DNA from: an uncultured delta proteobacterium | GTDB taxonomy: Bacteria; Desulfobacterota; Binatia; DP-6 | Reading direction: 5' to 3' | Length of the DNA: 64,000 nt | NCBI GenBank assembly: GCA_963815115.1 | Contig: CAWFFN010000009.1 | Coordinates: forward strand, 1,600,001 to 1,664,000 | In this document: positions 1-64,000 of the stretch, one piece after another | How positions within the stretch are numbered: the stretch's first letter is position 1 | Layout: every line of letters begins with the position of its first letter | The notes under the pieces: model-generated | What the model was told of the DNA's origin: nothing | Seen by the model: the letters and a program-made list of their open reading frames with translations, nothing else | Database searches by the model: none | Made by a program: the position numbers and the translations under genes

Positions 1-520
1 CGAGGCCCGAGAAGGGCTCGTCACACAGCAGCACGGCGGGGCTGCGGATGATGGCGCGGGCGAGGGCCACGCGCTTCACCATGCCGCCGGAGAGCTCCCC
101 CGGCAGCAGCCCGTCGACGTCGCGCAGGCCCACCGCGTCGAGCCGGTCGTGCACCTCGTCGGCGATCGCCCGCTCGTCGAGGTCGGTGTGCTCGCGCAGC
201 GGGAAGGCGACGTTCTCGAAGACGGTCATGGAGTCGAGAAGGGCGCCACCCTGGAAGAGCATGCCGACCTTCCGCCGGATGCGGAAGAGCTCGCGCTCGG
301 AGCACCGGGTGACGTCCTCGCCATCGACGACGATCCGCCCGACCTGGGGGCGGATCAGCCCGGCGATCAGCCTGAGCAGCGTGCTCTTGCCGCAGCCGCT
401 GCCTCCCAGCACCATGGAGATCCCCCCGACGGGAAAAACACAGGAGAGGTCCGTGAACACCGGCCGATCGCCGAATGCCATGGACACCTGCGAGAGCTCG
501 ACGTGAGCGCCGGACTGCAT
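1..520 (-). CDS. mlaF: ABC transporter ATP-binding protein, MlaF/Mkl-like (3' end outside the window)
   Basis: Manual translation (absent from the ORF track): MQSGAHVELSQVSMAFGDRPVFTDLS...Walker A GGSGCGKST, GMLFQGGALLDSMTVFENVAFPLREH, signature LSGGMVKRVALARA, Walker B LLCDEPFSGL. Confidence 0.85.
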   Translation of the reverse strand, partial: MQSGAHVELSQVSMAFGDRPVFTDLSCVFPVGGISMVLGGSGCGKSTLLRLIAGLIRPQVGRIVVDGEDVTRCSERELFRIRRKVGMLFQGGALLDSMTVFENVAFPLREHTDLDERAIADEVHDRLDAVGLRDVDGLLPGELSGGMVKRVALARAIIRSPAVLLCDEPFSGL

Positions 521-671
521 GCGTGACGGTGCACCTTAGCAAGATCGGGTGCTGGCGCCAGCGCCGAACCGGACCGGCAGGAAAACGCGCGCGCCGCGAG
601 CCGCCCGCGCGGGAGCCAGGTCCCGAGCGCCGAGACGCCGGGGACTCTGGGTTAGGGTTCGCTTCGGTACG

Positions 672-696
672 CGACGGCATCACGCGCGTGCCGTCG
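672..696 (-). terminator. Stem-loop downstream of the MFS gene
   Basis: CGACGGCA-N9-TGCCGTCG perfect 8-bp inverted repeat about 10 nt after the MFS stop; no clear U-tract. Confidence 0.35.
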
Positions 697-706
697 ATGA
701 CCGGCG

Positions 707-2077
707 TCAGGCCGCGTTGGCGGCCGGGGTGGGGAGCCGGCGGGCGAGCGCCAGCGTCGCGAGCGCGGCTCCCAGCATGATCCCGAACGCCACGGCGAAT
801 CCCGTCCGAGGCGCCAGGCTTCCGCTCTCGACCAGGGCGACCGCGGCTCCGCCGAGACCTGCGCCGAGCGCCACGCCGAGTACGTTCGCGAGCTGCATCG
901 CGGCCGAGGCCGCACCCTCCGAACCGGCGCGCGCCTGCTCGATGACGGTCAGACTGATCGTGCTGTGGGCGAGGCCCATGCCGAGACCGACCACGGACCA
1001 GCTGGCGGCCGCCAGCAGCACCGGCGCGTCCTCTCGCGACGCCAGCAGGACGAGGACGATGCCGCACGCGATCAGGGCTGCGCCCGCGCCGACGAGCGAG
1101 CTGCGAGACCCCCGCTTCGCCGCCCGCGCCTGCACCCACGCGCCCGCCGTCCAGGTGAGGGAGGCCCCGCTGAGCGCGAGGCCGGCCACGGTCCCCGACT
1201 GCCCGCGGAACACGGTCAGGAAGAGTGGCAGCAGGGTCTCCGCCCCGAAGAAGGCGACGCTGACGACTCCCATCGAGGCGATCGCCGCCGGCAGACCCGG
1301 CCGGGCGCGCAGCGTGCCGTCGGGCAGGAGGTGTCGGAGCCCGGGAAGCACCGCCATGGTCCCGACGATCAGCAACCCCGCAGCCGGCAGGGCGCGGGCG
1401 TTCAACGCCAGGAGCACGAGCGCACTGCCTGCGGCGAGGAGCAGGGCGAAGCCGAGCGGCGCCGCGTCGCCGGGCTCGCCACGCGTGTCCTCTGGCCGCC
1501 CGAGTCGGCGGAGGGCGGGCAGGGTGAGCACGGCGCAGAGGAGGACGATCGGGGTCAGCCCGATGAACACGAGCCGCCAGCTCGCGTGGTCCGCGACGAA
1601 CCCCCCGATCCCCGGACCCACGAGACCGGGCACCACCCACGCGCTCGAGATCAGGGCGAGCATCCGGGGCCGGCGTTCCGCAGGGTAGCAGCGTGCCACG
1701 CTGGCGTAGATGACCGCCGAGAGCCCGCCCCCGCCGAGCCCTTGCACCGCGCGCGCCGCGATCAGCCATTCCATCGATGCCGCGGTCCCGCCCCCGAGGA
1801 GGCCGAGCGCGAAGAGCGGCAGGCCGACCGCGAAGGCGTCACCGGGCCCGCGACGGTCGGTGATCCGGCCCGAGAGGGTGATGCCGACGACGCTCGCCAG
1901 CATGAACGCGCTGAAGGCCCAGCCGTAGATCGCGAGCCCGCCGAGGTCCCGGACGGCGATCGGCATGACCGTCGTCACGGCGAGGCCGTCGAAGGCGATG
2001 CAGGCGACCGTCAGGAGCAACCCGGCGGTGAGTGGCCTGTCCGACGGTCCCGCCGGGGCCGCGGGAGCGCTCGTCAC
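707..2077 (-). CDS. MFS transporter (DHA2-like efflux)
   Basis: C-terminal part of ORF 707..2560, probable GTG start at 2077; many hydrophobic helices, motif A GRITDRRGP, ARAVQGLGGG. Confidence 0.9.
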   Translation of the reverse strand: MTSAPAAPAGPSDRPLTAGLLLTVACIAFDGLAVTTVMPIAVRDLGGLAIYGWAFSAFMLASVVGITLSGRITDRRGPGDAFAVGLPLFALGLLGGGTAASMEWLIAARAVQGLGGGGLSAVIYASVARCYPAERRPRMLALISSAWVVPGLVGPGIGGFVADHASWRLVFIGLTPIVLLCAVLTLPALRRLGRPEDTRGEPGDAAPLGFALLLAAGSALVLLALNARALPAAGLLIVGTMAVLPGLRHLLPDGTLRARPGLPAAIASMGVVSVAFFGAETLLPLFLTVFRGQSGTVAGLALSGASLTWTAGAWVQARAAKRGSRSSLVGAGAALIACGIVLVLLASREDAPVLLAAASWSVVGLGMGLAHSTISLTVIEQARAGSEGAASAAMQLANVLGVALGAGLGGAAVALVESGSLAPRTGFAVAFGIMLGAALATLALARRLPTPAANAA

Positions 2078-2196
2078 CTGACTCGCGTGCTGCACCGTGC
2101 CGCGGCAACCTACACGAGCGGCGGCGCTGTCGTGAGTCCCGTGTCGTCGTGGCGTGGCGGACCCAGCGCGCCGCGGCCGGGTCCGGAACGCGGCCT

Positions 2197-2697
2197 CTAG
2201 AACTGCACCTTGCCGCTGAACGAGCCGTCCAGGGAGACCGGTCCGTTCGGGTTGTCGCCCACGGGCTGCGCCGTCCCGGAGAACGACCCCGTCACGCGCG
2301 TACCGTCGAACGACTCGATCGTGACCTGCATCTCGCCGCTGTTCGCGAGCCAGCTCTTGATCGAGACGTGCCGGCCCGTCTTGGTCTCCAGGTAGCTGCC
2401 GCTGCACTGGGGGGCCGGCGCCGGCACGGCGAAGTTGGGGAGATAGATCGGGCACCCGAACCCGATGGTCCGCGCGACCCTTCCGGGGAGCACCGCCTTG
2501 GTGCCGATCACGATGAGACCGCTCAGGTCGTTGCTGATGGGCACCAGCCTGCCGCTCCACCTGAACGGCTTGCCGTTCACCGTGGCGGCGATGGTGTTCC
2601 TCTTCCTGCGTGCGGCCCCGGCGGGCGCGGGGATGCTCGCGGTCAGCACGCCCGCGAGGGCGATCATGGCCATCATCCTCGTCACGATCCTCGTCAT
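2197..2697 (-). CDS. Hypothetical secreted protein, 166 aa, beta-rich
   Basis: Signal peptide (ALAGVLTASIPAPAGA), AGGAGG RBS, C-terminus VTGSFSGT...DGSFSGKVQF. Confidence 0.7.
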   Translation of the reverse strand: MTRIVTRMMAMIALAGVLTASIPAPAGAARRKRNTIAATVNGKPFRWSGRLVPISNDLSGLIVIGTKAVLPGRVARTIGFGCPIYLPNFAVPAPAPQCSGSYLETKTGRHVSIKSWLANSGEMQVTIESFDGTRVTGSFSGTAQPVGDNPNGPVSLDGSFSGKVQF

Positions 2698-2718
2698 GAA
2701 CCCTCCTGTGTCCGTGGG

Positions 2719-2747
2719 GAGATGCCCGGCGCGTCGGACCAGGTCAA
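2719..2747 (-). promoter_or_regulatory. Putative sigma70-type promoter TTGACC-N17-CATCTC
   Basis: Directly upstream of the RBS of the 2197..2697 gene; the same hexamers recur at 36215..36244. Confidence 0.35.
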
Positions 2748-5491
2748 GGTTTTCTGCCGGAGGACGGCGGGAGATGCTGGGATTTCGCGCGGGGGAGCGC
2801 GGTCACGATCCGATTGAGAGCGTCGGGCTCGACCGGCTTCGTGACGTGATGGTCGAATCCGGCGGTCCTCGTCCGCTCCCGGTCTTCCTCCTGGCCGTAT
2901 CCGGTCAGTGCCACCAGGAGGATGTGTTGCAGGCGCGCATCCTGCCGCACGCGGCGGGCGACCTCGTACCCGTCGATGCCCGGGAGACCGATGTCGACGA
3001 GCATGACGTCGGGCGGGGAGGTCCGCGCGAGATCGAGCGCGGTGGCTCCATCGTGGACCGTCCGGACCCGGTGTCCGAGCATCTCCAGCAGCATCGTCAA
3101 GGCCTCGGCGCCGTCCCGGTTGTCCTCCACGACCAGCACGCGCCGGTCACCTCGCTCTGCCGAGCGCTCCTCGGAAGCCGGGGCGGCGGTGCGCTCGACG
3201 CCGGGCGGGAGAACCGGAAGTCGCACGACGAACTCCGCACCCTTTCTGGGCCCGTCGCTCCGGGCCTCGACCCGGCCGCCGTGGAGCTCGACGAGCTGCC
3301 GCACGACGGTGAGCCCGATGCCCAGTCCGCCGTGGGCTCGGGCAACGCCGGGATCCGCCTGCGCGAAGAGGTCGAAGACATGCGGCAGGTGCTCGGGCGC
3401 GATCCCGACACCATTGTCCCGGACGCGCAGCACTGCGTCCCTCCCGTCCCGGGCGACCGTGATCTCGATGCGGCCGCCCGGCGCGGTGTACTTGGCTGCG
3501 TTCGAGATCAGATTCACCACCACCTGCTCGAGCCTCGTCGCGTCCCCTTCGACCTCCAGGCCGTCGGGCGCCGGTGAGAGCGAGAGATGGTGCGCGCGAT
3601 CCTCGACGAGCTGCTGCGTGCTTTCGACGGCTCGCTCGACGATGCTGGCGAAGCGCAGGCGCTGGGTGCGCAGCGTGATCTTCCCATGCGTGATCCGCGC
3701 AACGTCGATCAGGTCGTCGATGAGTTGCGCGAGCTGGTCCGTGCCACGGCGAACGATGTGGAGCGCGCGCTCTCGGCGCGCCGGGTCGAGCGACGCGGCG
3801 ACGGCCGCATTGCGCACTGCCGCCAGCGGATTGCGCAGCTCGTGCCCGAGCATCGCGAGGAACTCGTCCTTCGCCCGATTGGCGGCCTCCGCGTCGCGCC
3901 GCGAGCGACGTTCGGCGTCGTAGAGACGCGCGTTGTCGATCGCGATCGCGGCCTGGGCGGCGAACCCCACGACGACACGCTCCGCGTCCTCGGTGAACAC
4001 CCCGGGCTCGGGATGGCCGAGGAACAGGCCCCCGAACACCTCGCCGGAACGACCGACGAGCGGTACCGCGAGATAGCTCGTCACCGGAAGGTGACCCCGC
4101 GGCATCCCGTGGTGCGGAGGGTTCTTGCCGTAGCGCGGGTCCTTCCTGACGTCGTCGAGCCGCACCACGCGTTCTCCCGCGAACGTCGTCGCGAACAGGG
4201 CGGTGTTGCGCGGCATCCCGAGCTTCTCGAACGCTTCGCGCGGCGCCCCGGAGAGCGCGTAGAGCAGATAGTGGCCGCCTTGATCGTCGATGGCGTTGTA
4301 GAAGAACGCGCCGAACTTCGCGTGGGTCAGGCTCGTGGCGGCGTCGGTGATGGCCTGGAGCAGCTTCTGGGGGTCCAGCTCCGCGGAGAGCGCCTGGCCG
4401 ATCTGGTTGAGGGTGGCGACCATCGCGCGGCTGTGAAGAAGCGCCTCTTCGGACCGCTTCCGTTCCGTCACGTCGCGCGCGATCTTCGAGACCCCCACCA
4501 CGTCGCCGGACGCATCCCGGATCGGTGAGAGCGTCAGCGAGACGTGGATGCGCCGTCCGTCCTTGCACACGCGCCGGGTCTCGAAGTGCTCGATCCGCTC
4601 GCCGCGACGGAGCGCCGCGAGGGTCGTCTCGAGCTCGTCCGCGCCGTCGGCGGGGAGAAGACGCGCGATCGGGTGCCCGATCATCTCCTCGGGCGCGTAG
4701 CCGAAGAGGTGCTCGGCAGCGCGGTTCCAGCTCGTGACGACGCCGTCCAGGGTCTGGCTGATGATGGCATCGTTGGACGACTCCACGATGGCCGCGAGGC
4801 GCGTCCGCTCCGCGATCTCGGCGTCGAGCGCGCTGGCCCTCTGCTGGAGCCGGACGATCTCGCGCAGCCGCTCGTCCGTGCTGTCCAGCGCCGTATAGCT
4901 CTCGGCGGGGATCACGTGGGAGTGCGCTCCACAGATCTCGAGTACGCGAGAGCCGTCGCCGCCGTCGTGGAGGGTGGTCAACGGGTAGGCGCACAGGAGC
5001 GACAGCGGCAGGCTGGCGACGAGGTGGTTCCAGAGCTCCTCGAGGCGGAGGGCTGCGTCCGTCCTCCCCTCTGCCCATAGCAGCGCCACCATCTCTCCGA
5101 AGGCACGGACGCGAGCATGGCGCTCCGCGGCTCGCTCGACCACCTCTCCGACGACGTCGGCGAAGCGCGTCACATCCGGCGCCTCGTCGACCATGACCTT
5201 CGCCAGGGTCTCGGCGGCGTCCAGCTCGACGTAGCGGCCTTGCTCGCGGGCGACTGCCAGCTGCACCCCGCGCGCAGCGATGCTCTCCCGGAGACCCTCG
5301 AGATGCGGCCTCGTCGCGATGACGACGGCCGCCTCGCCAGCTCCGAGGCCGGCACCGATGAATCGTGCCGCCTCCGCCAGAAGGAAGGAGTCGCGCTCGT
5401 AGAACTGAACCAGATGCGTGCGGCGGTCGACGTCGGGCGCGCTCGAGCCCGCAATGCCCGTCGCAGGTTCCGAGACCGGACCGGTACTCAT
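2744..5491 (-). CDS. Hybrid sensor histidine kinase (MEDS-PAS-GAF-HisKA-HATPase-REC)
   Basis: MEDS HLVQFY...RAFGEMVALLW...LEELWN...LLCAYP; PAS SWNRAAEHLFGY; GAF; H-box FLAMLGHELRNPL; G-boxes DNGVGI and GGLGIGL; C-terminal receiver PDVMLVDIGLPGIDG. Probable start MSTGP at 5491 (ORF extends to 5545). Confidence 0.93.
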   Translation of the reverse strand: MSTGPVSEPATGIAGSSAPDVDRRTHLVQFYERDSFLLAEAARFIGAGLGAGEAAVVIATRPHLEGLRESIAARGVQLAVAREQGRYVELDAAETLAKVMVDEAPDVTRFADVVGEVVERAAERHARVRAFGEMVALLWAEGRTDAALRLEELWNHLVASLPLSLLCAYPLTTLHDGGDGSRVLEICGAHSHVIPAESYTALDSTDERLREIVRLQQRASALDAEIAERTRLAAIVESSNDAIISQTLDGVVTSWNRAAEHLFGYAPEEMIGHPIARLLPADGADELETTLAALRRGERIEHFETRRVCKDGRRIHVSLTLSPIRDASGDVVGVSKIARDVTERKRSEEALLHSRAMVATLNQIGQALSAELDPQKLLQAITDAATSLTHAKFGAFFYNAIDDQGGHYLLYALSGAPREAFEKLGMPRNTALFATTFAGERVVRLDDVRKDPRYGKNPPHHGMPRGHLPVTSYLAVPLVGRSGEVFGGLFLGHPEPGVFTEDAERVVVGFAAQAAIAIDNARLYDAERRSRRDAEAANRAKDEFLAMLGHELRNPLAAVRNAAVAASLDPARRERALHIVRRGTDQLAQLIDDLIDVARITHGKITLRTQRLRFASIVERAVESTQQLVEDRAHHLSLSPAPDGLEVEGDATRLEQVVVNLISNAAKYTAPGGRIEITVARDGRDAVLRVRDNGVGIAPEHLPHVFDLFAQADPGVARAHGGLGIGLTVVRQLVELHGGRVEARSDGPRKGAEFVVRLPVLPPGVERTAAPASEERSAERGDRRVLVVEDNRDGAEALTMLLEMLGHRVRTVHDGATALDLARTSPPDVMLVDIGLPGIDGYEVARRVRQDARLQHILLVALTGYGQEEDRERTRTAGFDHHVTKPVEPDALNRIVTALPRAKSQHLPPSSGRKP

Positions 5492-5690
5492 GGAGTGTCC
5501 CTCGGTGAGCGGAACCCGGATACCCGTTCGGTCCGAGGCTGACAAGGCTCATCAATGCGCCGTTGCCGGCCCGCACGCAACGCGTCGAGGGTCCCGGCCC
5601 GGATCGCGGGGAGGCGCGGCGAGCGACGTCGGAGAAGGACGAGCTCGCCGCGTAGCTTAGGACGGCTTGGCAGCGAGTGCCTCTTTTTCC

Positions 5691-5720
5691 TTGACAGTCG
5701 GCGATCTGGGCGAGTAGTCA
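5691..5720 (+). promoter_or_regulatory. Putative sigma70 promoter of the CREF-protein operon
   Basis: Perfect TTGACA at 5691, 18-nt spacer, TAGTCA at 5715, preceded by a T-tract, 55 nt before the ATG at 5775. Confidence 0.45.
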
Positions 5721-5774
5721 CACCGGCTACGAAGATCCGGGGCCAGCAGGCCCAGGCATACGAAAGGCAGGCAA

Positions 5775-6464
5775 ATGCGATCCCCGTGCACTACTCGACG
5801 ACGTCACGGCGCCCGGCGCGGGACGCGGGCGTTGCGCGCGGGCGGCGCGCTGATCGTGGCTCTTGCGCTTGCGGCCGGGATGCGCGCGTCGCCGGCGCTG
5901 GCGCAGTGTTCGGACACCGACGCCGACGGCGTGTGTGACGACGTCGACAACTGTCCGGCACTCGCGAACCCGGATCAGGCCGATCTCGACGGCGACGACG
6001 TCGGGGACGCGTGCGATCCGAGCGACGCCGAGCTGAACGTCACCAAGCTCGAGATGGCGCGCGACTCGAGCGCCAACAACGACTCGAGCCTGTACCGCGC
6101 GAAGGGCGACTTCTTCACGAACCCGCCCACCGACACGCTGACCGCCGTCGCCGGCCTCACGGTGCACGTCGCGGACGCCCTCGGGACGGACTCGACGCAG
6201 GTGTGGACGCCCGCGGACTGCGCGAAATCGGCGCCCGGAAAGATCATCTGCGTCAGTGCCGACAGGAACGCCAAGCTCTCCGCCAAGGCCATCAAGGCCA
6301 CGCCGGCGGTGTTCAAGTTCACGCTGAAGGTCCGCCGCGTGGGGTTCACGGGGCCGTTCGACGGGCCGGTCCAGGTGACGCTGAGCAACGGCGCCATCGA
6401 CCGCTTCGGCATCATCATGGACTGCCGGGTGAGCAACAAGGGGCTCACCTGCCGCGAGTTCTGA
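5775..6464 (+). CDS. Secreted thrombospondin type-3 repeat protein with CREF C-terminal domain (paralog 1)
   Basis: Signal peptide ending ASPALA-Q; TSP3 repeat DTDADGVCDDVDNCPALANPDQADLDGDDVGDACD; ends LTCREF. Confidence 0.85.
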   Translation: MRSPCTTRRRHGARRGTRALRAGGALIVALALAAGMRASPALAQCSDTDADGVCDDVDNCPALANPDQADLDGDDVGDACDPSDAELNVTKLEMARDSSANNDSSLYRAKGDFFTNPPTDTLTAVAGLTVHVADALGTDSTQVWTPADCAKSAPGKIICVSADRNAKLSAKAIKATPAVFKFTLKVRRVGFTGPFDGPVQVTLSNGAIDRFGIIMDCRVSNKGLTCREF

Positions 6465-6495
6465 GCGCCGTCAGCACGCGGCCTCTGGGGGAGCC

Positions 6496-7266
6496 ATGCG
6501 CAACGAGATCGCACGTCGACTGACCGGCCGCGGCGGAGCACGTCTGGTCGCGGGAGCCGTCCTGCTCGGCAGCTTGCTCGTGATCGCCGCCGTCTCCGTG
6601 GCCATCGCCTGCACCACCGACGCGCAGTGCGATGACGGCGACGCCTGCAACGGCGTCGAGAGCTGCAACACCAGCACCATGATGTGCGAGCCGGGCGTTC
6701 CCGCCGGCCCCGACGCGGACGGCGACGGGATCTGCGACGCCGGCGACAACTGCCCGACCGTCGCCAACCCGGGCCAGGCAAACCTCGACGGCGACGCGCT
6801 CGGCGATGTCTGCGACGATGCCGACGCCACCCTGAGCCCCACCAAGATCACCCTGCGGCGCAACAACGGCGGTCAGGGCGACAAGAGCGCGGCCAAGGGC
6901 AAGGGCTTCTTCGTCACCGCGCCGCCGGGAGACACCTTCAACGGCGCCGCCGGCTTCCAGATCCGCATCCAGGACGGCATCGGCCTCGACGTCACGCGCG
7001 GCTTCAGCGCCGCCGAGTGCGTGGCCGCCGGCACGAAGGTGAAGTGCAAGAGCACGGACAAGTCGCGCAAGGCGTCGCTCAAGGGCCTCGCGGCGACGCC
7101 GCAGGTGATCCAGTTCAGCTACGTGTTCAAGCGACTCGGCCTCGCGGGACCATTCAACGGGCCGGTGTCGGTGACCCTCACGCAGAACGGCAGCGCGATC
7201 GACCGCGCGGGAGTCGCGACGGACTGCCTGATCAAGCTGCTCGGGCTCGCCTGCCGCGAGTTCTAG
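6496..7266 (+). CDS. Secreted thrombospondin type-3 repeat protein with CREF C-terminal domain (paralog 2)
   Basis: GGGGAG RBS; signal peptide; Cys repeat CDDGDACNGVESC; TSP3 DADGDGICDAGDNCPTVANPGQANLDGDALGDVCD; ends LACREF. Confidence 0.85.
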   Translation: MRNEIARRLTGRGGARLVAGAVLLGSLLVIAAVSVAIACTTDAQCDDGDACNGVESCNTSTMMCEPGVPAGPDADGDGICDAGDNCPTVANPGQANLDGDALGDVCDDADATLSPTKITLRRNNGGQGDKSAAKGKGFFVTAPPGDTFNGAAGFQIRIQDGIGLDVTRGFSAAECVAAGTKVKCKSTDKSRKASLKGLAATPQVIQFSYVFKRLGLAGPFNGPVSVTLTQNGSAIDRAGVATDCLIKLLGLACREF

Positions 7267-7290
7267 CCGTCGTCGACGAAGGAGATCCCC

Positions 7291-9261
7291 ATGCGCGGCA
7301 CTTGCCGGACCGCCCTCGCAGTCGCCCTCGCCGCCCTCGCCCTCGCGGGCGCGAGCCGGCCGGCTTTCGCCACCCACTTCCGCTACAGCCACCTCAGCTG
7401 GTCCGTGGTCAGCGGCAGGACGGTCGAGTTCACCCTGCAGAGCAGCTGGCGGCGCAACGACACGCCGAGCTTCAATCCGTGCGTGAACCCGACCACCAAC
7501 GTCGTCGTTCCGTGCACCGGTGGCGACGGGCTGCCCGCACCGGGCGACATCATCCGTGAGGACATCGGCGACACGCGACTCGATTTCGGCGACGGCAGCC
7601 CCACCGTCGGCTCGGGGACCAGCGGCGGCCTGTTCTATCTCGTCACCTCGGTCGACCCGGCGAACAACTGGCTCTTCGGCCTGGCGCTCGACACGGCCGC
7701 GCTGCCGGTCATCGACACCACGATCCGGCACACCTACGCGGCGGCCGGCACCTACACGGCGTTCATCGCGTCGTGCTGCCGGATCCAGGCCAACGCACCG
7801 CCGAACGCCCACATCAACAATCCCGAGTTCGACTACCAGGTGCAGGCCGTGGTGGAGCTGGGCCAGGACAACGCCTCGGCGACGACGGCGCTGCCGCCGA
7901 TCGTCACCTGCGAGCAGAACAGCGTATGCTCGTTCCTGGTGCCGGCCACCGATCCCGACGGCGACACGCTCACCTTCCGCCTCGCGACGCCGTCCGAGGC
8001 CGACGGCGGGGCCTTCAAGCAGCCCGGCCCCCCGCAGGCGACGAACGGCGCCAGCATCAACCCGACGACGGGGATCTACACCTGGGACACCACCGGCGCC
8101 ACGCTCGGACCGGTGGGGCTGAACACGCTCTACTCGACCCAGGTGGTGATCGAGGAGCGCGACGCGATGAACAACGTCAAGGGCCGCGTCGCCGTCGACT
8201 TCTTCATCCAGCTCGTGCCGCACGTGAACCAGCCGCCCGTGTTCAGCAGCCCGGCCTGCAACTCCACCCTGACCCCGTCCACGGGCGTGCCCTTCTCCTT
8301 CAACGTGCAGGCCTCCGATGCCGACTCGGGCGACGTGGTCACCCTGAACGCCGCCGGCCTGCCCGCGGGCGCCAGCATGACCCCGCCGCTACCGACCACG
8401 GGCAATCCCGTGAGCAGCCTCTTCGGCTGGACGCCGCTGATCTCGCAGGCGGGCAACTACATCGTCACCTTCACGGCCACCGACCAGGCGTTGCAGCAGG
8501 CGCTGTGCTCGATCACCCTGGTGGTCAACTCGCAGTGCGGCGACGGCAATCTCGACCCGGGCGAGCAGTGTGACCCGGGCCCCGACGCCGCCAACGACTG
8601 CTGCACGATCGACTGCCAGTTCGAGACCGACGGGACGTCCTGCGGTGGGTCTCCGGTGTGCGGTGGGCCGAGCTCGTGTGCCTCCGGCGTCTGTACGCCC
8701 GGAGCCGGCGGGACCGACAGCGACGGCGACGGCGTGATCGACTGTCAGGACAACTGCCCGACGATCGCCAACCCGGGCCAGTCGGACATCGACGGGGACG
8801 GCATCGGCGACGTCTGTGACGCCGAGGACGCTCCGCTCACGGTGAACCGGCTCAAGATGAAGGGTAACGCGGCCAAGGGCTCCACGGTCGGCAAGGGCAG
8901 CTTCGTGTCGCTCCTGCCTGCCGATGCGCTCACCTCGGCGCAGGGCATCACCTTCCGCGTGCGCGACCGCCTCGAGTCGGACGTGCAGCACTCCTGGGCG
9001 AGCGCCGAGTGCGCCGTCACGCCGTCGAGCGGCCGCATCAAGTGCCTGAGCGCCGACAAGCGCTTCCGCGCGGACCTGAAGCCGGTGCCGAAGACGCCCA
9101 ACGCCGTGCGCTGGGCGTTCAAGATGAAGAAGCTCTCGCTGGTCGCGCCCTTCAAGTCGCCGATCAGCGTGACGTTGACCTACGGTGCGGGAATCGACCG
9201 CGTCGGGGTCATCCACGACTGCGCGGCGAAGAACGCGTCGATCGTCTGCCGCGAGTTCTGA
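7291..9261 (+). CDS. Large secreted protein: adhesin/Ig-like passenger, Cys-rich repeat, TSP3 repeat and CREF C-terminal domain (paralog 3)
   Basis: AAGGAG RBS; signal peptide (RPAFA-THF); LDFGDG, SCCR, ATDPDGDTLTF and NQPPVF cadherin/Ig-like motifs; CGDGNLDPGEQCD; TSP3; ends IVCREF. Confidence 0.88.
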   Translation: MRGTCRTALAVALAALALAGASRPAFATHFRYSHLSWSVVSGRTVEFTLQSSWRRNDTPSFNPCVNPTTNVVVPCTGGDGLPAPGDIIREDIGDTRLDFGDGSPTVGSGTSGGLFYLVTSVDPANNWLFGLALDTAALPVIDTTIRHTYAAAGTYTAFIASCCRIQANAPPNAHINNPEFDYQVQAVVELGQDNASATTALPPIVTCEQNSVCSFLVPATDPDGDTLTFRLATPSEADGGAFKQPGPPQATNGASINPTTGIYTWDTTGATLGPVGLNTLYSTQVVIEERDAMNNVKGRVAVDFFIQLVPHVNQPPVFSSPACNSTLTPSTGVPFSFNVQASDADSGDVVTLNAAGLPAGASMTPPLPTTGNPVSSLFGWTPLISQAGNYIVTFTATDQALQQALCSITLVVNSQCGDGNLDPGEQCDPGPDAANDCCTIDCQFETDGTSCGGSPVCGGPSSCASGVCTPGAGGTDSDGDGVIDCQDNCPTIANPGQSDIDGDGIGDVCDAEDAPLTVNRLKMKGNAAKGSTVGKGSFVSLLPADALTSAQGITFRVRDRLESDVQHSWASAECAVTPSSGRIKCLSADKRFRADLKPVPKTPNAVRWAFKMKKLSLVAPFKSPISVTLTYGAGIDRVGVIHDCAAKNASIVCREF

Positions 9262-9275
9262 GGGGGACAACCGTC

Positions 9276-9303
9276 GGCCCGGCGTCCTTCGTGGCGCCGG
9301 GTC
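9276..9303. terminator. GC-rich hairpin between convergent genes
   Basis: GGCCCGGCGTC-CTTCGT-GGCGCCGGGTC, between the stops at 9261 (+) and 9320 (-). Confidence 0.45.
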
Positions 9304-9319
9304 GCACGGGCCGATCGGC

Positions 9320-9511
9320 TCAGGAGCCGAGAGCGGGTTGGGGGACCGCCGCGCGCAGCATCACGGCGTTGAAGAGAGCCACCCAGGCGCCGTGGTCGAT
9401 GTAGCCTTCCAGGTGGTCCTCGCTCCAGCCGAAGGCGAGCTGGGGATCCTCCCAGACCTCGACCAGCTGTCCCTGGAGGAGGAGCCGGCGTCGCGGTGTG
9501 CTCGGGGTCAT
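9320..9511 (-). CDS. Small hypothetical protein, 63 aa
   Basis: MTPSTPRRRLLLQGQLVEVWEDPQLAFGWSEDHLEGYIDHGAWVALFNAVML...; GAGGA RBS; 10 nt after the previous gene. Confidence 0.6.
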   Translation of the reverse strand: MTPSTPRRRLLLQGQLVEVWEDPQLAFGWSEDHLEGYIDHGAWVALFNAVMLRAAVPQPALGS

Positions 9512-9521
9512 CGGCGCGTCC

Positions 9522-9707
9522 TCAGGCGGCCGCGACGCGCGAGGGGCGAACGTCGCCCATCTCGAACTTGGCGCCACGGAAGTTGCCGCACAGCCTGACG
9601 GTTCCGGAGTTGACGAGGTGGACCACCGTCGCGACGACCTCCGAGTCGGTGCGGGCGTATGCGGAGACGGCGGTCACGAGATCGAGCAGCGTGCATTCGG
9701 CTGGCAT
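9522..9707 (-). CDS. Small hypothetical protein, 61 aa
   Basis: MPAECTLLDLVTAVSAYARTDSEVVATVVHLVNSGTVRLCGNFRG...; AGAGGA RBS; sigma54 promoter upstream. Confidence 0.7.
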   Translation of the reverse strand: MPAECTLLDLVTAVSAYARTDSEVVATVVHLVNSGTVRLCGNFRGAKFEMGDVRPSRVAAA

Positions 9708-9807
9708 CGTCGGTTCCTCTCTTGGGGGGCGACCCGTCGCCTCCTCTGACAGCACTACGCCCATCACCCGGTCCCGGATGTTCAGACGAGGAAAAGCCGC
9801 GAAATCG

Positions 9808-9823
9808 TGCACGGACGGTACCA
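9808..9823 (-). promoter_or_regulatory. Putative sigma54 (-24/-12) promoter
   Basis: Minus strand TGGTACCGTCCGTGCA = GG-N10-GC, about 100 nt upstream of the 9707 start. Confidence 0.55.
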
Positions 9824-9900
9824 TTGGGCAGGGTCGCCGCCCGCAAGACGGGCGCGAGCCTCCGGCCCCGGCACGTGGTACGACCAGCCCGGGTGTCCCG

Positions 9901-10755
9901 GTGAAACGCCTCATCGTCACGGCCGACGACTTCGGCCTGTGCGAGCCGGTCAACGAGGCCGTCGAGATCGCGCACCGCGAGGGCATCCTCTCGACGGCCA
10001 GCCTGATGGTCGGCGGCGGTGCGGCGGACGATGCCGTGGCCCGCGCGCGCCGGCTCCCGCGGCTGCGGGTGGGCCTGCACGTCGTCGTCGTCGAGGACCT
10101 GCCGGTGCTGCCCCGCGCCCAGGTCGCGAGCCTGACGGACGATCACGGATATCTCTCCGGCCGCCTGGTCAGCTCCGGCGTGCGATTCTTCTTCAGCCCC
10201 GCGGCCCGGCGGCAGCTCGAGGCGGAGATCCGGGCGCAGTTCCAGCGTTTCGCGGCCACGGGTCTGGAGCTCGACCACGTCAACGCCCACAACCACATGC
10301 ACCTGCACCCGACGGTCCTCGGCATGATCCTGCGGGTGGGACGGGAGTTCGGGCTGCGCGCCATGCGCGTGCCGTGGGAGCCGCCGTTGATCTCGTGGCG
10401 CATCACCGGACGGGGGCTGGCGCCGAAGATGGCCGCCGCGGCCGGACTCGCGCCGTGGATGGCCGCGTTGCGCGCCCGGCTACGGCGCCGCGACATCCGG
10501 ACCAACGACCTGGTGCTCGGACTCGGGGCCACCGGCGCGATGGACGAGAGCACGGTGCTGCGGCTCCTCGAGATGCTTCCGGCCCGCCGCGTGGCCGAGA
10601 TGTACTTCCATCCGGCGACGCGCCGGTCGCCGGAGATCGACCGCACGATGCCGACGTACCGCCACCAGGACGAGCTGGCGGCGCTCACCAGCCGTCGGGT
10701 CCGCCAGGCGCTGGAGCGCCTCGCGATCCGCCCCGTGACCTTCAGGGAGCTCTGA
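9901..10755 (+). CDS. hpnK: Hopanoid biosynthesis-associated protein HpnK (YdjC deacetylase family)
   Basis: GTG start; KRLIVTADDFG, VNEAVEIAHREGILSTASLMV, GLH, LDHVNAHNHMHLHP, EMYFHP. Confidence 0.85.
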   Translation: MKRLIVTADDFGLCEPVNEAVEIAHREGILSTASLMVGGGAADDAVARARRLPRLRVGLHVVVVEDLPVLPRAQVASLTDDHGYLSGRLVSSGVRFFFSPAARRQLEAEIRAQFQRFAATGLELDHVNAHNHMHLHPTVLGMILRVGREFGLRAMRVPWEPPLISWRITGRGLAPKMAAAAGLAPWMAALRARLRRRDIRTNDLVLGLGATGAMDESTVLRLLEMLPARRVAEMYFHPATRRSPEIDRTMPTYRHQDELAALTSRRVRQALERLAIRPVTFREL

Positions 10756-10794
10756 GCCCGCCCCGCGACGCTCCCGGCGCGGTGGACGACACGC

Positions 10795-11520
10795 TCAGCG
10801 GTCGAGAAACTCGACCTTGCCCGTGCTCACGTCGTACATGCAGCCGGCGATGACGATGTCGCCCGACTGCTCCAGTCCTTTCAGGATCGGGCTCTTCTCG
10901 CGCAGCTCGCGCATCGTCTGGCGCACGTTCTCCCGGGCCGCGGCGTCCACGAACGCCTCGTTCTTGCAGTCGGGTCCTCCCGGGACGTCCTTCACTGCCG
11001 CGACAGCGGGCTCGATCTTGTTCAGCAGGCCGGTGATGTTGCCGAGCTTGACGTGCTCGCAGGCGCTCTTCACTGCACCGCACCGCGTGTGGCCCATCAC
11101 CAGGACGAGCTTGGCGCCGACGACCTTGGTGGCGTACTCGAGGCTTCCCAGCACGTCGGGGTTCACGACGTTGCCCGCCACGCGCGCGACGAACATGTCA
11201 CCGATGCCGGCGTCGAGGACGGTCTCGACGGGGACGCGGGAATCGATGCATCCCAGGACGACGGCGACGGGATGCTGCGCCGCCGCCGTGGCGCGGATGT
11301 CCTGCGCCGGGTCGCGCCGGCGCGGCTCGCCGCGCAGGAAGCGCTCGTTCCCCTCCTTGGCCTGGCGAAGGACGTCGGCAGGGGTCGGGGCCTGCTGGGT
11401 CTCACGGGTCACGGTGGGGGCCTCTGGTTTCCCTTGCGCTCGGGTGACGGCGGTGGAGAGCAGCGCCGCCGACAGCACGACGACGCGCCCCCGGTGCGCT
11501 CCGACGATGCGTTTCATCAT
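10795..11520 (-). CDS. Beta-class carbonic anhydrase with signal peptide
   Basis: EGNERF; Zn ligands in GCIDSRVP and GHTRCGAV; RVAGN; N-terminal hydrophobic segment. Confidence 0.93.
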   Translation of the reverse strand: MMKRIVGAHRGRVVVLSAALLSTAVTRAQGKPEAPTVTRETQQAPTPADVLRQAKEGNERFLRGEPRRRDPAQDIRATAAAQHPVAVVLGCIDSRVPVETVLDAGIGDMFVARVAGNVVNPDVLGSLEYATKVVGAKLVLVMGHTRCGAVKSACEHVKLGNITGLLNKIEPAVAAVKDVPGGPDCKNEAFVDAAARENVRQTMRELREKSPILKGLEQSGDIVIAGCMYDVSTGKVEFLDR

Positions 11521-11641
11521 GATTGGCGGGCGACCCTAGCACAAGCTCGATCATCGTCGTTAGCCCCAGCTCGAGAGCGCTGCCGGCCGCCGATCGAGTC
11601 GTGCCCCCCTGGCGGGGGTGTGGTAGGCATGTCGAAGGGCG

Positions 11642-12175
11642 ATGTGGCCGAGCCCGGGAAAACGCAATCGCGCGCCGTTGCTCGCGGCGCTCGCGCTGGC
11701 CGTGCCGGCGTCGATCTGCTCGGCCACGTGCCCTGCAAGCGACCTCGGAAGCTGCACGGCGCGGTGCGATGCCGGCGACGCCGCGAGCTGCGCGAGTCTC
11801 GGTGTCATCTACATGAAGGGCGGCCAGGGCGTCGGGCGGAACGATCGCCGGGCCGTGGAGCTCTTCCGCAAGGCCTGTGATGGTGGCAGCGGACAGGGAT
11901 GCACCAACCTGCGCGCGATGTACGCCCAGGGACGCGGCGTTGGCAGGCAGTACGACGACCAGGACGCCGAGCGCTACCACCAGCAGTGCGCTGCGGGAAA
12001 GGCCGCCGCGTGCGACGACCTCGGTCGCCTGGCCGAGGAAGGACGCGGCGTGGCGCGCGATCGGCGACAGGCCATCGAGCTGTACCGCAAAGCGTGCCAG
12101 GCCGGGAACGCCAGCGGCTGTCGCCACGCCTGCGCCGCGGGCGACGAGGCGAGCTGCAAGGGGCCGGCGCGCTAG
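11642..12175 (+). CDS. Secreted Sel1-like repeat (HcpA-type Cys-rich) protein
   Basis: Signal peptide; repeats SCASLGVIYMKGGQGVGRNDRRAVELFRKACDGG and ACDDLGRLAEEGRGVARDRRQAIELYRKACQAG. Confidence 0.8.
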   Translation: MWPSPGKRNRAPLLAALALAVPASICSATCPASDLGSCTARCDAGDAASCASLGVIYMKGGQGVGRNDRRAVELFRKACDGGSGQGCTNLRAMYAQGRGVGRQYDDQDAERYHQQCAAGKAAACDDLGRLAEEGRGVARDRRQAIELYRKACQAGNASGCRHACAAGDEASCKGPAR

Positions 12176-12254
12176 CGTGTCGCGCGCGCCGTCGCCGCGG
12201 CGCCGAGCGAGCCGGCAATTTGAACGACGCGCTGCCAGCGTGGTAGCCGGAGCC

Positions 12255-13436
12255 GTGTCCGACATCCTCGACCGCGACCTCTTCCGGCGCATCCAGGATC
12301 GGGTGGCCGTGGTCGGCATCGGTCATCTGCCGTTCGCCAAGGACATCGGGCGTCCGATCGGCGACACCGCCGTCGAGGCGATCCAGCTGGCGCTCGCCGA
12401 CGCCGGACTCGAGGCCGAGGACCTCGACGGCATGTCGATGCTCGAGATGGAGGACACCCACGAGGTCTCCATCGCCCGCCGGCTCGGCGTGCGGCAGCTC
12501 ACCTGGTGGGACAAGATCTCGTACGGCGGCGGGGCGTCGAGCGCGACGATCATGCACGCGGCCGCCGCGGTCGCCAGCGGGCTGGCCACGGTGGTGAGCT
12601 GTCATCGCGCGCGCAACCGCGGCTCGAGGAGCTCGCGCCCGTGGTCGCAGGAGCGGGTGCTGGTGCGCGACGACAAGGCGCTGCATACCCCATGGGGGCT
12701 CATCCGTCCCGTCGACGTGATCGGCATGTGGGCACACCGCCACATGCACGAGTACGGCACGACGCGCGAGCACCTCGGCAACGTCGCGATCGCCGCCCGC
12801 CGTCACGCGCAGCGCAATCCCTTCGCGCTGATGCACGATCGTCCGCTCGACATGGAGACGTACCTCGGCGGACGCGTCATCGGCTATCCGCTGACGCTCT
12901 ACGACTGCTGCCTGGAGAGCGACGGCGCGCTCGCCTGCATCGTCACCACGGTGGAGCGCGCGCGCGACCTGCGCCAGAAACCGGTCCTGGTCCATTCCGT
13001 GGCCCAGGCGTCGGGGCCGAATCCGGTCCACCTCGCCAACTACAACAACTCGCCGACTTTTGAGACCACGTCGCGCTGGTGTGCGGAGCTGCTCTGGGCG
13101 CGCTCGGAGCTCAAGCCGCGCGACATGGGCTGCGCCCAGATCTACGACGCCTTCACGCCGCTCGTGGTGATGGGTCTGGAGGACTACGGCTTCTGCGCGC
13201 GCGGGGAGGGCGGGCCGTTCACCGAGGGCGGCCGGATCGAGATCGGAGGCGCGTTGCCCGTGCTCACCTCGGGCGGCGGCCTGTCCGAGGCCTACGTGCA
13301 CGGCTTCAACCTGCTGCTGGAAGGGGTCCGCCAGATCCGCGGGACGTCGGTCAACCAGGTTCCCGGATGCGCAGCGACCCTGGTGACCGGCGCCTCGGGC
13401 GTGGCAACCAGCGCCGTGGTGCTGCGGGCAGGGTGA
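12255..13436 (+). CDS. Thiolase-like / lipid-transfer protein (SCP-x type, Ltp2-like)
   Basis: GTG start; VAVVGIG, RHMHEYGTTREHLG, LYDCCLESDGA, QIYDAFT, TSGGGLSEAYVHG. Confidence 0.9.
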   Translation: MSDILDRDLFRRIQDRVAVVGIGHLPFAKDIGRPIGDTAVEAIQLALADAGLEAEDLDGMSMLEMEDTHEVSIARRLGVRQLTWWDKISYGGGASSATIMHAAAAVASGLATVVSCHRARNRGSRSSRPWSQERVLVRDDKALHTPWGLIRPVDVIGMWAHRHMHEYGTTREHLGNVAIAARRHAQRNPFALMHDRPLDMETYLGGRVIGYPLTLYDCCLESDGALACIVTTVERARDLRQKPVLVHSVAQASGPNPVHLANYNNSPTFETTSRWCAELLWARSELKPRDMGCAQIYDAFTPLVVMGLEDYGFCARGEGGPFTEGGRIEIGGALPVLTSGGGLSEAYVHGFNLLLEGVRQIRGTSVNQVPGCAATLVTGASGVATSAVVLRAG

Positions 13437-13440
13437 GGGC

Positions 13441-13878
13441 ATGGCCGAGTTCGTGCAGGACGAGCAGCCCCTCCACCCGGACTATCCGCTGCCCGACGTC
13501 GACGATCCGGTGATGCGGCCGTTCTGGGAAGGCGCGCGCGCCGGCAGGCTGATGCAGCAGCGCGACCGCGAGACCGGCGCGCTGCACTGGCCGCCGAAGC
13601 CGCTCTACTGGAAGGGCGGCGGCCGGCTCGAGTGGTTCGAGGCGAGTGGCAGGGGCCGCATCCACACCTGGGTGGTGGCGCACGAGCCCTTCCTCCCGGC
13701 CCTGCGCCATCTCCTGCCGCACGTCATGGTCGTGGTGACGCTCGCGGAAGGGCCACGCATCGTGGGCCACATGGTGCGCTGCCCCCCCGAGGCGATGCGC
13801 TTCGAGATGCCGGTGCGCGTCGTCTTCAAGCGACTCAGCGACCGGGTGACGCTGCCGGTCTGGGAACCCGATCGCTGA
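13441..13878 (+). CDS. DUF35 OB-fold acyl-CoA-binding protein, partner of the thiolase
   Basis: PFWEGARAGRL...WPP...SGRGRIHTW...VVVTLAEGPRIVG...PVRVVF; 4 nt after the thiolase gene. Confidence 0.85.
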   Translation: MAEFVQDEQPLHPDYPLPDVDDPVMRPFWEGARAGRLMQQRDRETGALHWPPKPLYWKGGGRLEWFEASGRGRIHTWVVAHEPFLPALRHLLPHVMVVVTLAEGPRIVGHMVRCPPEAMRFEMPVRVVFKRLSDRVTLPVWEPDR

Positions 13879-13880
13879 GG

Positions 13881-14447
13881 GTGCCGGACTTCCTCGTCCA
13901 CTTCGGGCCGATCGCGGTCTTCGTCGCCACGGCCGTCGAGGGCGATCTCGGGCTGATCGTCGGCGGCGTCGCCGCCCATCTCGGGCTCATGCATCCGCTC
14001 GTCGTCGGGATCACGGGCGCGCTCGGAGGCTTCTGCGGCGACGCGGTCTGGTTCGCCATCGGACGGCGCAGCGCCGACGCCATCCGCCGCAGTGCGGCGT
14101 GGCACCGCGTCGGTCCCACGGTCGAGCGCCTGGCGGCACGCTTCGGACCGCGTCAGATCCTGCTGGCGCGCCCGGTCTGGGGCACGCGGGTCGCCACCAT
14201 GCTGTTCTGGGGCACGCAGCGACTGGCGCCGGCCCGCTTCGCCGCGCTCGATCTTCCGGCGTGCACGCTGTGGGCGGTTCTCCTGGTGTCGCTCGGCTAC
14301 TACTCGAGCGTCAGCATCGAGGCACTGCTGGGGAAGGTCCGACGCGCGGAGGAGTGGCTGACCGTCGCGGTCCTGGTCGCGGTCGTCGCGGGAGTGTGCG
14401 GGCACCTTCTGCTGCGTGCTCGAGCGACCTCGCGGATCGAGAGATGA
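13881..14447 (+). CDS. DedA/VTT family membrane protein
   Basis: FVATAVEGD, GGFCGDAVWFAIGRR, ARPVWGTR; GTG start right after the previous stop. Confidence 0.85.
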   Translation: MPDFLVHFGPIAVFVATAVEGDLGLIVGGVAAHLGLMHPLVVGITGALGGFCGDAVWFAIGRRSADAIRRSAAWHRVGPTVERLAARFGPRQILLARPVWGTRVATMLFWGTQRLAPARFAALDLPACTLWAVLLVSLGYYSSVSIEALLGKVRRAEEWLTVAVLVAVVAGVCGHLLLRARATSRIER

Positions 14448-14489
14448 GTCGCTGGTACGGCGCATCGCGCTCGTGCTAGCCCTCGCCGC

Positions 14490-15395
14490 ATGCGCGAGAT
14501 CGCCTCCGGCCTCCAGTTCCCCGAAGGTCCCATCGCCCTGCCCGACGGCAGCGTGCTCGTCGTCGAGATCATGCGCGGCACCCTGTCGCGGGTCGCCCCG
14601 GATGGCGGGATCACGGTGGTGGCGGAGACCGGCGGCGGACCCAACGGCGCCGCCTTCGGTCCGGACGACAAGGTCTACGTCTGCAACAACGGGGGCTTCG
14701 AGTGGCACCAGGTGGCCGGCTTCACCGTGCCTGGCGACCAGCCCGCCAACTACTGCGGCGGCAGCATCCAGCGCGTCGACCTCGCCAGCGGCCGGGTGGA
14801 GACGGTCTACACCGAATGCAACGGTCACCCGCTGCGCGGCCCGAACGATCTGGTTTTCGATGCGCACGGCGGCTTCTGGTTCACGGATCACGGCAAGATC
14901 CGGGCCCGCGAGCGTGACCGGGGCGGCCTCTACTACGCGCGACCCGATGGGTCGCTCATCCGCGAGGTGGTCTACCCGCTGGACTCGCCGAACGGGGTCG
15001 GGCTGTCGCCCGACGGAAAGCGCCTGTACGTCGCGGAGACCTTCACCGGGCGCGTGTGGCAGTGGGACGTCGTCGCGCCGGGTGAGGTCGGGTCGGGAAT
15101 GCCGCTCGCGCCCGGTGGCGGCACGCTCCTCGCGGGGCTCTCCGGATTCCAGCTACTCGACTCGCTGGCGGTCGACGGTCACGGCAACGTCTGCGTGGCG
15201 ACGCTGGTCAACGGCGGCATCACGGTGCTGTCGACCTTCGGCGAGGTGCTGGAGCACGTCGCGACCGGAGACCCGCTGACCACGAACATCTGCTTCGGTG
15301 GCCGCGACCTCCGCATGGCGTACGTGACCTGTTCCGGCACCGGACGTCTGGTTGCGTTCGAGTGGCCGCGCTCGGGTCTGCGGCTGAACTACTAG
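14490..15395 (+). CDS. SMP-30/gluconolactonase/LRE family protein
   Basis: GLQFPEGP, GGGPNG, RGPNDLVFD, PNGVGLSPDG, DSLAVD, TTNICFGG. Confidence 0.92.
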   Translation: MREIASGLQFPEGPIALPDGSVLVVEIMRGTLSRVAPDGGITVVAETGGGPNGAAFGPDDKVYVCNNGGFEWHQVAGFTVPGDQPANYCGGSIQRVDLASGRVETVYTECNGHPLRGPNDLVFDAHGGFWFTDHGKIRARERDRGGLYYARPDGSLIREVVYPLDSPNGVGLSPDGKRLYVAETFTGRVWQWDVVAPGEVGSGMPLAPGGGTLLAGLSGFQLLDSLAVDGHGNVCVATLVNGGITVLSTFGEVLEHVATGDPLTTNICFGGRDLRMAYVTCSGTGRLVAFEWPRSGLRLNY

Positions 15396-15425
15396 CCAGC
15401 GGTGCCGGCGTCGCCCGGCACCGCA

Positions 15426-15454
15426 TTGACGCTCTTCCGGCGCCGGTCTACGGT
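15426..15454 (+). promoter_or_regulatory. Putative sigma70 promoter of the aldehyde dehydrogenase operon
   Basis: TTGACG-N17-TACGGT, 34 nt before the ATG at 15489. Confidence 0.4.
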
Positions 15455-15488
15455 CGAGATGAATCGCACAGCCACGGGGAGGTCCATC

Positions 15489-16982
15489 ATGGGAGTCGCG
15501 GCACACGTCGAGCGGTCGGTCGAGCAATTCGTTGGTGCGCCGCTGCGCAGGATGCTCATCGACGGCAAGTGGGTCGAGGCGGCATCGGGGAAGACCTTCG
15601 AGACGCCGGACCCCGCTACCGGGAAAGTGCTGGCGCGAGTCGCGGAGGGCGACGCCGAGGACGTCGATCGCGCGGCGCGCGCCGCGCGCCGTGCCTTCGA
15701 CGAGGGACCCTGGCCGCGCATGGCGCCCGCCGACCGCGAGCGCCTGCTGCTGAAGGTCGCCGACCTGATCGAGGCGCACGGGCTCGAGCTGGCGCAGCTC
15801 GAGACCCTCGACAACGGCAAGTCACTCGGCGAGAGCCAGAACGTCGACATCCCGTCCGCGGCGGCGACGTTCCGCTACTACGCCGGCTGGGTCAGCAAGA
15901 TCACCGGCGACACGAACCCGACCGATCCCGCCTTCTTCAACTTCACGCTACGCGAGCCGGTGGGCGTGTGCGGTCAGATCATCCCGTGGAACTTCCCGCT
16001 GCTGATGGCCGCGTGGAAGCTCGCTCCCGCCCTGGCCTGCGGCAACACCTGCATCCTCAAGCCCGCCGAGCAGACGCCGCTGACGGCGCTGCGGCTCGGC
16101 GAGCTGCTCCAGGAAGCGGGTATCCCCGACGGCGTCGTCAACATCGTCCCCGGCTTCGGACCCACGGCGGGCGGTGCCATCGTGGGACATCAGCTGATCG
16201 ACAAGGTCGCCTTCACCGGGTCCACCGAGGTCGGCAAGGAGATCCACCGAGAGACGGCCCATACCCTCAAGCGCGTGTCGCTCGAGCTCGGCGGCAAGAG
16301 CCCGAACATCGTCTTCGCGGATGCCGACGTCACCGAGGCGGTGAAGGGCGCGCTGGTCGGCGTGTTCTTCAACCAGGGCGAGGTGTGCTGTGCCGGCACG
16401 CGCCTGTTCGTCGAGGAGAAGCTGCACGACCAGTTCGCGGATGCGGTGGCGAGCGCAGCCGGCACCATGAAGCAGGGCCCGGGGATCGACGCCGACACGC
16501 AGGTGGGGCCGCTGGTGAGCCAGGAGCAGCTCGAGCGCGTCACGGGCTATCTCGAGATCGGCAGGAAGGAAGGCGCGAAGGTCCTGACCGGCGGCGAGCG
16601 CAATACCAGCCCGGGGCTCGAGGGCGGCTACTTCGTCAAGCCCACGGTGCTCACCGGGGTGCGCAACGACATGCGCATCGCGCAGGAGGAGATCTTCGGC
16701 CCGGTCGTGGCGCTCATCCCCTTCAAGGACGAGAACGACGCCGTCCTGCAGGGCAACGACACGCACTACGGCCTCGCCGCCGGCGTGTGGACGCGCGACG
16801 TCTCCAAGGCGCACCGCGTGGCGCGCGCGATGCGCGCCGGTACGGTGTGGGTCAATTGCTACAACGTGTTCGACGTCATGGCGCCGTTCGGCGGCTACAA
16901 GCAGAGCGGCTACGGCCGCGAGCTCGGTCGTCACGCCCTCGATCTCTACACGCAGGTGAAGAGCGTCTGGATGCGGATCTGA
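15489..16982 (+). CDS. NAD(P)-dependent aldehyde dehydrogenase
   Basis: GGGAGG RBS; [31 protein letters not shown], catalytic [16 protein letters not shown]. Confidence 0.95.
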
Positions 16983-16983
16983 C

Positions 16984-17454
16984 ATGGCCAGGGTCGCGTC
17001 CTTCGGCGACGTCGCCGACGAGTTCCGCCGCCGCTGGGAACGTACCATCTGGGCCACCATGGCCACGGTCGGCCCTCGAGGGCGGCTGCAATCGCGTCTG
17101 GTGCACCCGCTCTGGGAAGGGGCGACGGGCTGGATCGCGACCGGCGCCGACTCCTTGAAAGCCCGGCACCTGAGGATCAATCCCTACACGTCGCTGACCT
17201 ACTGGGACCAGACCAACGAGCAGGTGCACGTCGAGTGTCGCGCCGAATTCGAGCAGCGAGTCGAGGAGAAGCGCCGCGTCTGGGACCTCTTCAAGCGCAC
17301 GCCATCCCCGCTCGGCTATGATCCGGGCCTGTTCTTCAAGGAGGGCCCCGAGGGCCGGTCCGTCGGGATCGTGCGGCTCGTGCCGTGGCGCGTCGAGTTC
17401 TGGTCGCTCACCGAGTTGGTGGCGGGCAAGCCGTCGCAGGTCTGGCTGGCATGA
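16984..17454 (+). CDS. Pyridoxamine 5'-phosphate oxidase-like flavin-binding protein
   Basis: ATMATVGPRGRLQSRLVHPLWE, SLKARHLRINPYTSLTYW, LVPWRVE. Confidence 0.8.
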   Translation: MARVASFGDVADEFRRRWERTIWATMATVGPRGRLQSRLVHPLWEGATGWIATGADSLKARHLRINPYTSLTYWDQTNEQVHVECRAEFEQRVEEKRRVWDLFKRTPSPLGYDPGLFFKEGPEGRSVGIVRLVPWRVEFWSLTELVAGKPSQVWLA

Positions 17455-18302
17455 ACGGCGACAAGACCGGCGGAGAAACCTACGAGACGCTGCGCGTGGG
17501 CGTCCACGGCGGCATCGCCCGCGTCACCATCGACCACCCCCCCATCAACCTCTTCGACGTCGCGCTGATGCGAGACCTGATGCGGGTGGGAAGCGCGCTC
17601 GAGACCGACCCGGAGGTGCGGGTCGTCGTCCTCGACAGCGCCAATCCGGAGTTCTTCGTCGCCCACGCCGACGTCGGCCTGATCCAGCAGCTCCCCGCCG
17701 AGCCGCCGCCCAAGCCCACCGAGCTCGGTTTCTTCCACGCCATGGTCGACCGCTTCCGCACCATGCCGAAGGCGACCATCGGCGTCGTCGAGGGGGTGGC
17801 CCGGGGAGGCGGCAGCGAGCTGCTGCTGTCTCTCGACATGCGCTTCGGCGCGCTCGGCAAGGCGGTGCTCGCCCAGCCCGAGGTGGCGCTCGGGATCATT
17901 CCGGGCGGAAGCGGCACCCAGCGCCTGCCGCGCCTCATCGGCCGGGCGCGCGCCCTGGAGGTCATCCTGGGCTGCGACGACGTTCCGGCCGACCTGGCGG
18001 AGCGCTACGGCTACTTGAATCGGGCCCTCCCGCCCAACGAGCTACGCCCGTTCGTCGATCGGCTCGCGCATCGCATCGCCTCCTTCCCCGCCGAGGCCAT
18101 CGCCCTCGCCAAGGAGGCCGTCAACGCGGCCGAGCGCCCGACCCTGGAGGGGTTGCTCGAGGAGGCCGACTGCTTCAATCGCGCCGTCGCGACGCCGGAG
18201 GCCCGGGCGCGCATGGCCCGCTTCCTCGAGCTCGGCGGCCAGACCCGGGAGGTCGAGCTGGATCCGCGCGGGCTGCTGGCGCGTATCATGGGCACGGTGT
18301 AA
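17451..18302 (+). CDS. Enoyl-CoA hydratase/isomerase family protein
   Basis: ATGA overlap with the previous gene; VTIDHPPINL, FVAHAD, ARGGGSEL, QPEVALGIIPGGSGTQRL. Confidence 0.92.
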   Translation: MNGDKTGGETYETLRVGVHGGIARVTIDHPPINLFDVALMRDLMRVGSALETDPEVRVVVLDSANPEFFVAHADVGLIQQLPAEPPPKPTELGFFHAMVDRFRTMPKATIGVVEGVARGGGSELLLSLDMRFGALGKAVLAQPEVALGIIPGGSGTQRLPRLIGRARALEVILGCDDVPADLAERYGYLNRALPPNELRPFVDRLAHRIASFPAEAIALAKEAVNAAERPTLEGLLEEADCFNRAVATPEARARMARFLELGGQTREVELDPRGLLARIMGTV

Positions 18303-18345
18303 CCAGAGCACCGGGGATCTGTTCCGGGGAGCAGAAAGAACGACA

Positions 18346-18660
18346 ATGCGCACGCCCATCCTCCTCCTTCTTGCCGGACTGGCACTGGCGGGCTCGCTGG
18401 TCCTGCCGGGCTCGGCTCGGGCCCAGCCGTGGTTCGGCGGCGGCGCCGGACTCGGCATCTCGTACGCCGGGGGCTATCCCTACGCGGCCGGATTCTACGG
18501 CGTTCCCGTCTACCCGGCGCCCGTCTTCGTCTCGCCGGTCTTTGTTTCGCCGATTCCGCCGGTCTACTGGCCCGGACTGGGTCCGCAGATCGCAGTTCGC
18601 TGGAACAGCTACTTCGATCCGCGCGACCAGCAGATCCGCGGCTACACCCTGCCGCGCTGA
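18346..18660 (+). CDS. Small secreted Pro/Tyr/Gly-rich hypothetical protein
   Basis: Signal peptide (GSARA-Q); PVFVS repeated twice; 19-bp tail-to-tail overlap with the Smr gene. Confidence 0.6.
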   Translation: MRTPILLLLAGLALAGSLVLPGSARAQPWFGGGAGLGISYAGGYPYAAGFYGVPVYPAPVFVSPVFVSPIPPVYWPGLGPQIAVRWNSYFDPRDQQIRGYTLPR

Positions 18661-18935
18661 CGTAGCCGGACCAGGGTAGCGCCGAGGCCGCCGCGCTCCG
18701 GGGGGGCATCGCGGAACCCGGCGACGAGGGGGTGAGCCGCAAGGACCTGCTGCACGCGCGCCCGCTGCACCCCGCGCCCGCGGCCGTGGATCAGCCGGAC
18801 CTCGGTGAAGCCCGCCTTCTCCGCGGCCTCGAGATAGGATTCGACGACGGACGGGATCTCGGCCGGCGCGAACGGGTGCAGATCGATCGCGTCCTCGATC
18901 GGCACGACCACCGGCTCGTCGCCGGGCTCAGCCAC
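18642..18935 (-). CDS. Stand-alone Smr/MutS2 C-terminal domain protein
   Basis: IDLHPF, VRLIHGRGRGVQR, GGLGATLV; GTG start overlapping the upstream stop. Confidence 0.85.
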   Translation of the reverse strand: MAEPGDEPVVVPIEDAIDLHPFAPAEIPSVVESYLEAAEKAGFTEVRLIHGRGRGVQRARVQQVLAAHPLVAGFRDAPPERGGLGATLVRLRQRGRV

Positions 18936-19788
18936 GTCCGCCGACCTCGTCGAGGAACCGGACGACCGCTTCCGTGAACGGGTCGTTGCGATCGCCGGCG
19001 ACCATGTGGCCGGCGCCGGTGACGTCGCTGTAGCGCGCATGCGGGACGAGGTCGAGGAATGCGCGCGCCCCGTCCTCGCTCACCACGTCGCTCAGGCGAC
19101 CGCGTACGAGCAGCGTCGGCACCCGCAGCGCCCGCGCCGCGGCCTCGAGCCGAGCCGTGTTCTCGGTCGCGCGCGGCCGGCCGCCGCTCATCAGGCGCGG
19201 GTCCCAGTGCCAGCGATAGCGGCCATCGGGCCCGAGCCGCAGGTTCTTGCGCAGGCCGTTGAGATCCTTCGGCCGCGGGCGGTGGGGAACGTACCCCGCG
19301 ACCGCGTCCGCCGCATCCTCGAGCGAGGCGAAGCCGTCGGGGTGCGCGCCCATGAAGCCGATGATGCGCTGCACGCCCTCCGGCTCGACACGCGGCGCGA
19401 TGTCGACCAGCACGACGGCCGACGCCGGCGGCTGCGCGCTCTCGCCCTGCGCGATCAGGATGGCGAGCCCGCCGAGCGACGCGCCCACCATCGCCGGCCG
19501 GGAGGGAAAATGGTGCGCGACGCTGATCACGTCGCCGGCCAGGACGTCGATCCCGTAGGCCCCATCGGGATCCCAGTCGCTGTCGCCGTGGCCGCGCAGA
19601 TCGAGCGCCACCGCGTGACGTCCCGCCTCGGCGAGCGCGGCGGCCGTCCCACCCCAGGCGTGACGGGTCTGTCCCCCGCCATGCAGCAGGAGAACGGGCG
19701 GGCTCCCCGGGTCGCCGTAGGCATCGCCGACGATCCGGAGGGGGCCCGCCTCGAAGACCACCCGGCGCGGCTCACCCACCGGCAGCAC
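18928..19788 (-). CDS. Alpha/beta hydrolase
   Basis: LLHGGGQT, DLRGHGDS, nucleophile GASLGG, AGHMVAGD. Confidence 0.9.
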   Translation of the reverse strand: MLPVGEPRRVVFEAGPLRIVGDAYGDPGSPPVLLLHGGGQTRHAWGGTAAALAEAGRHAVALDLRGHGDSDWDPDGAYGIDVLAGDVISVAHHFPSRPAMVGASLGGLAILIAQGESAQPPASAVVLVDIAPRVEPEGVQRIIGFMGAHPDGFASLEDAADAVAGYVPHRPRPKDLNGLRKNLRLGPDGRYRWHWDPRLMSGGRPRATENTARLEAAARALRVPTLLVRGRLSDVVSEDGARAFLDLVPHARYSDVTGAGHMVAGDRNDPFTEAVVRFLDEVGGRG

Positions 19789-20482
19789 TCGCGTCGACGT
19801 CGGACAGCGGACGGGCCAGCACGTCGGGAATCCAGCGATGGAGGCGAGCGCGCAGGTGCTCTGCCGCCTCGGTGAGCAGGTGGCCCGCGCCCGGCAGCAC
19901 CTCCAGCTCGCCGGAGCCTGCGAGCGCCTGCACCGCCTGGCTCGCCATCACGGGCAGCAGCTCGTCTCGATCACCGTGCAGGAGAAGCAGCGGGCGCCGG
20001 AGCGCCGCGGCGCTCTCGCAGCCGGCCGACTGCGTGGACAGGGTCACCACGCCGGCCGTCATCGCGCGCAGGACGATCCCGGCGTTGACCGCGACCGCGC
20101 CGCCGAAGGAATGGCCGACGAGGACGAAGCGACGCCCCCCGTTGCGATGTGCGAGGTCGGTCGCGGCGGCCAGGTCGAGGACGCACGCCGCGAGGTCGTT
20201 GGGGCGGCGATAGCCGACCCGGATGGTGCCGATGCCCTCCGCGGCGAACGCTTCACCGAGCGCGTGGTAGAGGCCGCCGGCCGGGCCCAGCAGCCCTCCC
20301 ATGGCTCCTCCACACATGACGACGACCTGTGCGTTGCCCGGGTCGCCGTGCCACAGGAAGGTGAGCAGGCCTTCCAGCGTGTAGGCCTCGATGTGGCGCA
20401 GGCCAGGCATCACCACGACGTCCTGCTTGGCGAGCACACGCAGGCGATCCAGCGGGCGCTCGGCAGGGGCGTCGGCGGACAT
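19772..20482 (-). CDS. Alpha/beta hydrolase (dienelactone hydrolase-like)
   Basis: GHSFGGA, LLHGDRD, GAGH. Confidence 0.85.
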   Translation of the reverse strand: MSADAPAERPLDRLRVLAKQDVVVMPGLRHIEAYTLEGLLTFLWHGDPGNAQVVVMCGGAMGGLLGPAGGLYHALGEAFAAEGIGTIRVGYRRPNDLAACVLDLAAATDLAHRNGGRRFVLVGHSFGGAVAVNAGIVLRAMTAGVVTLSTQSAGCESAAALRRPLLLLHGDRDELLPVMASQAVQALAGSGELEVLPGAGHLLTEAAEHLRARLHRWIPDVLARPLSDVDASAAGG

Positions 20483-20491
20483 GGGGCGCAC

Positions 20492-21937
20492 TCAGGCGTG
20501 AACGGGCGGACGGCGATCCGCCCACGGCCGGGCTTCCTCGAGCTGCGCGGCGACACGCAGGAGCAGGTCCTCGCCGTCGTAGGGCGCGACCAGCTGGATA
20601 CCGACGGGGAGGCCGGCCGGCGTCCAGTGCAGCGGCAGCGAGATGGCGGGCTGACCGGTGGTGTTGAAGGGAAGGGTGAAGGCGGCGAACGCGGTCGCCT
20701 TGAAGCCGGTGACCAGCGGGTCGAGAGCATCGGGCAGGAAGTGGCCGAGCAGCGGCGGCGGCTCCGGCAGGGTGGGCGTCAGCAGGAGGTCGAATCCGTT
20801 CTCCCACCACGCGGCGACGCGACGGGTGTAGCCATGCAGCCAGTGGATCGTGTCGAGCAGCTGGGGCGCCGGGCAGGCACGCCCGAGCTCGGCGAGCGCC
20901 CAGTTGAGCGGGTCGACGTCGTCGGCCGTGACCGCCCGGCCGGTGTAGGTCGTGAGCTGGTCCAGGAGCCACGCCGTGTTGGTCGCGTACATGGTGGAGA
21001 AGTGGCGCGCGACCTCCGGGTCGTCCAGGGCTTCGGGATGCGACTGATCGAGGTGGTGGCCGAGCGACGACAGCAGCGCGGCGGCGCCCTCGACCGCCGC
21101 GACGGCCTCGGGATGGGACGAGCCCATGCCGCCGGGCCGCTCGGTGTGGAATCCGATGCGGAGACGTCCCGGCGCCGCGCCGACCTCGCGGCTGTAGGGC
21201 CGGGCCGGCGGCGGAGCGGAGTAGGGGTCGCCGGGCATGCGGCCGGCAATGGCATCGAGCAGTCCCGCCGTGTCCCGTACGGTCCGCGTCACGACGCCCT
21301 CGCACACCAGGCCGTTGATGGAATCACCGAGGTCTGGACCGAACGACGTGCGGCCGCGGGACGGCTTGAGGCCCACCAGCCCGCACTCGCTCGCCGGAAT
21401 GCGGATGGATCCTCCACCGTCGTTGGCGTGCGCAGCGGCGACCAGCCCGGCAGCGACCGCGGCGGCGGACCCTCCGCTCGAGCCACCCGTCGAGTGGGCG
21501 AGGTTCCACGGATTCCGTGTCGGGCCGTAGGCGTCGGGCTCGGTGGTGGGCAGGGTGCCGAGCTCGGGCGTATTGGTGCGGCCGAGGATCACGAGTCCGG
21601 CAGCCCGCAGCTTCGTCGTCAGGTAGGAGTCGGACGGCGCGCACATGCGGGCGTCGCGCAGCACGCGCGTGCCGAAGTGGATGGGGTCGCCGGCGGTCGT
21701 ACACAGGAGATCCTTCACCAGGAACGGCACACCCGCGAAGGGCGCGCTGCCGCCCACCACCTCCTGTGCCTCCGCGCGCGCCGCGTCGAAGCGCGCGTGG
21801 ATCACGGCGTTCAGCTGAGGGTTGAGGCGCACGATGCGAGCGATGGCACGCTCGACCAGTTCGAGGGCGCTCACCTCGCCACGGCGCACGAGGTCCGCCT
21901 GGCCGGTCGCGTCGAGGCGCTCGAGGTCGTCCTGCAT
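20492..21937 (-). CDS. Amidase (amidase-signature family)
   Basis: [39 protein letters not shown]. Confidence 0.95.
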
Positions 21938-22037
21938 CGCGCCGACGCTACGATGGCGGTCGGACGAAGTCCAGCCCGAGCGGGCGCGTCAGGCGACGCC
22001 GTTGGTGTCGCGGTGACGGCTGCTCTATGAGAATCGC

Positions 22038-23120
22038 ATGGCGATCAGGATAGAGAGCCCCCAGAGTGAGGCCGCGCTCACCGACTTCATCCTCTTCCAC
22101 GATCGCGTCTACGAGAGCCGATCGGCGCGCTGGCCGTCCCTCGTCCCGCTCCTCCTGCCCGCGCTCGAGGGCAACGGCCCGTTCGCCCAGGATCGTCTCA
22201 TGCGTCCGTTCCTCGCGGTGCAGGGCGACCGTCCGCTTGCCCGCGCCGTCGCGATGATCGATCGGCGCTACCAGCGCCACTGGCGCGAGCCGCTCGGCCA
22301 TGTCGTGATGTTCGAGGCGTTGCCGGAAACGCGCGAGGCGAGCCGGCGAGTGATCGATGCGGCGTGCGAGTGGCTCGTCGAGCACGGTGCGGTCGCGGCC
22401 CGGGCGGGCTCGACGAGCGCCCCGATGGACATGCCGTTCCGTCTCGACGACGACGGCCTCCTGCCACCGATGGGCATGCGTCAGAACGCCGGCTACATGA
22501 ACACGCTGCTGAAGGACGCCGGCTTCGAGACCGAGCGCGGCTGGGTCGACTACCGCATCGACGTCAGCCCCGAGCTGATCGTGCGCTGGGAGAGCGCGCG
22601 GGAAGCGGTGCGCCTGGCGGACATCGACATCGTTCCGCTGAGCGACGTCCCGGAGAGCCGACGCGTTCCCGAGTTCACCGCGCTCTGGGACGAGTGTTTC
22701 GCCGAGCACTGGGGCGTCGCGCCCAGCACGGAGGAGGAGTTCGGGCTGTTCCTGGAGATCCAGAGCGCGACGGGTGTGCTGGAGACCTCGATGATGGCCT
22801 ACCGCGGCGGCCGGCCGATCGGGGTGCTCTGGGTCGCGCCCGAGATCTCGGCGCTCGCCGCGCTCGCGCCGGACCGCGTCCTCGGTGACGAGGAGAAGGT
22901 CAACTTCCTCGGGATCGGCGTCCGCCGGGAAGCGCGCGGGCAGGGCGTCAATCTCGCCATGGCCGCGACCGCCTACCTGACGCTCGCCGGCCACGGGGCC
23001 CGCTGTCTCAGCTATACGCTGGTCCTCGACGACAACTGGCCCTCGCGCCGCACGGCCGTGAAGCTCGGGGCGTACGTGTGCGCGTCCTACGTCACCTACC
23101 GCCGCAATCTCCGGTGCTGA
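22038..23120 (+). CDS. GNAT-like (YghO-type) double acyltransferase-fold protein
   Basis: IGVRREARGQGV acyl-CoA-binding motif; N-terminal FEAL...DAACEWL. Confidence 0.65.
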   Translation: MAIRIESPQSEAALTDFILFHDRVYESRSARWPSLVPLLLPALEGNGPFAQDRLMRPFLAVQGDRPLARAVAMIDRRYQRHWREPLGHVVMFEALPETREASRRVIDAACEWLVEHGAVAARAGSTSAPMDMPFRLDDDGLLPPMGMRQNAGYMNTLLKDAGFETERGWVDYRIDVSPELIVRWESAREAVRLADIDIVPLSDVPESRRVPEFTALWDECFAEHWGVAPSTEEEFGLFLEIQSATGVLETSMMAYRGGRPIGVLWVAPEISALAALAPDRVLGDEEKVNFLGIGVRREARGQGVNLAMAATAYLTLAGHGARCLSYTLVLDDNWPSRRTAVKLGAYVCASYVTYRRNLRC

Positions 23121-23172
23121 GCGCCTTCCGCTGGATCGTGAAAGGGACTAGGAGAGTCGGGGAGGACCCGTC

Positions 23173-23547
23173 GTGATCGCCCGCGGCATGAGCCACGTCT
23201 CGTTTCCCGTCCGTGACCTGGCGGCGTCGCTCGCCTTCTATCGCGACGTCCTCGGGTTCAGCGAACGGCCACGGCCCGATCTCGGCATCCCGGGCGCCTG
23301 GCTCCGCGTCGGCGAGGCCGAGGTGCACCTGATCGCCGGCGTCGGTGGGCTGCCGCTCGGGCAGCCGCCCCCGGTGCTGAACCCCGCCGCCCAGCACGTG
23401 GCGTTCCGCATCGACGACTACCAGGGCGCGGTCGACCGCCTGAAGGCACACGGTCTGACGGTGCTCGAGGCCGGCCCGGACGCCGGCCAGATGTGGGTGC
23501 AGGACCCCGACGGTCACATCATCGAGCTCATCGCCGTGGCGCGATGA
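23173..23547 (+). CDS. VOC/glyoxalase family protein
   Basis: GGAGG RBS; HVSFPVRDL, FYRDVLG, HVAF, QDPDGHIIEL. Confidence 0.9.
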   Translation: MIARGMSHVSFPVRDLAASLAFYRDVLGFSERPRPDLGIPGAWLRVGEAEVHLIAGVGGLPLGQPPPVLNPAAQHVAFRIDDYQGAVDRLKAHGLTVLEAGPDAGQMWVQDPDGHIIELIAVAR

Positions 23548-24449
23548 GCGAGCCCGACCGGGCGCTCGGTCCGCACGTCACGCTGCTCGGCAGCAAGCTC
23601 GGCGGAAAGTATCCGGAGGGCCGCCCGCTCCTCGTGACCGGGCGGGAGGAGACGATGGTCATCGATCCGTCGCTCGCCCTGGTGGGACGTGCCGGCGGGG
23701 CGCCGCCCGCCGACCGCGTTCTCAACAGCCACTGTCACGAAGATCACGTGGCGGGGAACCACCTCTATCCGGACGCGCCGTGGCACCTGCCCGAGGCCGA
23801 CCTCGACGGCATCCGCTCCCTCGACGGGCTGATGGCCATCTACGGCTTCGACGGCCACACGGCGGCGGCCTTCGCGCGTGTCGTCGTCGAGCGCTTCCAC
23901 TTCACGCCGAGCGCCGACGCGCGCGGCTTCGCGGACGGCGAGGTCTTCGACCTCGGCGGCGTGCAGGTCCGGACCATCCATGCGCCGGGGCACACGCGCG
24001 GACACTCGATCGTCCACGTCCAGCCCGACGACGTGCTCTACCTGGGCGACATCGACCTCTCGAGCTTCGGGCCCTACTACGGTGACGCCTGGTCCTCACT
24101 CGAGGACTTCGAGCGCACGCTGGCGATGGTACGCGGGCTCCCCGCTCGCTGCTACGCGACCTTCCATCACGTCGGCGTCCTCGAGGACCGCGAGGCGTTC
24201 GTGGCGCGTCTCGACCGCTTCGCGGCCGTCATCCATCGTCGCGAGGAGGCGTTGCTGGCGTTCCTCGCCGAGCCCCGGAGCCTCGCCGAGATCGTGTCCC
24301 ACCGCTTCGTCTACCGCCCGCAGGACGCCGTCGCGTACGCCGACCCGGTCGAGCGCCGCAGCATGAGCCAGCATCTCGCGCGGCTCACCGCCGCAGGCCG
24401 CGTCGTGCAACCCGAGCCCGGACGATTCCGCGCGCGCCCGGCGGCCTGA
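23544..24449 (+). CDS. Metallo-beta-lactamase-fold hydrolase
   Basis: SHCHEDH, PGHTRGH, GDID; ATGA overlap with the VOC gene. Confidence 0.9.
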   Translation: MSEPDRALGPHVTLLGSKLGGKYPEGRPLLVTGREETMVIDPSLALVGRAGGAPPADRVLNSHCHEDHVAGNHLYPDAPWHLPEADLDGIRSLDGLMAIYGFDGHTAAAFARVVVERFHFTPSADARGFADGEVFDLGGVQVRTIHAPGHTRGHSIVHVQPDDVLYLGDIDLSSFGPYYGDAWSSLEDFERTLAMVRGLPARCYATFHHVGVLEDREAFVARLDRFAAVIHRREEALLAFLAEPRSLAEIVSHRFVYRPQDAVAYADPVERRSMSQHLARLTAAGRVVQPEPGRFRARPAA

Positions 24450-24553
24450 AGGCCCCGGCGGCGACGGCGCGCGCGCGAGCAAGGCGAGGCACGCAGCGCT
24501 GCCGCCGCCGGGGACTGCTCACGGCGTCACGCGGCCGCGGGACGGCGGTGTCG

Positions 24554-25795
24554 TCACCATCGGTCCGTGACGTCGGGCAGGCTGGTCGACGTCGTGCTCG
24601 ACGAGGAGGACGAGGAGGTCGAGGGTGCGGAGGACGACGAGCTGCTCGACGACGAGGACGAGCTGCTCGAGGAGGACGAGGACGACGAGGACGACGAGGA
24701 GCTCGATGAGGACGACGAGCTGCTCGACGAGGAGGACGAGGAGGAGCTGCTCGACGGCGCGGTCGTCGTGGAGACCGTGCTGGAGGTGCTGGGCTCGCTG
24801 GTGGACGTCGTCGTCGTGCTGGTGGTCGTCGTGGTCGGGCAGCACACCCCGGTGTTGTTCCGGTCCGAGCTGACGACGTCGCCCAGGTAGTGACCGCTGA
24901 GCGTGTTCGCATGGCCGAGCTTGAGGCTCCCGGCGAGCGAGCAGGCGTCGACCGTGAAGCGGCCGGAGCGGCCGAAGCGGATGTCACCCCGCTCGGTGAC
25001 GATGCGCAGGCCGCCACAGCCCGTGCCCACATCGGCCTCGTTGTTGAAGTACGCGTTGCCCCTGCCGGGGATCAGGACGGTCGCGGCCCCGTTGCTCGCG
25101 AACCGGACGTTCTTTCCCGCCCGGATGCCGCAGGCGATGCTCGTCCCACCGTCGATGATCACGGTGGCGCGGTCGTGGACGACGATCATCCCGTAGGTGC
25201 CCGCGGGCAGGTCGCACTGGCCGTTGCCGGTGACGGCGTCGTCCGCGCCGCAGTCCTGCCCTTCCTGCACCACCACGGGGTGGGCCGGGTTGCACGCGGG
25301 GAGCGGCAGCGTGACGCCGCAGGCGGAGGCGAGGTCGTCGAGATCGGGCACGCAGTCCGTGGAGCAGCTCGGCGCGCCGTCTCCGTCGAGGTCACCCACG
25401 ATCGGCGGTGCGAAGGGGGTGCTGCAATCGGCTGCGGGGCCGTCGTTCGCGATCATCGAGCACCCCGGATCGCAGCTCGCGGAGCCGTTGCGGAAGACCT
25501 CGAAGAACGAGTCGTTGGCGCAGAGCTGATCGCTGGCGAGCTGGCCCGGAGGGGCGATGCTGGCGTTCTTGAGCCGCAGCGTCCCGCAGCGGCTCGGGCC
25601 GCCGGGGCTCGGGCAGTTCACCCCGATGCTGCAGCCCGGTGCGGCGATCGCGAAATTTTTGAGATTGACACTCCGGACCCCCAGCACGAGGTAATGTGAT
25701 GGGTCACGATCGAGCTGTTGGAACGCCGCCGCGGCGCCGGCGAAGCAGGCGGCAGAGGCCAGGAGGAGGAGAAGGCGAAGGCCAGACGGGGACAT
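24554..25795 (-). CDS. Secreted Cys-rich protein with a long Ser/Thr low-complexity C-terminus
   Basis: AAGGAG RBS, signal peptide, many Cys, beta-helix-like LPAGTYG segment, poly-Thr/Ser tail. Confidence 0.75.
   Translation of the reverse strand: MSPSGLRLLLLLASAACFAGAAAAFQQLDRDPSHYLVLGVRSVNLKNFAIAAPGCSIGVNCPSPGGPSRCGTLRLKNASIAPPGQLASDQLCANDSFFEVFRNGSASCDPGCSMIANDGPAADCSTPFAPPIVGDLDGDGAPSCSTDCVPDLDDLASACGVTLPLPACNPAHPVVVQEGQDCGADDAVTGNGQCDLPAGTYGMIVVHDRATVIIDGGTSIACGIRAGKNVRFASNGAATVLIPGRGNAYFNNEADVGTGCGGLRIVTERGDIRFGRSGRFTVDACSLAGSLKLGHANTLSGHYLGDVVSSDRNNTGVCCPTTTTTSTTTTSTSEPSTSSTVSTTTAPSSSSSSSSSSSSSSSSSSSSSSSSSSSSSSSSSSSSSSSSSSAPSTSSSSSSSTTSTSLPDVTDRW
24590..24835 (-). repeat. Low-complexity codon repeat (TCG/TCC/AGC/ACC) encoding poly-Ser/Thr
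   Basis: Plus strand shows recurring GAC GAG GAG and GAGCTGCTCGAC units. Confidence 0.8.
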
Positions 25796-25947
25796 TGCTA
25801 GGGACTCCTTTTTGAATGAAAAGCATGCTTGTCAATCCGTGGGCGTATTACCGCACCGGTCGCGCGTTTGGAAACGAAAAAGCTAAGGCTGGAAGCGAGC
25901 TGCGGGTTGCCTTATGAAGCGCGCGTTGGCGGCATGATGAGGGCAGA

Positions 25948-26838
25948 GTGAGGAGCCGGAGCGCCGTGGTGTGCCTCGGGTTGCTGGCGCTCGTCGTCGC
26001 GAGCCCACCGGTGCATGCCGAGGCGAGAGGCAGCGGATCTCCTGCGGCCGTCGACCCGCTCGATGCCGATACCGAAGCGTCGGTTCCGCGCGTCTGGGAT
26101 CCGCTCGAGCCGGTGAACCGCAAGACGCTCCGGATGAACGGCGTCCTCGACCGCTGGGTCTTCGATCCGGTGACCAACGCCTATGCGTTCGTCGTCCCCG
26201 GACCGGCACGGATGGCGGTCCGTCGCTTCCTGGTGAACCTCAACTCGCCCGCCGTCTTCGCCAACGACCTCCTGCAGCTCGCTCCGCTCGACGCGGCCGT
26301 GACCGTGACCCGCTTCGGGGTCAACTCCACGATCGGTATCGGGGGACTCTTCGATCCTGCCACCCGGCTCGGTCTCAAGGGCCATGCCGCGGACTTCGGC
26401 GAGACCCTTGCGCTCTGCGGAGTTCCGAGCGGCCCCTACCTGATCCTGCCCGCCCTGGGGCCGACGACGGCGCGCGACGGCACGGGCTATCTGGTCGACC
26501 TGTTCTTTCAGCCCTTGACGTATCTGCTGAGCCCGGCGCCGACGCTGCTCATCTACACGTCGATCCAGCAGGGCAGCGTGGGACTCGCTGCCAAGGATGA
26601 GCACGGGGAGGCGCTGCGCGCCCTCGAGGCGTCGTCCATCGACTTCTACGCCACGCTGCGCAGCGCCTACTATCAGGATCGCGTGGCGGCCATCCAGGCG
26701 CGCGGCGATCGCGGACCGCTCGCGCTCGCGCGGCGGACCCTACGGGCGCTCTCGCTTGCCCCGCCCTGCAGCGAGATCGGTGATCTTCCCGCGCACGAGG
26801 GTCGCCAGTGCGTCAAAGCCGTCGCGCTGGAGAACTGA
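25948..26838 (+). CDS. mlaA: MlaA/VacJ family lipoprotein-like protein
   Basis: DPLEPVNR, RFGVNSTIGIGGLFDPA, DFGETL, GPYLILPALGPTTARD, DFYATLRSAYYQ. Confidence 0.88.
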   Translation: MRSRSAVVCLGLLALVVASPPVHAEARGSGSPAAVDPLDADTEASVPRVWDPLEPVNRKTLRMNGVLDRWVFDPVTNAYAFVVPGPARMAVRRFLVNLNSPAVFANDLLQLAPLDAAVTVTRFGVNSTIGIGGLFDPATRLGLKGHAADFGETLALCGVPSGPYLILPALGPTTARDGTGYLVDLFFQPLTYLLSPAPTLLIYTSIQQGSVGLAAKDEHGEALRALEASSIDFYATLRSAYYQDRVAAIQARGDRGPLALARRTLRALSLAPPCSEIGDLPAHEGRQCVKAVALEN

Positions 26839-27363
26839 CGAGTAGTCGGAGCGCCGCAGCGCCAGCTCGCTCACCGTGCCGTTCAGGTAGACGTCGATGA
26901 TGCGCCAGGCGCCGCCCGTCTTCTGCAGGCGGTAGGAGAGCTCGACGTCGTTCGTTCCCGGCGAGACGACCTTCGTCTTCACCAGCTTGCTGTCGTTGAC
27001 GCTCGCGTCCTCGCCCAGGACGTCGAAGCGCTGTCCCGTGAACCGGTCGAAGTTGGCCGCGTAGTTCGCGATCGTGAACTCCGAGAACAAGTCGCGCCAG
27101 CGCGCCTGGTCGGCGGGGCTGAGCGACTTCCACCCGTTGCCGAGCGATTTCTCGGCCATGAAGTCGAAGTCGAAGACCTGGCGCATCACGGGCGCCAGCC
27201 GGTCGAATCGTGCCTGGTAGCCGGCCGCCTCGCCCTGCTTCATCGCGTCGAGCAGGGCGGCGTTCAGCCGGTTCACCACGGCCGTGGCCCCGGTGTCGTC
27301 GGCGCGGGCGACGGCCACCAGGGCGAGCGTGCCGGCGAGCACGAGTCCCCAGCTCCAGCGCAT
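26740..27363 (-). CDS. hpnM: MlaC/HpnM family periplasmic lipid shuttle
   Basis: GGAGGT RBS; signal peptide; FDRLAPVMRQVFDF, WRIIDVYLNGTVSELALRRSDY (HpnM-type). Confidence 0.75.
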   Translation of the reverse strand: MRWSWGLVLAGTLALVAVARADDTGATAVVNRLNAALLDAMKQGEAAGYQARFDRLAPVMRQVFDFDFMAEKSLGNGWKSLSPADQARWRDLFSEFTIANYAANFDRFTGQRFDVLGEDASVNDSKLVKTKVVSPGTNDVELSYRLQKTGGAWRIIDVYLNGTVSELALRRSDYSSVLQRDGFDALATLVRGKITDLAAGRGKRERP

Positions 27364-27507
27364 CACCGACACCTCCGCAGTATCCAGAATTCGAGCCCCC
27401 TGCCGATGGTCGCGGACGCTTAGCACACCTTGCGGGGGCGGCGGAACGCCTCCCCGAGTATGGCGTGCCGGCAGCGACCGTCGAGCCTTGTTTCCGGGGG
27501 TGCTCGG

Positions 27508-28446
27508 TCAGGCCGCGCGCGAGGCCGCGAGCGCCAGGACGTCGCGGTAGCCCGGCGCCACGCAGGCGTCGTCGCCGAGGACGTGGCGGTCGCGCAGGAG
27601 GCGATGCATGCGCGCGAGGTTGTAGTGCGGGACCGTCATCAGGAGATGGTGCTCGAGGTGGTAGTTGACGTAGTTCGGAGCGATCAGCAGGCGCTCCCAC
27701 CAGCGTGCCAGCGTGGTGCGCGTGTTTCCGAGATCGGTCGCCGGGTCGAGGATCATGGCGTGCTCGGCGATCGAGCGGATGCGCATCACCAGGCTGTAGG
27801 TGGTGAGCCAGGCGGCCACCCAGAGCAGGTAGAGCACCGGGTGACCGCAGAGGATGAGCAGGCCGAGCAGGACGGCGTTCGTGATCACGACCCCGTGAAG
27901 CGCCTCGAGGCCGGCGTCGAAATTGCGTCGGACCCGGCCGCGCGAGCGACCCAGATCGCGGCGCACCGTCGCGCGGAATCGCTTCCATCCGGTCTGGCCC
28001 GAGAGATCGCGCCAGATCTTCCGGCGAAGGCTCAGCCGGGTGATGGGGAAGGGGTCGGCGAGCCCGAGATCGGGATCTTCCGCTGTCCAGGTCTTGGCGT
28101 GGTGCTGGAGGTGGTAGGGCCGGTAGGGCCGGAGGTCGCTCCAGATCGGAAACGCGCACAGCCAGTTGCCGACCCAGTCGTTCACCCGGCGGTTCTTGAA
28201 GAGCGTGCGATGTGCGGCCTCGTGCATGAGGACGGCGAGCCCGAGCTGCCGCGCGCCGATCACGAAGAGCGCGACGAGCACCGTGAGCGGATTCGGCCAG
28301 CGCGCTACGAGCGCGAACGACAGGCCGACCAGTGTCCAGTTGAACGCGAGCGAGCGCCAGCTCTTCCAGTCCTGCATCTCGAGCAGCGCGCGCATCTCGT
28401 CGCGCGACAGGGCCTCGTGCCAGCGCGGCGCGGAGCCTTCCATCAT
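27508..28446 (-). CDS. Membrane fatty acid desaturase family protein
   Basis: His boxes HEAAH, HLQHH, HLEHH; AGGAGG RBS; overlaps the stop of the PaaX-type gene. Confidence 0.9.
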   Translation of the reverse strand: MMEGSAPRWHEALSRDEMRALLEMQDWKSWRSLAFNWTLVGLSFALVARWPNPLTVLVALFVIGARQLGLAVLMHEAAHRTLFKNRRVNDWVGNWLCAFPIWSDLRPYRPYHLQHHAKTWTAEDPDLGLADPFPITRLSLRRKIWRDLSGQTGWKRFRATVRRDLGRSRGRVRRNFDAGLEALHGVVITNAVLLGLLILCGHPVLYLLWVAAWLTTYSLVMRIRSIAEHAMILDPATDLGNTRTTLARWWERLLIAPNYVNYHLEHHLLMTVPHYNLARMHRLLRDRHVLGDDACVAPGYRDVLALAASRAA

Positions 28447-29294
28447 GCCTTTCCTCCTGCTGCGACACTCTGCCGGAGCTCTGCCGGTGTGCCCTGGCGT
28501 GGAACGACCCCGAAACGAGCGAGGAAGCGTGACCAGCACGCCCGCCCCGCCCGGTCGTAGCGGCGCATGGTCTCGAGCAGCAGCTCGCGCTCCCGCCCGG
28601 GAAGCAGCGCGTCCGGCAGCAGCGGGTCGAGGGCGAGCTGGCGGATGGCGTGTCCCCCGAGCTGGAACGACTCGACCATCGCCCGCGATTCCGGCAGCGC
28701 AGCCAACCGCCGCTCGCTGCGCTCCAGCGCGAGCCGCGCGCTGCGGTAGCCCGCGACCAGCCGGGCCGCCGGCCAGAGGTGCCGTGCTTCCGCGTCGGTG
28801 GCGGCGTCGAGGGAGCCGACGAGGAACACCGGCGCCTCGGGCTCTAGCCCGAGGGCGCGAAGGTGCGAGCGCACCTCGTCCACGCCGCGGGCCAGGTTGT
28901 CGGGTCGCACGGCCAGGCCCGGGCGCAGCTCCCGGAAGCCGAGCCAGTCGAGCGCGCGGGTGCGCCGGCGCAGCCGCGTGCGGTCGCCGCGTCCGAGGCC
29001 GGCGGTGTGCACGCCGAGCCAGCCTCCGCGCCAGGGCTGCATCCGCGCGGCCAGGTCCCGCCACGACGCGATCTGACGGGACACCGCCTCGGCGCGCGGG
29101 CCGAGACGATAGGCCCCGCGCTCGTCACGTGCGATCAGGCCGTCCGAGAGCAGGCGCGCCAGGGTCACGCGGACGCTGTTCTCGCTGATGCCGAAGAGGT
29201 CGCCGGCAGCGACCAGGGCGCGCACCGGCATGGCGCCGCGGGGAAGCGTCGACAGGAGATCGAGCACGAGGTGCCTGACCGTGGGGACTGCCAC
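28443..29294 (-). CDS. PaaX-family transcriptional regulator
   Basis: Winged helix LFGISENSVRVTLARL...RGAYRL; WRGGW; LALDPLLP. Confidence 0.85.
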   Translation of the reverse strand: MAVPTVRHLVLDLLSTLPRGAMPVRALVAAGDLFGISENSVRVTLARLLSDGLIARDERGAYRLGPRAEAVSRQIASWRDLAARMQPWRGGWLGVHTAGLGRGDRTRLRRRTRALDWLGFRELRPGLAVRPDNLARGVDEVRSHLRALGLEPEAPVFLVGSLDAATDAEARHLWPAARLVAGYRSARLALERSERRLAALPESRAMVESFQLGGHAIRQLALDPLLPDALLPGRERELLLETMRRYDRAGRACWSRFLARFGVVPRQGTPAELRQSVAAGGKA

Positions 29295-29301
29295 GGTCAG
29301 G

Positions 29302-29331
29302 ACATTACATCCTCTAGTCAGGAAGCGTCAA
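29302..29331 (-). promoter_or_regulatory. Putative sigma70 promoter of the PaaX-desaturase operon
   Basis: Minus strand TTGACG-N18-TAATGT ending 7 nt before the GTG start (possibly leaderless). Confidence 0.45.
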
Positions 29332-29371
29332 GCAACGTAAGGTTTGTTCCGCGCGCCTCGCCCGGCCGGGT

Positions 29372-30577
29372 TCACGGGATGACGCCGCGCCCCTTGAGCG
29401 CCCCGATGCGCTCCCAGTCGTAGCCCAGCTCCAGCAGCACCTCCTCCGTGTGCTGTCCACACTCGGGGGACGCGCCGCCCGGTGCCCAGGCGGTGTCGGA
29501 GAAGTCGATCGGGGTCGCGACCATGCGTGCGGTGCCGCCCTCGGCGACCGGCACCTCCACCCAGCAGCCGGCCGCTTCCGCCTGCGGGTCGGCCGTTACC
29601 TCGGTGACGGTCTGCACCGGCGCCCACCACATGCCGGCGCGATCGAATGCCTGGCCCCACTCCGCCAGGGTGCGCGTCGCGAAGATCTCGTCCAGCAGTG
29701 CGACCAGCTCGCCCACGTTCTCGCGCCGCACCCGCATGGTGGCGAAGCGCTCGTCCTCGAGCCACTCCGGACGCTCGATGGCGGACAGGAGATCCGGCCA
29801 GTGGCGCTGGCCCTGGAGGCCGAGCAGCCAGAACCAGCGCTCGTCCTTGGCGCGGTAGGCGCTGATGACGGGATTCGGCGTCGAGGAGCGCGTCATCGGC
29901 GTCGCCGCGAGGCCGAGGCGGAGCGCGGCGTTGGTGTCCCAGCCGAGAACATAGACCCCGACGCGCAGCAGCGACGTCGTGACGAGCTGGCCGCGGCCGG
30001 TCCGCTCGCGCGCGAGCAGCGCGGCCGAGACGCCGCCCGCGAGGGTCATGCCGGCCGTGTGGTCGCCCATGGCGCCGCGCTGGAACGGCGGATCGCCCCC
30101 CGGGGGCGTGAGGGCTGCGGCGATGCCCGAACGCGACCAGAACGCGCCGATGTCGTAGGAGGGCCGGTCGGCATCCGGTCCGTGCATGCCGTAGCCGGTG
30201 ACCAGGCCGTACACGAGACGCGGATTGCGCGCCGCGAGGCGCGGCCAGTCGAGCTCCAGGCGTGCCAGCGCGGCGGGCCGCATGTTGCTGATGAACACAT
30301 CGGCGCGCTCGATCAGGACGTAGGCGACCTCCCGGGCCTCCGCGGTGGCGAGGTTCAGGACGACGCTTCGCTTGCCGCGGTTGTCGAGCTCGAAGGGCGG
30401 GTTCGCGGGCAGCTCGGCGCCGGCGGCGATGAGATAGAGGCCGCGAAACGGGTCCCCGTCGGGCGGCTCGATCTTCACCACGTCGGCACCCCAGTCGGCG
30501 AGCACGGCGCCGGCAGAGGGTCCGGCGACCCACAAGCCGAGCTCGACGACACGGATTCCTTCCAGCGGGCCGGCCAT
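29372..30577 (-). CDS. Family III CoA transferase (CaiB/BaiF)
   Basis: PLEGIRVVEL, WGADVVKIEPPDGD, NRGKRS, GQHTEEVL. Confidence 0.95.
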   Translation of the reverse strand: MAGPLEGIRVVELGLWVAGPSAGAVLADWGADVVKIEPPDGDPFRGLYLIAAGAELPANPPFELDNRGKRSVVLNLATAEAREVAYVLIERADVFISNMRPAALARLELDWPRLAARNPRLVYGLVTGYGMHGPDADRPSYDIGAFWSRSGIAAALTPPGGDPPFQRGAMGDHTAGMTLAGGVSAALLARERTGRGQLVTTSLLRVGVYVLGWDTNAALRLGLAATPMTRSSTPNPVISAYRAKDERWFWLLGLQGQRHWPDLLSAIERPEWLEDERFATMRVRRENVGELVALLDEIFATRTLAEWGQAFDRAGMWWAPVQTVTEVTADPQAEAAGCWVEVPVAEGGTARMVATPIDFSDTAWAPGGASPECGQHTEEVLLELGYDWERIGALKGRGVIP

Positions 30578-30589
30578 GGCTTCCTCCTC

Positions 30590-31027
30590 TCAGGGCGCGA
30601 CGGGCGCGTCGTCGCGCAGGAAGAATTTCCCGCTCGAGCGCACCAGGCGCGTCCCCTCGTGGTGGATCTCCGCCTCCACCACCCAGTAGCGCGGGTGCGC
30701 TCGATCGCCGATCGCCGCGACGATCTCGAGCGGCTCCTCGACGGGACACGGGCGCTCGTAGCGCACGGTGAGCTCCCCGGTCATCACCCAGCGGTCGGTG
30801 AGCAGGTTCACCGCAGCGCAGGAGATCTCGTCGAGGATGGTCGCCACGATCCCACCATGCGCAACGCCCGGGGCGCCGTGGAACCGATCGGCGATCGTGT
30901 AACGCGACAGGATCCGCTCGCCCCGCCGGCGAAAGCGCAGCTGCAGTCCTGCCGGGTTCGAGGGCGAGCAGCCGAAGCAGCCGCCGTCCGCGGGAAAGCT
31001 GAGCTCGACGTCTTCGGGCACCGGCAT
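30590..31027 (-). CDS. PaaI family hotdog-fold thioesterase
   Basis: CFGCSPSNPAGL, HGGIVATILDE. Confidence 0.9.
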   Translation of the reverse strand: MPVPEDVELSFPADGGCFGCSPSNPAGLQLRFRRRGERILSRYTIADRFHGAPGVAHGGIVATILDEISCAAVNLLTDRWVMTGELTVRYERPCPVEEPLEIVAAIGDRAHPRYWVVEAEIHHEGTRLVRSSGKFFLRDDAPVAP

Positions 31028-31038
31028 CGTGCCGAAGC

Positions 31039-31737
31039 CTATGCCCCGGGGCCGCGGGACGAGGCAACCCCCGCGAAGCCCAGGTCGGCCGGTCGCAGCC
31101 CCACCAGCGAGTCGAGCACGACGTCGGCGGCGGCGACGCGCGCCCTGCCGAGCGCCCGATCGGGGACGGCGATCACCTGCATGCCCGCGGCCCGCGCTGC
31201 TTCCACACCCGCGGGCGCGTCCTCCACCGCGACGCAGCGGGCGGCGTCGACCCCGAGCTCGCGCGCGGCGAGCAGGTAGATGTCGGGCGCCGGCTTGCCG
31301 CGACCGACGCGGGGATCGTCGCCGGTGACGACGACGTCGAAGCCGGCGAACCAGCGTCCGTGGCGCTGCGTCTTCAGCTCGTAGAGGGGCCGGGCGGAGC
31401 TCGTCGCGACCGCCAGTGGGACGCCCGCGGCGCGGAGCGCGGCGGTGAGCTGCTGGGCCCCCGGCAGCGCCTCCGCGGTCGGCATGAGGGTGCGGAACAG
31501 TACCTCGCGTTCGCGAAGGTAGTCCTCGGGCGTGATCGGGAGGTCGAGCGCGGCCACCAGGTGGCGCGCCGAATCGCGCGCCGGCCGGCCGATCATGTCG
31601 GCCTTGACCGTCCAGTCGAAGCGCTTCCCGAAGCGGCCCACGATCTGCTGCGTGGCGTCCGTGTAGATCCGTTCGGTGTCGAGCAGGACGCCGTCCATGT
31701 CGAAGACGACGGCGGCGACGGGGCGCGGCAGCAGCAC
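31039..31737 (-). CDS. HAD-IA family phosphatase
   Basis: FDMDGVLLDTE, VATSS, GKPAPDIY, VEDAPAG. Confidence 0.9.
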   Translation of the reverse strand: MLLPRPVAAVVFDMDGVLLDTERIYTDATQQIVGRFGKRFDWTVKADMIGRPARDSARHLVAALDLPITPEDYLREREVLFRTLMPTAEALPGAQQLTAALRAAGVPLAVATSSARPLYELKTQRHGRWFAGFDVVVTGDDPRVGRGKPAPDIYLLAARELGVDAARCVAVEDAPAGVEAARAAGMQVIAVPDRALGRARVAAADVVLDSLVGLRPADLGFAGVASSRGPGA

Positions 31738-31744
31738 CGGCCGC

Positions 31745-32554
31745 TCACCGCCCGGTCCAGACCGGTCGTCGCCGCTCGAGGAAGGCGCGCTGCGCCTCGC
31801 GAGCGTCGTCGCTGCGGCGGAGCGGCCGGCCGAGCTCCTCCTGCCGGCGGTAGGCCTCGGCAAGCGGCAGCGGGAGAAGCTCGCGCACGCCCCGCCAGGT
31901 CGCTCGCACCGCCAGCGGCGCGTTGGCGGCGATGGCGTCTGCGGTCTCGAGCGCCGTCTCCATCAGATCGTCGGGCAGGACGATGGCGTTCACCAGCCCG
32001 ATCTCGCGCGCCTGCTCCGCGTCGATGGGGCGGGCCGACAGCAGCAGCGCCTGGGCGTGGACCCACGGGATCTGCCGGGGCAGGAGGACCGTGGCGTGGC
32101 CGGTGGGGTAGAGCCCCAGGGCGACCTCCTCGAGCGCGAAGGTGGCCTGGGGGACGGCGTAGCGCACGTCAGACGCGAGCATGAGGTCGAAGCCGCCGGC
32201 GCGGGCGTGGCCGTTGATGGCGCACACCAGCGGCACGCCGAGCTCGAAGCCGACCAGCGTCGCGGTGGCGACGTCGCGCAGCGCAGCGAAGGTGTCGTCG
32301 TCGAGCCGCTCTCCGCGGGCGAGGCGCTGGGCCGCGGGAATGGTCGTCTTCATGTCCATCCCGCCGCAGAAGACGCGCTCGCCGGCGCCGGTGAGGACGG
32401 CGCAGCGGATCTCGGGATCGGCCGCCACGCTCCGCCAGGCATCGGCGAGCCCGCGCAGGGTCGGCGGGTCGAGCGCATTCGCCGCCTCGGGGCGATCGAT
32501 CGTCACCACCGCCACGTGCGGGTGGGCCGCGGGCAGTTCGAGGCGAGCGCTCAC
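31745..32554 (-). CDS. Enoyl-CoA hydratase/isomerase family protein
   Basis: VTIDRPEAANAL, FCGGMD, AINGHARAGG, EAQRAFLERRRP. Confidence 0.9.
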   Translation of the reverse strand: MSARLELPAAHPHVAVVTIDRPEAANALDPPTLRGLADAWRSVAADPEIRCAVLTGAGERVFCGGMDMKTTIPAAQRLARGERLDDDTFAALRDVATATLVGFELGVPLVCAINGHARAGGFDLMLASDVRYAVPQATFALEEVALGLYPTGHATVLLPRQIPWVHAQALLLSARPIDAEQAREIGLVNAIVLPDDLMETALETADAIAANAPLAVRATWRGVRELLPLPLAEAYRRQEELGRPLRRSDDAREAQRAFLERRRPVWTGR

Positions 32555-33210
32555 GCTCCGCGTCGTCCTCCCCAGCTGTTCCAGTGCACGAGCTGCGTCG
32601 AGGGAATCCGCCGGGCGGGCTTGAAATCGCTGCCGGTGTAGTGGGCCACCGGCAGCAGGGCGGTCTGGGTCACGTGCTCCGGGATGCCGAGGAGCTTGGC
32701 GGCGTCCTGCTCGAACATGATGTGCAGCGTCGTCCACGCCGTGCCGAGGCCGCGCGCCCGGAGCGCCAGCATGAACGACCAGGCCGCCGGCAGGATGGAG
32801 CCGTAGACCGACGCCTGGGCCAGGGTGCCGGCGTTCTCCACGCGGCCCTCGATGCAGGGAATGAGCATGACCGGCGCCTCGTGCATGTGCTCGGCCAGGT
32901 AGGTCGCCGAGTCGACGACGCGAGGCATCTGCTGCATGCGCAGGTCGTCCTCGCTGAACGAGGGGCGCAGGGCGGGGTTGTTGGCGTAGAGCTCGAAGGC
33001 CTTGCGGTAGAGCTCGGCGAGGCCGCGCCGCTTGGCCGGATCGGTGACGACGACGAAGTGCCAGCCCTGGGCGTTCGACCCCGTCGGGGCCTGCATCGCG
33101 ATCGCGAGGCAACGCTCGATCACGGCGGGGTCGACCGGCTTCGAGAAGTCCAGCCGCTTGCGTACCGAGCGCGTGGTGGTGAGCAGCGTGTCGACGGTGG
33201 CGAGATCCAT
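32551..33210 (-). CDS. Nitroreductase family protein
   Basis: TTRSVRKRLD, QAPTGSNAQGWHFVVV, LRARGLGTAWT. Confidence 0.92.
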   Translation of the reverse strand: MDLATVDTLLTTTRSVRKRLDFSKPVDPAVIERCLAIAMQAPTGSNAQGWHFVVVTDPAKRRGLAELYRKAFELYANNPALRPSFSEDDLRMQQMPRVVDSATYLAEHMHEAPVMLIPCIEGRVENAGTLAQASVYGSILPAAWSFMLALRARGLGTAWTTLHIMFEQDAAKLLGIPEHVTQTALLPVAHYTGSDFKPARRIPSTQLVHWNSWGGRRGA

Positions 33211-33230
33211 GCGAGCGGGTCCTCCCGGGC

Positions 33231-34556
<1,326 letters not shown>

Positions 34557-34592
34557 CGTGCCCTCCTGTAACATGTGGGGCCCGACATGACA

Positions 34593-34622
34593 CGGGCCGG
34601 TCCCGCGAACGGAACCGGCCCG
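34593..34622 (-). terminator. Hairpin with UUCG loop after the secreted repeat protein gene
   Basis: Minus strand GGGCCGGTTCCG-TTCG-CGGGACCGGCCC. Confidence 0.5.
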
Positions 34623-34659
34623 ATGGAGGCTCGCTGCGACGCCCGGTCGAGGCGGCGCG

Positions 34660-36192
34660 CTAGTTGGTGCGGAGGCTGTTCACCAGCGCCGAGAGCTCGT
34701 CGAGCCGCGCCCCGACGTCCGCCTTGCACTCCGGCGTGATCCGGCCGTTCTTGGCGAGGCGGCCGGCCTGGGCCTGGGCCGCTCCGATGAGATTCGCCGA
34801 CTGCTTGAGGAGCGGATTGGGGTTCTTCGCCTGGGTCGCCCGCTGGACCCAGCTGCGGATCCGCTTGATCTTCTCCCGCAGGTTCAGCTTCTGCGCGATG
34901 TTGACGCCCGGGCAGGGCAGATCGTCGACCAGCTGGGTGGCGACGCACTGCGTTCCGGTGACGCCGGCCGGAGCCGCGTTCACGCACTTCCCGCCCACGC
35001 AGGCCTCCGTCGTGCACGGGAGCGTGTCGGCGGCGCACTGCGCGTCCGAGGTGCACTCGAGCCTGCAGGTGGCGGAGCAGCCATCGCCGCTCACCTTGTT
35101 GCCGTCGTCGCACTCCTCGTTCGGGTCGAGGTGGCCGTTGCCGCACTCGAGCCGGCAGGTGGCCGAACAGCCGTCGCCGCTGACGTTGTTGCCGTCGTCA
35201 CACTCCTCGCCCGGGGAGACGGCGCCGTTACCGCAGCCGGTGATCCGGCAGTTCTGATCGCAACCGTCCCCCGAGATCTGGTTGCCGTCGTCGCACTGCT
35301 CGCCCGGGTTCAGCTGTCCGTTGCCGCAGGTGCTCTGGCTGCTCTGGCACGTGGAGGAGCAGCCGTCGCCGTTCACGGTGTTGCCGTCATCGCACTGCTC
35401 ACCCGGGTCGACGATGCCGTTGCCGCATCCGGTGACCTTGCAATTGTTGTCGCAGCCGTCGCCGTTGACCTTGTTGCCGTCGTCGCACTGCTCGCCCGGG
35501 TCGACCTTGCCGTTGCCGCACTCGAGCTGGCAGGAGGAGGAGCACCCGTCGCCGTTCTGGTCGTTGCCGTCGTCGCACGCCTCGCCCTGGTCGACGTGCC
35601 CGTTGCCGCACAGGCTCGTCATGACCACCTCGACCGAGATGAACTGGTACGTCCCGTGCGTCACCGGATCCGTCACCGTGAAGTCCGGCGTGGTCACGGC
35701 GCCGGGATCGAAGCTGAAGATCACCTTGTCGAAGCTGCCCGACCCCCCGTTGACGGTCTCGGTCTGCCCCGCCGGCACGTCGCCGGAGTGGATGATGAAG
35801 GTGTCCTGGTCGCCCTCGCCGATGAGCGTGTCGGCTCCCGGGCCGCCGATGATGACGTCCTTGCCGCTGCCGCCGTTGATCACGTCGTCGCCGGGTCCGC
35901 CGTCGAGGAGGTCGTCGTCACCCTCGCCCTGGAGCTTGTCGTTGCCCGGCCCGCCGAACAGCTGATCCTTGAAGCTGCCGCCGATGATGCAATCGCTGCC
36001 GCCGTTGCCGTGCAGGATGTCCTGACCGCCGTTGCCGGTGATGCGGTCGTCCTGGTCCGTCCCGTCGATGACGTCGTTGGCGCTCGTCCCCGAGGCCGTC
36101 ACCCCCGTCGGACACGTGATCTGGGCATGCCCCCGGGCGGCAAAGCCAAGGACAACCAGTGCTAGCAGTGCGGCTCTCGTCATCGCGATCAT
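34660..36192 (-). CDS. Secreted protein with RTX-like Ca-binding repeats, six myxobacterial Cys-rich (DUF4215-type) repeats and a basic helical C-terminal domain
   Basis: GGAGGAG RBS; signal peptide; [18 protein letters not shown] nonapeptides; six CGNGxxxxGExCDDGNxxxGDGC repeats. Confidence 0.88.
35055..35611 (-). repeat. Six tandem ~90-100-bp coding repeats (Cys-rich DUF4215-type)
   Basis: Recurring TTGCCGTCGTCGCACT / CCGTTGCCGCA on the plus strand, in frame. Confidence 0.85.
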
Positions 36193-36214
36193 CGAGACTC
36201 CTCCCCGATCCTCC

Positions 36215-36244
36215 GAGATGTTCCAAAAGATGGATGCAGGTCAA
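36215..36244 (-). promoter_or_regulatory. Putative sigma70-type promoter TTGACC-N18-CATCTC
   Basis: Just upstream of the RBS of the 34660..36192 gene; imperfect palindrome GCGAGAAAATCCGGACTTTTCCTCGC nearby at about 36264..36289. Confidence 0.35.
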
Positions 36245-36354
36245 TGGGAAAATGGTTGTGGATGCGAGAAAATCCGGACTTTTCCTCGCCGGCGTGCGGG
36301 GGCGCCGGGATACCGGCCCGAAGGTACTGTCATGCTCTACTACCTTCGGACGGG

Positions 36355-37131
36355 TCAAGCCGAGTGACCGGGCGACCGTGGAGGCTCCGGCCGTCCCGGG
36401 GCGGCCGAGCCGTGGCGGCCCCAGAACCGCTCCAGCGCCGCCGCCGCCTCCCGAGGCCGCTCGTGAGGCCACCAGTGGCTGCAGCCGTCGAGGAGCACCA
36501 GCTCGCCCCGCACGCGCGCCGCCAGGCGCTCGGCGAAGCGCGGCGCGACATAGGGGTCGTCGCGGCCCCACAGGATCAGCGCGGGCCGCGTGATGCGGGC
36601 CACGTCGTCCTCCCACTCCTCCCCGACGTGGACCGCCGAGCGGTAGAGGCGCAGGATGCAGTCCTTCATCAGGTCGTCGACCTGCTCGGCGACGGCGCGG
36701 GCGTCCGCGGCGGGAACGCCGCTCGCGGGGAGGCCCTCGGCGAGCGCGTCGGCCGTCATCACCGACATGATCGCCTCGCCCACGTCCGGGGTCTGCCACT
36801 GCCGGGCGAGATCGTGCCAGACGTACTCGCGATCGATGGGGCCGTTGCCGCACGCCCACGTGCGGACGAGATCCGGTCGGAGCGAGACGACGCGCTGGAC
36901 GAGGAGCGAGCCCCAGTCGTGGCCCACGAGGTCGACGGGCTCGCCGACGCGCTCGAGCTCCGCCGCGAGCCAGGTGACGTACGCTTCCTTGGTGGCGGCG
37001 AACCCGGCGGGCAGCGGGCAGCCGAATCCCGGCAGGGCGGGCGCGAGCACGTCGCGCCGCGAGAGGTGGGCGCGGAGCTTGTCCCAGAGCCGGTAGGTGT
37101 CGGGCACGCCGTGCACGAGAACTGCGGGCAT
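36355..37131 (-). CDS. Alpha/beta hydrolase (epoxide hydrolase-like)
   Basis: VHGVPD, VGHDWG, WGRDDPY, SHWW. Confidence 0.88.
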   Translation of the reverse strand: MPAVLVHGVPDTYRLWDKLRAHLSRRDVLAPALPGFGCPLPAGFAATKEAYVTWLAAELERVGEPVDLVGHDWGSLLVQRVVSLRPDLVRTWACGNGPIDREYVWHDLARQWQTPDVGEAIMSVMTADALAEGLPASGVPAADARAVAEQVDDLMKDCILRLYRSAVHVGEEWEDDVARITRPALILWGRDDPYVAPRFAERLAARVRGELVLLDGCSHWWPHERPREAAAALERFWGRHGSAAPGRPEPPRSPGHSA

Positions 37132-37254
37132 GCGCCAGGATGGCCCGCCGCCTCGACCTCTTTCAACCCGAGGCGGTCGCGCTTCCCCGTGAACGTCCAG
37201 GCGCGCTAGTCTCCGCGCTCCAGGCCACGAGCACGTGCCGGAGGCGGGAACGTC

Positions 37255-37683
37255 ATGGTGACTCTCGGCGATCGCGTCCACGCAGGCCTCATGCGCGCCG
37301 CCGCCGTGGGGACCATCGCCTACTGGGTGGCCTACTTCGCCTTCGGCGCCGTGCAGACCCGTGGCGATCCCGGCTACGTCGCGTTCGAGAACGCCTTTCC
37401 GCTCGCCGACGCCTACATGGCGGCGGCGTATCTCGTGGCGGCGCATCTCCTCGTCCGCGGTCGCGCCGCCGCGGTGCCGGCCGGCATCGCCGCCGGGAGC
37501 GCGATGGTGTTTCTCGGGCTCATGGACGCGCTCTTCAACCTGGAGCACGCGCAGTACGCCGCCCGGACGCCGGAGATGGCCATCGAGACGGGGATCAACG
37601 TCGTGTGCCTCGTCTTCGGCCCGTGGACGATGTTGCGGCTGTGGAAGGCGCGGCGGCGGCTGGAAGGCGAGGCCGGCCGGTGA
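37255..37683 (+). CDS. Hypothetical membrane protein (about 4 TM)
   Basis: Hydrophobic helices; YVAFENAFPLAD motif. Confidence 0.7.
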   Translation: MVTLGDRVHAGLMRAAAVGTIAYWVAYFAFGAVQTRGDPGYVAFENAFPLADAYMAAAYLVAAHLLVRGRAAAVPAGIAAGSAMVFLGLMDALFNLEHAQYAARTPEMAIETGINVVCLVFGPWTMLRLWKARRRLEGEAGR

Positions 37684-37763
37684 GGGAGGGGGCTCGCTAG
37701 CGCTCAGGTCGATGGTGATCAACACATTGGGAATCGCGAGTCTACCAAGGGAGGAGAGACGCA

Positions 37764-39182
37764 ATGCGGACGAGGACGCCGAGACTGGTCGGGATGGCCT
37801 TCACCCTCATCGTGCTGGGCGCCATGCCGAGCATGGCCCAGGACAAGCGCGCCAATGGTGAAGCCAAGCAGATCGCCGAGCAGGCGTTCATCTACGGCTT
37901 CCCGATGGTCATGAACTATGCCGTGTTCTACGAGTACTTCGTCGACAAGACCTCGCCGGAGTACAAGGCCCCGATCAACCAGCTCTACAACACGGCGCGC
38001 GTGTACACGCCGAAGGACACGGCGATCGTCACGCCCAACAGCGATACGCCGTACTCGTTCGTCGCCATGGACCTTCGCGCGGAGCCGTTCGTGCTGTGCA
38101 ATCCGGAGATCGAGAAGTCGCGGTATTTCTCGGTGCAGCTCGTCGACATGTACACGTTCAACTACGGCTACATGGGGAGCCGCACCACGGGCAACGGCGC
38201 CGCCTGCCACATGATCGCCGGTCCCGGCTGGAAGGGCGAGAAGCCGGAAGGGATCGCCAAGGTGTTCCGCAGCGAGACGGACTTCTCGATGGCGATCATC
38301 CGCACGCAGCTCTTCAATCCGGCGGACATCGAGAACGTGAAGAAGATACAGGCCGGCTACCGTGGCCAGACACTCTCGCAGTTCCAGAACAAGGCTGCAC
38401 CGCCTCCCGCTCCGGAGATCACCTGGCCGAAGATCGACAAGAAGCTGGCCGACTCCGATCCCTTCGCCTACCTGAACTTCGTCCTGCAGTTCGCCCCCCC
38501 GACGGGACCCGCGGCGGCGGAGGCATCCCTGCGGGCTCGGTTCGCGAAGATCGGGGTCGAGGCCGGCAAGCCCTTCCCGGGGGACACGCTCACACCGGAG
38601 CACAAGGCGGAGCTGGAAATGGGCATGAAGAGCGGGATCGAGAAGATCAAGCAGAGGGCTGTGGCGCTCGGCAAGGAGGAGAACGGGTGGCGTGTCGCCA
38701 CCAAGGGCTTCGGCGACCGCCAGGCATACGCCGGGGACTGGACACTCCGCGCCGCCGCGGCGATGGCCGGAATCTATGGCAATGACGCGGCCGAGGCGCT
38801 GTATCCGATGCTCGCCACCGACAGCGACGCGAAGACGCCGGATGGCAGCACGAACCGCTACACGCTGACGTTCCCGGCCGGGCAGCTGCCGCCCGCCAAC
38901 GCCTTCTGGTCGGTGACGATGTACGACGGCAGGACGCAGCTACTGGTCGAGAATCCGATCGACCGCTACCTGATCAACTCGCCGATGCTGCCGGACCTGA
39001 AGAAGAATCCGGACGGCTCACTCACCATCGACATCCGGAAGGACTCGCCAGGCAAAGACAAGGAATCGAACTGGCTGCCGGCGCCGGATGGCCCGATCTA
39101 CCTGGTGATGCGTCTCTACTGGCCGAAGGAGGCGGCGCTGAAAGGATCGTGGAAGCCGCCGCCCGTGCAGCGGACCAGGTGA
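37764..39182 (+). CDS. Periplasmic DUF1254/DUF1214 domain protein
   Basis: Signal peptide; AFIYGFP, PNSDTPYS, RYFSVQLVD, AFWSVTMYD, NWLPAP, MRLYWP. Confidence 0.92.
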   Translation: MRTRTPRLVGMAFTLIVLGAMPSMAQDKRANGEAKQIAEQAFIYGFPMVMNYAVFYEYFVDKTSPEYKAPINQLYNTARVYTPKDTAIVTPNSDTPYSFVAMDLRAEPFVLCNPEIEKSRYFSVQLVDMYTFNYGYMGSRTTGNGAACHMIAGPGWKGEKPEGIAKVFRSETDFSMAIIRTQLFNPADIENVKKIQAGYRGQTLSQFQNKAAPPPAPEITWPKIDKKLADSDPFAYLNFVLQFAPPTGPAAAEASLRARFAKIGVEAGKPFPGDTLTPEHKAELEMGMKSGIEKIKQRAVALGKEENGWRVATKGFGDRQAYAGDWTLRAAAAMAGIYGNDAAEALYPMLATDSDAKTPDGSTNRYTLTFPAGQLPPANAFWSVTMYDGRTQLLVENPIDRYLINSPMLPDLKKNPDGSLTIDIRKDSPGKDKESNWLPAPDGPIYLVMRLYWPKEAALKGSWKPPPVQRTR

Positions 39183-39254
39183 GGGGTTCGCCTTCGCCTG
39201 TTGAGGACGGCTTCCCCCCGCTGCTCATGCGTCGATGACGAAGTCGACGAGACT

Positions 39255-39734
39255 TCAGAGGCCGATGACAGCGGGGCGGGGATGCCCGGCCTTGTGGCAA
39301 AGATCCAGATAGACGTCGATCAGAAACCCCGCGTCCCAGACGCTGGCCACGTTGCCCTGCTCGTCGAGGTTGAGGTTGGCGCCGCGGATCGCGAACCACA
39401 CGTCGGTGGTCTCGCGATTGGTCGGCGGCACGTGCAGGGTGTGGAGCGAACCCGCCGGCTCGTAGAGATACGAGCCGGCCGTGTTGACCTCGGGATATTC
39501 CAGGTAGCGCCACGCGCCAGAGAACGTCATGGCGAAGACCTCGCCGGTGTGCTCGTGGCGCGGCAACGTCACTCCGGGGGAAAACCGCGTGCGCACCACC
39601 CACAGGCCGCTCTCGACACTCGCCTGCAGCAGCTGGATGTCCAGACCCTCCATGAAATTCACGAAGGGCAGCTCGCCCTCTCCACGATGCAGGGCAGAAG
39701 GCAGGACGGGAACGGCGGATACGCTCGACGTCAT
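39255..39734 (-). CDS. ChrR-like cupin (2,4'-dihydroxyacetophenone dioxygenase family)
   Basis: AAGGAG RBS; HEHTG, GAWRYLEY, EPAGSLHTL. Confidence 0.85.
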   Translation of the reverse strand: MTSSVSAVPVLPSALHRGEGELPFVNFMEGLDIQLLQASVESGLWVVRTRFSPGVTLPRHEHTGEVFAMTFSGAWRYLEYPEVNTAGSYLYEPAGSLHTLHVPPTNRETTDVWFAIRGANLNLDEQGNVASVWDAGFLIDVYLDLCHKAGHPRPAVIGL

Positions 39735-40004
39735 CGGCATCTCCTTCATGGGCCCGACGTTCCTTGGGCTGCGCGGCCGCGCGCGTGCGGACCATACCCG
39801 ACAAGCCGAGCAGCGAGTCAAGGCCATATCCATCTTCGCCGCGCGATCGTACGGGCGCACGCCGGGTCGGCCTAGGACCGTGACATCCGGTCCGCGCGAT
39901 CGCGAGGAACCCGGGACCCCGTGCGCCCCGTTGGCCGACATCTTGCCAAGCGGCTTCCAGCGGGGCTATCGCGCTGAACCTGGAAACGGGTGAGCCATGT
40001 GCCC

Positions 40005-40056
40005 GCACAACGCGCGCTTGCGCCGGACGGCGCTGCGTGCCGCCGCTGAACCAGGC
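40005..40056 (+). mobile_element. Degenerate attC-like remnant 1
   Basis: GCACAAC (R''-like) then CGCTTGCGCCGGACGGCGCTGCGTGCCGCCGCTGAA with a central hairpin; no GTTRRRY at the end. Confidence 0.35.
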
Positions 40057-40105
40057 GCACGCAACCAACGAGTTCGCCGCTTCCCACGAAACGAGGAACC
40101 AACGA

Positions 40106-40486
40106 ATGGCGAAGTCCACCACACCGTACTGGAATCCGTTGACCTCAGAGAGCCAAGGGCGGTGGATGCCGGTCAAAGGGCTCGAGGGGATCGCCGAGGA
40201 ACTTACGCTCAGCATGGATCCAGCGACGGGCGAGTACACGCGACTGACGCGATTCCATCCCGGCGCCGATACGACGCCATTCGGCGGGAAGCGTCACGAC
40301 TACCCTGAGGAGGTCTTCATCGTGAGTGGTCGGCTCTACGATCACGCGTGCGACCTCTGGCTCGAAGTGGGCCACTATGCGAGCCGTCCTGCGGGTGAGA
40401 TGCATGGACCCTTCAAGACCGAGGTGGGCTGTGTCGTGCTAGAGCTATCCTTCCCCATGCGCGGGGCGGGACGTGAGGGCACCTGA
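40106..40486 (+). CDS. ChrR-like cupin domain protein
   Basis: GAGGA RBS; YTRLTRFHPG, HDYPEEV, SRPAGEMHGPF. Confidence 0.85.
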   Translation: MAKSTTPYWNPLTSESQGRWMPVKGLEGIAEELTLSMDPATGEYTRLTRFHPGADTTPFGGKRHDYPEEVFIVSGRLYDHACDLWLEVGHYASRPAGEMHGPFKTEVGCVVLELSFPMRGAGREGT

Positions 40487-40592
40487 CACGGCGCTGCAAC
40501 CGCCCGCTCGCTGCGCTCGCGGCGACAGGCTGAGCGGCGGCGCCTGCAACGCCAGGCAGAGGAGCCGGCCGCTCGACGCCGAGCCGTTGGGC
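40481..40592 (+). mobile_element. Degenerate attC-like site 2 (112 bp)
   Basis: ACCTGAC (R''-like, contains the ORF stop), GGCGCTGCAACC...GCTCGCTGCGCTCGCGGC...GCCGCTCGACGCC, ending GTTGGGC (perfect GTTRRRY). Confidence 0.5.
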
Positions 40593-40662
40593 GACTCACG
40601 GTACGTGCGCTTCGACACGGCGGACCCGTGCCGTCGCCCCGACGCGAAGGAGCGGACGAGGA

Positions 40663-40739
40663 TTGAAGCTTCCTCGAGGAGCCTTCAAGAAGGCGGCGCC
40701 CGCTTCGCGTTGACAGCGTCCATCCGCCCGGGCCATGCT
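40663..40739 (+). promoter_or_regulatory. 26-bp imperfect palindrome plus sigma70-like promoter upstream of the DUF1992 gene
   Basis: TTGAAGCTTCCTCGAGGAGCCTTCAA (40663..40688), then TTGACA (40710)-N18-CATGCT. Confidence 0.4.
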
Positions 40740-40777
40740 CGAGAAGGTCGCAATCGGTTCACAACCATGGTGAAGCT

Positions 40778-41176
40778 ATGACCGAGCGCAAACCTGCGGG
40801 CGTCAGTTGGGAGTCGTGGGTCGAGGGGCAGATTCGCGACGGTATGGAGCGCGGAGAGTTCGACGATCTCCCGGGAGCCGGGAAGCCCCTCCGCAACATC
40901 GATCAACCGCATGACGAGACGTGGTGGCTCAGGGAGAAGCTTCGGCGGGAGAACGTCTCCTTCTTGCCTCCGGCGCTCGCTGTCCGCAAGGAGCTCGAGG
41001 ACGCCCTGGATCGGATCGCGAAGGCGGACACCGAGTCAGCCGTGCGACAGCTCGTCGCTGTGATCAACCAGCGGATCGTTCAGGTGAACTCACACGCGAC
41101 GTCTGGGCCGCCGACGAGTGTGATGCCCCTGGACGTGGATCGCGTCATCGAGGAGTGGCGGAACCGCGACAGCTGA
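40778..41176 (+). CDS. DUF1992 (DnaJ-C28 conserved domain) protein
   Basis: MTERKPAGVSWESWVEGQI...GEFDDLPGAGKPL...WWLREKL. Confidence 0.88.
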   Translation: MTERKPAGVSWESWVEGQIRDGMERGEFDDLPGAGKPLRNIDQPHDETWWLREKLRRENVSFLPPALAVRKELEDALDRIAKADTESAVRQLVAVINQRIVQVNSHATSGPPTSVMPLDVDRVIEEWRNRDS

Positions 41177-41300
41177 TTGCGGCCAGCGGCTGGACGCTAC
41201 GAGGAAATGGGCATCGAGCGGCGCACGTTGGTCGATCTCCTCCATGAGCGGCACGCCTCGGTGACGAGCCTGACCGCATGGTGGGAAAAGGGAGACCGAG

Positions 41301-41741
41301 ATGGCTGCAAAAGCGTTCGTGGTCGCGCCAAAGGATTACCCGCCTGCGCTCAACATCGTAGGCGAACACGTCACCGTGCTCGCATCGGGCGAAGCGACGG
41401 AAGGCTACGAGGTCTTCCTCCAGCGTGGGCCCGAAGGCAGTGGCCCGCCACCGCATAGCCATCCTTGGGACGAGTCCTTCTTCGTCGTCAACGGCCAGAT
41501 CGATTTCGGCATCGGTGCCGAGTCGACGACGGCATCGTCCGGCACCCTTGTTCACCTTCCCGCCGGCACCGTGCATTGGTTCCGCTTTGGCAGGGGCGGC
41601 GCCGAAATGATCTCGATGACGTCGCGACTTGGTGCCTCGAAGATGTTCACCGACCTGGCCCTGGAAGTCGCGCCGGTCGATCCCGATTTGGGAAAGCTCG
41701 CAGAGGTCGGCGCCCGGCATGGGCTGAAAGTAGCGGTGTGA
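41301..41741 (+). CDS. Cupin domain protein
   Basis: AAGGGAG RBS; GPPPHSHPWDESF, PAGTVHWF. Confidence 0.88.
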   Translation: MAAKAFVVAPKDYPPALNIVGEHVTVLASGEATEGYEVFLQRGPEGSGPPPHSHPWDESFFVVNGQIDFGIGAESTTASSGTLVHLPAGTVHWFRFGRGGAEMISMTSRLGASKMFTDLALEVAPVDPDLGKLAEVGARHGLKVAV

Positions 41742-41806
41742 ACAGGAGTCATGCCGCCCGCCCTGTCGCCATGGGCGGCGGGCCGCTCATGCACTCGGCG
41801 CTAGAC
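41737..41806 (+). mobile_element. Degenerate attC-like site 3 (70 bp)
   Basis: TGTGAAC overlapping the cupin stop; inverted pair GAGT-CATG / CATGCACTC with a one-base bulge; ends GCTAGAC (one mismatch from GTTAGAC). Confidence 0.4.
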
Positions 41807-41948
41807 GTACCAGCCGGAGGGATACTTCATGGCGATCGCAATGCCTGTTCAGGCGGCTCCTCAACTGGCATCCGCCGATAGAGGGGGAAGTCCGGGTGAG
41901 ACGATGCCCTCGTCGTCCGACCCCGCGCGTGGGCGCTGCGCGACGTAT

Positions 41949-42218
41949 CTACGGGAACACGACCTGGAAGGGCTTCACCTCGACGTGGTTGAACACGCCC
42001 TCCGTGACGTACGGGTCGCGCGCCACCAGCGCCCAGACCTCCGCCAGCGAATCGGCCTCGAGCACGATCAGGCTTCCGGTGCGATCGAGGAACGGACCGG
42101 CCAGGCGGACGCGGCCCGCCTCGGACAGTGGCCGCAGGTGCTCGAGGTGCGCCGGGCGCACCGCCGGGCGCTTCTGGGCGCCCTCGGGAGCGTCGTGGCC
42201 GATGATGACGTACAGCAT
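41949..42218 (-). CDS. yciI: YciI family protein
   Basis: GGAGG RBS; MLYVIIGHD...RPAVRPAHLEHL...LAGP...GSLIV...DPYV. Confidence 0.9.
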   Translation of the reverse strand: MLYVIIGHDAPEGAQKRPAVRPAHLEHLRPLSEAGRVRLAGPFLDRTGSLIVLEADSLAEVWALVARDPYVTEGVFNHVEVKPFQVVFP

Positions 42219-42272
42219 GTCGGATCCGTCCTCCTTGCGCCGCGAGGTGGCGGCGGCTAGCGTTCGAGGGCG

Positions 42273-42677
42273 ATGGCGGACGACGAGCGCGACGGCACGG
42301 CGCCCCCACCCCTGCACTCGCACCTGATCGAGTTCCCCGAGGCGCTCGAGGCCTTCTTCTCCCGCATCGGCGAGCTGAAGGTCATCCTCGGCCCGCGTGC
42401 CGCGGGCGGCGTCGACGCCCTCGAGGCGCTCATCCGCGAGGGGCTTGCGGCGCGCGACCGCGGCGACCCCGTGTCGGCGATGGCGCGCATCACCCAGGCG
42501 ATGTCGCGCCTGGCCGAGCTGGCCGGTGAGAGCGACGCGGCCGAGGCGCCCATGCTGCGCGCCATGGCCGAGCACTTCGCGGCGGCGCTCCGGCGCGGCT
42601 CCCTCGGCGACGCCAAGGACGCCGCCGAGGCGATGCGGACGCGCTCGGGCAGCACGGTCATTCCGCGGCGGCGGTGA
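42273..42677 (+). CDS. Hypothetical all-helical protein, 134 aa
   Basis: GAGGG RBS; amphipathic Ala/Glu/Arg-rich helices; GC-biased third codon positions. Confidence 0.6.
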   Translation: MADDERDGTAPPPLHSHLIEFPEALEAFFSRIGELKVILGPRAAGGVDALEALIREGLAARDRGDPVSAMARITQAMSRLAELAGESDAAEAPMLRAMAEHFAAALRRGSLGDAKDAAEAMRTRSGSTVIPRRR

Positions 42678-43491
42678 GCTCGTCCGGCGCGGCGAGGCAC
42701 GCGGCCAGGCGTTCGAGCGCCCGGGCGGCGTAGAACCCGTCCTCGACGCGCTCGTCGTAGGTGTAGCGCAGCCGGAACACCTCGTCGCTCCCCACGCTGC
42801 CGTCCTCCCTGACCAGCGGCGCGCGCTGCACGCGGCCCATGGTGATGAAGATCGGGATGGTGCCGTAGTCGTAGAGGTGGTGAAACGCGGCGTCGAGGCC
42901 GACGCTGCCCAGGTTGGCGATGAACGCCGACGCGTAGAGTGGGTCGTCCTTGATGAGCGCGGCCGGCAGCAGGTTCCACCCGTCGAGCACGCGTTGCGCG
43001 CGCACCGCCAGGCGCAGCAGCGGGGCGGGCAGGCGGAGGAAGCCCTTCACCTCGCGGTCGGCGGCGGTCTCGCGGCCCGAGCGGCCTTCGCCGAGCACGG
43101 AGAGGAGCCGGTCGACCATCGCCGGCAGCGGCTCGCCGCGCCTGAACTCGATCTTCGCCGTGAAGATGGGCGCGTCGCGGTGCATCTGCTGCTTGGCGCT
43201 GAAGGCGAGCCAGATGCCGCGGCGGTCGTAGAGCCGGCTACCGACGACGAAGCGGTTCAGCCGCGGGAAGTCGGTGAGCGCGATTCCGATGGCGTAGAGG
43301 ACGCAGTGGAAGTAGGTGACGCGGCGATCGGCCGGTCGAGCCGCGTTCACGCCCTCGAGCAGCGCCCGCAGCGGCGCGGTCGGGATGTCCTGCTCGAAGA
43401 GAACGAAGGCGCCGTTCCGGACCGGCATGATGAAGGGCATGATCCGGCGGATCGGGTGGACCTGTGCGACCGGTGTGCCGTCAATGCGCAT
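42658..43491 (-). CDS. Stand-alone 2-oxoacid dehydrogenase E2-like acyltransferase catalytic domain
   Basis: FPRLNRFV, AFIANLGSVG, YTYDERVEDG (variant of DHRxxDG). Confidence 0.85.
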   Translation of the reverse strand: MRIDGTPVAQVHPIRRIMPFIMPVRNGAFVLFEQDIPTAPLRALLEGVNAARPADRRVTYFHCVLYAIGIALTDFPRLNRFVVGSRLYDRRGIWLAFSAKQQMHRDAPIFTAKIEFRRGEPLPAMVDRLLSVLGEGRSGRETAADREVKGFLRLPAPLLRLAVRAQRVLDGWNLLPAALIKDDPLYASAFIANLGSVGLDAAFHHLYDYGTIPIFITMGRVQRAPLVREDGSVGSDEVFRLRYTYDERVEDGFYAARALERLAACLAAPDELTAAAE

Positions 43492-45024
43492 CGAGCCAGC
43501 GCTCCGCATTCCGCAGCGCGACCGCGACGATCGTCTCCTGCGGGTTGACGCCGATGGAGGAGGGCAGGGCGCTCGCGTCCGCCACCACCAGGCCGTGCAC
43601 CCCGTGCACGGCACCGCCGGCGTCGATCGCGCCGCGCGCGGGGTCGGTGGCCATGCGCGCGGTCCCCATGATGTGGACGGTCATCAGCTCGATGGTCTCC
43701 CGCACGCGAGGGCGCGTGGCGATGCGCCGGAGCTGGTGCGGACCGTCCAGCACGGGCATGTCGGCGAACGGCAGCAGGACCCGGCGGGCGCCGGCGGCGA
43801 ACAGGAGCTCCGCCGTGAGCGCCACGCCGCGGTGCAGGCGCTCGAGGTCGGCGTCGCCGAGGGTCTGGACGAGATAGGGCTCGCCGTCCGGGCCCATGAT
43901 CACGCGCCCCTCGGTGTCGTCCTCGACCAGCGTCGCGGCCGTGAGCATGTGGTTGTAGAGCGACATGATGGCCGCGTTCTCGGACCCGAGCCCCGGCAGA
44001 GCGGCCGCCAGCAGCCCGGGCGGCACCGCGGCATAGCCGATCAAGATCCCGTCGCCCAGGAAGTGATGGATGTGGAACGCCTGATGGGTGCCGATCCAGG
44101 GATCGATGCGCTCGTCGAAGATGCCGACGCACTTGGCGTTCGGATGGGTGTGCAGGCCGCGCCCGATGGCCCGGGCGCGCAGCGGCTGCGCCGCAGGATG
44201 CCCGGCGTGTGACGCGCGCCGGCGGCGAGCACGACCAGCGGCGCGCGCACCTCGAAGCGGCGCCGGCGGCGGCCGTCGGCGTCCAGCAGGCGCCCGCGCA
44301 CGCCCACCGCGCGCGTGCCCTTCCAGAGCACGCGCTCGACCCGCGCATCGGTGAGGAGGGCCGCGCCCGCCGCGAGCGCGCGCGGCACCTCGGTGACGTG
44401 CATCGCCTGCTTCGCGCCAGTTGGACAGCCCAGCGCGCAGTTGTTGAGCCCGACGCAGCGACGCATGTTGCGCGGCGCGCGCGCCAGGGGCCAGCCGAGA
44501 CGCTCGGCCCCCAGCATGAAGAGCTGCGTGTTGCGCCCGAAGGTGTCCTCCTGGTTCGGCTCGGCGTGCAGGATGCGCTCGGCTTCCTCGAAGTACGGCT
44601 CCATGGCGCGCGGCCCCAGGCCGGCGAGCCCGAGCTCCCCCTCCCAGCGGGCCAGCACGGGCTCGGGCGTTCGCCAGGTCATGCCGCCGTTGATCACCGT
44701 GGACCCGCCGACGCAGCGCCCCTCGGCGAAGATGATCGGCGGGTTGCCGAGGATCATGCTCGTGCCGGCGTCGCGGTAGAGGCGGCGGATCATCGTGCCC
44801 GGATCGGTGGTGAAGGTCTCCGTGCGGTGCAGCGCGCCCTCTTCCAGCATGAGCACGTCGAGGCCGCCGTCGCGCAGCCGTGCCGCCGCCGTCGCGCCGC
44901 CGGCGCCCGTGCCCACGACGACGGCGTCGGCGTGAAAGACCGGGTTGCGGTCGAGGGACGCGCCCGCCGTGACGTTGGGATAGTCGATGCGGTGCTCGGG
45001 CGGGGACGGAAGCGGCGCGGTCAT
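43481..45024 (-). pseudogene. GMC family oxidoreductase split by a 1-bp frameshift near 44183 (pseudogene or sequencing error)
   Basis: N-half in ORF 44041..45024 (GTGAGG, GRCVGGSTVING, CALGCP, AGARHTPGILRRS); C-half in the frame of 43481..45598 (IGRGLHTHP, HIMGTARM, VADAS, GVNPQETI). Confidence 0.85.
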
Positions 45025-45193
45025 CCCGGGGTGCCGATAGATCCGGTGCGGGCGTCGAGGTCAACGGCGACCGTGGAGGCTTCCTGGTCGGACCGCTGAA
45101 GTGCAATGGCGCTCGCTGTAGACCCTGTAGCCACTGGGTCCCCTTGCGCCACCCCCGGGGCCGACAATCCATTGTTTGCGCGGGCCTCCTCGC

Positions 45194-45209
45194 TGGCACG
45201 CGGACTGCA
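45194..45209 (+). promoter_or_regulatory. Putative sigma54 (-24/-12) promoter
   Basis: TGGCACGCGGACTGCA = TGGCAC-N6-TGCA (GG-N10-GC), 31 nt before the ATG at 45241. Confidence 0.65.
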
Positions 45210-45240
45210 CTCGCAGGTTCGAGTCCACGGAGGAGAGCGC

Positions 45241-45639
45241 ATGAAGAGAGTTGCGAGGGAGAAGGAGGACCGACCCGGGCGTCTGTTGCGACTGGACACC
45301 ATCCTGCCGGAGCAGTTCTTCTCGCTGCGCGAGCAGCAAGGCTGGAGAGGTGAGCAGCGTCTGATGGCGGCCATTCTCGTCGATGCACTCGCCGTCTACT
45401 CCAGGCGCGCCGTACCCGGCGCGTCGGATGCCGGACACGTGCTGCGACAAACGCAGCACTGGCTCCGGAGCAACGATCGCACCTCGCCGTGCTCCTTCCT
45501 TCGCGTGTGCGAGGTGCTGGGACTGGAGCCGGATGCCGTCCGGCGCCATCTGCGCGACGGCGGTGGCGAGGAAGCGGCACAGGGTCGCAGCTTCGCATTC
45601 GCCCGCCTCAAGTCGCCACGCCGCCTGGTCGGGGGATGA
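45241..45639 (+). CDS. Conserved-looking hypothetical protein, 132 aa
   Basis: GGAGGAG RBS; DTILPEQFF...GEQRLMAAILVDA...WLRSND..PCSFLRVCEVLGLEPDAVR. Confidence 0.75.
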   Translation: MKRVAREKEDRPGRLLRLDTILPEQFFSLREQQGWRGEQRLMAAILVDALAVYSRRAVPGASDAGHVLRQTQHWLRSNDRTSPCSFLRVCEVLGLEPDAVRRHLRDGGGEEAAQGRSFAFARLKSPRRLVGG

Positions 45640-45717
45640 TGCCCCCGTCCGCCGAGAGACGTCGCGCGCTCGGGTAGGGTGAGGGGCTCGGAGCAGCGCG
45701 CGCCTTCGGGTCCGGCG

Positions 45718-46632
45718 TCAACGACGGGGACGATAGTCCGCCAGCCACGTCTTGAGCGCGCGCGTGACGACGGCGGACGCATCCTGCTGCACGAAGTGTC
45801 CCGCGCCCGGGACCGTCACGAGCGTGAGGCTCTGGTCGAGCCACTGCCACGTCCCGTCGAGCCCCGCCGACAGGAGGAAGGGGTCGGCGAGCCCGTAGAC
45901 GATCAGGGCCGGCGCCTGGACCTGCGGCAGGGCGAGGTCCGGATAGGGCGCGCGCGGGTAGTTTCGCCGGTAGTAGTTCAGCATGGCGGTGAAATCGGAT
46001 CGGCGAAACGCCTCGACGTAGCGCTCGCGTGCGGCTGGATCACGCACCCACGCGGCGAGGCCCTCGGCGGTCAGTGCCTGCTCCGCGCCGTCCTGCTGGA
46101 ACACGCGGGCGTATGCGCTGGCAGCCTCCTGCGCGGGATTGTCGCGCAGCTCGCGGAAGAGGCAGCGCGGATGGGGCGCATTCAGGGCCGCCACGCGCTC
46201 CGTCATGGCGGGATGGGTGATGGCGAAGAGCCACGCGACCTCCCCGCCCCAGTCGTGACCGACGACCACGGCCTTGTCGCGGCCGACGTCGTGGATCACC
46301 GCCGCGACGTCGTTGGCGAGGAGGAGAATGTCGTACTGCCCCACTCCCGCCGGCTTGTCGCTCAGGTTGTAGCCCCGCTGGTCCATCGCGACCACCTGGT
46401 AGTGGTGCGACAACGCCGCCATCTGGTCGCGCCAGGTGTACCAGAAGTCCGGAAACCCGTGGATCATGACGACGAGCGGCCCGTGCCCGAGGGTGGCGTA
46501 GTGGATGCGCACGCCGTCGCTGTCGGCGTAGCCGTCGCGCACGCGATCGTAGACGTCGCGGGTGGCGGCACCGGCCTCTACCGCGAGGACCACGAGCACG
46601 AGCGTCGAGTACCGCAGGATCCTTCGGAGCAT
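45718..46632 (-). CDS. Secreted epoxide hydrolase-like alpha/beta hydrolase
   Basis: Signal peptide (VEAGA); [31 protein letters not shown]. Confidence 0.9.
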
Positions 46633-46747
46633 GGGTCCCGGAGTACCACACCCTCGCCTGGCGATGCAGCGGTCGTTCGTCGTCGCCGGCTGGGAACTGC
46701 CGATCCCGTCGGTTGCGTCGGCGCCCACGAGCCCCTAGGCCGGACGC

Positions 46748-47911
46748 ATGCGCCCGGGGCGGGTCATCATCGTGGGCGCGGGGATCGGGGGCATGGCGCT
46801 GGCGGCCGCTCTGCAGCGCCTGGACATCCCGGTGCTCGTGCTGGAGCGCGCCGCGCGCCTCGGCGAGGTGGGCGCAGGCCTGGGTGTCCTGCCGAACGCG
46901 GTGCGCGCCCTCGCCGCGATCGGCGTCTCGCGCAAGCTCTACGGCAACGCCGGCCCCTTTCGACGCTTTCGGATCTGCAACCAGCGCGGCGAGGAGCTCA
47001 ACGAGGTCGACTTCGAGGCGGCCTTCCGGCGCGTCGGAGGCGAGGGGTACGTCATGCATCGCACGGCGCTCCACGCTGCGATCTCGGAGTGCGTGGACCC
47101 GGGCTCCGTCCGCACGGACGCGTGCGTCACGTCGATCGAGCAGAGCGCGGCCGGCGTCTCGGTACACGTCGCGAGCGACCCGGCTCCGGTTTCGGGGGAT
47201 GTCCTCGTGGGCGCCGACGGGCTCAATTCGGTCGTACGCGCACACGTCCTCGGCGATGGTCCACCGAGGTATGCGGGGGAGACCATCTTCCGTGGAATCA
47301 CGGAAGCCGCGCTCGACCCTCCCGACGTCTGCCGCGAGGTGCTGGGTGCGGGGCAGCGGGCGGCCTTCTACGACATGGGAGCGGGCCGCTGCTACTGGTG
47401 GGCGACGGATCCCGTTCCGCCGGGGACCCACATCGCCGAGACGGCCCGGAGCGCCTACCTGCAGGAGCGGTTCGCGGGATGGCCCTACGGCTTGCCCGCG
47501 CTCTTCGCGCGCACGCCCTCGGAGCGCATCCTGCAGAACGACATCTTCGACCGGAAGCCGGCCCGGACATGGCACCGCCAGCGGGTCGTGCTGCTCGGCG
47601 ACGCGGCCCACCCCACCACGCCGAACCTGGGTCAGGGCGCGTGCCTCGCGCTCGAGGATGCCGTCGTGCTGGCGCGTACGATCCGCCAGTCAGCCGACTG
47701 CGAGGGCGCGTTCGCGTACTATCACCGCGTGCGGGGGCCGCGTACGGCGCGCATCACCCGACTGTCGCGCTGGTGGGGTCGCTCCGGGCTGTGGAAGGCC
47801 GCCCCCCTCGTGTGGCTCCGCGACCAGGGCTATCGATCCACGCCCCGGTCGTGGTTCGACTGGGGTATGCGCGATCAGTACGGCTACGATGCGGGCGCGC
47901 TGACCGGGTGA
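46748..47911 (+). CDS. FAD-dependent monooxygenase (salicylate hydroxylase/zeaxanthin epoxidase-like)
   Basis: GAGIGG, GADGLNS, LLGDAAHPTTPNLGQGA. Confidence 0.92.
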   Translation: MRPGRVIIVGAGIGGMALAAALQRLDIPVLVLERAARLGEVGAGLGVLPNAVRALAAIGVSRKLYGNAGPFRRFRICNQRGEELNEVDFEAAFRRVGGEGYVMHRTALHAAISECVDPGSVRTDACVTSIEQSAAGVSVHVASDPAPVSGDVLVGADGLNSVVRAHVLGDGPPRYAGETIFRGITEAALDPPDVCREVLGAGQRAAFYDMGAGRCYWWATDPVPPGTHIAETARSAYLQERFAGWPYGLPALFARTPSERILQNDIFDRKPARTWHRQRVVLLGDAAHPTTPNLGQGACLALEDAVVLARTIRQSADCEGAFAYYHRVRGPRTARITRLSRWWGRSGLWKAAPLVWLRDQGYRSTPRSWFDWGMRDQYGYDAGALTG

Positions 47912-47929
47912 GGTCTGCTCGAGCGGCGT

Positions 47930-48706
47930 TCACGGATTCCCGTCGCGCATGATCCGCAGGACACGCAGGAACGGCTCGCGCGAGACGGAACCGGCGCGGG
48001 TGAAGGGCGCCTCGAGCACCACGATCACGAAGATGAAGAGCGCGATGGTGCCGGCGAAGGTCGCGGTGGTCAGCATGTGGAGCCGGAGGTTGCTGACCCC
48101 GAAGAAGTAGCTGAAGCCCACCGTCAGCGCCGCGCCGCCCAGCAGCGCGACCCAGAGCACGGGAGGGATCTTGGACCGCGCGCGCAGGAGCCGAAGGTTG
48201 CGGTTCTCGGCGAGGTCGTTCATGCGGCGCAGCGTCTCGCCCTGGGCCGCCAGCTCGCGGAAGTCGCCGACGGGGAGCGCCCGGTAGAGGCGCCAGACGT
48301 CATCGAACGCCGCCCGCGCCCGGGGGCTCTCGCCGCCGTGGCTCATGGCGTCCCACTCGTCGTCGACGACTGCCTCGGCGTAGGCCCGCAGGGCGGCGAC
48401 CAGCGGCCCGGCAACCGACTCGGGATACTGGGTCGCATCGCGACGCAGCTCGAGCAGGTTCGCGGCCTCCTCCTCCACCGTGGTGGTGATGCCGTTGTGG
48501 TGCTGCCACACGGTGATGACGACGAACGCGAGCAGCACGGCGTAGATCGTGCCCACCACCTGGAACTCGGCGCCGGTCATGTCGTGGTGGGGGGCGAGCC
48601 TCTCCCGTGGCAGGACGCGCCGGGTGACGAGCAGTCCGGCCAGGGCGAGCGCGATGCCGGAACCGACCACCGTCAGGCACAGCCACGGCAGGGCGAGGTC
48701 GAGCAT
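47930..48706 (-). CDS. DUF4239 (bestrophin-like) membrane protein
   Basis: VGTIYAVLLAFV, EAANL, YAEAVVDDEW, LEAPF. Confidence 0.8.
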   Translation of the reverse strand: MLDLALPWLCLTVVGSGIALALAGLLVTRRVLPRERLAPHHDMTGAEFQVVGTIYAVLLAFVVITVWQHHNGITTTVEEEAANLLELRRDATQYPESVAGPLVAALRAYAEAVVDDEWDAMSHGGESPRARAAFDDVWRLYRALPVGDFRELAAQGETLRRMNDLAENRNLRLLRARSKIPPVLWVALLGGAALTVGFSYFFGVSNLRLHMLTTATFAGTIALFIFVIVVLEAPFTRAGSVSREPFLRVLRIMRDGNP

Positions 48707-48830
48707 GATCCTGCGCGGCCTTTTCGACGATCCGGCCGCTGAACGCCAGCGGGAGTGCCCCGTCGCACCCCGGGCGCCATTTGCCGTCGAACGGCGGACC
48801 GCGATAGGCAGTTCGATCAACGGAAGTCGC

Positions 48831-50441
48831 ATGGCGGAACCCATTGCCGACGTGCTGATCATCGGCGCCGGTGCGTCCGGCGCCGCGCTCGCGTGGAGCC
48901 TCGCGGACACGCGCATGCGTGTCGTCTGCCTCGAGCAGGGCGACTGGATGAATCCCGCGGAGCTCCCCGGCATGTCGACGAGCTGGGAGGTCCGACAGGT
49001 CGGCGATTTCAACTTCAGCCCCAACGTGCGCGGCCGGCGCGAGGACTACCCCGTCAACGACGGCGACTCGCCGATCGCGGTCTCGATGTTCAACGCCGTC
49101 GGCGGCAGCACGATCCTCTACGCGGCGCACTTCCCGCGCTTCCGCCCGTCCGATTTCAAGGTGCGGACGCTCGACGGCGTCGCCGACGACTGGCCGCTCG
49201 ACTACGCGCGGCTCGCCCCCTACTACGATGTGAACGCGCGCATGACGGGGGTGTCGGGGCTGGCCGGCGACCCCGCGTACCCGCCGAAGGAGCTGCCCCT
49301 TCCCCCCGTGCCGCTCGGCAAGCTGGGCGAGACGCTGGCGGCAGGCTTTAACCGCCTCGGCTGGCACTGGTGGCCATCCGACAGCGCGATCACGACCCGC
49401 GAGTACGAAGGCCGCGCGCCCTGCATCAACGCCGGCACCTGCCTCGTCGGGTGCCCGCAGGGCGCGAAGGGCAGCACCGACGTCACCTACTGGCCGCCGG
49501 CCCTGCGTCGCGGCGTGCACCTCGAGACCCGCTGCCGGGTGCGGGAGATCACCGTCGGCGACGACGGCATGGCGAGCGGCGTCATCTACTACGACGCCGA
49601 GGGGGTCGAGCGGCGGCAGAAGGCCGAGGTCGTGGTGCTCGCGTGCAACGGCATCGGCACGCCGCGCCTGCTCCTCAACTCACGCTCGCGCCACTTCCCC
49701 GACGGGCTCGCGAACCGCAGCGGCCTGGTCGGCAGGAACCTCATGTTCCACCCCTATGCGATGGTGACGGGGATCTTCGACGAGCCGCTCGAAGGCTACA
49801 AGGGTCCGACGGGCTGCTCGATCATGAGCCAGGAGTTCTACGACACCGATCTGTCGCGCGGCTTCGTCCGCGGCTACTCGTTCGAGATGCTGCGTGGCTT
49901 CGGGCCGATCTACACGGCGCTCTGGGCCATGACGGCGGGCCGGCTGCCGTGGGGAGCCGAACACCATCGCGCCTTTTCGGAGCTCTTCGACCGCACCGCG
50001 GGCATGGTCGTGATCTCGGAGGACCTGCCCGATCCGGAGAACTCGGTGACGCTCGATCCGGCGCTGACGGATTCGAACGGCATCCCATCGCCGAAGATCA
50101 CCTATCGCCTGAGCGAGAACAGCACGAAGATGCTCGCCCACGCCGTGGCGCGCGGCCAGGAGGTGCTCGAGGCCTCCGGGGCGAGGGCCACGGTGGTCGA
50201 GTCGCCCCTTCGGATCGCCGGCTGGCATCTCATGGGGACGGCGCGCATGGGATCGGATCCCCGCACCTCGGTCGTGAACTCCTGGGGCCGGTGTCACGAC
50301 GTCCGCAACCTGTTCATCGTCGACGGCAGCATCTTCGTGACCTCGGCGGCCGTGAACCCCACCAACACCATCCAGGCGCTGGCGCTCTACATCGCCGACA
50401 CGATGAAGAAGAAGCTCGCGTCCCTCTTCGACGACGACTGA
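48831..50441 (+). CDS. GMC family oxidoreductase, flavoprotein subunit
   Basis: GAGASG, VGGSTI, DWPLDY, CINAGTCLVGCP, GLVGRNLMFH, HLMGTARMG, NPTNTI. Confidence 0.93.
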   Translation: MAEPIADVLIIGAGASGAALAWSLADTRMRVVCLEQGDWMNPAELPGMSTSWEVRQVGDFNFSPNVRGRREDYPVNDGDSPIAVSMFNAVGGSTILYAAHFPRFRPSDFKVRTLDGVADDWPLDYARLAPYYDVNARMTGVSGLAGDPAYPPKELPLPPVPLGKLGETLAAGFNRLGWHWWPSDSAITTREYEGRAPCINAGTCLVGCPQGAKGSTDVTYWPPALRRGVHLETRCRVREITVGDDGMASGVIYYDAEGVERRQKAEVVVLACNGIGTPRLLLNSRSRHFPDGLANRSGLVGRNLMFHPYAMVTGIFDEPLEGYKGPTGCSIMSQEFYDTDLSRGFVRGYSFEMLRGFGPIYTALWAMTAGRLPWGAEHHRAFSELFDRTAGMVVISEDLPDPENSVTLDPALTDSNGIPSPKITYRLSENSTKMLAHAVARGQEVLEASGARATVVESPLRIAGWHLMGTARMGSDPRTSVVNSWGRCHDVRNLFIVDGSIFVTSAAVNPTNTIQALALYIADTMKKKLASLFDDD

Positions 50442-50451
50442 GGGGCCGGAG

Positions 50452-50922
50452 ATGAGCGACCAGGATTCCGCCTTCTCCGCGGAACAGGAGGACATCCTCC
50501 GGACCCTGCTCGACGTGGTCCTCCCGCCGAGCCCGGACGGCCGGCTCCCGGGGGCCGGCGGAGTCGGCCTCGTCGCGCACATCAGGCGCACCGTACAGCA
50601 GACGCCGATGCTCCGCCCCGTCGTCGAGTACGGGCTGTCCGCGCTTGCCGAGCAGGCGGCGGGCAGGAATCCGGGCGGCTGGGCGGCGCTCTCCCGGGAC
50701 GAGCGCGCCGAGGTGCTCCGGACGTTCGCGGCGGGCGATCAGTTCTTCCTGCCCGCGTTCCTGTTCCTCGCCTACTCGGGCTACTACCAGCACGAGCGCG
50801 TCGTCGAGGCGCTCGGCCTTGAGGCGCGCGCGCCGCACCCGAAGGGGTACGCGATGGAGCCGTTCGACGTCACGCTCCTCGACGCGGTCCGCCGGCGCGA
50901 CAAGATGTATCGCGACGGCTGA
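50452..50922 (+). CDS. Gluconate 2-dehydrogenase subunit 3-like partner of the GMC enzyme
   Basis: LDVVLPPSPDGRLPGAG, GYYQHERVVEALG, PHPKGY; 10 nt downstream of the GMC gene. Confidence 0.8.
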   Translation: MSDQDSAFSAEQEDILRTLLDVVLPPSPDGRLPGAGGVGLVAHIRRTVQQTPMLRPVVEYGLSALAEQAAGRNPGGWAALSRDERAEVLRTFAAGDQFFLPAFLFLAYSGYYQHERVVEALGLEARAPHPKGYAMEPFDVTLLDAVRRRDKMYRDG

Positions 50923-50932
50923 GCCGGCGGGG

Positions 50933-53900
50933 TCAGGGCACGAAGAGCCCCCGGTTGGTCGCATCGTGCCGTGCCTGCGGCCAGAACCTGGCATCGGGGT
51001 CGCCGCGGGCGCGCCAGACCCACAAGGTGCCTTCGCGCGTCGACACTGCGACCACCGGCCGGTTGCCGATCCGGCCGACCGCGGGAGTGGCGATGATCCA
51101 GCCGCCGGTGAACTTCGGCCAGCCGGGCGCCTCGGTACCCGTCGCGTCCATCGCGTGCACGAGGTAGCCGCCGCTGCCGATCACCATCTCGGCCTGGGCG
51201 TCGCCGCTCACGTCGGCGATCGCGGCGCTGCCGAAGAACACCACGTCGTCGAGCAGGCGCGGGAACGCGGGCAGGAACTGCCCCGTCGCGACGTTCCAGG
51301 CCTCCACGTGGCTGTCGTGCGGGAGCTGCTGGGCGGGGATGTTGGTGTCGGCCAGGCGACCGAATCCCGCGCCCGGCGCGACGTACACCATCGCGCCGCC
51401 CGGTCCGATGGGCGCGAAGCTGCCGGCTCCGAGCCCCGGCACCGACGGCGCGTCGCCGGACGGTGTGTCCGGACCGAATGCGGCGCCGTCGGTCGGGAGC
51501 GTCACGGGCAGCCCGTCCGGGCCCGTGCCGTAGAACGAGGAGCCGTCGGCGCGCAGGATGTACGCGGGACCGACGACGCCGAAGATGCCGACCTCGAGCG
51601 AGCCGTCGCCGTCGACGTCGGCGAGCACCGGAGAGCCGGGCACGCCCTCGATCCAGGGCAGCAGCTCGGGGGCGACGATCCCGATGCGCACCGGCCAGCC
51701 CGGCAGCTCGGGACCCGCGGGATTGCCCATCCCGAGCGGATCGGCGTTCCCGGCCGCCGGGATGGCATGCAGGCGGCCGTTGCCGCCGTCGAGCAGGCCG
51801 AGCGCCTGGAACGTGCCGATCGACGTGTTGCCGGCGGATGAGAAGTTCACCGGCTCGCGGTACTCCTCGTTGCTGCCGACCACGACGACGGGCCTGCCGT
51901 CACCCCGCAGCGCGCCGACCGCGGGTGTCGACACCAGCTTCGTCCCCTGGAGCGCGACGGCCTGTCCGCCGACGGTCTTCGGCACCACGTGGTCGCTCAC
52001 CGGATCGATCGACGCCATCTGCGTGCGATCGACCACCAGCACCGGCCATCCCGGTTGCGTGCTGCCGTCCGCGCGCCAGACGTAGACGTGGCGGTCCATG
52101 CCCGCGGCGATGATCTCGGGCCGATCGTCCCCGTCGAGGTCGGCGAGGACGGGCGCCGCGAGCAGCCCGCGCTGGAGTCGGTTGAAGCGGTCGCGCGCGC
52201 TCCGGGCGGAGAAGCGGGCCTCCGTTCGCACCGGGAACGCGGGACGCCGCGTGCCGTCCTGCTCCCAGACGTAGAGCTTGCCGGCGAGCGAGCCGGCGAC
52301 GACCTCGGTGCGCCGGTCCCCGTCGATGTCAGCGGCCGCGGCGCCGCCGCCGAACGACTCGTACCACGCCGTCGGCAGCGCGCCGCTCACGAAGGCGCGC
52401 GATCCCGTGTGCAGCGGCAGCGGGTCGGTGTGCACCGGCCAGCCCGGCAGCGAGTGTCCGTTGGCGCGCAGCGCCAGGATGGTGCCGTCGGCGGTCGGGA
52501 CGATCAGGGCCTGCCGCTTTGGCCGCCGCTCCGTGCCGAGCGGCAGCTTGCCACGCAGCCGGGCGAAGAGCGGCGACGGCTCGCCGCTGCCGCCGATGGC
52601 GAGCGGGAAGCCCCGCCTGAGGTCGTCGTCGTGGTGCAGGTAGAGGGTGCGCCGTGCCTCGCCGCGCCGGCCGCCAGCGTCGGTGACGCGGAGGCGCAGC
52701 GTCACCGTGAACGCGTCCGGCGTGTCGTCGGGCGACGGCGTCCCGCTCGGCGCCGTCTGCGGGACGCCCTCGGGATCGATCATGCAGCGCATCGCGGTAT
52801 CGCGGATCGACCACGACGCCAGCGTGCCGGGCCCGGTGGGCGCGCTCAGGCCGCTCGCCGAGGCGATCGTCGTGAAGCGGTCCTCCGTCGGCTGCACGCC
52901 GCAGCCGGCGGCGAGCTCCCAGCCGTAGCTCGCGGCGCGCGTCGCGGCGGCCGCGCCGGTGACGGTGACCACGGGCGTGCGCACGGGGTCGAGCGTCTGC
53001 CACCAGTCGGGCGCGAGCAGGTCCGCTTCCGGCGGCACCGCGTCGCTCGCCACCGCCTGCACGGCCTGACGGGCATTGGCGCGGCCGGCGCCGAAGTACT
53101 CGTCCCAGCCGGGCTGCGAGGCGTAGCGCATGGAGTCGATGCCGAACGCCGACAGGATGAAGGAGACCGTCCGGTCGCCGCTGAAGTCGATGTCGTCGGC
53201 GGTCATGGTGAGGAGCTGCGCCACCTCGTCCGCCGACAGCGGGTGCACGCCGCCGGTCGGATCGGTGCGGCGCGGCTGGAGCGTGCCGGCGTCGACCCGG
53301 TCGAGCGCCGCGGAGATGATCAATCCTGCGATGCCGGAGCCCCGGCCGGTGGCCTCCGAGGAGCACGACGAGGACTCGATCGCGACGGCGATGTTGCCGC
53401 CGTAGTTCGTGCAGCCGTTGAGATAGAGGTAGGAGTGCGGGCTCATCGTGAAGCCCGACTGGTCGGCGAACCGGGTCACCGAGTTCACCGTGATGGTGTG
53501 GCGGTCGGCGGCCGGCCAGTTGTGGTGGAAGCTCTCCTCGTCGGCCGCCGAGGCGATGACCGGCACGTCGCTCTGCCAGGCGTACTCGATGGCCGCGCGC
53601 GCGAAGGACGTGTTGTTCACCGTCCCGAGCGCCTCCTGCACGATGTGGGCGCCGCTGTCGACCGCGAAGACGACGCCCTGCGCGAAGTTGTTCGAGTCGG
53701 CGATGAAGCTGTCGCCGACGCGCACCGGCAGGACGCGGCAGTTGGGACACGTTCCGAGGTCGCCGCCGTTGTCGGCCTCCGCCGTGGAATCCTCCGCCTC
53801 GCCCGTGCCGTGGCCGTACGACACCTCGTCGAACGGGTCGTTGTCGTCGTCCAGGAAGTTCCAGCCCGCGATGTCGTCGACGTAGCCGTTGCCGTCGCCG

Positions 53901-54502
53901 TCCGTGCCGTCGCTGAAGGCGCGGATCACGTCCTGCGGGTCGAGCAGGCCGTTGCCGTTCGCGTCCTGCACCCTCGCGTCGGCGGCGTAGTCGGTGACGT
54001 CGAACACGCCGTCGTCGTTCAGGTCGTAGGGATCGGGGTTCAGGAAGGCGCCGCCGGCGGACGACTCGGGCTTGGTGTGACCCGCGGCATCACGCGGCAG
54101 CGGCAGCTCGCCGCGGTTCAGATGCACCTTGCGGGCGAGGTCGTGCATCGCGCCCGTGTCGTCCCACTTGATGCCGGAGTCGAGCACGGCGATCAGGACG
54201 TCGGGGCGGCCGGTCGTCACCTGCCAGGCCAGATCGACGCTCATCCCGCGCACGCCGAACAGCTCGGCGGCGCTCCCGTCGATCGCCGGGTCGCCGGTCT
54301 GGTCGCTGGTGAGCTTCCACTCGGCGCCGCCGGTGAAGTCGATCGGCCGCACGGGCGGCGACGTCACCGGCAGGCGGAGGTAGGACGCATAGTTCTGCGG
54401 GGGCGTGCCGGGCGGGGGCGCCGGGTACGGGAACGTGGCCTGGGCGGCGCGGGCGGCGAGGACGACCGCGATGGACGCGACGGCGAGAGCGAAGCGTGGC
54501 AT
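50933..54502 (-). CDS. Secreted S8 subtilase-like protein with FG-GAP/VCBS repeats
   Basis: Signal peptide; IAVLDSG (Asp), YGHGTG (His), SSCSSEATG (Ser region); DGDGNGYVDDIAGWNF; repeated ADLDGD...PGWP. Confidence 0.88.
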   Translation of the reverse strand: MPRFALAVASIAVVLAARAAQATFPYPAPPPGTPPQNYASYLRLPVTSPPVRPIDFTGGAEWKLTSDQTGDPAIDGSAAELFGVRGMSVDLAWQVTTGRPDVLIAVLDSGIKWDDTGAMHDLARKVHLNRGELPLPRDAAGHTKPESSAGGAFLNPDPYDLNDDGVFDVTDYAADARVQDANGNGLLDPQDVIRAFSDGTDGDGNGYVDDIAGWNFLDDDNDPFDEVSYGHGTGEAEDSTAEADNGGDLGTCPNCRVLPVRVGDSFIADSNNFAQGVVFAVDSGAHIVQEALGTVNNTSFARAAIEYAWQSDVPVIASAADEESFHHNWPAADRHTITVNSVTRFADQSGFTMSPHSYLYLNGCTNYGGNIAVAIESSSCSSEATGRGSGIAGLIISAALDRVDAGTLQPRRTDPTGGVHPLSADEVAQLLTMTADDIDFSGDRTVSFILSAFGIDSMRYASQPGWDEYFGAGRANARQAVQAVASDAVPPEADLLAPDWWQTLDPVRTPVVTVTGAAAATRAASYGWELAAGCGVQPTEDRFTTIASASGLSAPTGPGTLASWSIRDTAMRCMIDPEGVPQTAPSGTPSPDDTPDAFTVTLRLRVTDAGGRRGEARRTLYLHHDDDLRRGFPLAIGGSGEPSPLFARLRGKLPLGTERRPKRQALIVPTADGTILALRANGHSLPGWPVHTDPLPLHTGSRAFVSGALPTAWYESFGGGAAAADIDGDRRTEVVAGSLAGKLYVWEQDGTRRPAFPVRTEARFSARSARDRFNRLQRGLLAAPVLADLDGDDRPEIIAAGMDRHVYVWRADGSTQPGWPVLVVDRTQMASIDPVSDHVVPKTVGGQAVALQGTKLVSTPAVGALRGDGRPVVVVGSNEEYREPVNFSSAGNTSIGTFQALGLLDGGNGRLHAIPAAGNADPLGMGNPAGPELPGWPVRIGIVAPELLPWIEGVPGSPVLADVDGDGSLEVGIFGVVGPAYILRADGSSFYGTGPDGLPVTLPTDGAAFGPDTPSGDAPSVPGLGAGSFAPIGPGGAMVYVAPGAGFGRLADTNIPAQQLPHDSHVEAWNVATGQFLPAFPRLLDDVVFFGSAAIADVSGDAQAEMVIGSGGYLVHAMDATGTEAPGWPKFTGGWIIATPAVGRIGNRPVVAVSTREGTLWVWRARGDPDARFWPQARHDATNRGLFVP

Positions 54503-54565
54503 GCGCCGAGTCGAGCGCACTCGCCGAAAGCTGTCAATGATAATCGTGCATGGCGCGATTCGAAG

Positions 54566-55558
54566 TCACGCGGGTGCGTACCCCAGGCGCTTGTCGACGA
54601 CGTTGGCGAGCGGCCGGCCGGCGAGGAAGCGCTCCAGGTTGCCGAGGAAGATCTCGAAGGCGCGCGCGAAGAAGTCGGGCAGGTAACCCGACACGTGAGG
54701 GGTGAGGATCACGTTGTCGAGCGTCCAGTAAGGATGCTGCGCGGGCAGGGGCTCCTCGCTGAAGACGTCGAGACCCGCGCCGGCGATCGCGCCATTGCGC
54801 AGAGCGTCGATCAGCGCGGAGTCGTCGACGATCTCGCCGCGGCCGACGTTCACCAGGTAGGCGCTCGACTTCATCGCTCCGATCGCCCGGGCGTCGATCA
54901 GGTGATGCGTGTCGGGGGTGAGGGGCGTGGCCACGACGACGAAGTCGGCCCAGCCGAGGAGCGCGTGCAGATCGCCAGGCCCGACCACGGCGTCGGCGCC
55001 CTCGATGCCGAGCTCGGGCCGGCGCCGCAGGACCCGCACCCGCATGCCGAGACCGAGTCCCAGCCGCACCATCCCGAGGCCGATGGCGCCGGCGCCGAGC
55101 ACGGCGAGGTGGCTTCCCGCGAGCGGGCGGAAGCCGCCGCCGGCGGAGATCGCGGCGAAGCGGTCCCAGCGGCGCTCGGCCTTGAGGCGCTGCGCGACGT
55201 GCAGGTTGCGGGCGAGGGCGCAGAGCATGCCGAGGGCGTGCTCGGGAATGTTCACGGCGTGCAGCCCCGAGGCGTTGGTGAGCACCACGTCGCTCGCCAC
55301 CATCGCGGGGAAGAGGTTGGCCTCGACGCCGGCGGCGGCGGAGTGGATCCAGCGCAGGCGGTGCGCCCCCGCGAACAGCTCGGGCGGGAAGTGGAAGCCG
55401 AAGAAGACGTCGGCGTCGGCGAGCGCAGCGGGCAGGTCGGCTTCCTCGGTGACCCGCACGAACTCGACCTGCGGGTAGCGTGCCTGCACGGCGCGCAGGT
55501 CGTCGTCGCCGACGGTCCAGCGCACCTCCTTGATGCGGAAGTAGAGGACGACCTTCAT
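54566..55558 (-). CDS. D-2-hydroxyacid dehydrogenase
   Basis: GAGAIG, NVGRG, LDVFSEEPL, TPHVSG. Confidence 0.93.
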   Translation of the reverse strand: MKVVLYFRIKEVRWTVGDDDLRAVQARYPQVEFVRVTEEADLPAALADADVFFGFHFPPELFAGAHRLRWIHSAAAGVEANLFPAMVASDVVLTNASGLHAVNIPEHALGMLCALARNLHVAQRLKAERRWDRFAAISAGGGFRPLAGSHLAVLGAGAIGLGMVRLGLGLGMRVRVLRRRPELGIEGADAVVGPGDLHALLGWADFVVVATPLTPDTHHLIDARAIGAMKSSAYLVNVGRGEIVDDSALIDALRNGAIAGAGLDVFSEEPLPAQHPYWTLDNVILTPHVSGYLPDFFARAFEIFLGNLERFLAGRPLANVVDKRLGYAPA

Positions 55559-56004
55559 GCTCGCTCGGCCGCCTCGAGGAGCTCCGCTCGCCGGCGCGTC
55601 AGCTCGACCGCTCGCCCCTGCCAGTCGATCCCGAGATGCGCGAGCACCCGGGGATGCTGGTAGAATGCCAGGAGCACGAGCGCGCGCAGTCCGACGACCA
55701 GCGCGGCGCGCAGCCCGCCGGCGTGCTGGAAGGACTCGAGGTAGGCCCGCGCCTGATCGGTCTCGAGTGCGCTGAAACGCGACCAGCGTCCCGCGAACAG
55801 CGGCGGCCCGTACTCGAGCAGGCGCAGGCCGAGCGGGAAGGCGATGCGCATCGGGGCGGGGAGAAACGGCAGGAAGCGCTCCACCTCCTCGAGCACGTCG
55901 CCGTCGACCGGCTGATCGAAGCCGTGGCCGCGCGGCCGGATCGCGGCGATGGCGGCGCGCAGGATGCGAGCGGTGCCGGGCGATGGCGGGCGGCCGGAAG
56001 CCAT
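55555..56004 (-). CDS. Hypothetical protein (resembles small partner subunits of GMC oxidases)
   Basis: ATGA overlap with the dehydrogenase; RFSAL...LRALVLLAFYQHPRVLAHLG. Confidence 0.6.
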   Translation of the reverse strand: MASGRPPSPGTARILRAAIAAIRPRGHGFDQPVDGDVLEEVERFLPFLPAPMRIAFPLGLRLLEYGPPLFAGRWSRFSALETDQARAYLESFQHAGGLRAALVVGLRALVLLAFYQHPRVLAHLGIDWQGRAVELTRRRAELLEAAERA

Positions 56005-56085
56005 GTCGATCGTCTAGGAGAGCCGGGCGGGTCGTGCAACGGTTGCATGGCGGCGGGCGGGGTGGCTAGAAGGCAGCCGGACGAC

Positions 56086-56685
56086 ATGGCGATTCCCGCC
56101 CAGCGCCTGCAGGACCTGCTCGCCGCCGAGCGGCCCGATCGCGAAGCGATCACGGCCCATCTCGACGCCCTCGACCACGGCGGCCGCATGGAGGCGATCA
56201 CCTCGCTCGGGGGTCCGCGGGCGCAGGGACGGCTGTGGGACGCGGCGGCCGGGACCGCGCCGGTGGGGATCGCCGACCTGGTGCCGCCGGACCTGCCGCC
56301 CCTGCGCGAGATCATATTCCACGGCAAGAACTCGCTCCCCGCCTTCACGCTCTTCCAGAAGCGCTTCTGCCGGCCGCCGGCGAGCGAGCCGGCCGACCGG
56401 CTCTGGGGATACAACCACCAGGCGCTCGCATGGCTGACCGGCCCCGGCTACTTCGTCGTGCACCGCGAGGGCGACGCGCCCGCCGCCATCGACTACCGGC
56501 TCGTCCCGCCCGCTCAACCGCCGGGATGGCCGGCCGTGAAGCCGAACGACGTCGGCCTGTCTCGGTTCGTCTACCGCGACATGGTCGACTACCTGCGCAG
56601 GGTGTCGCGGCACGTGCTCATCGGCCGGGCCACACGGTACGGGAAGGAGCTGCCGAACTACTTCCTCCTCTGCCGCGAGCCCTGA
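56086..56685 (+). CDS. Conserved-looking hypothetical protein, 199 aa
   Basis: HGKNSLPAFTLFQKRFCRP, LWGYN, TGPGYFV, IDY, VDYLRRVS; GC-biased third codon positions. Confidence 0.7.
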   Translation: MAIPAQRLQDLLAAERPDREAITAHLDALDHGGRMEAITSLGGPRAQGRLWDAAAGTAPVGIADLVPPDLPPLREIIFHGKNSLPAFTLFQKRFCRPPASEPADRLWGYNHQALAWLTGPGYFVVHREGDAPAAIDYRLVPPAQPPGWPAVKPNDVGLSRFVYRDMVDYLRRVSRHVLIGRATRYGKELPNYFLLCREP

Positions 56686-56710
56686 GGTCGGCCGAGCGGA
56701 CGGACCGTCG

Positions 56711-56875
56711 ATGGCGCAGGACCCGGTCGAAAAGGATTGCTGTCGCAGGACGAGAGAGCGGTGGGAGCGCCGCATCCGGGCGTACTATGCGTCCTTCCCC
56801 GTGATCAAGGACGTGCCGTGCGATACCTGTCGCGAGATCCTCGAGATCCGGGTCTTCGACGTGCCCGTGGCCTGA
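56711..56875 (+). CDS. 54-aa Cys-motif microprotein upstream of arsS (not in the ORF track)
   Basis: Manual translation MAQDPVEKDCCRRTRERWERRIRAYYASFPVIKDVPCDTCREILEIRVFDVPVA*; fills the gap, stop 17 nt before the arsS ATG. Confidence 0.65.
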   Translation: MAQDPVEKDCCRRTRERWERRIRAYYASFPVIKDVPCDTCREILEIRVFDVPVA

Positions 56876-56892
56876 CCCGAGGCACGAGCCGG

Positions 56893-57864
<972 letters not shown>

Positions 57865-57878
57865 GGGACGGCCCGCGC

Positions 57879-58565
57879 GTGCGGCTCTCGGTCATCATGC
57901 CGGTGCTCGACGAGGCGCAGCGCATCGGGAAGCGCCTGGTCGAGCTGCGCGCGCTGTCCGGCGTCGACGAGATCGTCGTCGTCGATGGGGGGAGCCGGGA
58001 CGGTACCGCCGACGCCGCGCGCAGCGTCCCCGGCGTCCGCGTGCTGGAGGCGCCGCGGGGACGCGGACCGCAGATGAACGCGGGCGCGAGGTCGGCAAGC
58101 GGCGACGTGCTGCTCTTCCTGCACGCCGACGTCTCCCTGCCGCCGGATGCCACCACCTGGGTGGCGCGCGCCCTCGCCGAGCCCGGCGTCGTCGCGGGCG
58201 CGTTCCGCATCCGCACTCGTGCCGACGGCGGCCGCAACTGGCTCGGGCCGTTGCTCCGGCTGGCGGACGTGCGCTCGCGCATGGCGAGGCTTCCGTACGG
58301 GGACCAGGCGGTCTTCCTGCGCCGCGAAACCTTCGAGCGCGCCGGTGGCTTTCCGGATCAGCCGCTGATGGAAGACGTCGAGCTGGCGCACCGCCTGCGC
58401 CGGCTCGGCCGCATCCGCATCGTGCCGGCCGTCGTGCAGGTATCGGCTCGCCGCTTCCTGGCGCGGCCGGTGCGGACGCTGCTCGCGATGCGGTTCTTCC
58501 CGGTGCTGTACCGGCTCGGCGTGTCGCCCGAGCTCCTCGCGCGGCTCTATGGAAGCCCGCGCTAG
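57879..58565 (+). CDS. TIGR04283-type (arsenosugar-associated) GT2 glycosyltransferase
   Basis: LSVIMPVLDE, VDGGSRDGT, GRGPQMNAGA, LFLHAD, PYGDQA, PLMEDVE, SARRF. Confidence 0.88.
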   Translation: MRLSVIMPVLDEAQRIGKRLVELRALSGVDEIVVVDGGSRDGTADAARSVPGVRVLEAPRGRGPQMNAGARSASGDVLLFLHADVSLPPDATTWVARALAEPGVVAGAFRIRTRADGGRNWLGPLLRLADVRSRMARLPYGDQAVFLRRETFERAGGFPDQPLMEDVELAHRLRRLGRIRIVPAVVQVSARRFLARPVRTLLAMRFFPVLYRLGVSPELLARLYGSPR

Positions 58566-58579
58566 CCCGGCAGATGCGG

Positions 58580-58966
58580 TCAGGCCTGCGCGGCCCAGCG
58601 CTGCGCGACGGGCGGCTCGACGTGATCGCAGATCGCCCCCAAGCCGTGCTCCCCGGTCCGCACCCGAACGGCATCGTGGACGGGAAGGATCATGACCTTT
58701 CCGTCGCCGACGCGGCCGGTGCGGGCTGCGTCGCTGATGGTGTACGCGGTCGGGATCGCGTCCTCGTCGCGGACGACGATCTCGAGCTTGAGCTTCGGGT
58801 GAAGGTCAATGCTGTAGGCGGTGCCACGGTAGCGGCCAAGACGGCACGCCTGGTGACCGTGCCCCAGGACCTCGGACACCGAAATACCCTCGACACCCCG
58901 GGCGACCAGCGAATCTCGCACTGCATCCAGCTTGAACGGGGCAATGATCGCTTCCACCTTCTTCAT
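58580..58966 (-). CDS. PII family signal transduction protein (divergent GlnB/GlnK-like)
   Basis: AAGGAG RBS; MKKVEAIIAPFKLD, YRGTAY, ARTGRVGDGKV, RVRTGE; C-terminal extension. Confidence 0.88.
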   Translation of the reverse strand: MKKVEAIIAPFKLDAVRDSLVARGVEGISVSEVLGHGHQACRLGRYRGTAYSIDLHPKLKLEIVVRDEDAIPTAYTISDAARTGRVGDGKVMILPVHDAVRVRTGEHGLGAICDHVEPPVAQRWAAQA

Positions 58967-59035
58967 CGGCGGTCTCCTTCGTGACGGGCCGGGTCGCGAC
59001 CCGCGCGACCCTCGTCGACCATTCGCACGAACGTT

Positions 59036-59051
59036 CGCACGAACCATGCCG
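59036..59051 (-). promoter_or_regulatory. Putative sigma54 promoter of the PII gene
   Basis: Minus strand CGGCATGGTTCGTGCG (GG-N10-GC), about 70 nt upstream of the ATG. Confidence 0.5.
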
Positions 59052-59248
59052 GGCCCTGGCGACGGAATTCCGGGGCTCGGGAGGTCTTGATCGTGTGGAA
59101 CGTTGCGTCTTGGAGCATCGCGGCATTGCGAGGTGAGGTCCCGCAGGACGCGTGACCGGGCATGCACAGTGTCAGGTCGGAATGCTGCAAGGTGCACGAT
59201 CGCCCGGGATCGCAGCCGAGAACGCGCCGGAAAATGGGCTCGTCGCAC

Positions 59249-59264
59249 TGGCACGGACGATGCT
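59249..59264 (+). promoter_or_regulatory. Putative sigma54 promoter of the response regulator
   Basis: TGGCACGGACGATGCT (GG-N10-GC), 36 nt before the ATG at 59301. Confidence 0.6.
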
Positions 59265-59300
59265 CACGGGCACAATGCCGATCGATGAGGTCCGTGGGAG

Positions 59301-60842
59301 ATGCAGCCCCGCGCGATCCCGTGGATAGAGACGCCTGCGTGCGACGCGGGGCTCCGCGGACGTCCCTCGGACGGCCGCTCGCGCGCGGCGGTCCTGATCG
59401 TCGATGACGAGGCAGACGTCCGGACGCAGCTCGCCGCCTCCCTCGATCGATACGGATGCGCGGTCGAGACCGCCGTGGACCTGCCGACCGCGCTCCGCTC
59501 ACTTGCGCTGCGGGCGTTCGACGTCGTCTTCGCAGACGTCCGCGTGGCGGGCATGGACGACGTCGCGCTGCTGAAGCAGGTGCGCGAGCGCCGTCCCGAT
59601 GCGGCCGTGGTGCCGATGACGGCGCACGCGACCGTCCCCCAGGCGGTGCACGCGATGCAGGCCGGTGCGTGCGACTATCTCGTGAAGCCGCTGGCCCCGG
59701 AGCTCGTCGAGCCCCTCCTGAGGCGCATCCTCGGGGTGAAGGCACCGTGCCCGGAAGAGCGTGCCGTCGGCGAAGCCCTCGAGTCGCTACGGATCCTGGA
59801 ATCGGCAACTCCGGCGATGCAGAGGGCGATCGCCACCGCGCGGCAGGTCGCGGCCTCCGACGTGCCCGTGCTCGTCACGGGCGAGAGCGGCACCGGCAAG
59901 AACGCGCTGGCGACCTACATCCATGCCTCGAGCCCCCGACGCCGGGAACCGTTCGCTACCATGTCCTGCACGGCCCTCGCCGATCATCTCGCCGAAGGCG
60001 AGTTCCTCGGGCAGGTGCAGGCCGCCTTCATCGATGCACGCAAGAACATGCCCGGCCCACCGGAGGAGGCAGGACTTCGCGGGACGCTCTTCCTCGACGA
60101 GGTGGGTGACGTCCCGCGGCAGGTCCAGGGAACGCTCCTCCGCTTCCTCGCCGAGCAGCGCTCCCCGCGCGTCGGGGCCGCCGACAGCATCGCGGTGGGT
60201 GCACGCGTCATTGCGGCCACGAACCGTGATCTGGAGGCGGAGGTGTCGGCCGGCCGTTTCCGAGAGGATCTCCTCTTCCGGCTGAACGTGGTCACGATCG
60301 CGTTGCCGCCCCTGCGCGAGCGACCGGAGGACCTCCTGGCGCTCACCGACCACGTCCTCACGCGGCTCGCTGCCCGCTACCACCGGGGTCCGGTCCGGCT
60401 CGCTCCCGAGGTCCGACTGATCCTCGCCGCCCACCGATGGCCGGGAAACGCGCGTGAGCTCGTGAACGTGCTCGAGCGGGCCCTGGTGCTGTCGCGTGGG
60501 GACACGATCACCCGGGAGGACCTACCCGACCGGTTGCTCGCGGGCTCGACGCCCGATGACGCCGACACAGCCCTCACGATGCTCTCGCTCGAGGAGCTCG
60601 AGCGCCGCCACATCGAGCGCGTGCTCGCGGACTCCGGGACGCTCGAGGAGGCCGCCGCCCGTCTCGGCATCAACCCGACGACCCTCTGGCGAAAGCGCAA
60701 GCGGTACCGCCTGCGGACCGCTGCAACTCCGGACCCCCCTCACGCCCGGACGAGCGGCCACCGCCGCCCGCGGCAAGGACCGCGACCCGACCGGGACCCG
60801 ACCAATCCGGGTGCCGACTCGGATGACGGATCGCTCCCCTAG
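59301..60842 (+). CDS. NtrC/AlgB-type response regulator (REC-AAA+-HTH) with a degenerate GAFTGA loop
   Basis: LIVDDE, FADVRVAGMD, Walker A GESGTGKN, Walker B FLDEVG, IAATNRDL, FREDLLFRL, WPGNAREL, HTH AAARLGINPTTLWRKRK. Confidence 0.9.
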   Translation: MQPRAIPWIETPACDAGLRGRPSDGRSRAAVLIVDDEADVRTQLAASLDRYGCAVETAVDLPTALRSLALRAFDVVFADVRVAGMDDVALLKQVRERRPDAAVVPMTAHATVPQAVHAMQAGACDYLVKPLAPELVEPLLRRILGVKAPCPEERAVGEALESLRILESATPAMQRAIATARQVAASDVPVLVTGESGTGKNALATYIHASSPRRREPFATMSCTALADHLAEGEFLGQVQAAFIDARKNMPGPPEEAGLRGTLFLDEVGDVPRQVQGTLLRFLAEQRSPRVGAADSIAVGARVIAATNRDLEAEVSAGRFREDLLFRLNVVTIALPPLRERPEDLLALTDHVLTRLAARYHRGPVRLAPEVRLILAAHRWPGNARELVNVLERALVLSRGDTITREDLPDRLLAGSTPDDADTALTMLSLEELERRHIERVLADSGTLEEAAARLGINPTTLWRKRKRYRLRTAATPDPPHARTSGHRRPRQGPRPDRDPTNPGADSDDGSLP

Positions 60843-60880
60843 AGCGGTCGGTCCAGGTCGCGACGGAGGCGAGGAATCCG

Positions 60881-61093
60881 ATGCTGGACGACGTCACGCT
60901 GCCCGTGCTGATGTGGCTCGGCGTGGGCGTCGGATACGCATGGTCGGTCTGGATGCTGCAGAGGCTCTGGCACCACGTTCCACCCGAGCGGTCCCTTCGC
61001 GGCGAGTCGAAGGTCGTCTATCTGAACGGTCGCTCCCGCTCGCAAGCAGGCCGTCTGGCGGCCAAGGAACGGAACCTGGCGATTCGTGGCTGA
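60881..61093 (+). CDS. Small single-TM membrane protein, 70 aa
   Basis: GGAGG/GAGGA RBS; LPVLMWLGVGVGYAWSVWML helix, basic tail. Confidence 0.55.
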   Translation: MLDDVTLPVLMWLGVGVGYAWSVWMLQRLWHHVPPERSLRGESKVVYLNGRSRSQAGRLAAKERNLAIRG

Positions 61094-61107
61094 CAGGGAG
61101 GTCGCCC

Positions 61108-61326
61108 GTGAGACAGGTCGAACCGGTCATCCGTCGGCGCGGTGCCGATAGCCGTCCCAGCATGGCGGACATGAGCAAGGTCATCCTGATGAACGTCGTG
61201 CTCGCGACGGCCTTCCTGGTCTTCTTCTTCCACGCGCCGCTCACGTACGCTGCCCTCGGTGCGGGAACTGCCGGCTTCATCCTGTGGGCCCGCGAACGGC
61301 GCCTGCAGGCACGTCGCACGCGTTGA
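61108..61326 (+). CDS. Small two-TM membrane protein, about 72 aa
   Basis: GGGAGG RBS plus GTG; VILMNVVLATAFLVFFF and LTYAALGAGTAGFILW helices. Confidence 0.55.
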   Translation: MRQVEPVIRRRGADSRPSMADMSKVILMNVVLATAFLVFFFHAPLTYAALGAGTAGFILWARERRLQARRTR

Positions 61327-61383
61327 TTTCGCCTCTCGGCGTGACCTGCCCACCCGGGCGCCCTGCCGTCGGCAAGGGCGACC

Positions 61384-62805
61384 TCACTTCTTCTTCTGGT
61401 TGCCCACGCGCGTCTGCGGCAGCTCGCGACTCTGCTTGCGGAAGTAGCAGATCTCCACCAGCGTCGGCCACAGCTCGAGGGCGCTGCGGATGTCGCCGAC
61501 CACGTCGTCCACGATCCGGCTGAGGTTCTGCTGGAAGAAGTCGGCCTCGAAGCCGTAGAAGGCCTTCTCCAGGTTGCAGGCGAACCGCTCCAGAACGTCG
61601 CGCCGCTCCGCGTTGGCCGTGGCCGCGGCGGCCGCGAGGGCGCGGCGGTGGATGGCGGTGATGCGCTCGAGGATCTGCTCGCTGTCCTGCGCCGTCACCT
61701 CGCCCTCGTAGCCGAACTCGATGCCCAGGTCGTCCACCCGCTGGCAGCTCGCCTTGATCTTCCGCTTGAGCAGGTTCGCCACCTCCTCGTTGAAGACCTC
61801 GAACGGCAGCGGGTGCCGCATGTAGTTGTTCTTGATGTGGGTCTGCGCCGCGTCCACGTGCGCCGCGACCATGCCGGGCTGCTGGATCCACAAGCGGTAG
61901 ATGTAATCCTCGAAGCGCAGCCGGGTGGGGAAGAACGGCGGCAGCCCGACGCTGTTGTCGTAGCCGGCCACGCCGCAGTCCATCCGCCAGTTCCGGTTCG
62001 TGAGCGCCGGGCGGAAGTTCACCAGGACGTACACGTCGTTCACGTGGTCGAGGTTGGTCTGGTTCTCGTCGTCGAGAAACAGCTCCACGAAGTACAGGGC
62101 GTCGATGTCGCTGGTCCCGCTGCGGAAGGTCTGGGCCATCTTGACGGTCGCGCTGCGCGCGACCTTCCCCTTCTGGAGGATCAGCGAGTTCTCGCGCACC
62201 AGCCCGAGGTTCGCGTTGGTCTCCAGGTCCATCGCGCTGTCGCTGACGAGCTCCCCCTTGGCGAAGTTCTCGGGGACGTCGGCGACCTTCTTGCCGATGA
62301 CGTCGCCGAACGACGAGAGGATGTCGAACGGCCGGCGGGTGTAGCCGTTCACGGTCGCCTTGAGCAGCTTGCCCCGGCTGATCTCGTCGGCCGCCAGCGA
62401 TTCCGGGCTGTCCTCGATGAGCCCGTGCGGCCGCATGTCGTCGTCGGCGCTGACCACGTGGCTGCCGAGGGTGTAGATCAGCGCGAAGTTCCGGTTGCCG
62501 CCGTAGCTCGGCCGGAAGAGGTTGCGCACCGCGGCCTCGAGCTTCCGGTCCCGCAGCCGCCGGTTGAGCAGGGAGCAAAACGCCTCCTTCTCTCGGGGCC
62601 CGACGTAGAAGAGCTCGCTCCACGTGCGGGTCTTCTCCAGCAACGGGTAGTACTTCTCGTGGTTGGCCACGCTCGAGTCGTCGAAGACGATGATGCGCGG
62701 CGAGTGGCCGTTGTTCCAGAAATTCTCGTCGTACGTTCCCACCGTCTCGCACACGTCGCGGAGACGGTAGGTCGGGATGACGAAGATCAGCTCGTGGTCT
62801 GGCAT
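61384..62805 (-). CDS. Uncharacterised GT-A-fold (DxD) protein downstream of kdpC
   Basis: FVIPTYR, IIVFDDS, SYGGNRN, SADDD, LPPFFP..RFED; strong coding bias. Confidence 0.8.
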   Translation of the reverse strand: MPDHELIFVIPTYRLRDVCETVGTYDENFWNNGHSPRIIVFDDSSVANHEKYYPLLEKTRTWSELFYVGPREKEAFCSLLNRRLRDRKLEAAVRNLFRPSYGGNRNFALIYTLGSHVVSADDDMRPHGLIEDSPESLAADEISRGKLLKATVNGYTRRPFDILSSFGDVIGKKVADVPENFAKGELVSDSAMDLETNANLGLVRENSLILQKGKVARSATVKMAQTFRSGTSDIDALYFVELFLDDENQTNLDHVNDVYVLVNFRPALTNRNWRMDCGVAGYDNSVGLPPFFPTRLRFEDYIYRLWIQQPGMVAAHVDAAQTHIKNNYMRHPLPFEVFNEEVANLLKRKIKASCQRVDDLGIEFGYEGEVTAQDSEQILERITAIHRRALAAAAATANAERRDVLERFACNLEKAFYGFEADFFQQNLSRIVDDVVGDIRSALELWPTLVEICYFRKQSRELPQTRVGNQKKK

Positions 62806-62877
62806 GTGTGCGTGAACCGACGTGCGAAGAGCGGAGCGCTCTTCGAGGACAGCACCTCACATACGGTGCCGATCGGC

Positions 62878-63453
62878 TCACTTGGTCCCGAGTGCGTCCA
62901 GCGCCAGGTTGAGGGAGAGGACGTCGACGACGGGCTCGCCGAGGATGCCCCACTGCCGGCCGCGAGTGTACCGGGCCACCAGCCCCTGGACCGTTGCCTC
63001 GGACAGGCCGCGCGCCCGTGCCACGCGGCCGACCTGATAGCGGGCGGCTGCCGGGCTGATGTTCGGGTCGAGGCCGCTTCCCGAGGCCGTCACGAGGTCC
63101 ACGGGGACGGGGAGCGGGTTGGCCGGATCGGCGGCCTTGAGAGCGTCCAGCCGGCCACGGACCGCGTCGAGCAGCGTGTCGCTCAGCGGGCCCTGGTTCG
63201 ACCCCGACGACGCCGCGCCGTTGTAGGGCTGGGGTGACGTCGCGGAGAGCCGGCTCCAGAAGTACTTCGGGTCGTCGAACGGCTGTCCGATGAGGCTGGA
63301 CCCGACGGCCTTCCCATCCTGCACGAGCACGCTGCCGTTCGCCTGTGCGGGGAAGAATACCTGTGCGACGCCGGTCACGAGGAGCGGATACACGATGCCC
63401 GTGAGCACCGTCATGAGGACGAAGGCGATGAGGGCGGGGCGGAGTTGGTTCAT
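62878..63453 (-). CDS. kdpC: K+-transporting ATPase subunit C
   Basis: [51 protein letters not shown]. Confidence 0.97.
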
Positions 63454-63471
63454 GATCTTCTCCCGGCGCCG

Positions 63472-64000
63472 TCAGGCGAGACCGAGCGCGGACAGCGCCA
63501 TGTCGATGGCCTTGATGCCGATGAAGGGCGCGATGATGCCGCCGAGGCCGTAGACGAGCAGGTTGTCGCGCAGCAGGGTCGAGGCCCCGACGTGCCGGTA
63601 GCGCACGCCGCGCAGCGCGAGCGGGATCAGCGCGATGATGATGAGGGCGTTGAAGATCACCGCCGACAGGATGGCGCTCTGCGGCGTCCTGAGGCCCATC
63701 ACGTTGAGCCTGCTCAGCACCGGATAGGTGCTCGCGAACGCGGCGGGGATGATCGCGAAGTACTTCGCGACGTCGTTGGCGATGCTGAAGGTGGTCAGCG
63801 AGCCGCGGGTCATGAGGAGCTGCTTCCCGATCTCGACGATCTCGATCAGCTTGGTGGGGTTGGAGTCGAGGTCGACCAGGTTGCCGGCTTCCTTGGCAGC
63901 CTGGGTCCCCGTGTTCATGGCGACGGCGACGTCCGCCTGGGCCAGCGCGGGCGCGTCGTTGGTGCCGTCGCCCGTCATGGCGATCAGCCGGCCGCCGCGC
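63472..64000 (-). CDS. kdpB: K+-transporting ATPase subunit B (3' part only)
   Basis: [49 protein letters not shown]. Confidence 0.97.

Follow-up and report, generated by a model that had tools for sequence, protein, structure and literature searches.

Three co-oriented genes on the forward strand encode proteins of 229, 256 and 656 residues (p1, p2 and p3) within the window, the 64-kb stretch of Binatia DNA analysed here (Table 1). The open reading frames were recovered just as the initial annotation had described them, with intergenic gaps of 31 and 24 nt, and each terminates in C-R-E-F-stop. Their GC3 values of 0.91–0.95 indicate that these three frames are the coding ones. GGGGGAG precedes the ATG of gene 2, and AAGGAG precedes that of gene 3. 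Of the 'TTGACA promoter' originally proposed, the hexamer itself stands, but no usable −10 hexamer accompanies it, which is why a promoter consensus scan of positions 5400–9700 scored 0 promoter-like sites. A terminator scan of the same interval likewise gave 0 sites; a GC-rich inverted repeat downstream of gene 3 may, judging from its sequence, mark the end of the operon.

Table 1. Features of the three-gene locus, in window coordinates
Feature	Position	Strand	Remarks
TTGACA hexamer, promoter-like only	5691..5696	+	5' of gene 1; without matching −10
Gene 1 (p1), 229 aa	5775..6464	+	signal peptide, TSP3 repeat, CTD, CREF-stop
Gene 1 signal peptide	aa 1-43, nt 5775-5903	+	boundary ALA|QC read by eye
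Gene 1 TSP3 repeat	aa 44-83, nt 5904-6023	+	
CTD copy 1, 146 aa (gene 1 aa 84-229)	6024..6461	+	pI 8.8, 4 Cys
Gene 2 (p2), 256 aa	6496..7266	+	signal peptide aa 1-38; CREF-stop end
Gene 2 short Cys-rich stretch and TSP3 repeat	aa 39-109	+	
CTD copy 2, 147 aa (gene 2 aa 110-256)	6823..7263	+	pI 9.9, 4 Cys
Gene 3 (p3), 656 aa	7291..9261	+	signal peptide aa 1-27; CREF-stop end
Gene 3 Ig-like/PKD-like/He_PIG region	up to about aa 412	+	
Gene 3 Cys-rich acidic repeat	about aa 413-472	+	
Gene 3 TSP3 repeat	aa 473-512	+	
CTD copy 3, 144 aa (gene 3 aa 513-656)	8827..9258	+	pI 10.0, 4 Cys
GC-rich inverted repeat CCCGGCG...CGCCGGG	9276..9303	+	15 nt past gene 3 stop; no T-run

Each protein begins with a signal peptide, as had been noted before, which we read by eye from a basic n-region, a hydrophobic core and an AxA-type site. 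A lipoprotein reading of the A-x-A-C junction was rejected, since p1 carries Q at position −1 and p3 lacks a Cys at this point; Tat export was rejected as well, since the orthologues described below lack a twin-arginine consensus. The thrombospondin type-3 (TSP3) repeat assigned to all three proteins is evident as a motif in each, with DxDxDGxxDxxDNCPxxxNxxQxDxDxDxxGDxCD matching column for column, but only p3 passes the 25-bit cut-off of Pfam TSP_3 (PF02412), at 29.9 bits, with p2 (24.4) and p1 (21.6) just below it. NCBIfam matches in p1–p3 touch the TSP3 part only. In p3, Pfam further identified He_PIG (27.4 bits, cut-off 24), while SIBA-E_N, Big_9 and PKD stayed below their cut-offs, as did NCBIfam myxo_disulf_rpt (15.9 against 20.8).

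Downstream of the TSP3 repeat, all three proteins share a C-terminal domain (CTD). BLASTP of the CTD region gave 43% identity between p1 and p2 (E = 2e-40) and 36% between p1 and p3 (E = 7e-33). The three-sequence alignment places four Cys in register and contains 35 invariant columns, including KGxF, TP, PFxxPxxVTL, IDRxG, DC and CREF, so that search and alignment agree on the homology first suggested. A further motif from the initial annotation, DAxLxxxKL, is true of p1 and becomes loose in p2 (KI) and p3 (RL). The label 'Lys-rich' captures an abundance of K, 10–13 per copy; 'basic' is more apt, since each copy also carries 8–10 R, and the pI ranges from 8.8 to 10.0. A six-frame hmmsearch of the window recovered no fourth copy, the next best match having E = 1.1, and the domain is missing from other proteins of the window that look secreted.

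The CTD is a family absent from curated libraries, in keeping with the original impression that it matched nothing known. Neither Pfam nor NCBIfam matched the CTD of p1–p3 at E ≤ 1. At E ≤ 10, where HMMER filters discard most matches above about 0.1, each family matched at most 1 of 27 CTD-only sequences, and a search of PDB sequences returned 0 matches at E ≤ 10. Literature searches found no paper linking Binatia with thrombospondin and none on a C-terminal secretion system of Binatota; more broadly, the titles and abstract openings surveyed held no account of this CTD.

Structure prediction of CTD copy 1 alone yielded a confident AF2 model (pLDDT 96.3, pTM 0.88) of a 12-strand beta-sandwich with no hydrophobic helix. 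In the AF2 model of p1, pLDDT is above 90 over residues 41–229, and the TSP3 segment, modelled jointly with the CTD, reaches pLDDT 84–96. The strands bearing C66/C76 and C134/C143 form adjacent hairpins, and from this adjacency we infer that each Cys pair can lock a beta-hairpin shut. The last two Cys close the last hairpin of the model, and the sandwich appears complete, with no missing strand or N-terminal extension evident. Foldseek searches of the PDB with the p1 and CTD-only models returned nothing at E ≤ 1e-3; the top CTD-only matches were archaellin sandwich domains (5z1l, TMq 0.47, E = 2e-2; 8rh5, TMq 0.44). A complex prediction for mature p1 with mature p2, run without controls, scored 0.00, below the mark, and speaks neither for nor against a complex.

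A profile search of 1.84 billion representatives revealed that the domain extends well beyond three recent duplicates. At a threshold of E ≤ 1e-3 it matched 522 clusters (50% identity), of which 307 also passed E ≤ 1e-10 and 22 passed E ≤ 1e-30. We characterized members from the best 150 of these 522 matches. There the CTD is single-copy per protein and ends 0–6 residues from the C-terminus in 148/150, as predicted for a domain that is always C-terminal. Four Cys are present in 114 of the 127 complete CTDs in this set, and across the best 150 Cys occupies its four columns with little or no exception (148/149, 148/149, 148/148 and 143/143). The tail after the last Cys comprises 1–4 residues in 125/127 complete CTDs, with R or K directly following that Cys in 97/127. 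The conserved terminal CxxF or aromatic residue envisaged earlier proved to be a subgroup trait: among the best 150, 36 sequences end in F, 34 in P, 23 in L, 15 in R and 1 in Y, and 20 have CREF as their end. With a terminal F in so few, the proposed analogy to the BAM beta-signal falls.

Members of the family are consistently bipartite in charge. The median pI of the CTD is 9.57, exceeding 8 in 122/127 complete CTDs, and the N-terminal remainder, or cargo, has a pI < 6 in 77/78. By a crude criterion, 76 of 100 M-started representatives have a signal-peptide-like N-terminus. As the initial annotation anticipated, the cargo is diverse, encompassing beta-helix, propeller, Cys-rich repeat and Ig-like domains. 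A Pfam scan of 72 long representatives found Beta_helix/NosD in 14, Disintegrin-like repeats in 7, lactonase-like propellers in 4 and DUF5122 in 3, along with Calx-beta, PD40, He_PIG, Big_9 and DUF11; 33 had no Pfam match, and zero matches overlapped the CTD. A strict TSP3 motif lies upstream of the CTD in 54/104 family representatives drawn from the best 150 of 522 matches, and the Cys of this motif falls exactly 4 residues ahead of the CTD start in 49 of the 54. In 23 of 114 representatives, the 70 residues upstream of the CTD hold neither TSP3 nor a Cys-rich segment.

The three-gene arrangement recurs in a second genome. A genome-collection scan with the three-sequence alignment, whose patterns were too narrow, reduced 52 pattern matches to one confirmed locus, L001, in a Candidatus Binatia MAG. 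L001 carries three genes in identical order, encoding 213, 221 and 663 residues that end in CREF, CRQF and CKEF. These differing ends led us to reject gene conversion as the source of the identical CREF termini in the window. In a quick tree, each paralog clusters with its own L001 orthologue; SH-aLRT support reaches 100 in the p3-type group, 88 in the p1-type group and 83 in the p2-type group. A word-based search with the CTD alignment gave one match (P0276) from 8000 scored candidates, and one with the p3 CTD region gave 6 p3 orthologues only. Hosts with assigned taxonomy are Binatia records; Atlas matches, which are unnamed clusters with recognition values under the reliable range, hint at Binatota and Planctomycetota. 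The flanks of the two loci (64-kb window and 19-kb L001) share no gene family among those scanned. The 26 neighbouring ORFs scanned include no T9SS part, and no candidate translocon or sortase adjoins either locus; the co-occurring translocon or processing enzyme once expected was thus absent from the flanking families scanned. Taken together, the sequences identify the locus as a conserved cluster of Sec-exported proteins with putative Ca-binding TSP3 repeats.

What might such a terminal domain do? We tentatively favor a reading in which the CTD is a retention or address module that binds an anionic polymer and so holds acidic cargo at the surface or in the matrix. The CTD would act once the protein has passed Sec and formed its disulfides in the periplasm; the cationic sandwich would then bind, without covalent linkage, an anionic polymer of the envelope or matrix, be it LPS, capsule or exopolysaccharide. 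The cargo would thereby stay with the cell surface or the matrix. Under this proposal p3 would be a displayed, adhesin-like protein, and p1 and p2, which hold little beyond TSP3 and CTD, would occupy or organise these same sites on the polymer. The contrast between basic CTD and acidic cargo, a property of the sequences, is circumstantial support for polyanion binding.

Binding modules, however, are usually neither so strictly C-terminal nor restricted to one copy, and on both counts an export signal fits at least equally well. The CTD might accordingly be an outer-membrane export or sorting signal like that of T9SS, its last hairpin and free C-terminus read by a translocon, possibly with cleavage or attachment, which we regard as somewhat unlikely. 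Beyond its terminal, single-copy placement on varied Sec-exported cargo, the short post-Cys tail suggests that where the C-terminus lies is under selection. The T9SS CTD is a seven-strand Ig-like sandwich at the C-terminus and its export signal sits in the last two strands (PMC4804311). Against such a signal, the CTD matches neither the T9SS CTD nor any sorting-domain model in sequence, its strand number and length differ, and the two loci have neither a translocon or sortase candidate beside them nor a shared family in their scanned flanks. Moreover, just three CTD copies occur in 64 kb, and other secreted-looking proteins there do without one. A bolder version, which we consider unlikely, makes the CTD the cargo signal of a new pathway for secretion across, or attachment to, the outer membrane in Binatota and phyla close to them. 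The CTD would be an independently arisen analogue of the T9SS CTD, and a dedicated translocon or sortase with its gene at another place in the genome would recognise the disulfide-closed last hairpin and the short C[R/K]xx tail.

Two further readings dispense with targeting or turn the domain into a building block. The CTD could serve as a folding nucleus or cap for TSP3 and Cys-rich arrays, or as a ligand-binding effector for external substrates; the fixed spacing to TSP3 and the confident joint model of both segments are consistent with this, and in eukaryotic thrombospondins, too, type-3 repeats go together with a sandwich at the C-terminus. Yet a fifth or so of representatives lack any such array immediately upstream, and a cap leaves the consistent basic charge and short post-Cys tail unexplained, making this role decidedly improbable. 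We judge it very improbable that p1–p3 are subunits of a CTD-built homo- or hetero-polymer, such as a pilus-like or S-layer-like assembly or a matrix fibre, with p1 and p2 as major subunits and p3 as tip or adhesin. In two diverged genomes the paralogs do stay adjacent in an unchanged order, every one matched by an orthologue of its own; p1 and p2 are nearly bare TSP3 and CTD, and the weak top Foldseek matches are archaellins. Those matches are not significant, however, and most family members bear large enzyme-like or propeller cargo, which is more in keeping with a tag than with a polymer subunit. The predicted monomer fold also lends no support to the donor-strand polymerisation initially suggested, as the modelled sandwich is closed by its Cys-tied C-terminal hairpin and gives no sign of the required incomplete fold.

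Soils and sediments are rich in Binatia and related uncultured phyla. To our knowledge, the route by which Cys-rich, Ca-binding surface proteins are displayed or released in Binatia and their relatives is not known. Several hundred clusters sharing a terminal domain that is missing from curated libraries provide a marker for a subset of the secretome in metagenomes, and the family could be used in phylogenetic profiling for partner machinery. If the CTD is a true tag, it could serve surface display; even as a mere binding module, it would represent a new domain family that deserves curation.

Several known systems resemble the CTD in part. Like the thrombospondin signature domain (1ux6), it follows a Ca-binding TSP3 repeat directly and is a C-terminal, disulfide-bearing beta-sandwich, but TSP_C had no Pfam match in p1–p3 or the CTD-only sequences. 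Foldseek aligned the p1 model to 1ux6 at E = 1.3e-2 with TM 0.16/0.11, a match probably owed to the TSP3 segment, as 1ux6 is absent among the CTD-only matches listed. Archaellin and Ig-like sandwiches are the best structural neighbours, yet not significant (E ≥ 8e-3, identity 8–12%), and archaellins carry class III signal peptides in place of the Sec type seen here. Chaperone-usher and donor-strand pilins have an incomplete Ig fold to which the adjacent subunit contributes the missing strand; the CTD model, of a monomer only, is complete and confident. It is also unlike outer-membrane barrels and their BAM beta-signal, being a predicted soluble sandwich with few aromatic termini.

PEP-CTERM, MYXO-CTERM and GlyGly-CTERM tags consist of a short motif, a transmembrane helix and a basic tail, and are processed by exosortase, rhombosortase or similar enzymes. 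The CTD is likewise a constant C-terminal element that accompanies variable secreted cargo and occurs in comparable environmental lineages, but it is a predicted 146-aa soluble sandwich without a hydrophobic helix, the sequence closing with ...GLTCREF. The T9SS CTD of Bacteroidota is distinct in having 7 strands (under about 100 aa) against 12 strands and about 146 aa here, and the CTD differs in its four near-invariant Cys, its strongly basic character and its known hosts, Binatia. T9SS CTD models (Por_Secre_tail and related) gave no match at E ≤ 1 for p1–p3 or at E ≤ 10 for the 27 CTD-only sequences. The likeness lies in architecture: each is a folded beta-sandwich, here a predicted one, that occurs once per protein, at the very C-terminal end of varied cargo exported through Sec.

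Three co-oriented genes encode the neighbouring proteins p1, p2 and p3, separated by 31 nt (genes 1/2) and 24 nt (genes 2/3). Base composition of the window is ~70% GC, and a GC3 of 0.91–0.95 singles out genes 1–3 as coding from the numerous overlapping ORFs that such GC-rich DNA contains. GGGGGAG lies immediately 5' of the gene 2 start codon, with AAGGAG in the same place for gene 3. The initial annotation had assigned the operon a TTGACA promoter; the hexamer is present, but a consensus scan around the operon returned no promoter-like and no terminator-like site, leaving uncalled an inverted repeat directly 3' of the gene 3 stop. By reading of the sequence, all three N-termini appear to be Sec-type signal peptides, each with an AxA-type cleavage site.

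Features of the three-gene locus and of other parts of the window
Feature	Position	Strand	Description
Hybrid histidine kinase	2744-5545	-	933 aa; MEDS, PAS, GAF, HisKA, HATPase_c, receiver
TTGACA hexamer	5691-5696	+	read in sequence
Gene 1 (p1)	5775-6464	+	ORF, 229 aa
Gene 2 (p2)	6496-7266	+	ORF, 256 aa
Gene 3 (p3)	7291-9261	+	ORF, 656 aa
Inverted repeat	9276-9303	+	GC-rich, 7-9 bp stem, 10-nt loop, no T-run; read from sequence
Overlapping ORF pair	24519-24890	+/-	opposite strands, low-complexity stretch; + frame = D, E, L runs
RTX/DUF4215 protein	34660-36192	-	510 aa; signal-peptide-like start, RTX nonapeptide repeats, six DUF4215 Cys-rich repeats
Subtilase (Peptidase_S8)	50933-54520	-	1195 aa; FG-GAP repeats, signal-peptide-like start
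Lys-tailed ORF	61384-62805	-	473 aa; C-terminal Lys run, no Pfam match at E <= 1e-3

Elsewhere in the window, the RTX/DUF4215 protein is another Ca-binding secreted protein; it and the subtilase lack the C-terminal domain described below. The Lys-tailed ORF is odd in composition for the window (GC2 0.38, GC3 0.97). Positions 1–64,000 contain no tRNA or tmRNA gene, and nothing in them reaches the gathering score of an Rfam family.

A Ca-binding thrombospondin type-3 (TSP3) repeat is present in p1, p2 and p3. Pfam TSP_3 exceeds its cut-off of 25 in p3 (29.9 bits) and falls slightly under it in p2 (24.4 bits) and p1 (21.6 bits); NCBIfam matches (MtsC, Omp28-related selenoprotein) are confined to this repeat. 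Right behind it begins a homologous C-terminal domain (CTD) of ~146 residues that extends to the stop codon. The three CTDs share 36–43% pairwise identity (BLASTP E = 7e-33 and 2e-40) and 35 invariant columns, including four cysteines and the terminal CREF, bearing out the shared architecture first read from the sequence. A three-CTD profile against the six-frame translation found no fourth copy in the window (next best E = 1.1). In addition, p3 contains an acidic Cys-rich repeat and a stretch of Ig-like sequence (He_PIG scores 27.4 bits, cut-off 24; Big_9, PKD and SIBA-E_N stay below threshold), which makes the earlier label "adhesin-like" a fair one.

The CTD reaches well beyond three local duplicates. 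Searching 1.84 billion representative proteins with the three-CTD profile matched 522 clusters (E <= 1e-3), of which 307 reach E <= 1e-10 and 22 reach E <= 1e-30. Among the best 150 of these 522, the domain envelope ends 0–6 residues from the protein end in 148; the exceptions, relatives P0142 and P0254, continue for 137 and 17 residues. Of 127 complete terminal domains from this set, 114 have exactly four cysteines. Conservation peaks at the four Cys columns, which scarcely vary, and is next highest at G28, D51, P111, P115 and R128 (domain numbering). The tail behind the last Cys measures 1–4 residues in 125/127 (three residues in 79 of these); it begins with R in 75 of the 127 and with K in 22. 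F closes 36 of the best 150 sequences, P 34, L 23 and R 15; 20 finish in CREF. Terminal Phe is thus not a family trait, and the proposed analogy to the BAM beta-signal falls with it. A basic CTD with a median pI of 9.57 (122/127 complete domains exceed 8) is joined to a very acidic remainder, whose pI falls below 6 in 77 of the 78 representatives with 150 or more upstream residues.

Among the best 150 matches, 79 representatives measure 290 aa or more; the cargo of 72 of them was scanned with Pfam (E <= 1e-5), seven being left out. No family was found in 33/72; Beta_helix and/or NosD occurred in 14, Disintegrin-like repeats in seven, TSP_3 in five, lactonase-type propellers in four and DUF5122 propellers in three. 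DUF4215, Dicty_CTDC, Calx-beta, PD40, He_PIG, Big_9, DUF11 and an ASH/HYDIN Ig domain also appear, as does a GT-C_AftD N-terminal domain in one representative. None of the cargo matches in these 72 overlaps the CTD. By a crude criterion, 76/100 M-started representatives begin with a signal-peptide-like segment. Of 114 representatives that extend 40 or more residues upstream of the CTD, 68 have a TSP3-like stretch in the 70 residues before it and 23 a Cys-rich one; 23 show neither. A stricter motif finds the repeat in 54/104 representatives, its Cys exactly 4 residues ahead of the CTD start in 49 of the 54, indicating that TSP3 and CTD make up one fixed composite unit across roughly half of the family. 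In the proteins P0093 and P0113, the TSP3 repeat leads into another kind of C-terminal region, which has Cys close to its end and, in P0113, an LKLxG-type beta pattern; this region is possibly a second, or a distantly related, terminal domain of the post-TSP3 kind.

Across a genome collection, 52 pattern matches yielded one confirmed locus, L001, on a Candidatus Binatia MAG contig. Its gene order equals that of the window, and its products of 213, 221 and 663 aa end in CREF, CRQF and CKEF. A quick tree built from 85 CTDs, for which the careful search is unfinished, places each window paralog in one group with its L001 orthologue, with SH-aLRT values of 100 (p3 type, 8 rows), 88 (p1 type, 17 rows) and 83 (p2 type, 6 rows). 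The flanks differ: MFS transporter, divergent MEDS-PAS-GAF hybrid histidine kinase, YdjC, carbonic anhydrase, Sel1 and thiolase-like genes in the window, and an Mla operon, AbgT and ArsP/Band_7 genes at L001. Sequence comparison indicates that the three-gene operon is old and portable. The kinase lies 229 nt upstream of the operon and could be its regulator, although L001 has no such neighbour.

Curated catalogues do not hold the CTD, in agreement with the initial annotation. Pfam-A and NCBIfam gave no match on the CTDs of p1–p3 at E <= 1; at E <= 10, no family picked up more than one of 27 sequences trimmed to the CTD; and a profile search of PDB sequences returned nothing at E <= 10. Atlas matches were unnamed "hypothetical protein" clusters only, with recognition values under the reliable range; the small number of members with a classification fall mostly in Binatota and Planctomycetota. 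Every named relative (P0007, P0273) comes from a Binatia MAG. Literature searches, judged in part by titles and abstract openings, brought up no description of the domain.

AlphaFold2 modelled p1 (47 aligned relatives) with an overall pLDDT of 87.0, which exceeds 90 from residue ~41 onwards, and the CTD alone (27 sequences) with pLDDT 96.3 and pTM 0.88, as 12 strands practically free of helix. C66/C76 and C134/C143 sit on adjacent hairpin strands in this model, a neighbourhood that likely reflects two hairpin-closing disulfides. Foldseek against the PDB returned nothing at E <= 1e-3 for either model. The best matches were archaellin sandwich domains (5z1l, TMq 0.47; 8rh5, TMq 0.44), and behind them came SOD and immunoglobulin domains; among the matches listed, the thrombospondin C-terminal fragment 1ux6 appears for the full-length p1 model only (TM 0.16/0.11). 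The CTD is predicted to adopt a generic sandwich fold, to which no solved structure is closely related.

Taken together, the CTD is a real, conserved and uncurated domain, strictly terminal and single-copy on varied exported cargo, as the notion of a constant module on variable cargo had anticipated. We tentatively favor a role as a retention or address module, in which the cationic CTD would bind an anionic envelope or matrix polymer and so hold the acidic, Ca-binding cargo there. A folding cap or an outward-facing ligand domain seems a distinctly less probable role. Polymerisation, with CTD proteins as assembling subunits, is more doubtful still: the conserved trio of genes speaks for it, whereas the closed fold predicted for the monomer lends no support to the donor-strand exchange once suggested, and other family members carry large enzyme-like cargo.

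Retention at the envelope has its closest rival in a T9SS-like export signal, which we consider rather unlikely, if less so than either of the other two. Rigidly terminal placement and the short tail after the last Cys would suit such a signal. Against it, the flanking genes scanned beside the window operon and L001 include no translocon, sortase or peptidase, contrary to the processing machinery envisaged at the outset, and this CTD differs from T9SS CTDs in both sequence and strand count.

Follow-up and report, generated by a model that had tools for sequence, protein, structure and literature searches.

PII proteins classically integrate signals of carbon, nitrogen and energy status, and PII-type genes can lie beside the transporter that they control (that is, GlnK with AmtB and SbtB with SbtA); to our knowledge, the Kdp pump is not among the known PII outputs. 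Textbook control of Kdp uses the KdpD/KdpE pair and a sigma-70 promoter, and the NtrC family includes members, such as R. capsulatus NtrC and TyrR, that lack the GAFTGA motif and work independently of sigma-54. E. coli KdpD/KdpE with kdpFABC is mentioned in PMC3162934, and V. cholerae VpsR (PMC6158489) and Caulobacter NtrC (10.1101/2023.06.06.543975) are described as further GAFTGA-less family members without a need for sigma-54.

In the window (that is, the whole 64,000-nucleotide stretch of DNA that was analysed), a divergent PII-family gene and an NtrC-family response regulator gene stand back to back close to a kdp operon (Table 1). Judged from sequence, we give an even chance to the reading that the two genes form a regulatory appendix of a sigma-54-dependent regulon for Kdp, the K+-uptake ATPase. 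The Kdp regulon with sigma-54 is that of a family of uncultured soil bacteria, the closest database relatives of which are labelled Candidatus Binatia. As in E. coli, kdpABC is followed by the gene for a KdpD sensor (KdpD_N, Usp, DUF4118, GAF and kinase domains), and the full protein was found in three genomes of the set; unlike in E. coli, its partner is NtrC-type rather than OmpR-type, the kdp promoters are of the -24/-12 kind, and several kdp operons per genome are accompanied by PII, unk473 (an uncharacterised gene) and GAFTGA-less regulator genes. In the loci examined, the place after KdpD is taken by an NtrC-type response regulator with GAFTGA, and an OmpR-type KdpE was not seen there. 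A sigma-54 motif precedes every kdp operon start in the DNA examined (12/12; 11 found by regular expression and 1 by eye), and the genome holds one copy of rpoN.

Table 1. Coordinates of the PII–regulator locus and adjoining kdp genes in the window
Feature	Position	Strand	Details
PII-family gene	58580..58966	-	128 aa, start MKKVEAII; Kdp-linked subfamily
12-bp tandem duplication	59021..59044	.	ATTCGCACGAAC / GTTCGCACGAAC on + strand
Sigma-54-type promoter of PII gene	59036..59051	-	CGGCATGGTTCGTGCG, GG-N10-GC, 70 nt before ATG
Conserved upstream element TCGCAATGCCGCGATGCTCCAAGACGCAA	59103..59131	-	some 60 nt upstream from the -24 element of the PII promoter
Enhancer-like site GTGCACCTTGCA (TGCAAGGTGCA in the initial annotation)	59186..59197	-	between both promoters
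Sigma-54-type promoter of regulator gene	59249..59264	+	TGGCACGGACGATGCT, 37 nt before ATG
NtrC-family response regulator gene without GAFTGA	59301..60842	+	513 aa
Degenerate L1 loop	60021..60038	+	AAFIDA replacing GAFTGA; sequence and alignment
unk473, uncharacterised gene	61384..62805	-	473 aa; last gene of kdpFABC unit
kdpC of kdp operon #1	62878..63453	-	
kdpB of kdp operon #1, 3' part	63472..64000	-	runs off window

The PII protein is plainly related to GlnB/GlnK: it matches the Pfam P-II model (PF00543) over residues 1–106 (84.2 bits; cut-off, 25), is approximately 55% identical to ordinary PII proteins, finds its best solved match in the GlnB entry PDB 2eg1 (E = 3.6e-35, with E. coli GlnB and GlnK lower), and retains Y46-R47-G48, Y51, K58 and intact nucleotide-site motifs (that is, B-loop TGRVGDGK for TGxxGDGK and C-loop RVRTGE for RxRTGE). 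It differs from GlnB/GlnK in its T-loop base (GHGHQACRLGR, in which GHGHQAC replaces the canonical GFGRQKG through F36 to H, R38 to H and K40 to A), in H56 for L56, and in a 16-residue C-terminal tail that is conserved in its clade (HDHVEPPVxxRWAAxG). The initial annotation had pointed to Tyr51, Lys58, the B and C loops, the odd T-loop base and a tail of about 16 residues, and the sequence reading bears this out. Q39, which is kept here, is E in most members of the clade, and K90 (ATP site) or its loop is altered in several other subclades. A monomer model reached a pLDDT of 66 but fell below 50 in the T-loop and the tail, and it is uninformative for both regions. Divergence from canonical GlnB/GlnK, as first proposed, is what the tree recovered: the subfamily is monophyletic (SH-aLRT 100; both this and the regulator tree below were quick searches), is set apart from the ordinary proteins by a long stem (0.8 changes per site), and is a fast-evolving offshoot of GlnB/GlnK. 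At least 37 distinct members share the tail and invariant core residues, and the clade is patchy, being held by 1 of 60 relatives. A 224-aa open reading frame starting at 59254 and running over the PII gene is spurious, the true frame being the one listed in Table 1.

An ordinary nitrogen regulator with GlnB or GlnK function, located near kdp by chance, would account for the overall identity, the 2eg1 match, the retained Y51 and the presence of a GlnD-type enzyme in the genome. Nevertheless, we regard this as most improbable, given that the genome already encodes three ordinary PII genes (110–117 bits with the Pfam model) plus a split one, that the protein misses both NCBIfam equivalog cut-offs (NF008111, 101.4 versus 202; NF007946, 91.9 versus 181), that its clade is separate, and that three families of the class show the link to kdp. 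Neither amtB nor glnA is adjacent, as had been noted at the outset, nor is there linkage to nif; the neighbours are the regulator gene, genes for an arsenosugar-type glycosyltransferase and ArsS, and unk473 followed by kdpC and kdpB.

Genes of this PII subfamily come after kdpFABC and unk473, each behind a conserved sigma-54 promoter. This order of kdp, unk473 and PII was found in six genomes (the present one included) and on five further contigs, and in one more genome PII adjoins kdp without unk473; the loci were gathered by a clade-specific DNA pattern, which also matched approximately 60 unrelated PII genes with H56 that were excluded from the synteny counts. A link to kdp, initially raised only as a possibility, is now strongly supported by synteny in three families and by shared promoter architecture. 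The arrangement recalls GlnK–AmtB and SbtB–SbtA in that a small PII-fold gene comes last in a transporter operon, with which it is predicted to be co-regulated, but here the transporter is a P-type K+ ATPase, contact between PII and pump is hypothetical, and the PII gene is usually separated from the pump genes by a 473-aa gene. That gene, unk473, is highly conserved and a recurrent neighbour of the PII gene, and its family counts over 2,400 proteins, none of which is annotated. Its predicted structure is poor (mean pLDDT 56.5), and a Foldseek search of this model against the PDB returned nothing at E <= 0.001; weak GT-A-type matches covered approximately 135 residues (for example, mannosyl-3-phosphoglycerate synthase 2wvm, E = 0.34), and an atlas look-up gave unnamed clusters together with a DUF6271 lead.

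The 334-bp spacer between the PII and regulator genes carries two outward-facing sigma-54-type promoters, which places the back-to-back pair suggested by the initial annotation. A strict sigma-54 consensus with up to two mismatches found the regulator promoter and missed the PII promoter, giving 10 matches against 17 expected, and was replaced by a pattern derived from relatives; this looser pattern (YGGCAYGNNNNNTGCD) gives three hits in the window (1.11 expected), two of which lie in the spacer, each facing its gene. The PII promoter is conserved at 10/10 clade loci and before the second clade copy of one relative (G001, in L119), and the regulator promoter at 5/5 loci of the divergent type, with equivalents before the regulator at three other loci; over 10 loci, conservation extends from the promoters to the Shine-Dalgarno sequence and upstream elements. 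Both the PII promoter region and the TCGCAATGCCGCGATGCTCCAAGACGCAA element can be aligned with their counterparts at kdp#1, the former with the promoter regions and the latter upstream of the promoters. The dyad first noticed near 59186 was found as TGCAAGGTGCAC at 59186–59197: this enhancer-like motif has one match in the whole window against 0.08 expected, and the same motif occurs approximately 40–240 nt upstream of kdp sigma-54 promoters at six loci of relatives (background, 0.015 per kb). GTGCANCNTGCA is thus common to the spacer and to kdp promoters of relatives, and was not found upstream of this genome's own kdp#1 and kdp#2 promoters. The direct repeat reported earlier (TTCGCACGAAC at 59022–59032 and 59034–59044) is present, but it is no operator at the start of the PII gene: what has been duplicated is the -12 region of the PII promoter, in this genome alone (1 of 10 related loci), the other nine having a single copy. 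Rfam models found no match over 56000–64000. Among the sequencing runs listed for this DNA, the best shares 12% of the sampled words and none is recorded as RNA.

The regulator has the layout of an NtrC-family activator, with a receiver (aa 28–145), AAA+ domain (169–335), lid (339–420) and helix-turn-helix (HTH; 429–469), followed by an unconserved tail (473–513). Pfam matches are Response_reg (PF00072, 80 bits), Sigma54_activat (PF00158, 169 bits), AAA_lid_14 and HTH_8. Its receiver keeps the acidic pocket DD, the phospho-Asp in FADV, MT and VKP, as in most of 13 core relatives, and its AAA+ domain keeps Walker A (GESGTGK), Walker B (LFLDEV), the arginine-finger block (GRFREDLLFRLNV) and sensor II (RELV), whereas the stretch that is ESELFGHxKGAFTGA in such activators reads EGEFLGQVQAAFIDA. 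The catalytic and receiver motifs, and the loss of GAFTGA, thus stand as originally described. In domain content (receiver, AAA+ and Fis-type HTH) the protein also resembles AlgB, the JGI name for many of its homologues, and AtoC, its best NCBIfam model, but it scores 341 bits against an AtoC cut-off of 714 and has no KinB-type or alginate context. Both labels are automatic.

GAFTGA is missing in all 15 of the closest relatives, in each by a different sequence or a deletion, whereas approximately 110 of 120 homologues examined bear the motif or a one-residue variant; this supports the earlier proposal that contact with sigma-54 has been lost. Orthologues with an intact motif had been considered as evidence to the contrary: the nearest relatives lack it, and the intact homologues, 55–61% identical to the regulator, are paralogues that directly follow KdpD. 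A single clade (SH-aLRT 91) unites the 13 core GAFTGA-less proteins within a starred group (99) of the KdpD-linked family, and all 15 fall on one side of a branch that has a support of only 34 in the quick tree, a topology consistent with one single loss. On these sequences, the missing contact loop is a trait of the lineage, in which it was followed by drift or deletion, and not a one-off lesion. The 13 core members keep the Walker A, Walker B and arginine-finger motifs, all but two retain the acidic pocket of the receiver, and their DNA-recognition helix is the same, or nearly the same, as that of the KdpD-linked activator. In pairs with 54–57% identity over the whole protein, the HTH is 67–80% identical. 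In every case of known context (9/9), the GAFTGA-less gene lies at most one gene from a PII gene. A 684-aa open frame in one relative that could suggest a PII–regulator fusion is explained by the high GC content of the DNA, the two genes being separate.

Loss of the contact loop with retention of DNA binding and ATPase core (for the present regulator, as predicted from its sequence) is also the pattern described for VpsR and Caulobacter NtrC, and for R. capsulatus NtrC and TyrR. By analogy, the regulator might control a regulon of its own, with the PII gene among its targets, as a sigma-70-type transcription factor that activates or represses through DNA binding and oligomerisation, like NtrC-family members without a need for sigma-54. 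The kept receiver, ATPase core and HTH, constraint that persists over long divergence, and the invariable proximity to a PII gene would suit such a factor; we nonetheless consider it unlikely. The conserved promoter motifs of the spacer are all sigma-54-type, and a scan of 58300–61500 found no sigma-70 consensus promoter, with the proviso that it used the E. coli consensus and may miss high-GC promoters. An HTH identical to that of a sigma-54 activator also predicts shared rather than separate sites. Unlike VpsR-type regulators, this one arose recently as a paralogue of a sigma-54 activator that persists intact in these genomes, with a shared DNA-reading helix, a sigma-54 promoter of its own and a loop that differs in every relative.

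The intact-GAFTGA genes of relatives lie right after a kinase gene, which is of the GAF-PAS-HisKA-HATPase type in 6/6 cases tested by Pfam. The window itself contains no cognate kinase, as had been stated, and the kinase for the regulator is likely to be KdpD, 27 kb away. An intact paralogue accompanies the GAFTGA-less gene in three of four genomes and is frameshifted in the fourth, the present one, where KdpD carries 15 and the intact-GAFTGA gene 11 frameshifting indels (26 together, within 1690900–1695300 of the contig), either through decay or through assembly error. If the indels are real, the paralogue would lack an activator as its competitor, and the sigma-54 promoters would lack any obvious means of being fired.

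Such apparent breakage raises the possibility that a Kdp control module was once duplicated and that both genes are its decaying remains, functionless in this genome. The dN/dS values are 0.21–0.56 for PII and 0.26–0.53 for the regulator, compared with 0.10–0.18 for the neighbours: both genes are under relaxed but real constraint, 2–4 times weaker than that on their neighbours. Within the regulator, the L1 loop seems to drift freely, with the highest dN of the structured domains in three of four comparisons. Decay does occur in this lineage, because individual copies carry further lesions: one has also lost the arginine-finger block and HTH (G010), another bears a deletion (G014), and the sensor II Arg is gone in two more (L118 and L180). 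The regulator gene is absent from the site in three close relatives, and the PII clade is as patchy as noted above. Even so, we hold functionless remnants to be very unlikely. In this genome and in almost every relative the two reading frames are intact over their full length, and dN/dS stays well below 1 in every comparison, so that the decay by relaxed selection that had been named as a counter-explanation is at odds with a regulator value far from approximately 1. The HTH is under the tightest constraint in the regulator (omega 0.11–0.20 in the two deepest comparisons), and both the size of the PII clade, with its added tail and invariant core, and the conservation of promoters, Shine-Dalgarno sequence and upstream elements over 10 loci also argue against decay.

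A second way to join the two proteins would be a partner switch that works as one sensor, in which PII binds the receiver or AAA+ domain of the regulator to set its oligomeric or DNA-binding state. GlnB–NtrB and PII–NifA provide precedents, the 9/9 adjacency would follow, and both proteins evolve fast, as co-evolving partners may. We think this quite unlikely, however, as gene adjacency alone is weak evidence of binding and PII of the same subfamily also occurs without the regulator, on three type-III contigs and in a hemerythrin/YnfA-like context. The regulator appears dispensable for PII, because the three close relatives without the regulator gene retain PII.

The best reading, in our view, is that the regulator, itself activation-dead, competes within the Kdp regulon or serves as its anti-activator, and that PII is an effector of the same regulon. 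Under K+ limitation, KdpD would phosphorylate the intact activator, which would switch on the kdp operons together with the genes for PII and for the GAFTGA-less paralogue. This paralogue may then take the same enhancer sites or enter mixed hexamers and, because it would be unable to remodel the sigma-54 holoenzyme, we propose that it damps the regulon (that is, negative feedback by an anti-activator). PII, for its part, may act post-translationally on a component of the Kdp regulon (the KdpFABC pump, unk473 or KdpD), reporting energy or metabolite state through the nucleotide site that is retained in this genome's copy. The full scheme, in which the PII subfamily is dedicated to regulating the Kdp pump, KdpD or the unk473 enzyme after translation, inside a sigma-54/KdpD/NtrC-type regulon with a GAFTGA-less anti-activator brake, is a tentative proposal to which we give clearly less than an even chance.

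In summary, a whole bacterial family appears to control Kdp via sigma-54 and an NtrC-type regulator, with a Kdp set enlarged by a PII offshoot, the highly conserved unk473 and an activation-dead copy of the activator. The open-access full-text literature yielded no description of a PII–K+ link, of an antagonist enhancer-binding protein or of a function for the unk473 family. The Kdp-linked PII and the disabled activator point to a new mode of potassium-uptake control. If the proposal is true, it would provide a testable link from energy or metabolite sensing to K+ uptake, a natural case of an enhancer-binding protein that has become an antagonist of its own family and a functional lead for a family of proteins without annotation, and PII signalling would gain a direct output in K+ homeostasis.

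The GAFTGA-less regulator has Response_reg, Sigma54_activat, AAA_lid_14 and HTH_8 domains (Pfam), and its initial annotation as a protein with a preserved core and an altered sigma-54 contact loop is borne out: the receiver is intact (acidic pocket, Asp, Thr and Lys all found), the two Walker motifs (A, GESGTGK; B, LFLDEV), the arginine-finger block and sensor II are retained, and GAFTGA has become AAFIDA. Among 120 sequences compared (that is, the query and 119 database relatives), the closest ones (P0122, 80% identical, and five proteins at 60–65%) each have a different, non-GAFTGA loop, and ~110 more distant relatives (57–63% identical and often labelled AlgB by JGI) have GAFTGA or a one-residue variant. 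With genes from fetched loci added, GAFTGA is absent from 15 of 15 near-group members, through substitutions, unrelated sequence or, in G014 (a genome of the same family), an 18-column deletion; the copy in G010, also of this family, has lost its R-finger block and HTH as well. In a quick maximum-likelihood tree (55 rows), the 13 core proteins without GAFTGA group as one clade (SH-aLRT 91), which falls inside a group of the KdpD-linked family that is starred (99), and all 15 fall on the same side of a branch; because support for that branch is only 34, a single loss of GAFTGA would be allowed but is not shown. The window's genome (G000) has 34 matches of bEBP type (bEBPs, bacterial enhancer-binding proteins), the closest paralogue being just 43% identical to the regulator. 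The regulator lineage has lost the sigma-54 contact loop and its DNA-reading helix matches that of the KdpD-linked activator. That the protein is instead a sigma-70-type factor with its own targets we consider unlikely.

Positions of the features discussed (window coordinates unless a contig or locus is named)
Feature	Position	Strand	Remark
PII gene	58580-58966	-	128 aa, start MKKVEAII
PII sigma-54-type promoter	59036-59051	-	
Direct repeat	59022-59044		two copies
Dyad and enhancer-like match	59186-59197		
Regulator gene	59301-60842	+	513 aa
Altered GAFTGA loop	60021-60038		
Regulator/unk473 gap	60843-61383		540 bp
70-codon ORF in gap	60881-61093		hydrophobic stretch
unk473	61384-62805	-	473 aa
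Arsenosugar-type pair	56737-58565	+	convergent with PII gene
Third sigma-54-type match	45194-45209	+	TGGCACGCGGACTGCA, 33 nt 5' of ATG at 45242
Second kdp operon, micro-ORFs	L123, C9 1663001-1675000		contig of the window
Frameshifted kdpD and intact-GAFTGA gene	C9 1690935-1695300 (L124 4926-9298)		~27-31 kb past window end
Degenerate PII-like gene, G041	L274 7363-7722		between kdpC and unk473
Degenerate PII-like gene, G057	L275 11794-12126		between kdpC and unk473
Sigma-54-type motif, hemerythrin context	L119, 10030		

Intact-GAFTGA homologues lie directly 3' of a kinase gene in relatives' genomes. The kinase domains are GAF-PAS-HisKA-HATPase in all six cases scanned, and the kinase is a full KdpD of ~1,000 aa, encoded after kdpABC, in G003, G001 and G041; in G010 the intact gene follows kdpC immediately. 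Given that these genes stand right behind a KdpD-type kinase gene, the partner of KdpD in the window genome's family is, as judged from gene order, an NtrC-type activator. G000 itself has three kdp operons inside 35 kb, and kdpD with the intact-GAFTGA gene follows only the third. Relative to G003, kdpD has 15 single-base indels that shift the frame and the intact-GAFTGA gene has 11; the neighbouring kdpC has none and kdpB two, both on the G003 side. The indels may reflect either true decay or poor local polishing of a long-read assembly. The divergent second kdp operon encodes a KdpC enlarged to 357 aa and, after it, a YnfA/UPF0060-like membrane protein of 119 aa, and two ~30-aa micro-ORFs, one KdpF-like and one extra, precede kdpA of the first operon.

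Promoter regions were compared across ten related loci, all oriented toward the PII gene. In 10 of 10, [C/T]GGCA[C/T]G-N4-NTGCG lies 50–90 nt 5' of the PII ATG, and the gene is preceded by the Shine–Dalgarno sequence GAAGGAG or a one-base variant. The regulator gene has TGGCA[C/T]-N5-NTGCT upstream in all five divergent loci, with equivalents in L118, L180 and L260, and the same motif class precedes all 12 kdp operon starts within the fetched DNA (11 fit the regular expression; one, read by eye, differs at one base). The sigma-54-type pattern matches three times in the window (1.11 expected), two of these in the PII/regulator spacer. The PII promoter region can be aligned with the kdp#1 promoter regions (that is, those of the kdp operon partly in the window) of G000 and G001, including an upstream element ~60 nt before the −24. 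A consensus scan of window 58300–61500 gave no sigma-70 consensus promoter, and G000 has one rpoN. Both genes have predicted sigma-54 promoters of the kdp type. The direct repeat TTCGCACGAAC is present in two copies as first described, but it is to be read as the −12 region of the PII promoter duplicated over 12 bp, seen only in the window among the 10 loci. The dyad TGCAAGGTGCAC is likewise present and coincides with the single window match to the enhancer-like GTGCANCNTGCA (0.08 expected). A slightly looser form of this motif (background 0.015 per kb over 1 Mb of unrelated loci) stands ~40–240 nt 5' of the kdp sigma-54 promoters of G003 (2 copies), G001 contig 8 (2–3) and G014 (2), and also occurs in L134, L127 and L158. 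Upstream of the kdp#1 and kdp#2 promoters of G000 no such site was found.

The divergent PII retains Y46-R47-G48 and, as first described, Y51, K58 and the B and C loops (TGRVGDGK and RVRTGE), together with the unusual T-loop base GHGHQACRLGR and a 16-residue tail. Its P-II domain scores 84.2 bits (Pfam). On the NCBIfam equivalog models the protein stays far below the cut-offs (GlnB 101 versus 202; GlnK 92 versus 181), and among solved structures GlnB entry 2eg1 is its best match (E = 3.6e-35). In ~55 database clusters the 128-aa format recurs together with H56, a T-loop base that varies and the HDHVEPPVxxRWAAxG tail, and a quick 73-row tree joins 37 such proteins in a single clade (SH-aLRT 100; stem 0.8 changes per site), which nests among ordinary GlnB/GlnK proteins. 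Besides this gene, G000 carries three PII genes of the ordinary kind and one that is split, and we regard it as very improbable that the window PII is an ordinary nitrogen PII. Among 60 related genomes, clade members occur only in G001 (same genus; two copies). Because G000 has genes for a GlnD-type enzyme and for two diadenylate cyclases, input to this PII through Y51 modification or c-di-AMP would be possible. Unrelated PII genes with H56 and a C-terminal extension, 39–47% identical to the window PII, came up in a pattern scan of metagenome loci (for example, L129, L162, L197 and L200). The very degenerate PII-like gene of G041 and G057, genomes outside the window genome's family, has lost the YRG T-loop apex, GDGK of the B-loop and RxRTGE, and its branch is 1.35 changes per site long.

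Gene order, taken from metagenome contigs scanned with a DNA pattern specific to the clade and from fetched genome regions, places this PII subfamily beside kdp. The window reads kdpB, kdpC, unk473, regulator (opposite strand) and PII on its minus strand, and four arrangements are seen: unk473>, <regulator, PII> (type I; window, L134), unk473>, PII>, regulator> (type II; G001, L180), unk473>, PII> with the regulator gene absent (type III; L127, L158, L194) and, on short contigs, divergent PII/regulator pairs (L183, L193, L130). In the window genome's family, G010 has PII>, unk473>, regulator> beside kdp and G014 has <kdpBA, regulator>, PII>, kdpAB>; in other families of the class the order is kdpABC>, degenerate PII>, unk473> (G041), kdpABC>, degenerate PII> with unk473 5 kb beyond (G057), and PII>, unk473>, <kdpCBA (G060). 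On these arrangements the PII subfamily is kdp-linked. The GAFTGA-less gene lies at most one gene away from the PII gene in 9 of 9 known contexts; that the two proteins form a partner switch is a reading we rate as quite unlikely. Another PII subclade has a hemerythrin gene on its 5' side and, 3' of it, a YnfA/UPF0060-like gene for a membrane protein of 106 aa (L119, L143, L144, L175, L191, L199, L150), with an alpha/beta hydrolase nearby and its own sigma-54-type motif in L119; the small membrane gene type recurs 3' of kdpC in the second kdp operon of G000. The arsenosugar-type pair comprises a radical-SAM ArsS, scoring 434 bits on TIGR04167, and a glycosyltransferase, scoring 220 bits on TIGR04283, and a glycosyltransferase of the latter type is also the downstream neighbour of PII in L127 and L194. 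The convergent ends of the regulator and unk473 genes are only ~40 bp apart in L134.

The uncharacterized unk473, at the end of the kdpFABC unit, has no Pfam or NCBIfam match and >2,400 database homologues (Sorangium proteins are 67–69% identical), occurs in only 5 of 151 genomes from the class, and nearly always neighbours kdp and a PII gene. Its structure model is poor (pLDDT 56.5), and a fold search gave weak, N-terminal hints of a GT-A type. By a custom Nei–Gojobori script, with ratios that are rough given partly saturated dS and extreme GC3, dN/dS is 0.10–0.18 for unk473, 0.14 for kdpC and 0.14 for the glycosyltransferase, versus 0.21–0.41 for PII (0.56 in one near-identical pair) and 0.26–0.53 for the regulator. 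On these values PII and the regulator are constrained, yet 2–4 times more weakly than the genes around them. Among the regulator's structured domains, dN is highest in the L1-loop segment in three of the four comparisons (range 0.39–0.80), and HTH identity is 67–80% versus 54–57% for the whole regulator. We consider it improbable that the two genes are in decay.

Both proteins are members of known superfamilies, and GAFTGA-less relatives of NtrC have already been described (PMC6158489; 10.1101/2023.06.06.543975). The organism label, Binatia, follows the names under which the closest homologues are listed at their sources. In open-access text, we found neither KdpD combined with a regulator of NtrC type and kdp promoters of sigma-54 type, nor a description of a GlnB/K-derived PII subfamily in kdp loci, nor an activation-dead paralogue beside a KdpD/NtrC-type pair and a kdp-linked PII. 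We propose a joint scenario, to which we give an even chance, in which the GAFTGA-less protein would be induced together with the Kdp regulon and would damp its output, either by taking up the enhancers of the activator or by poisoning mixed hexamers, and in which PII may act post-translationally on the Kdp pump, unk473 or KdpD.
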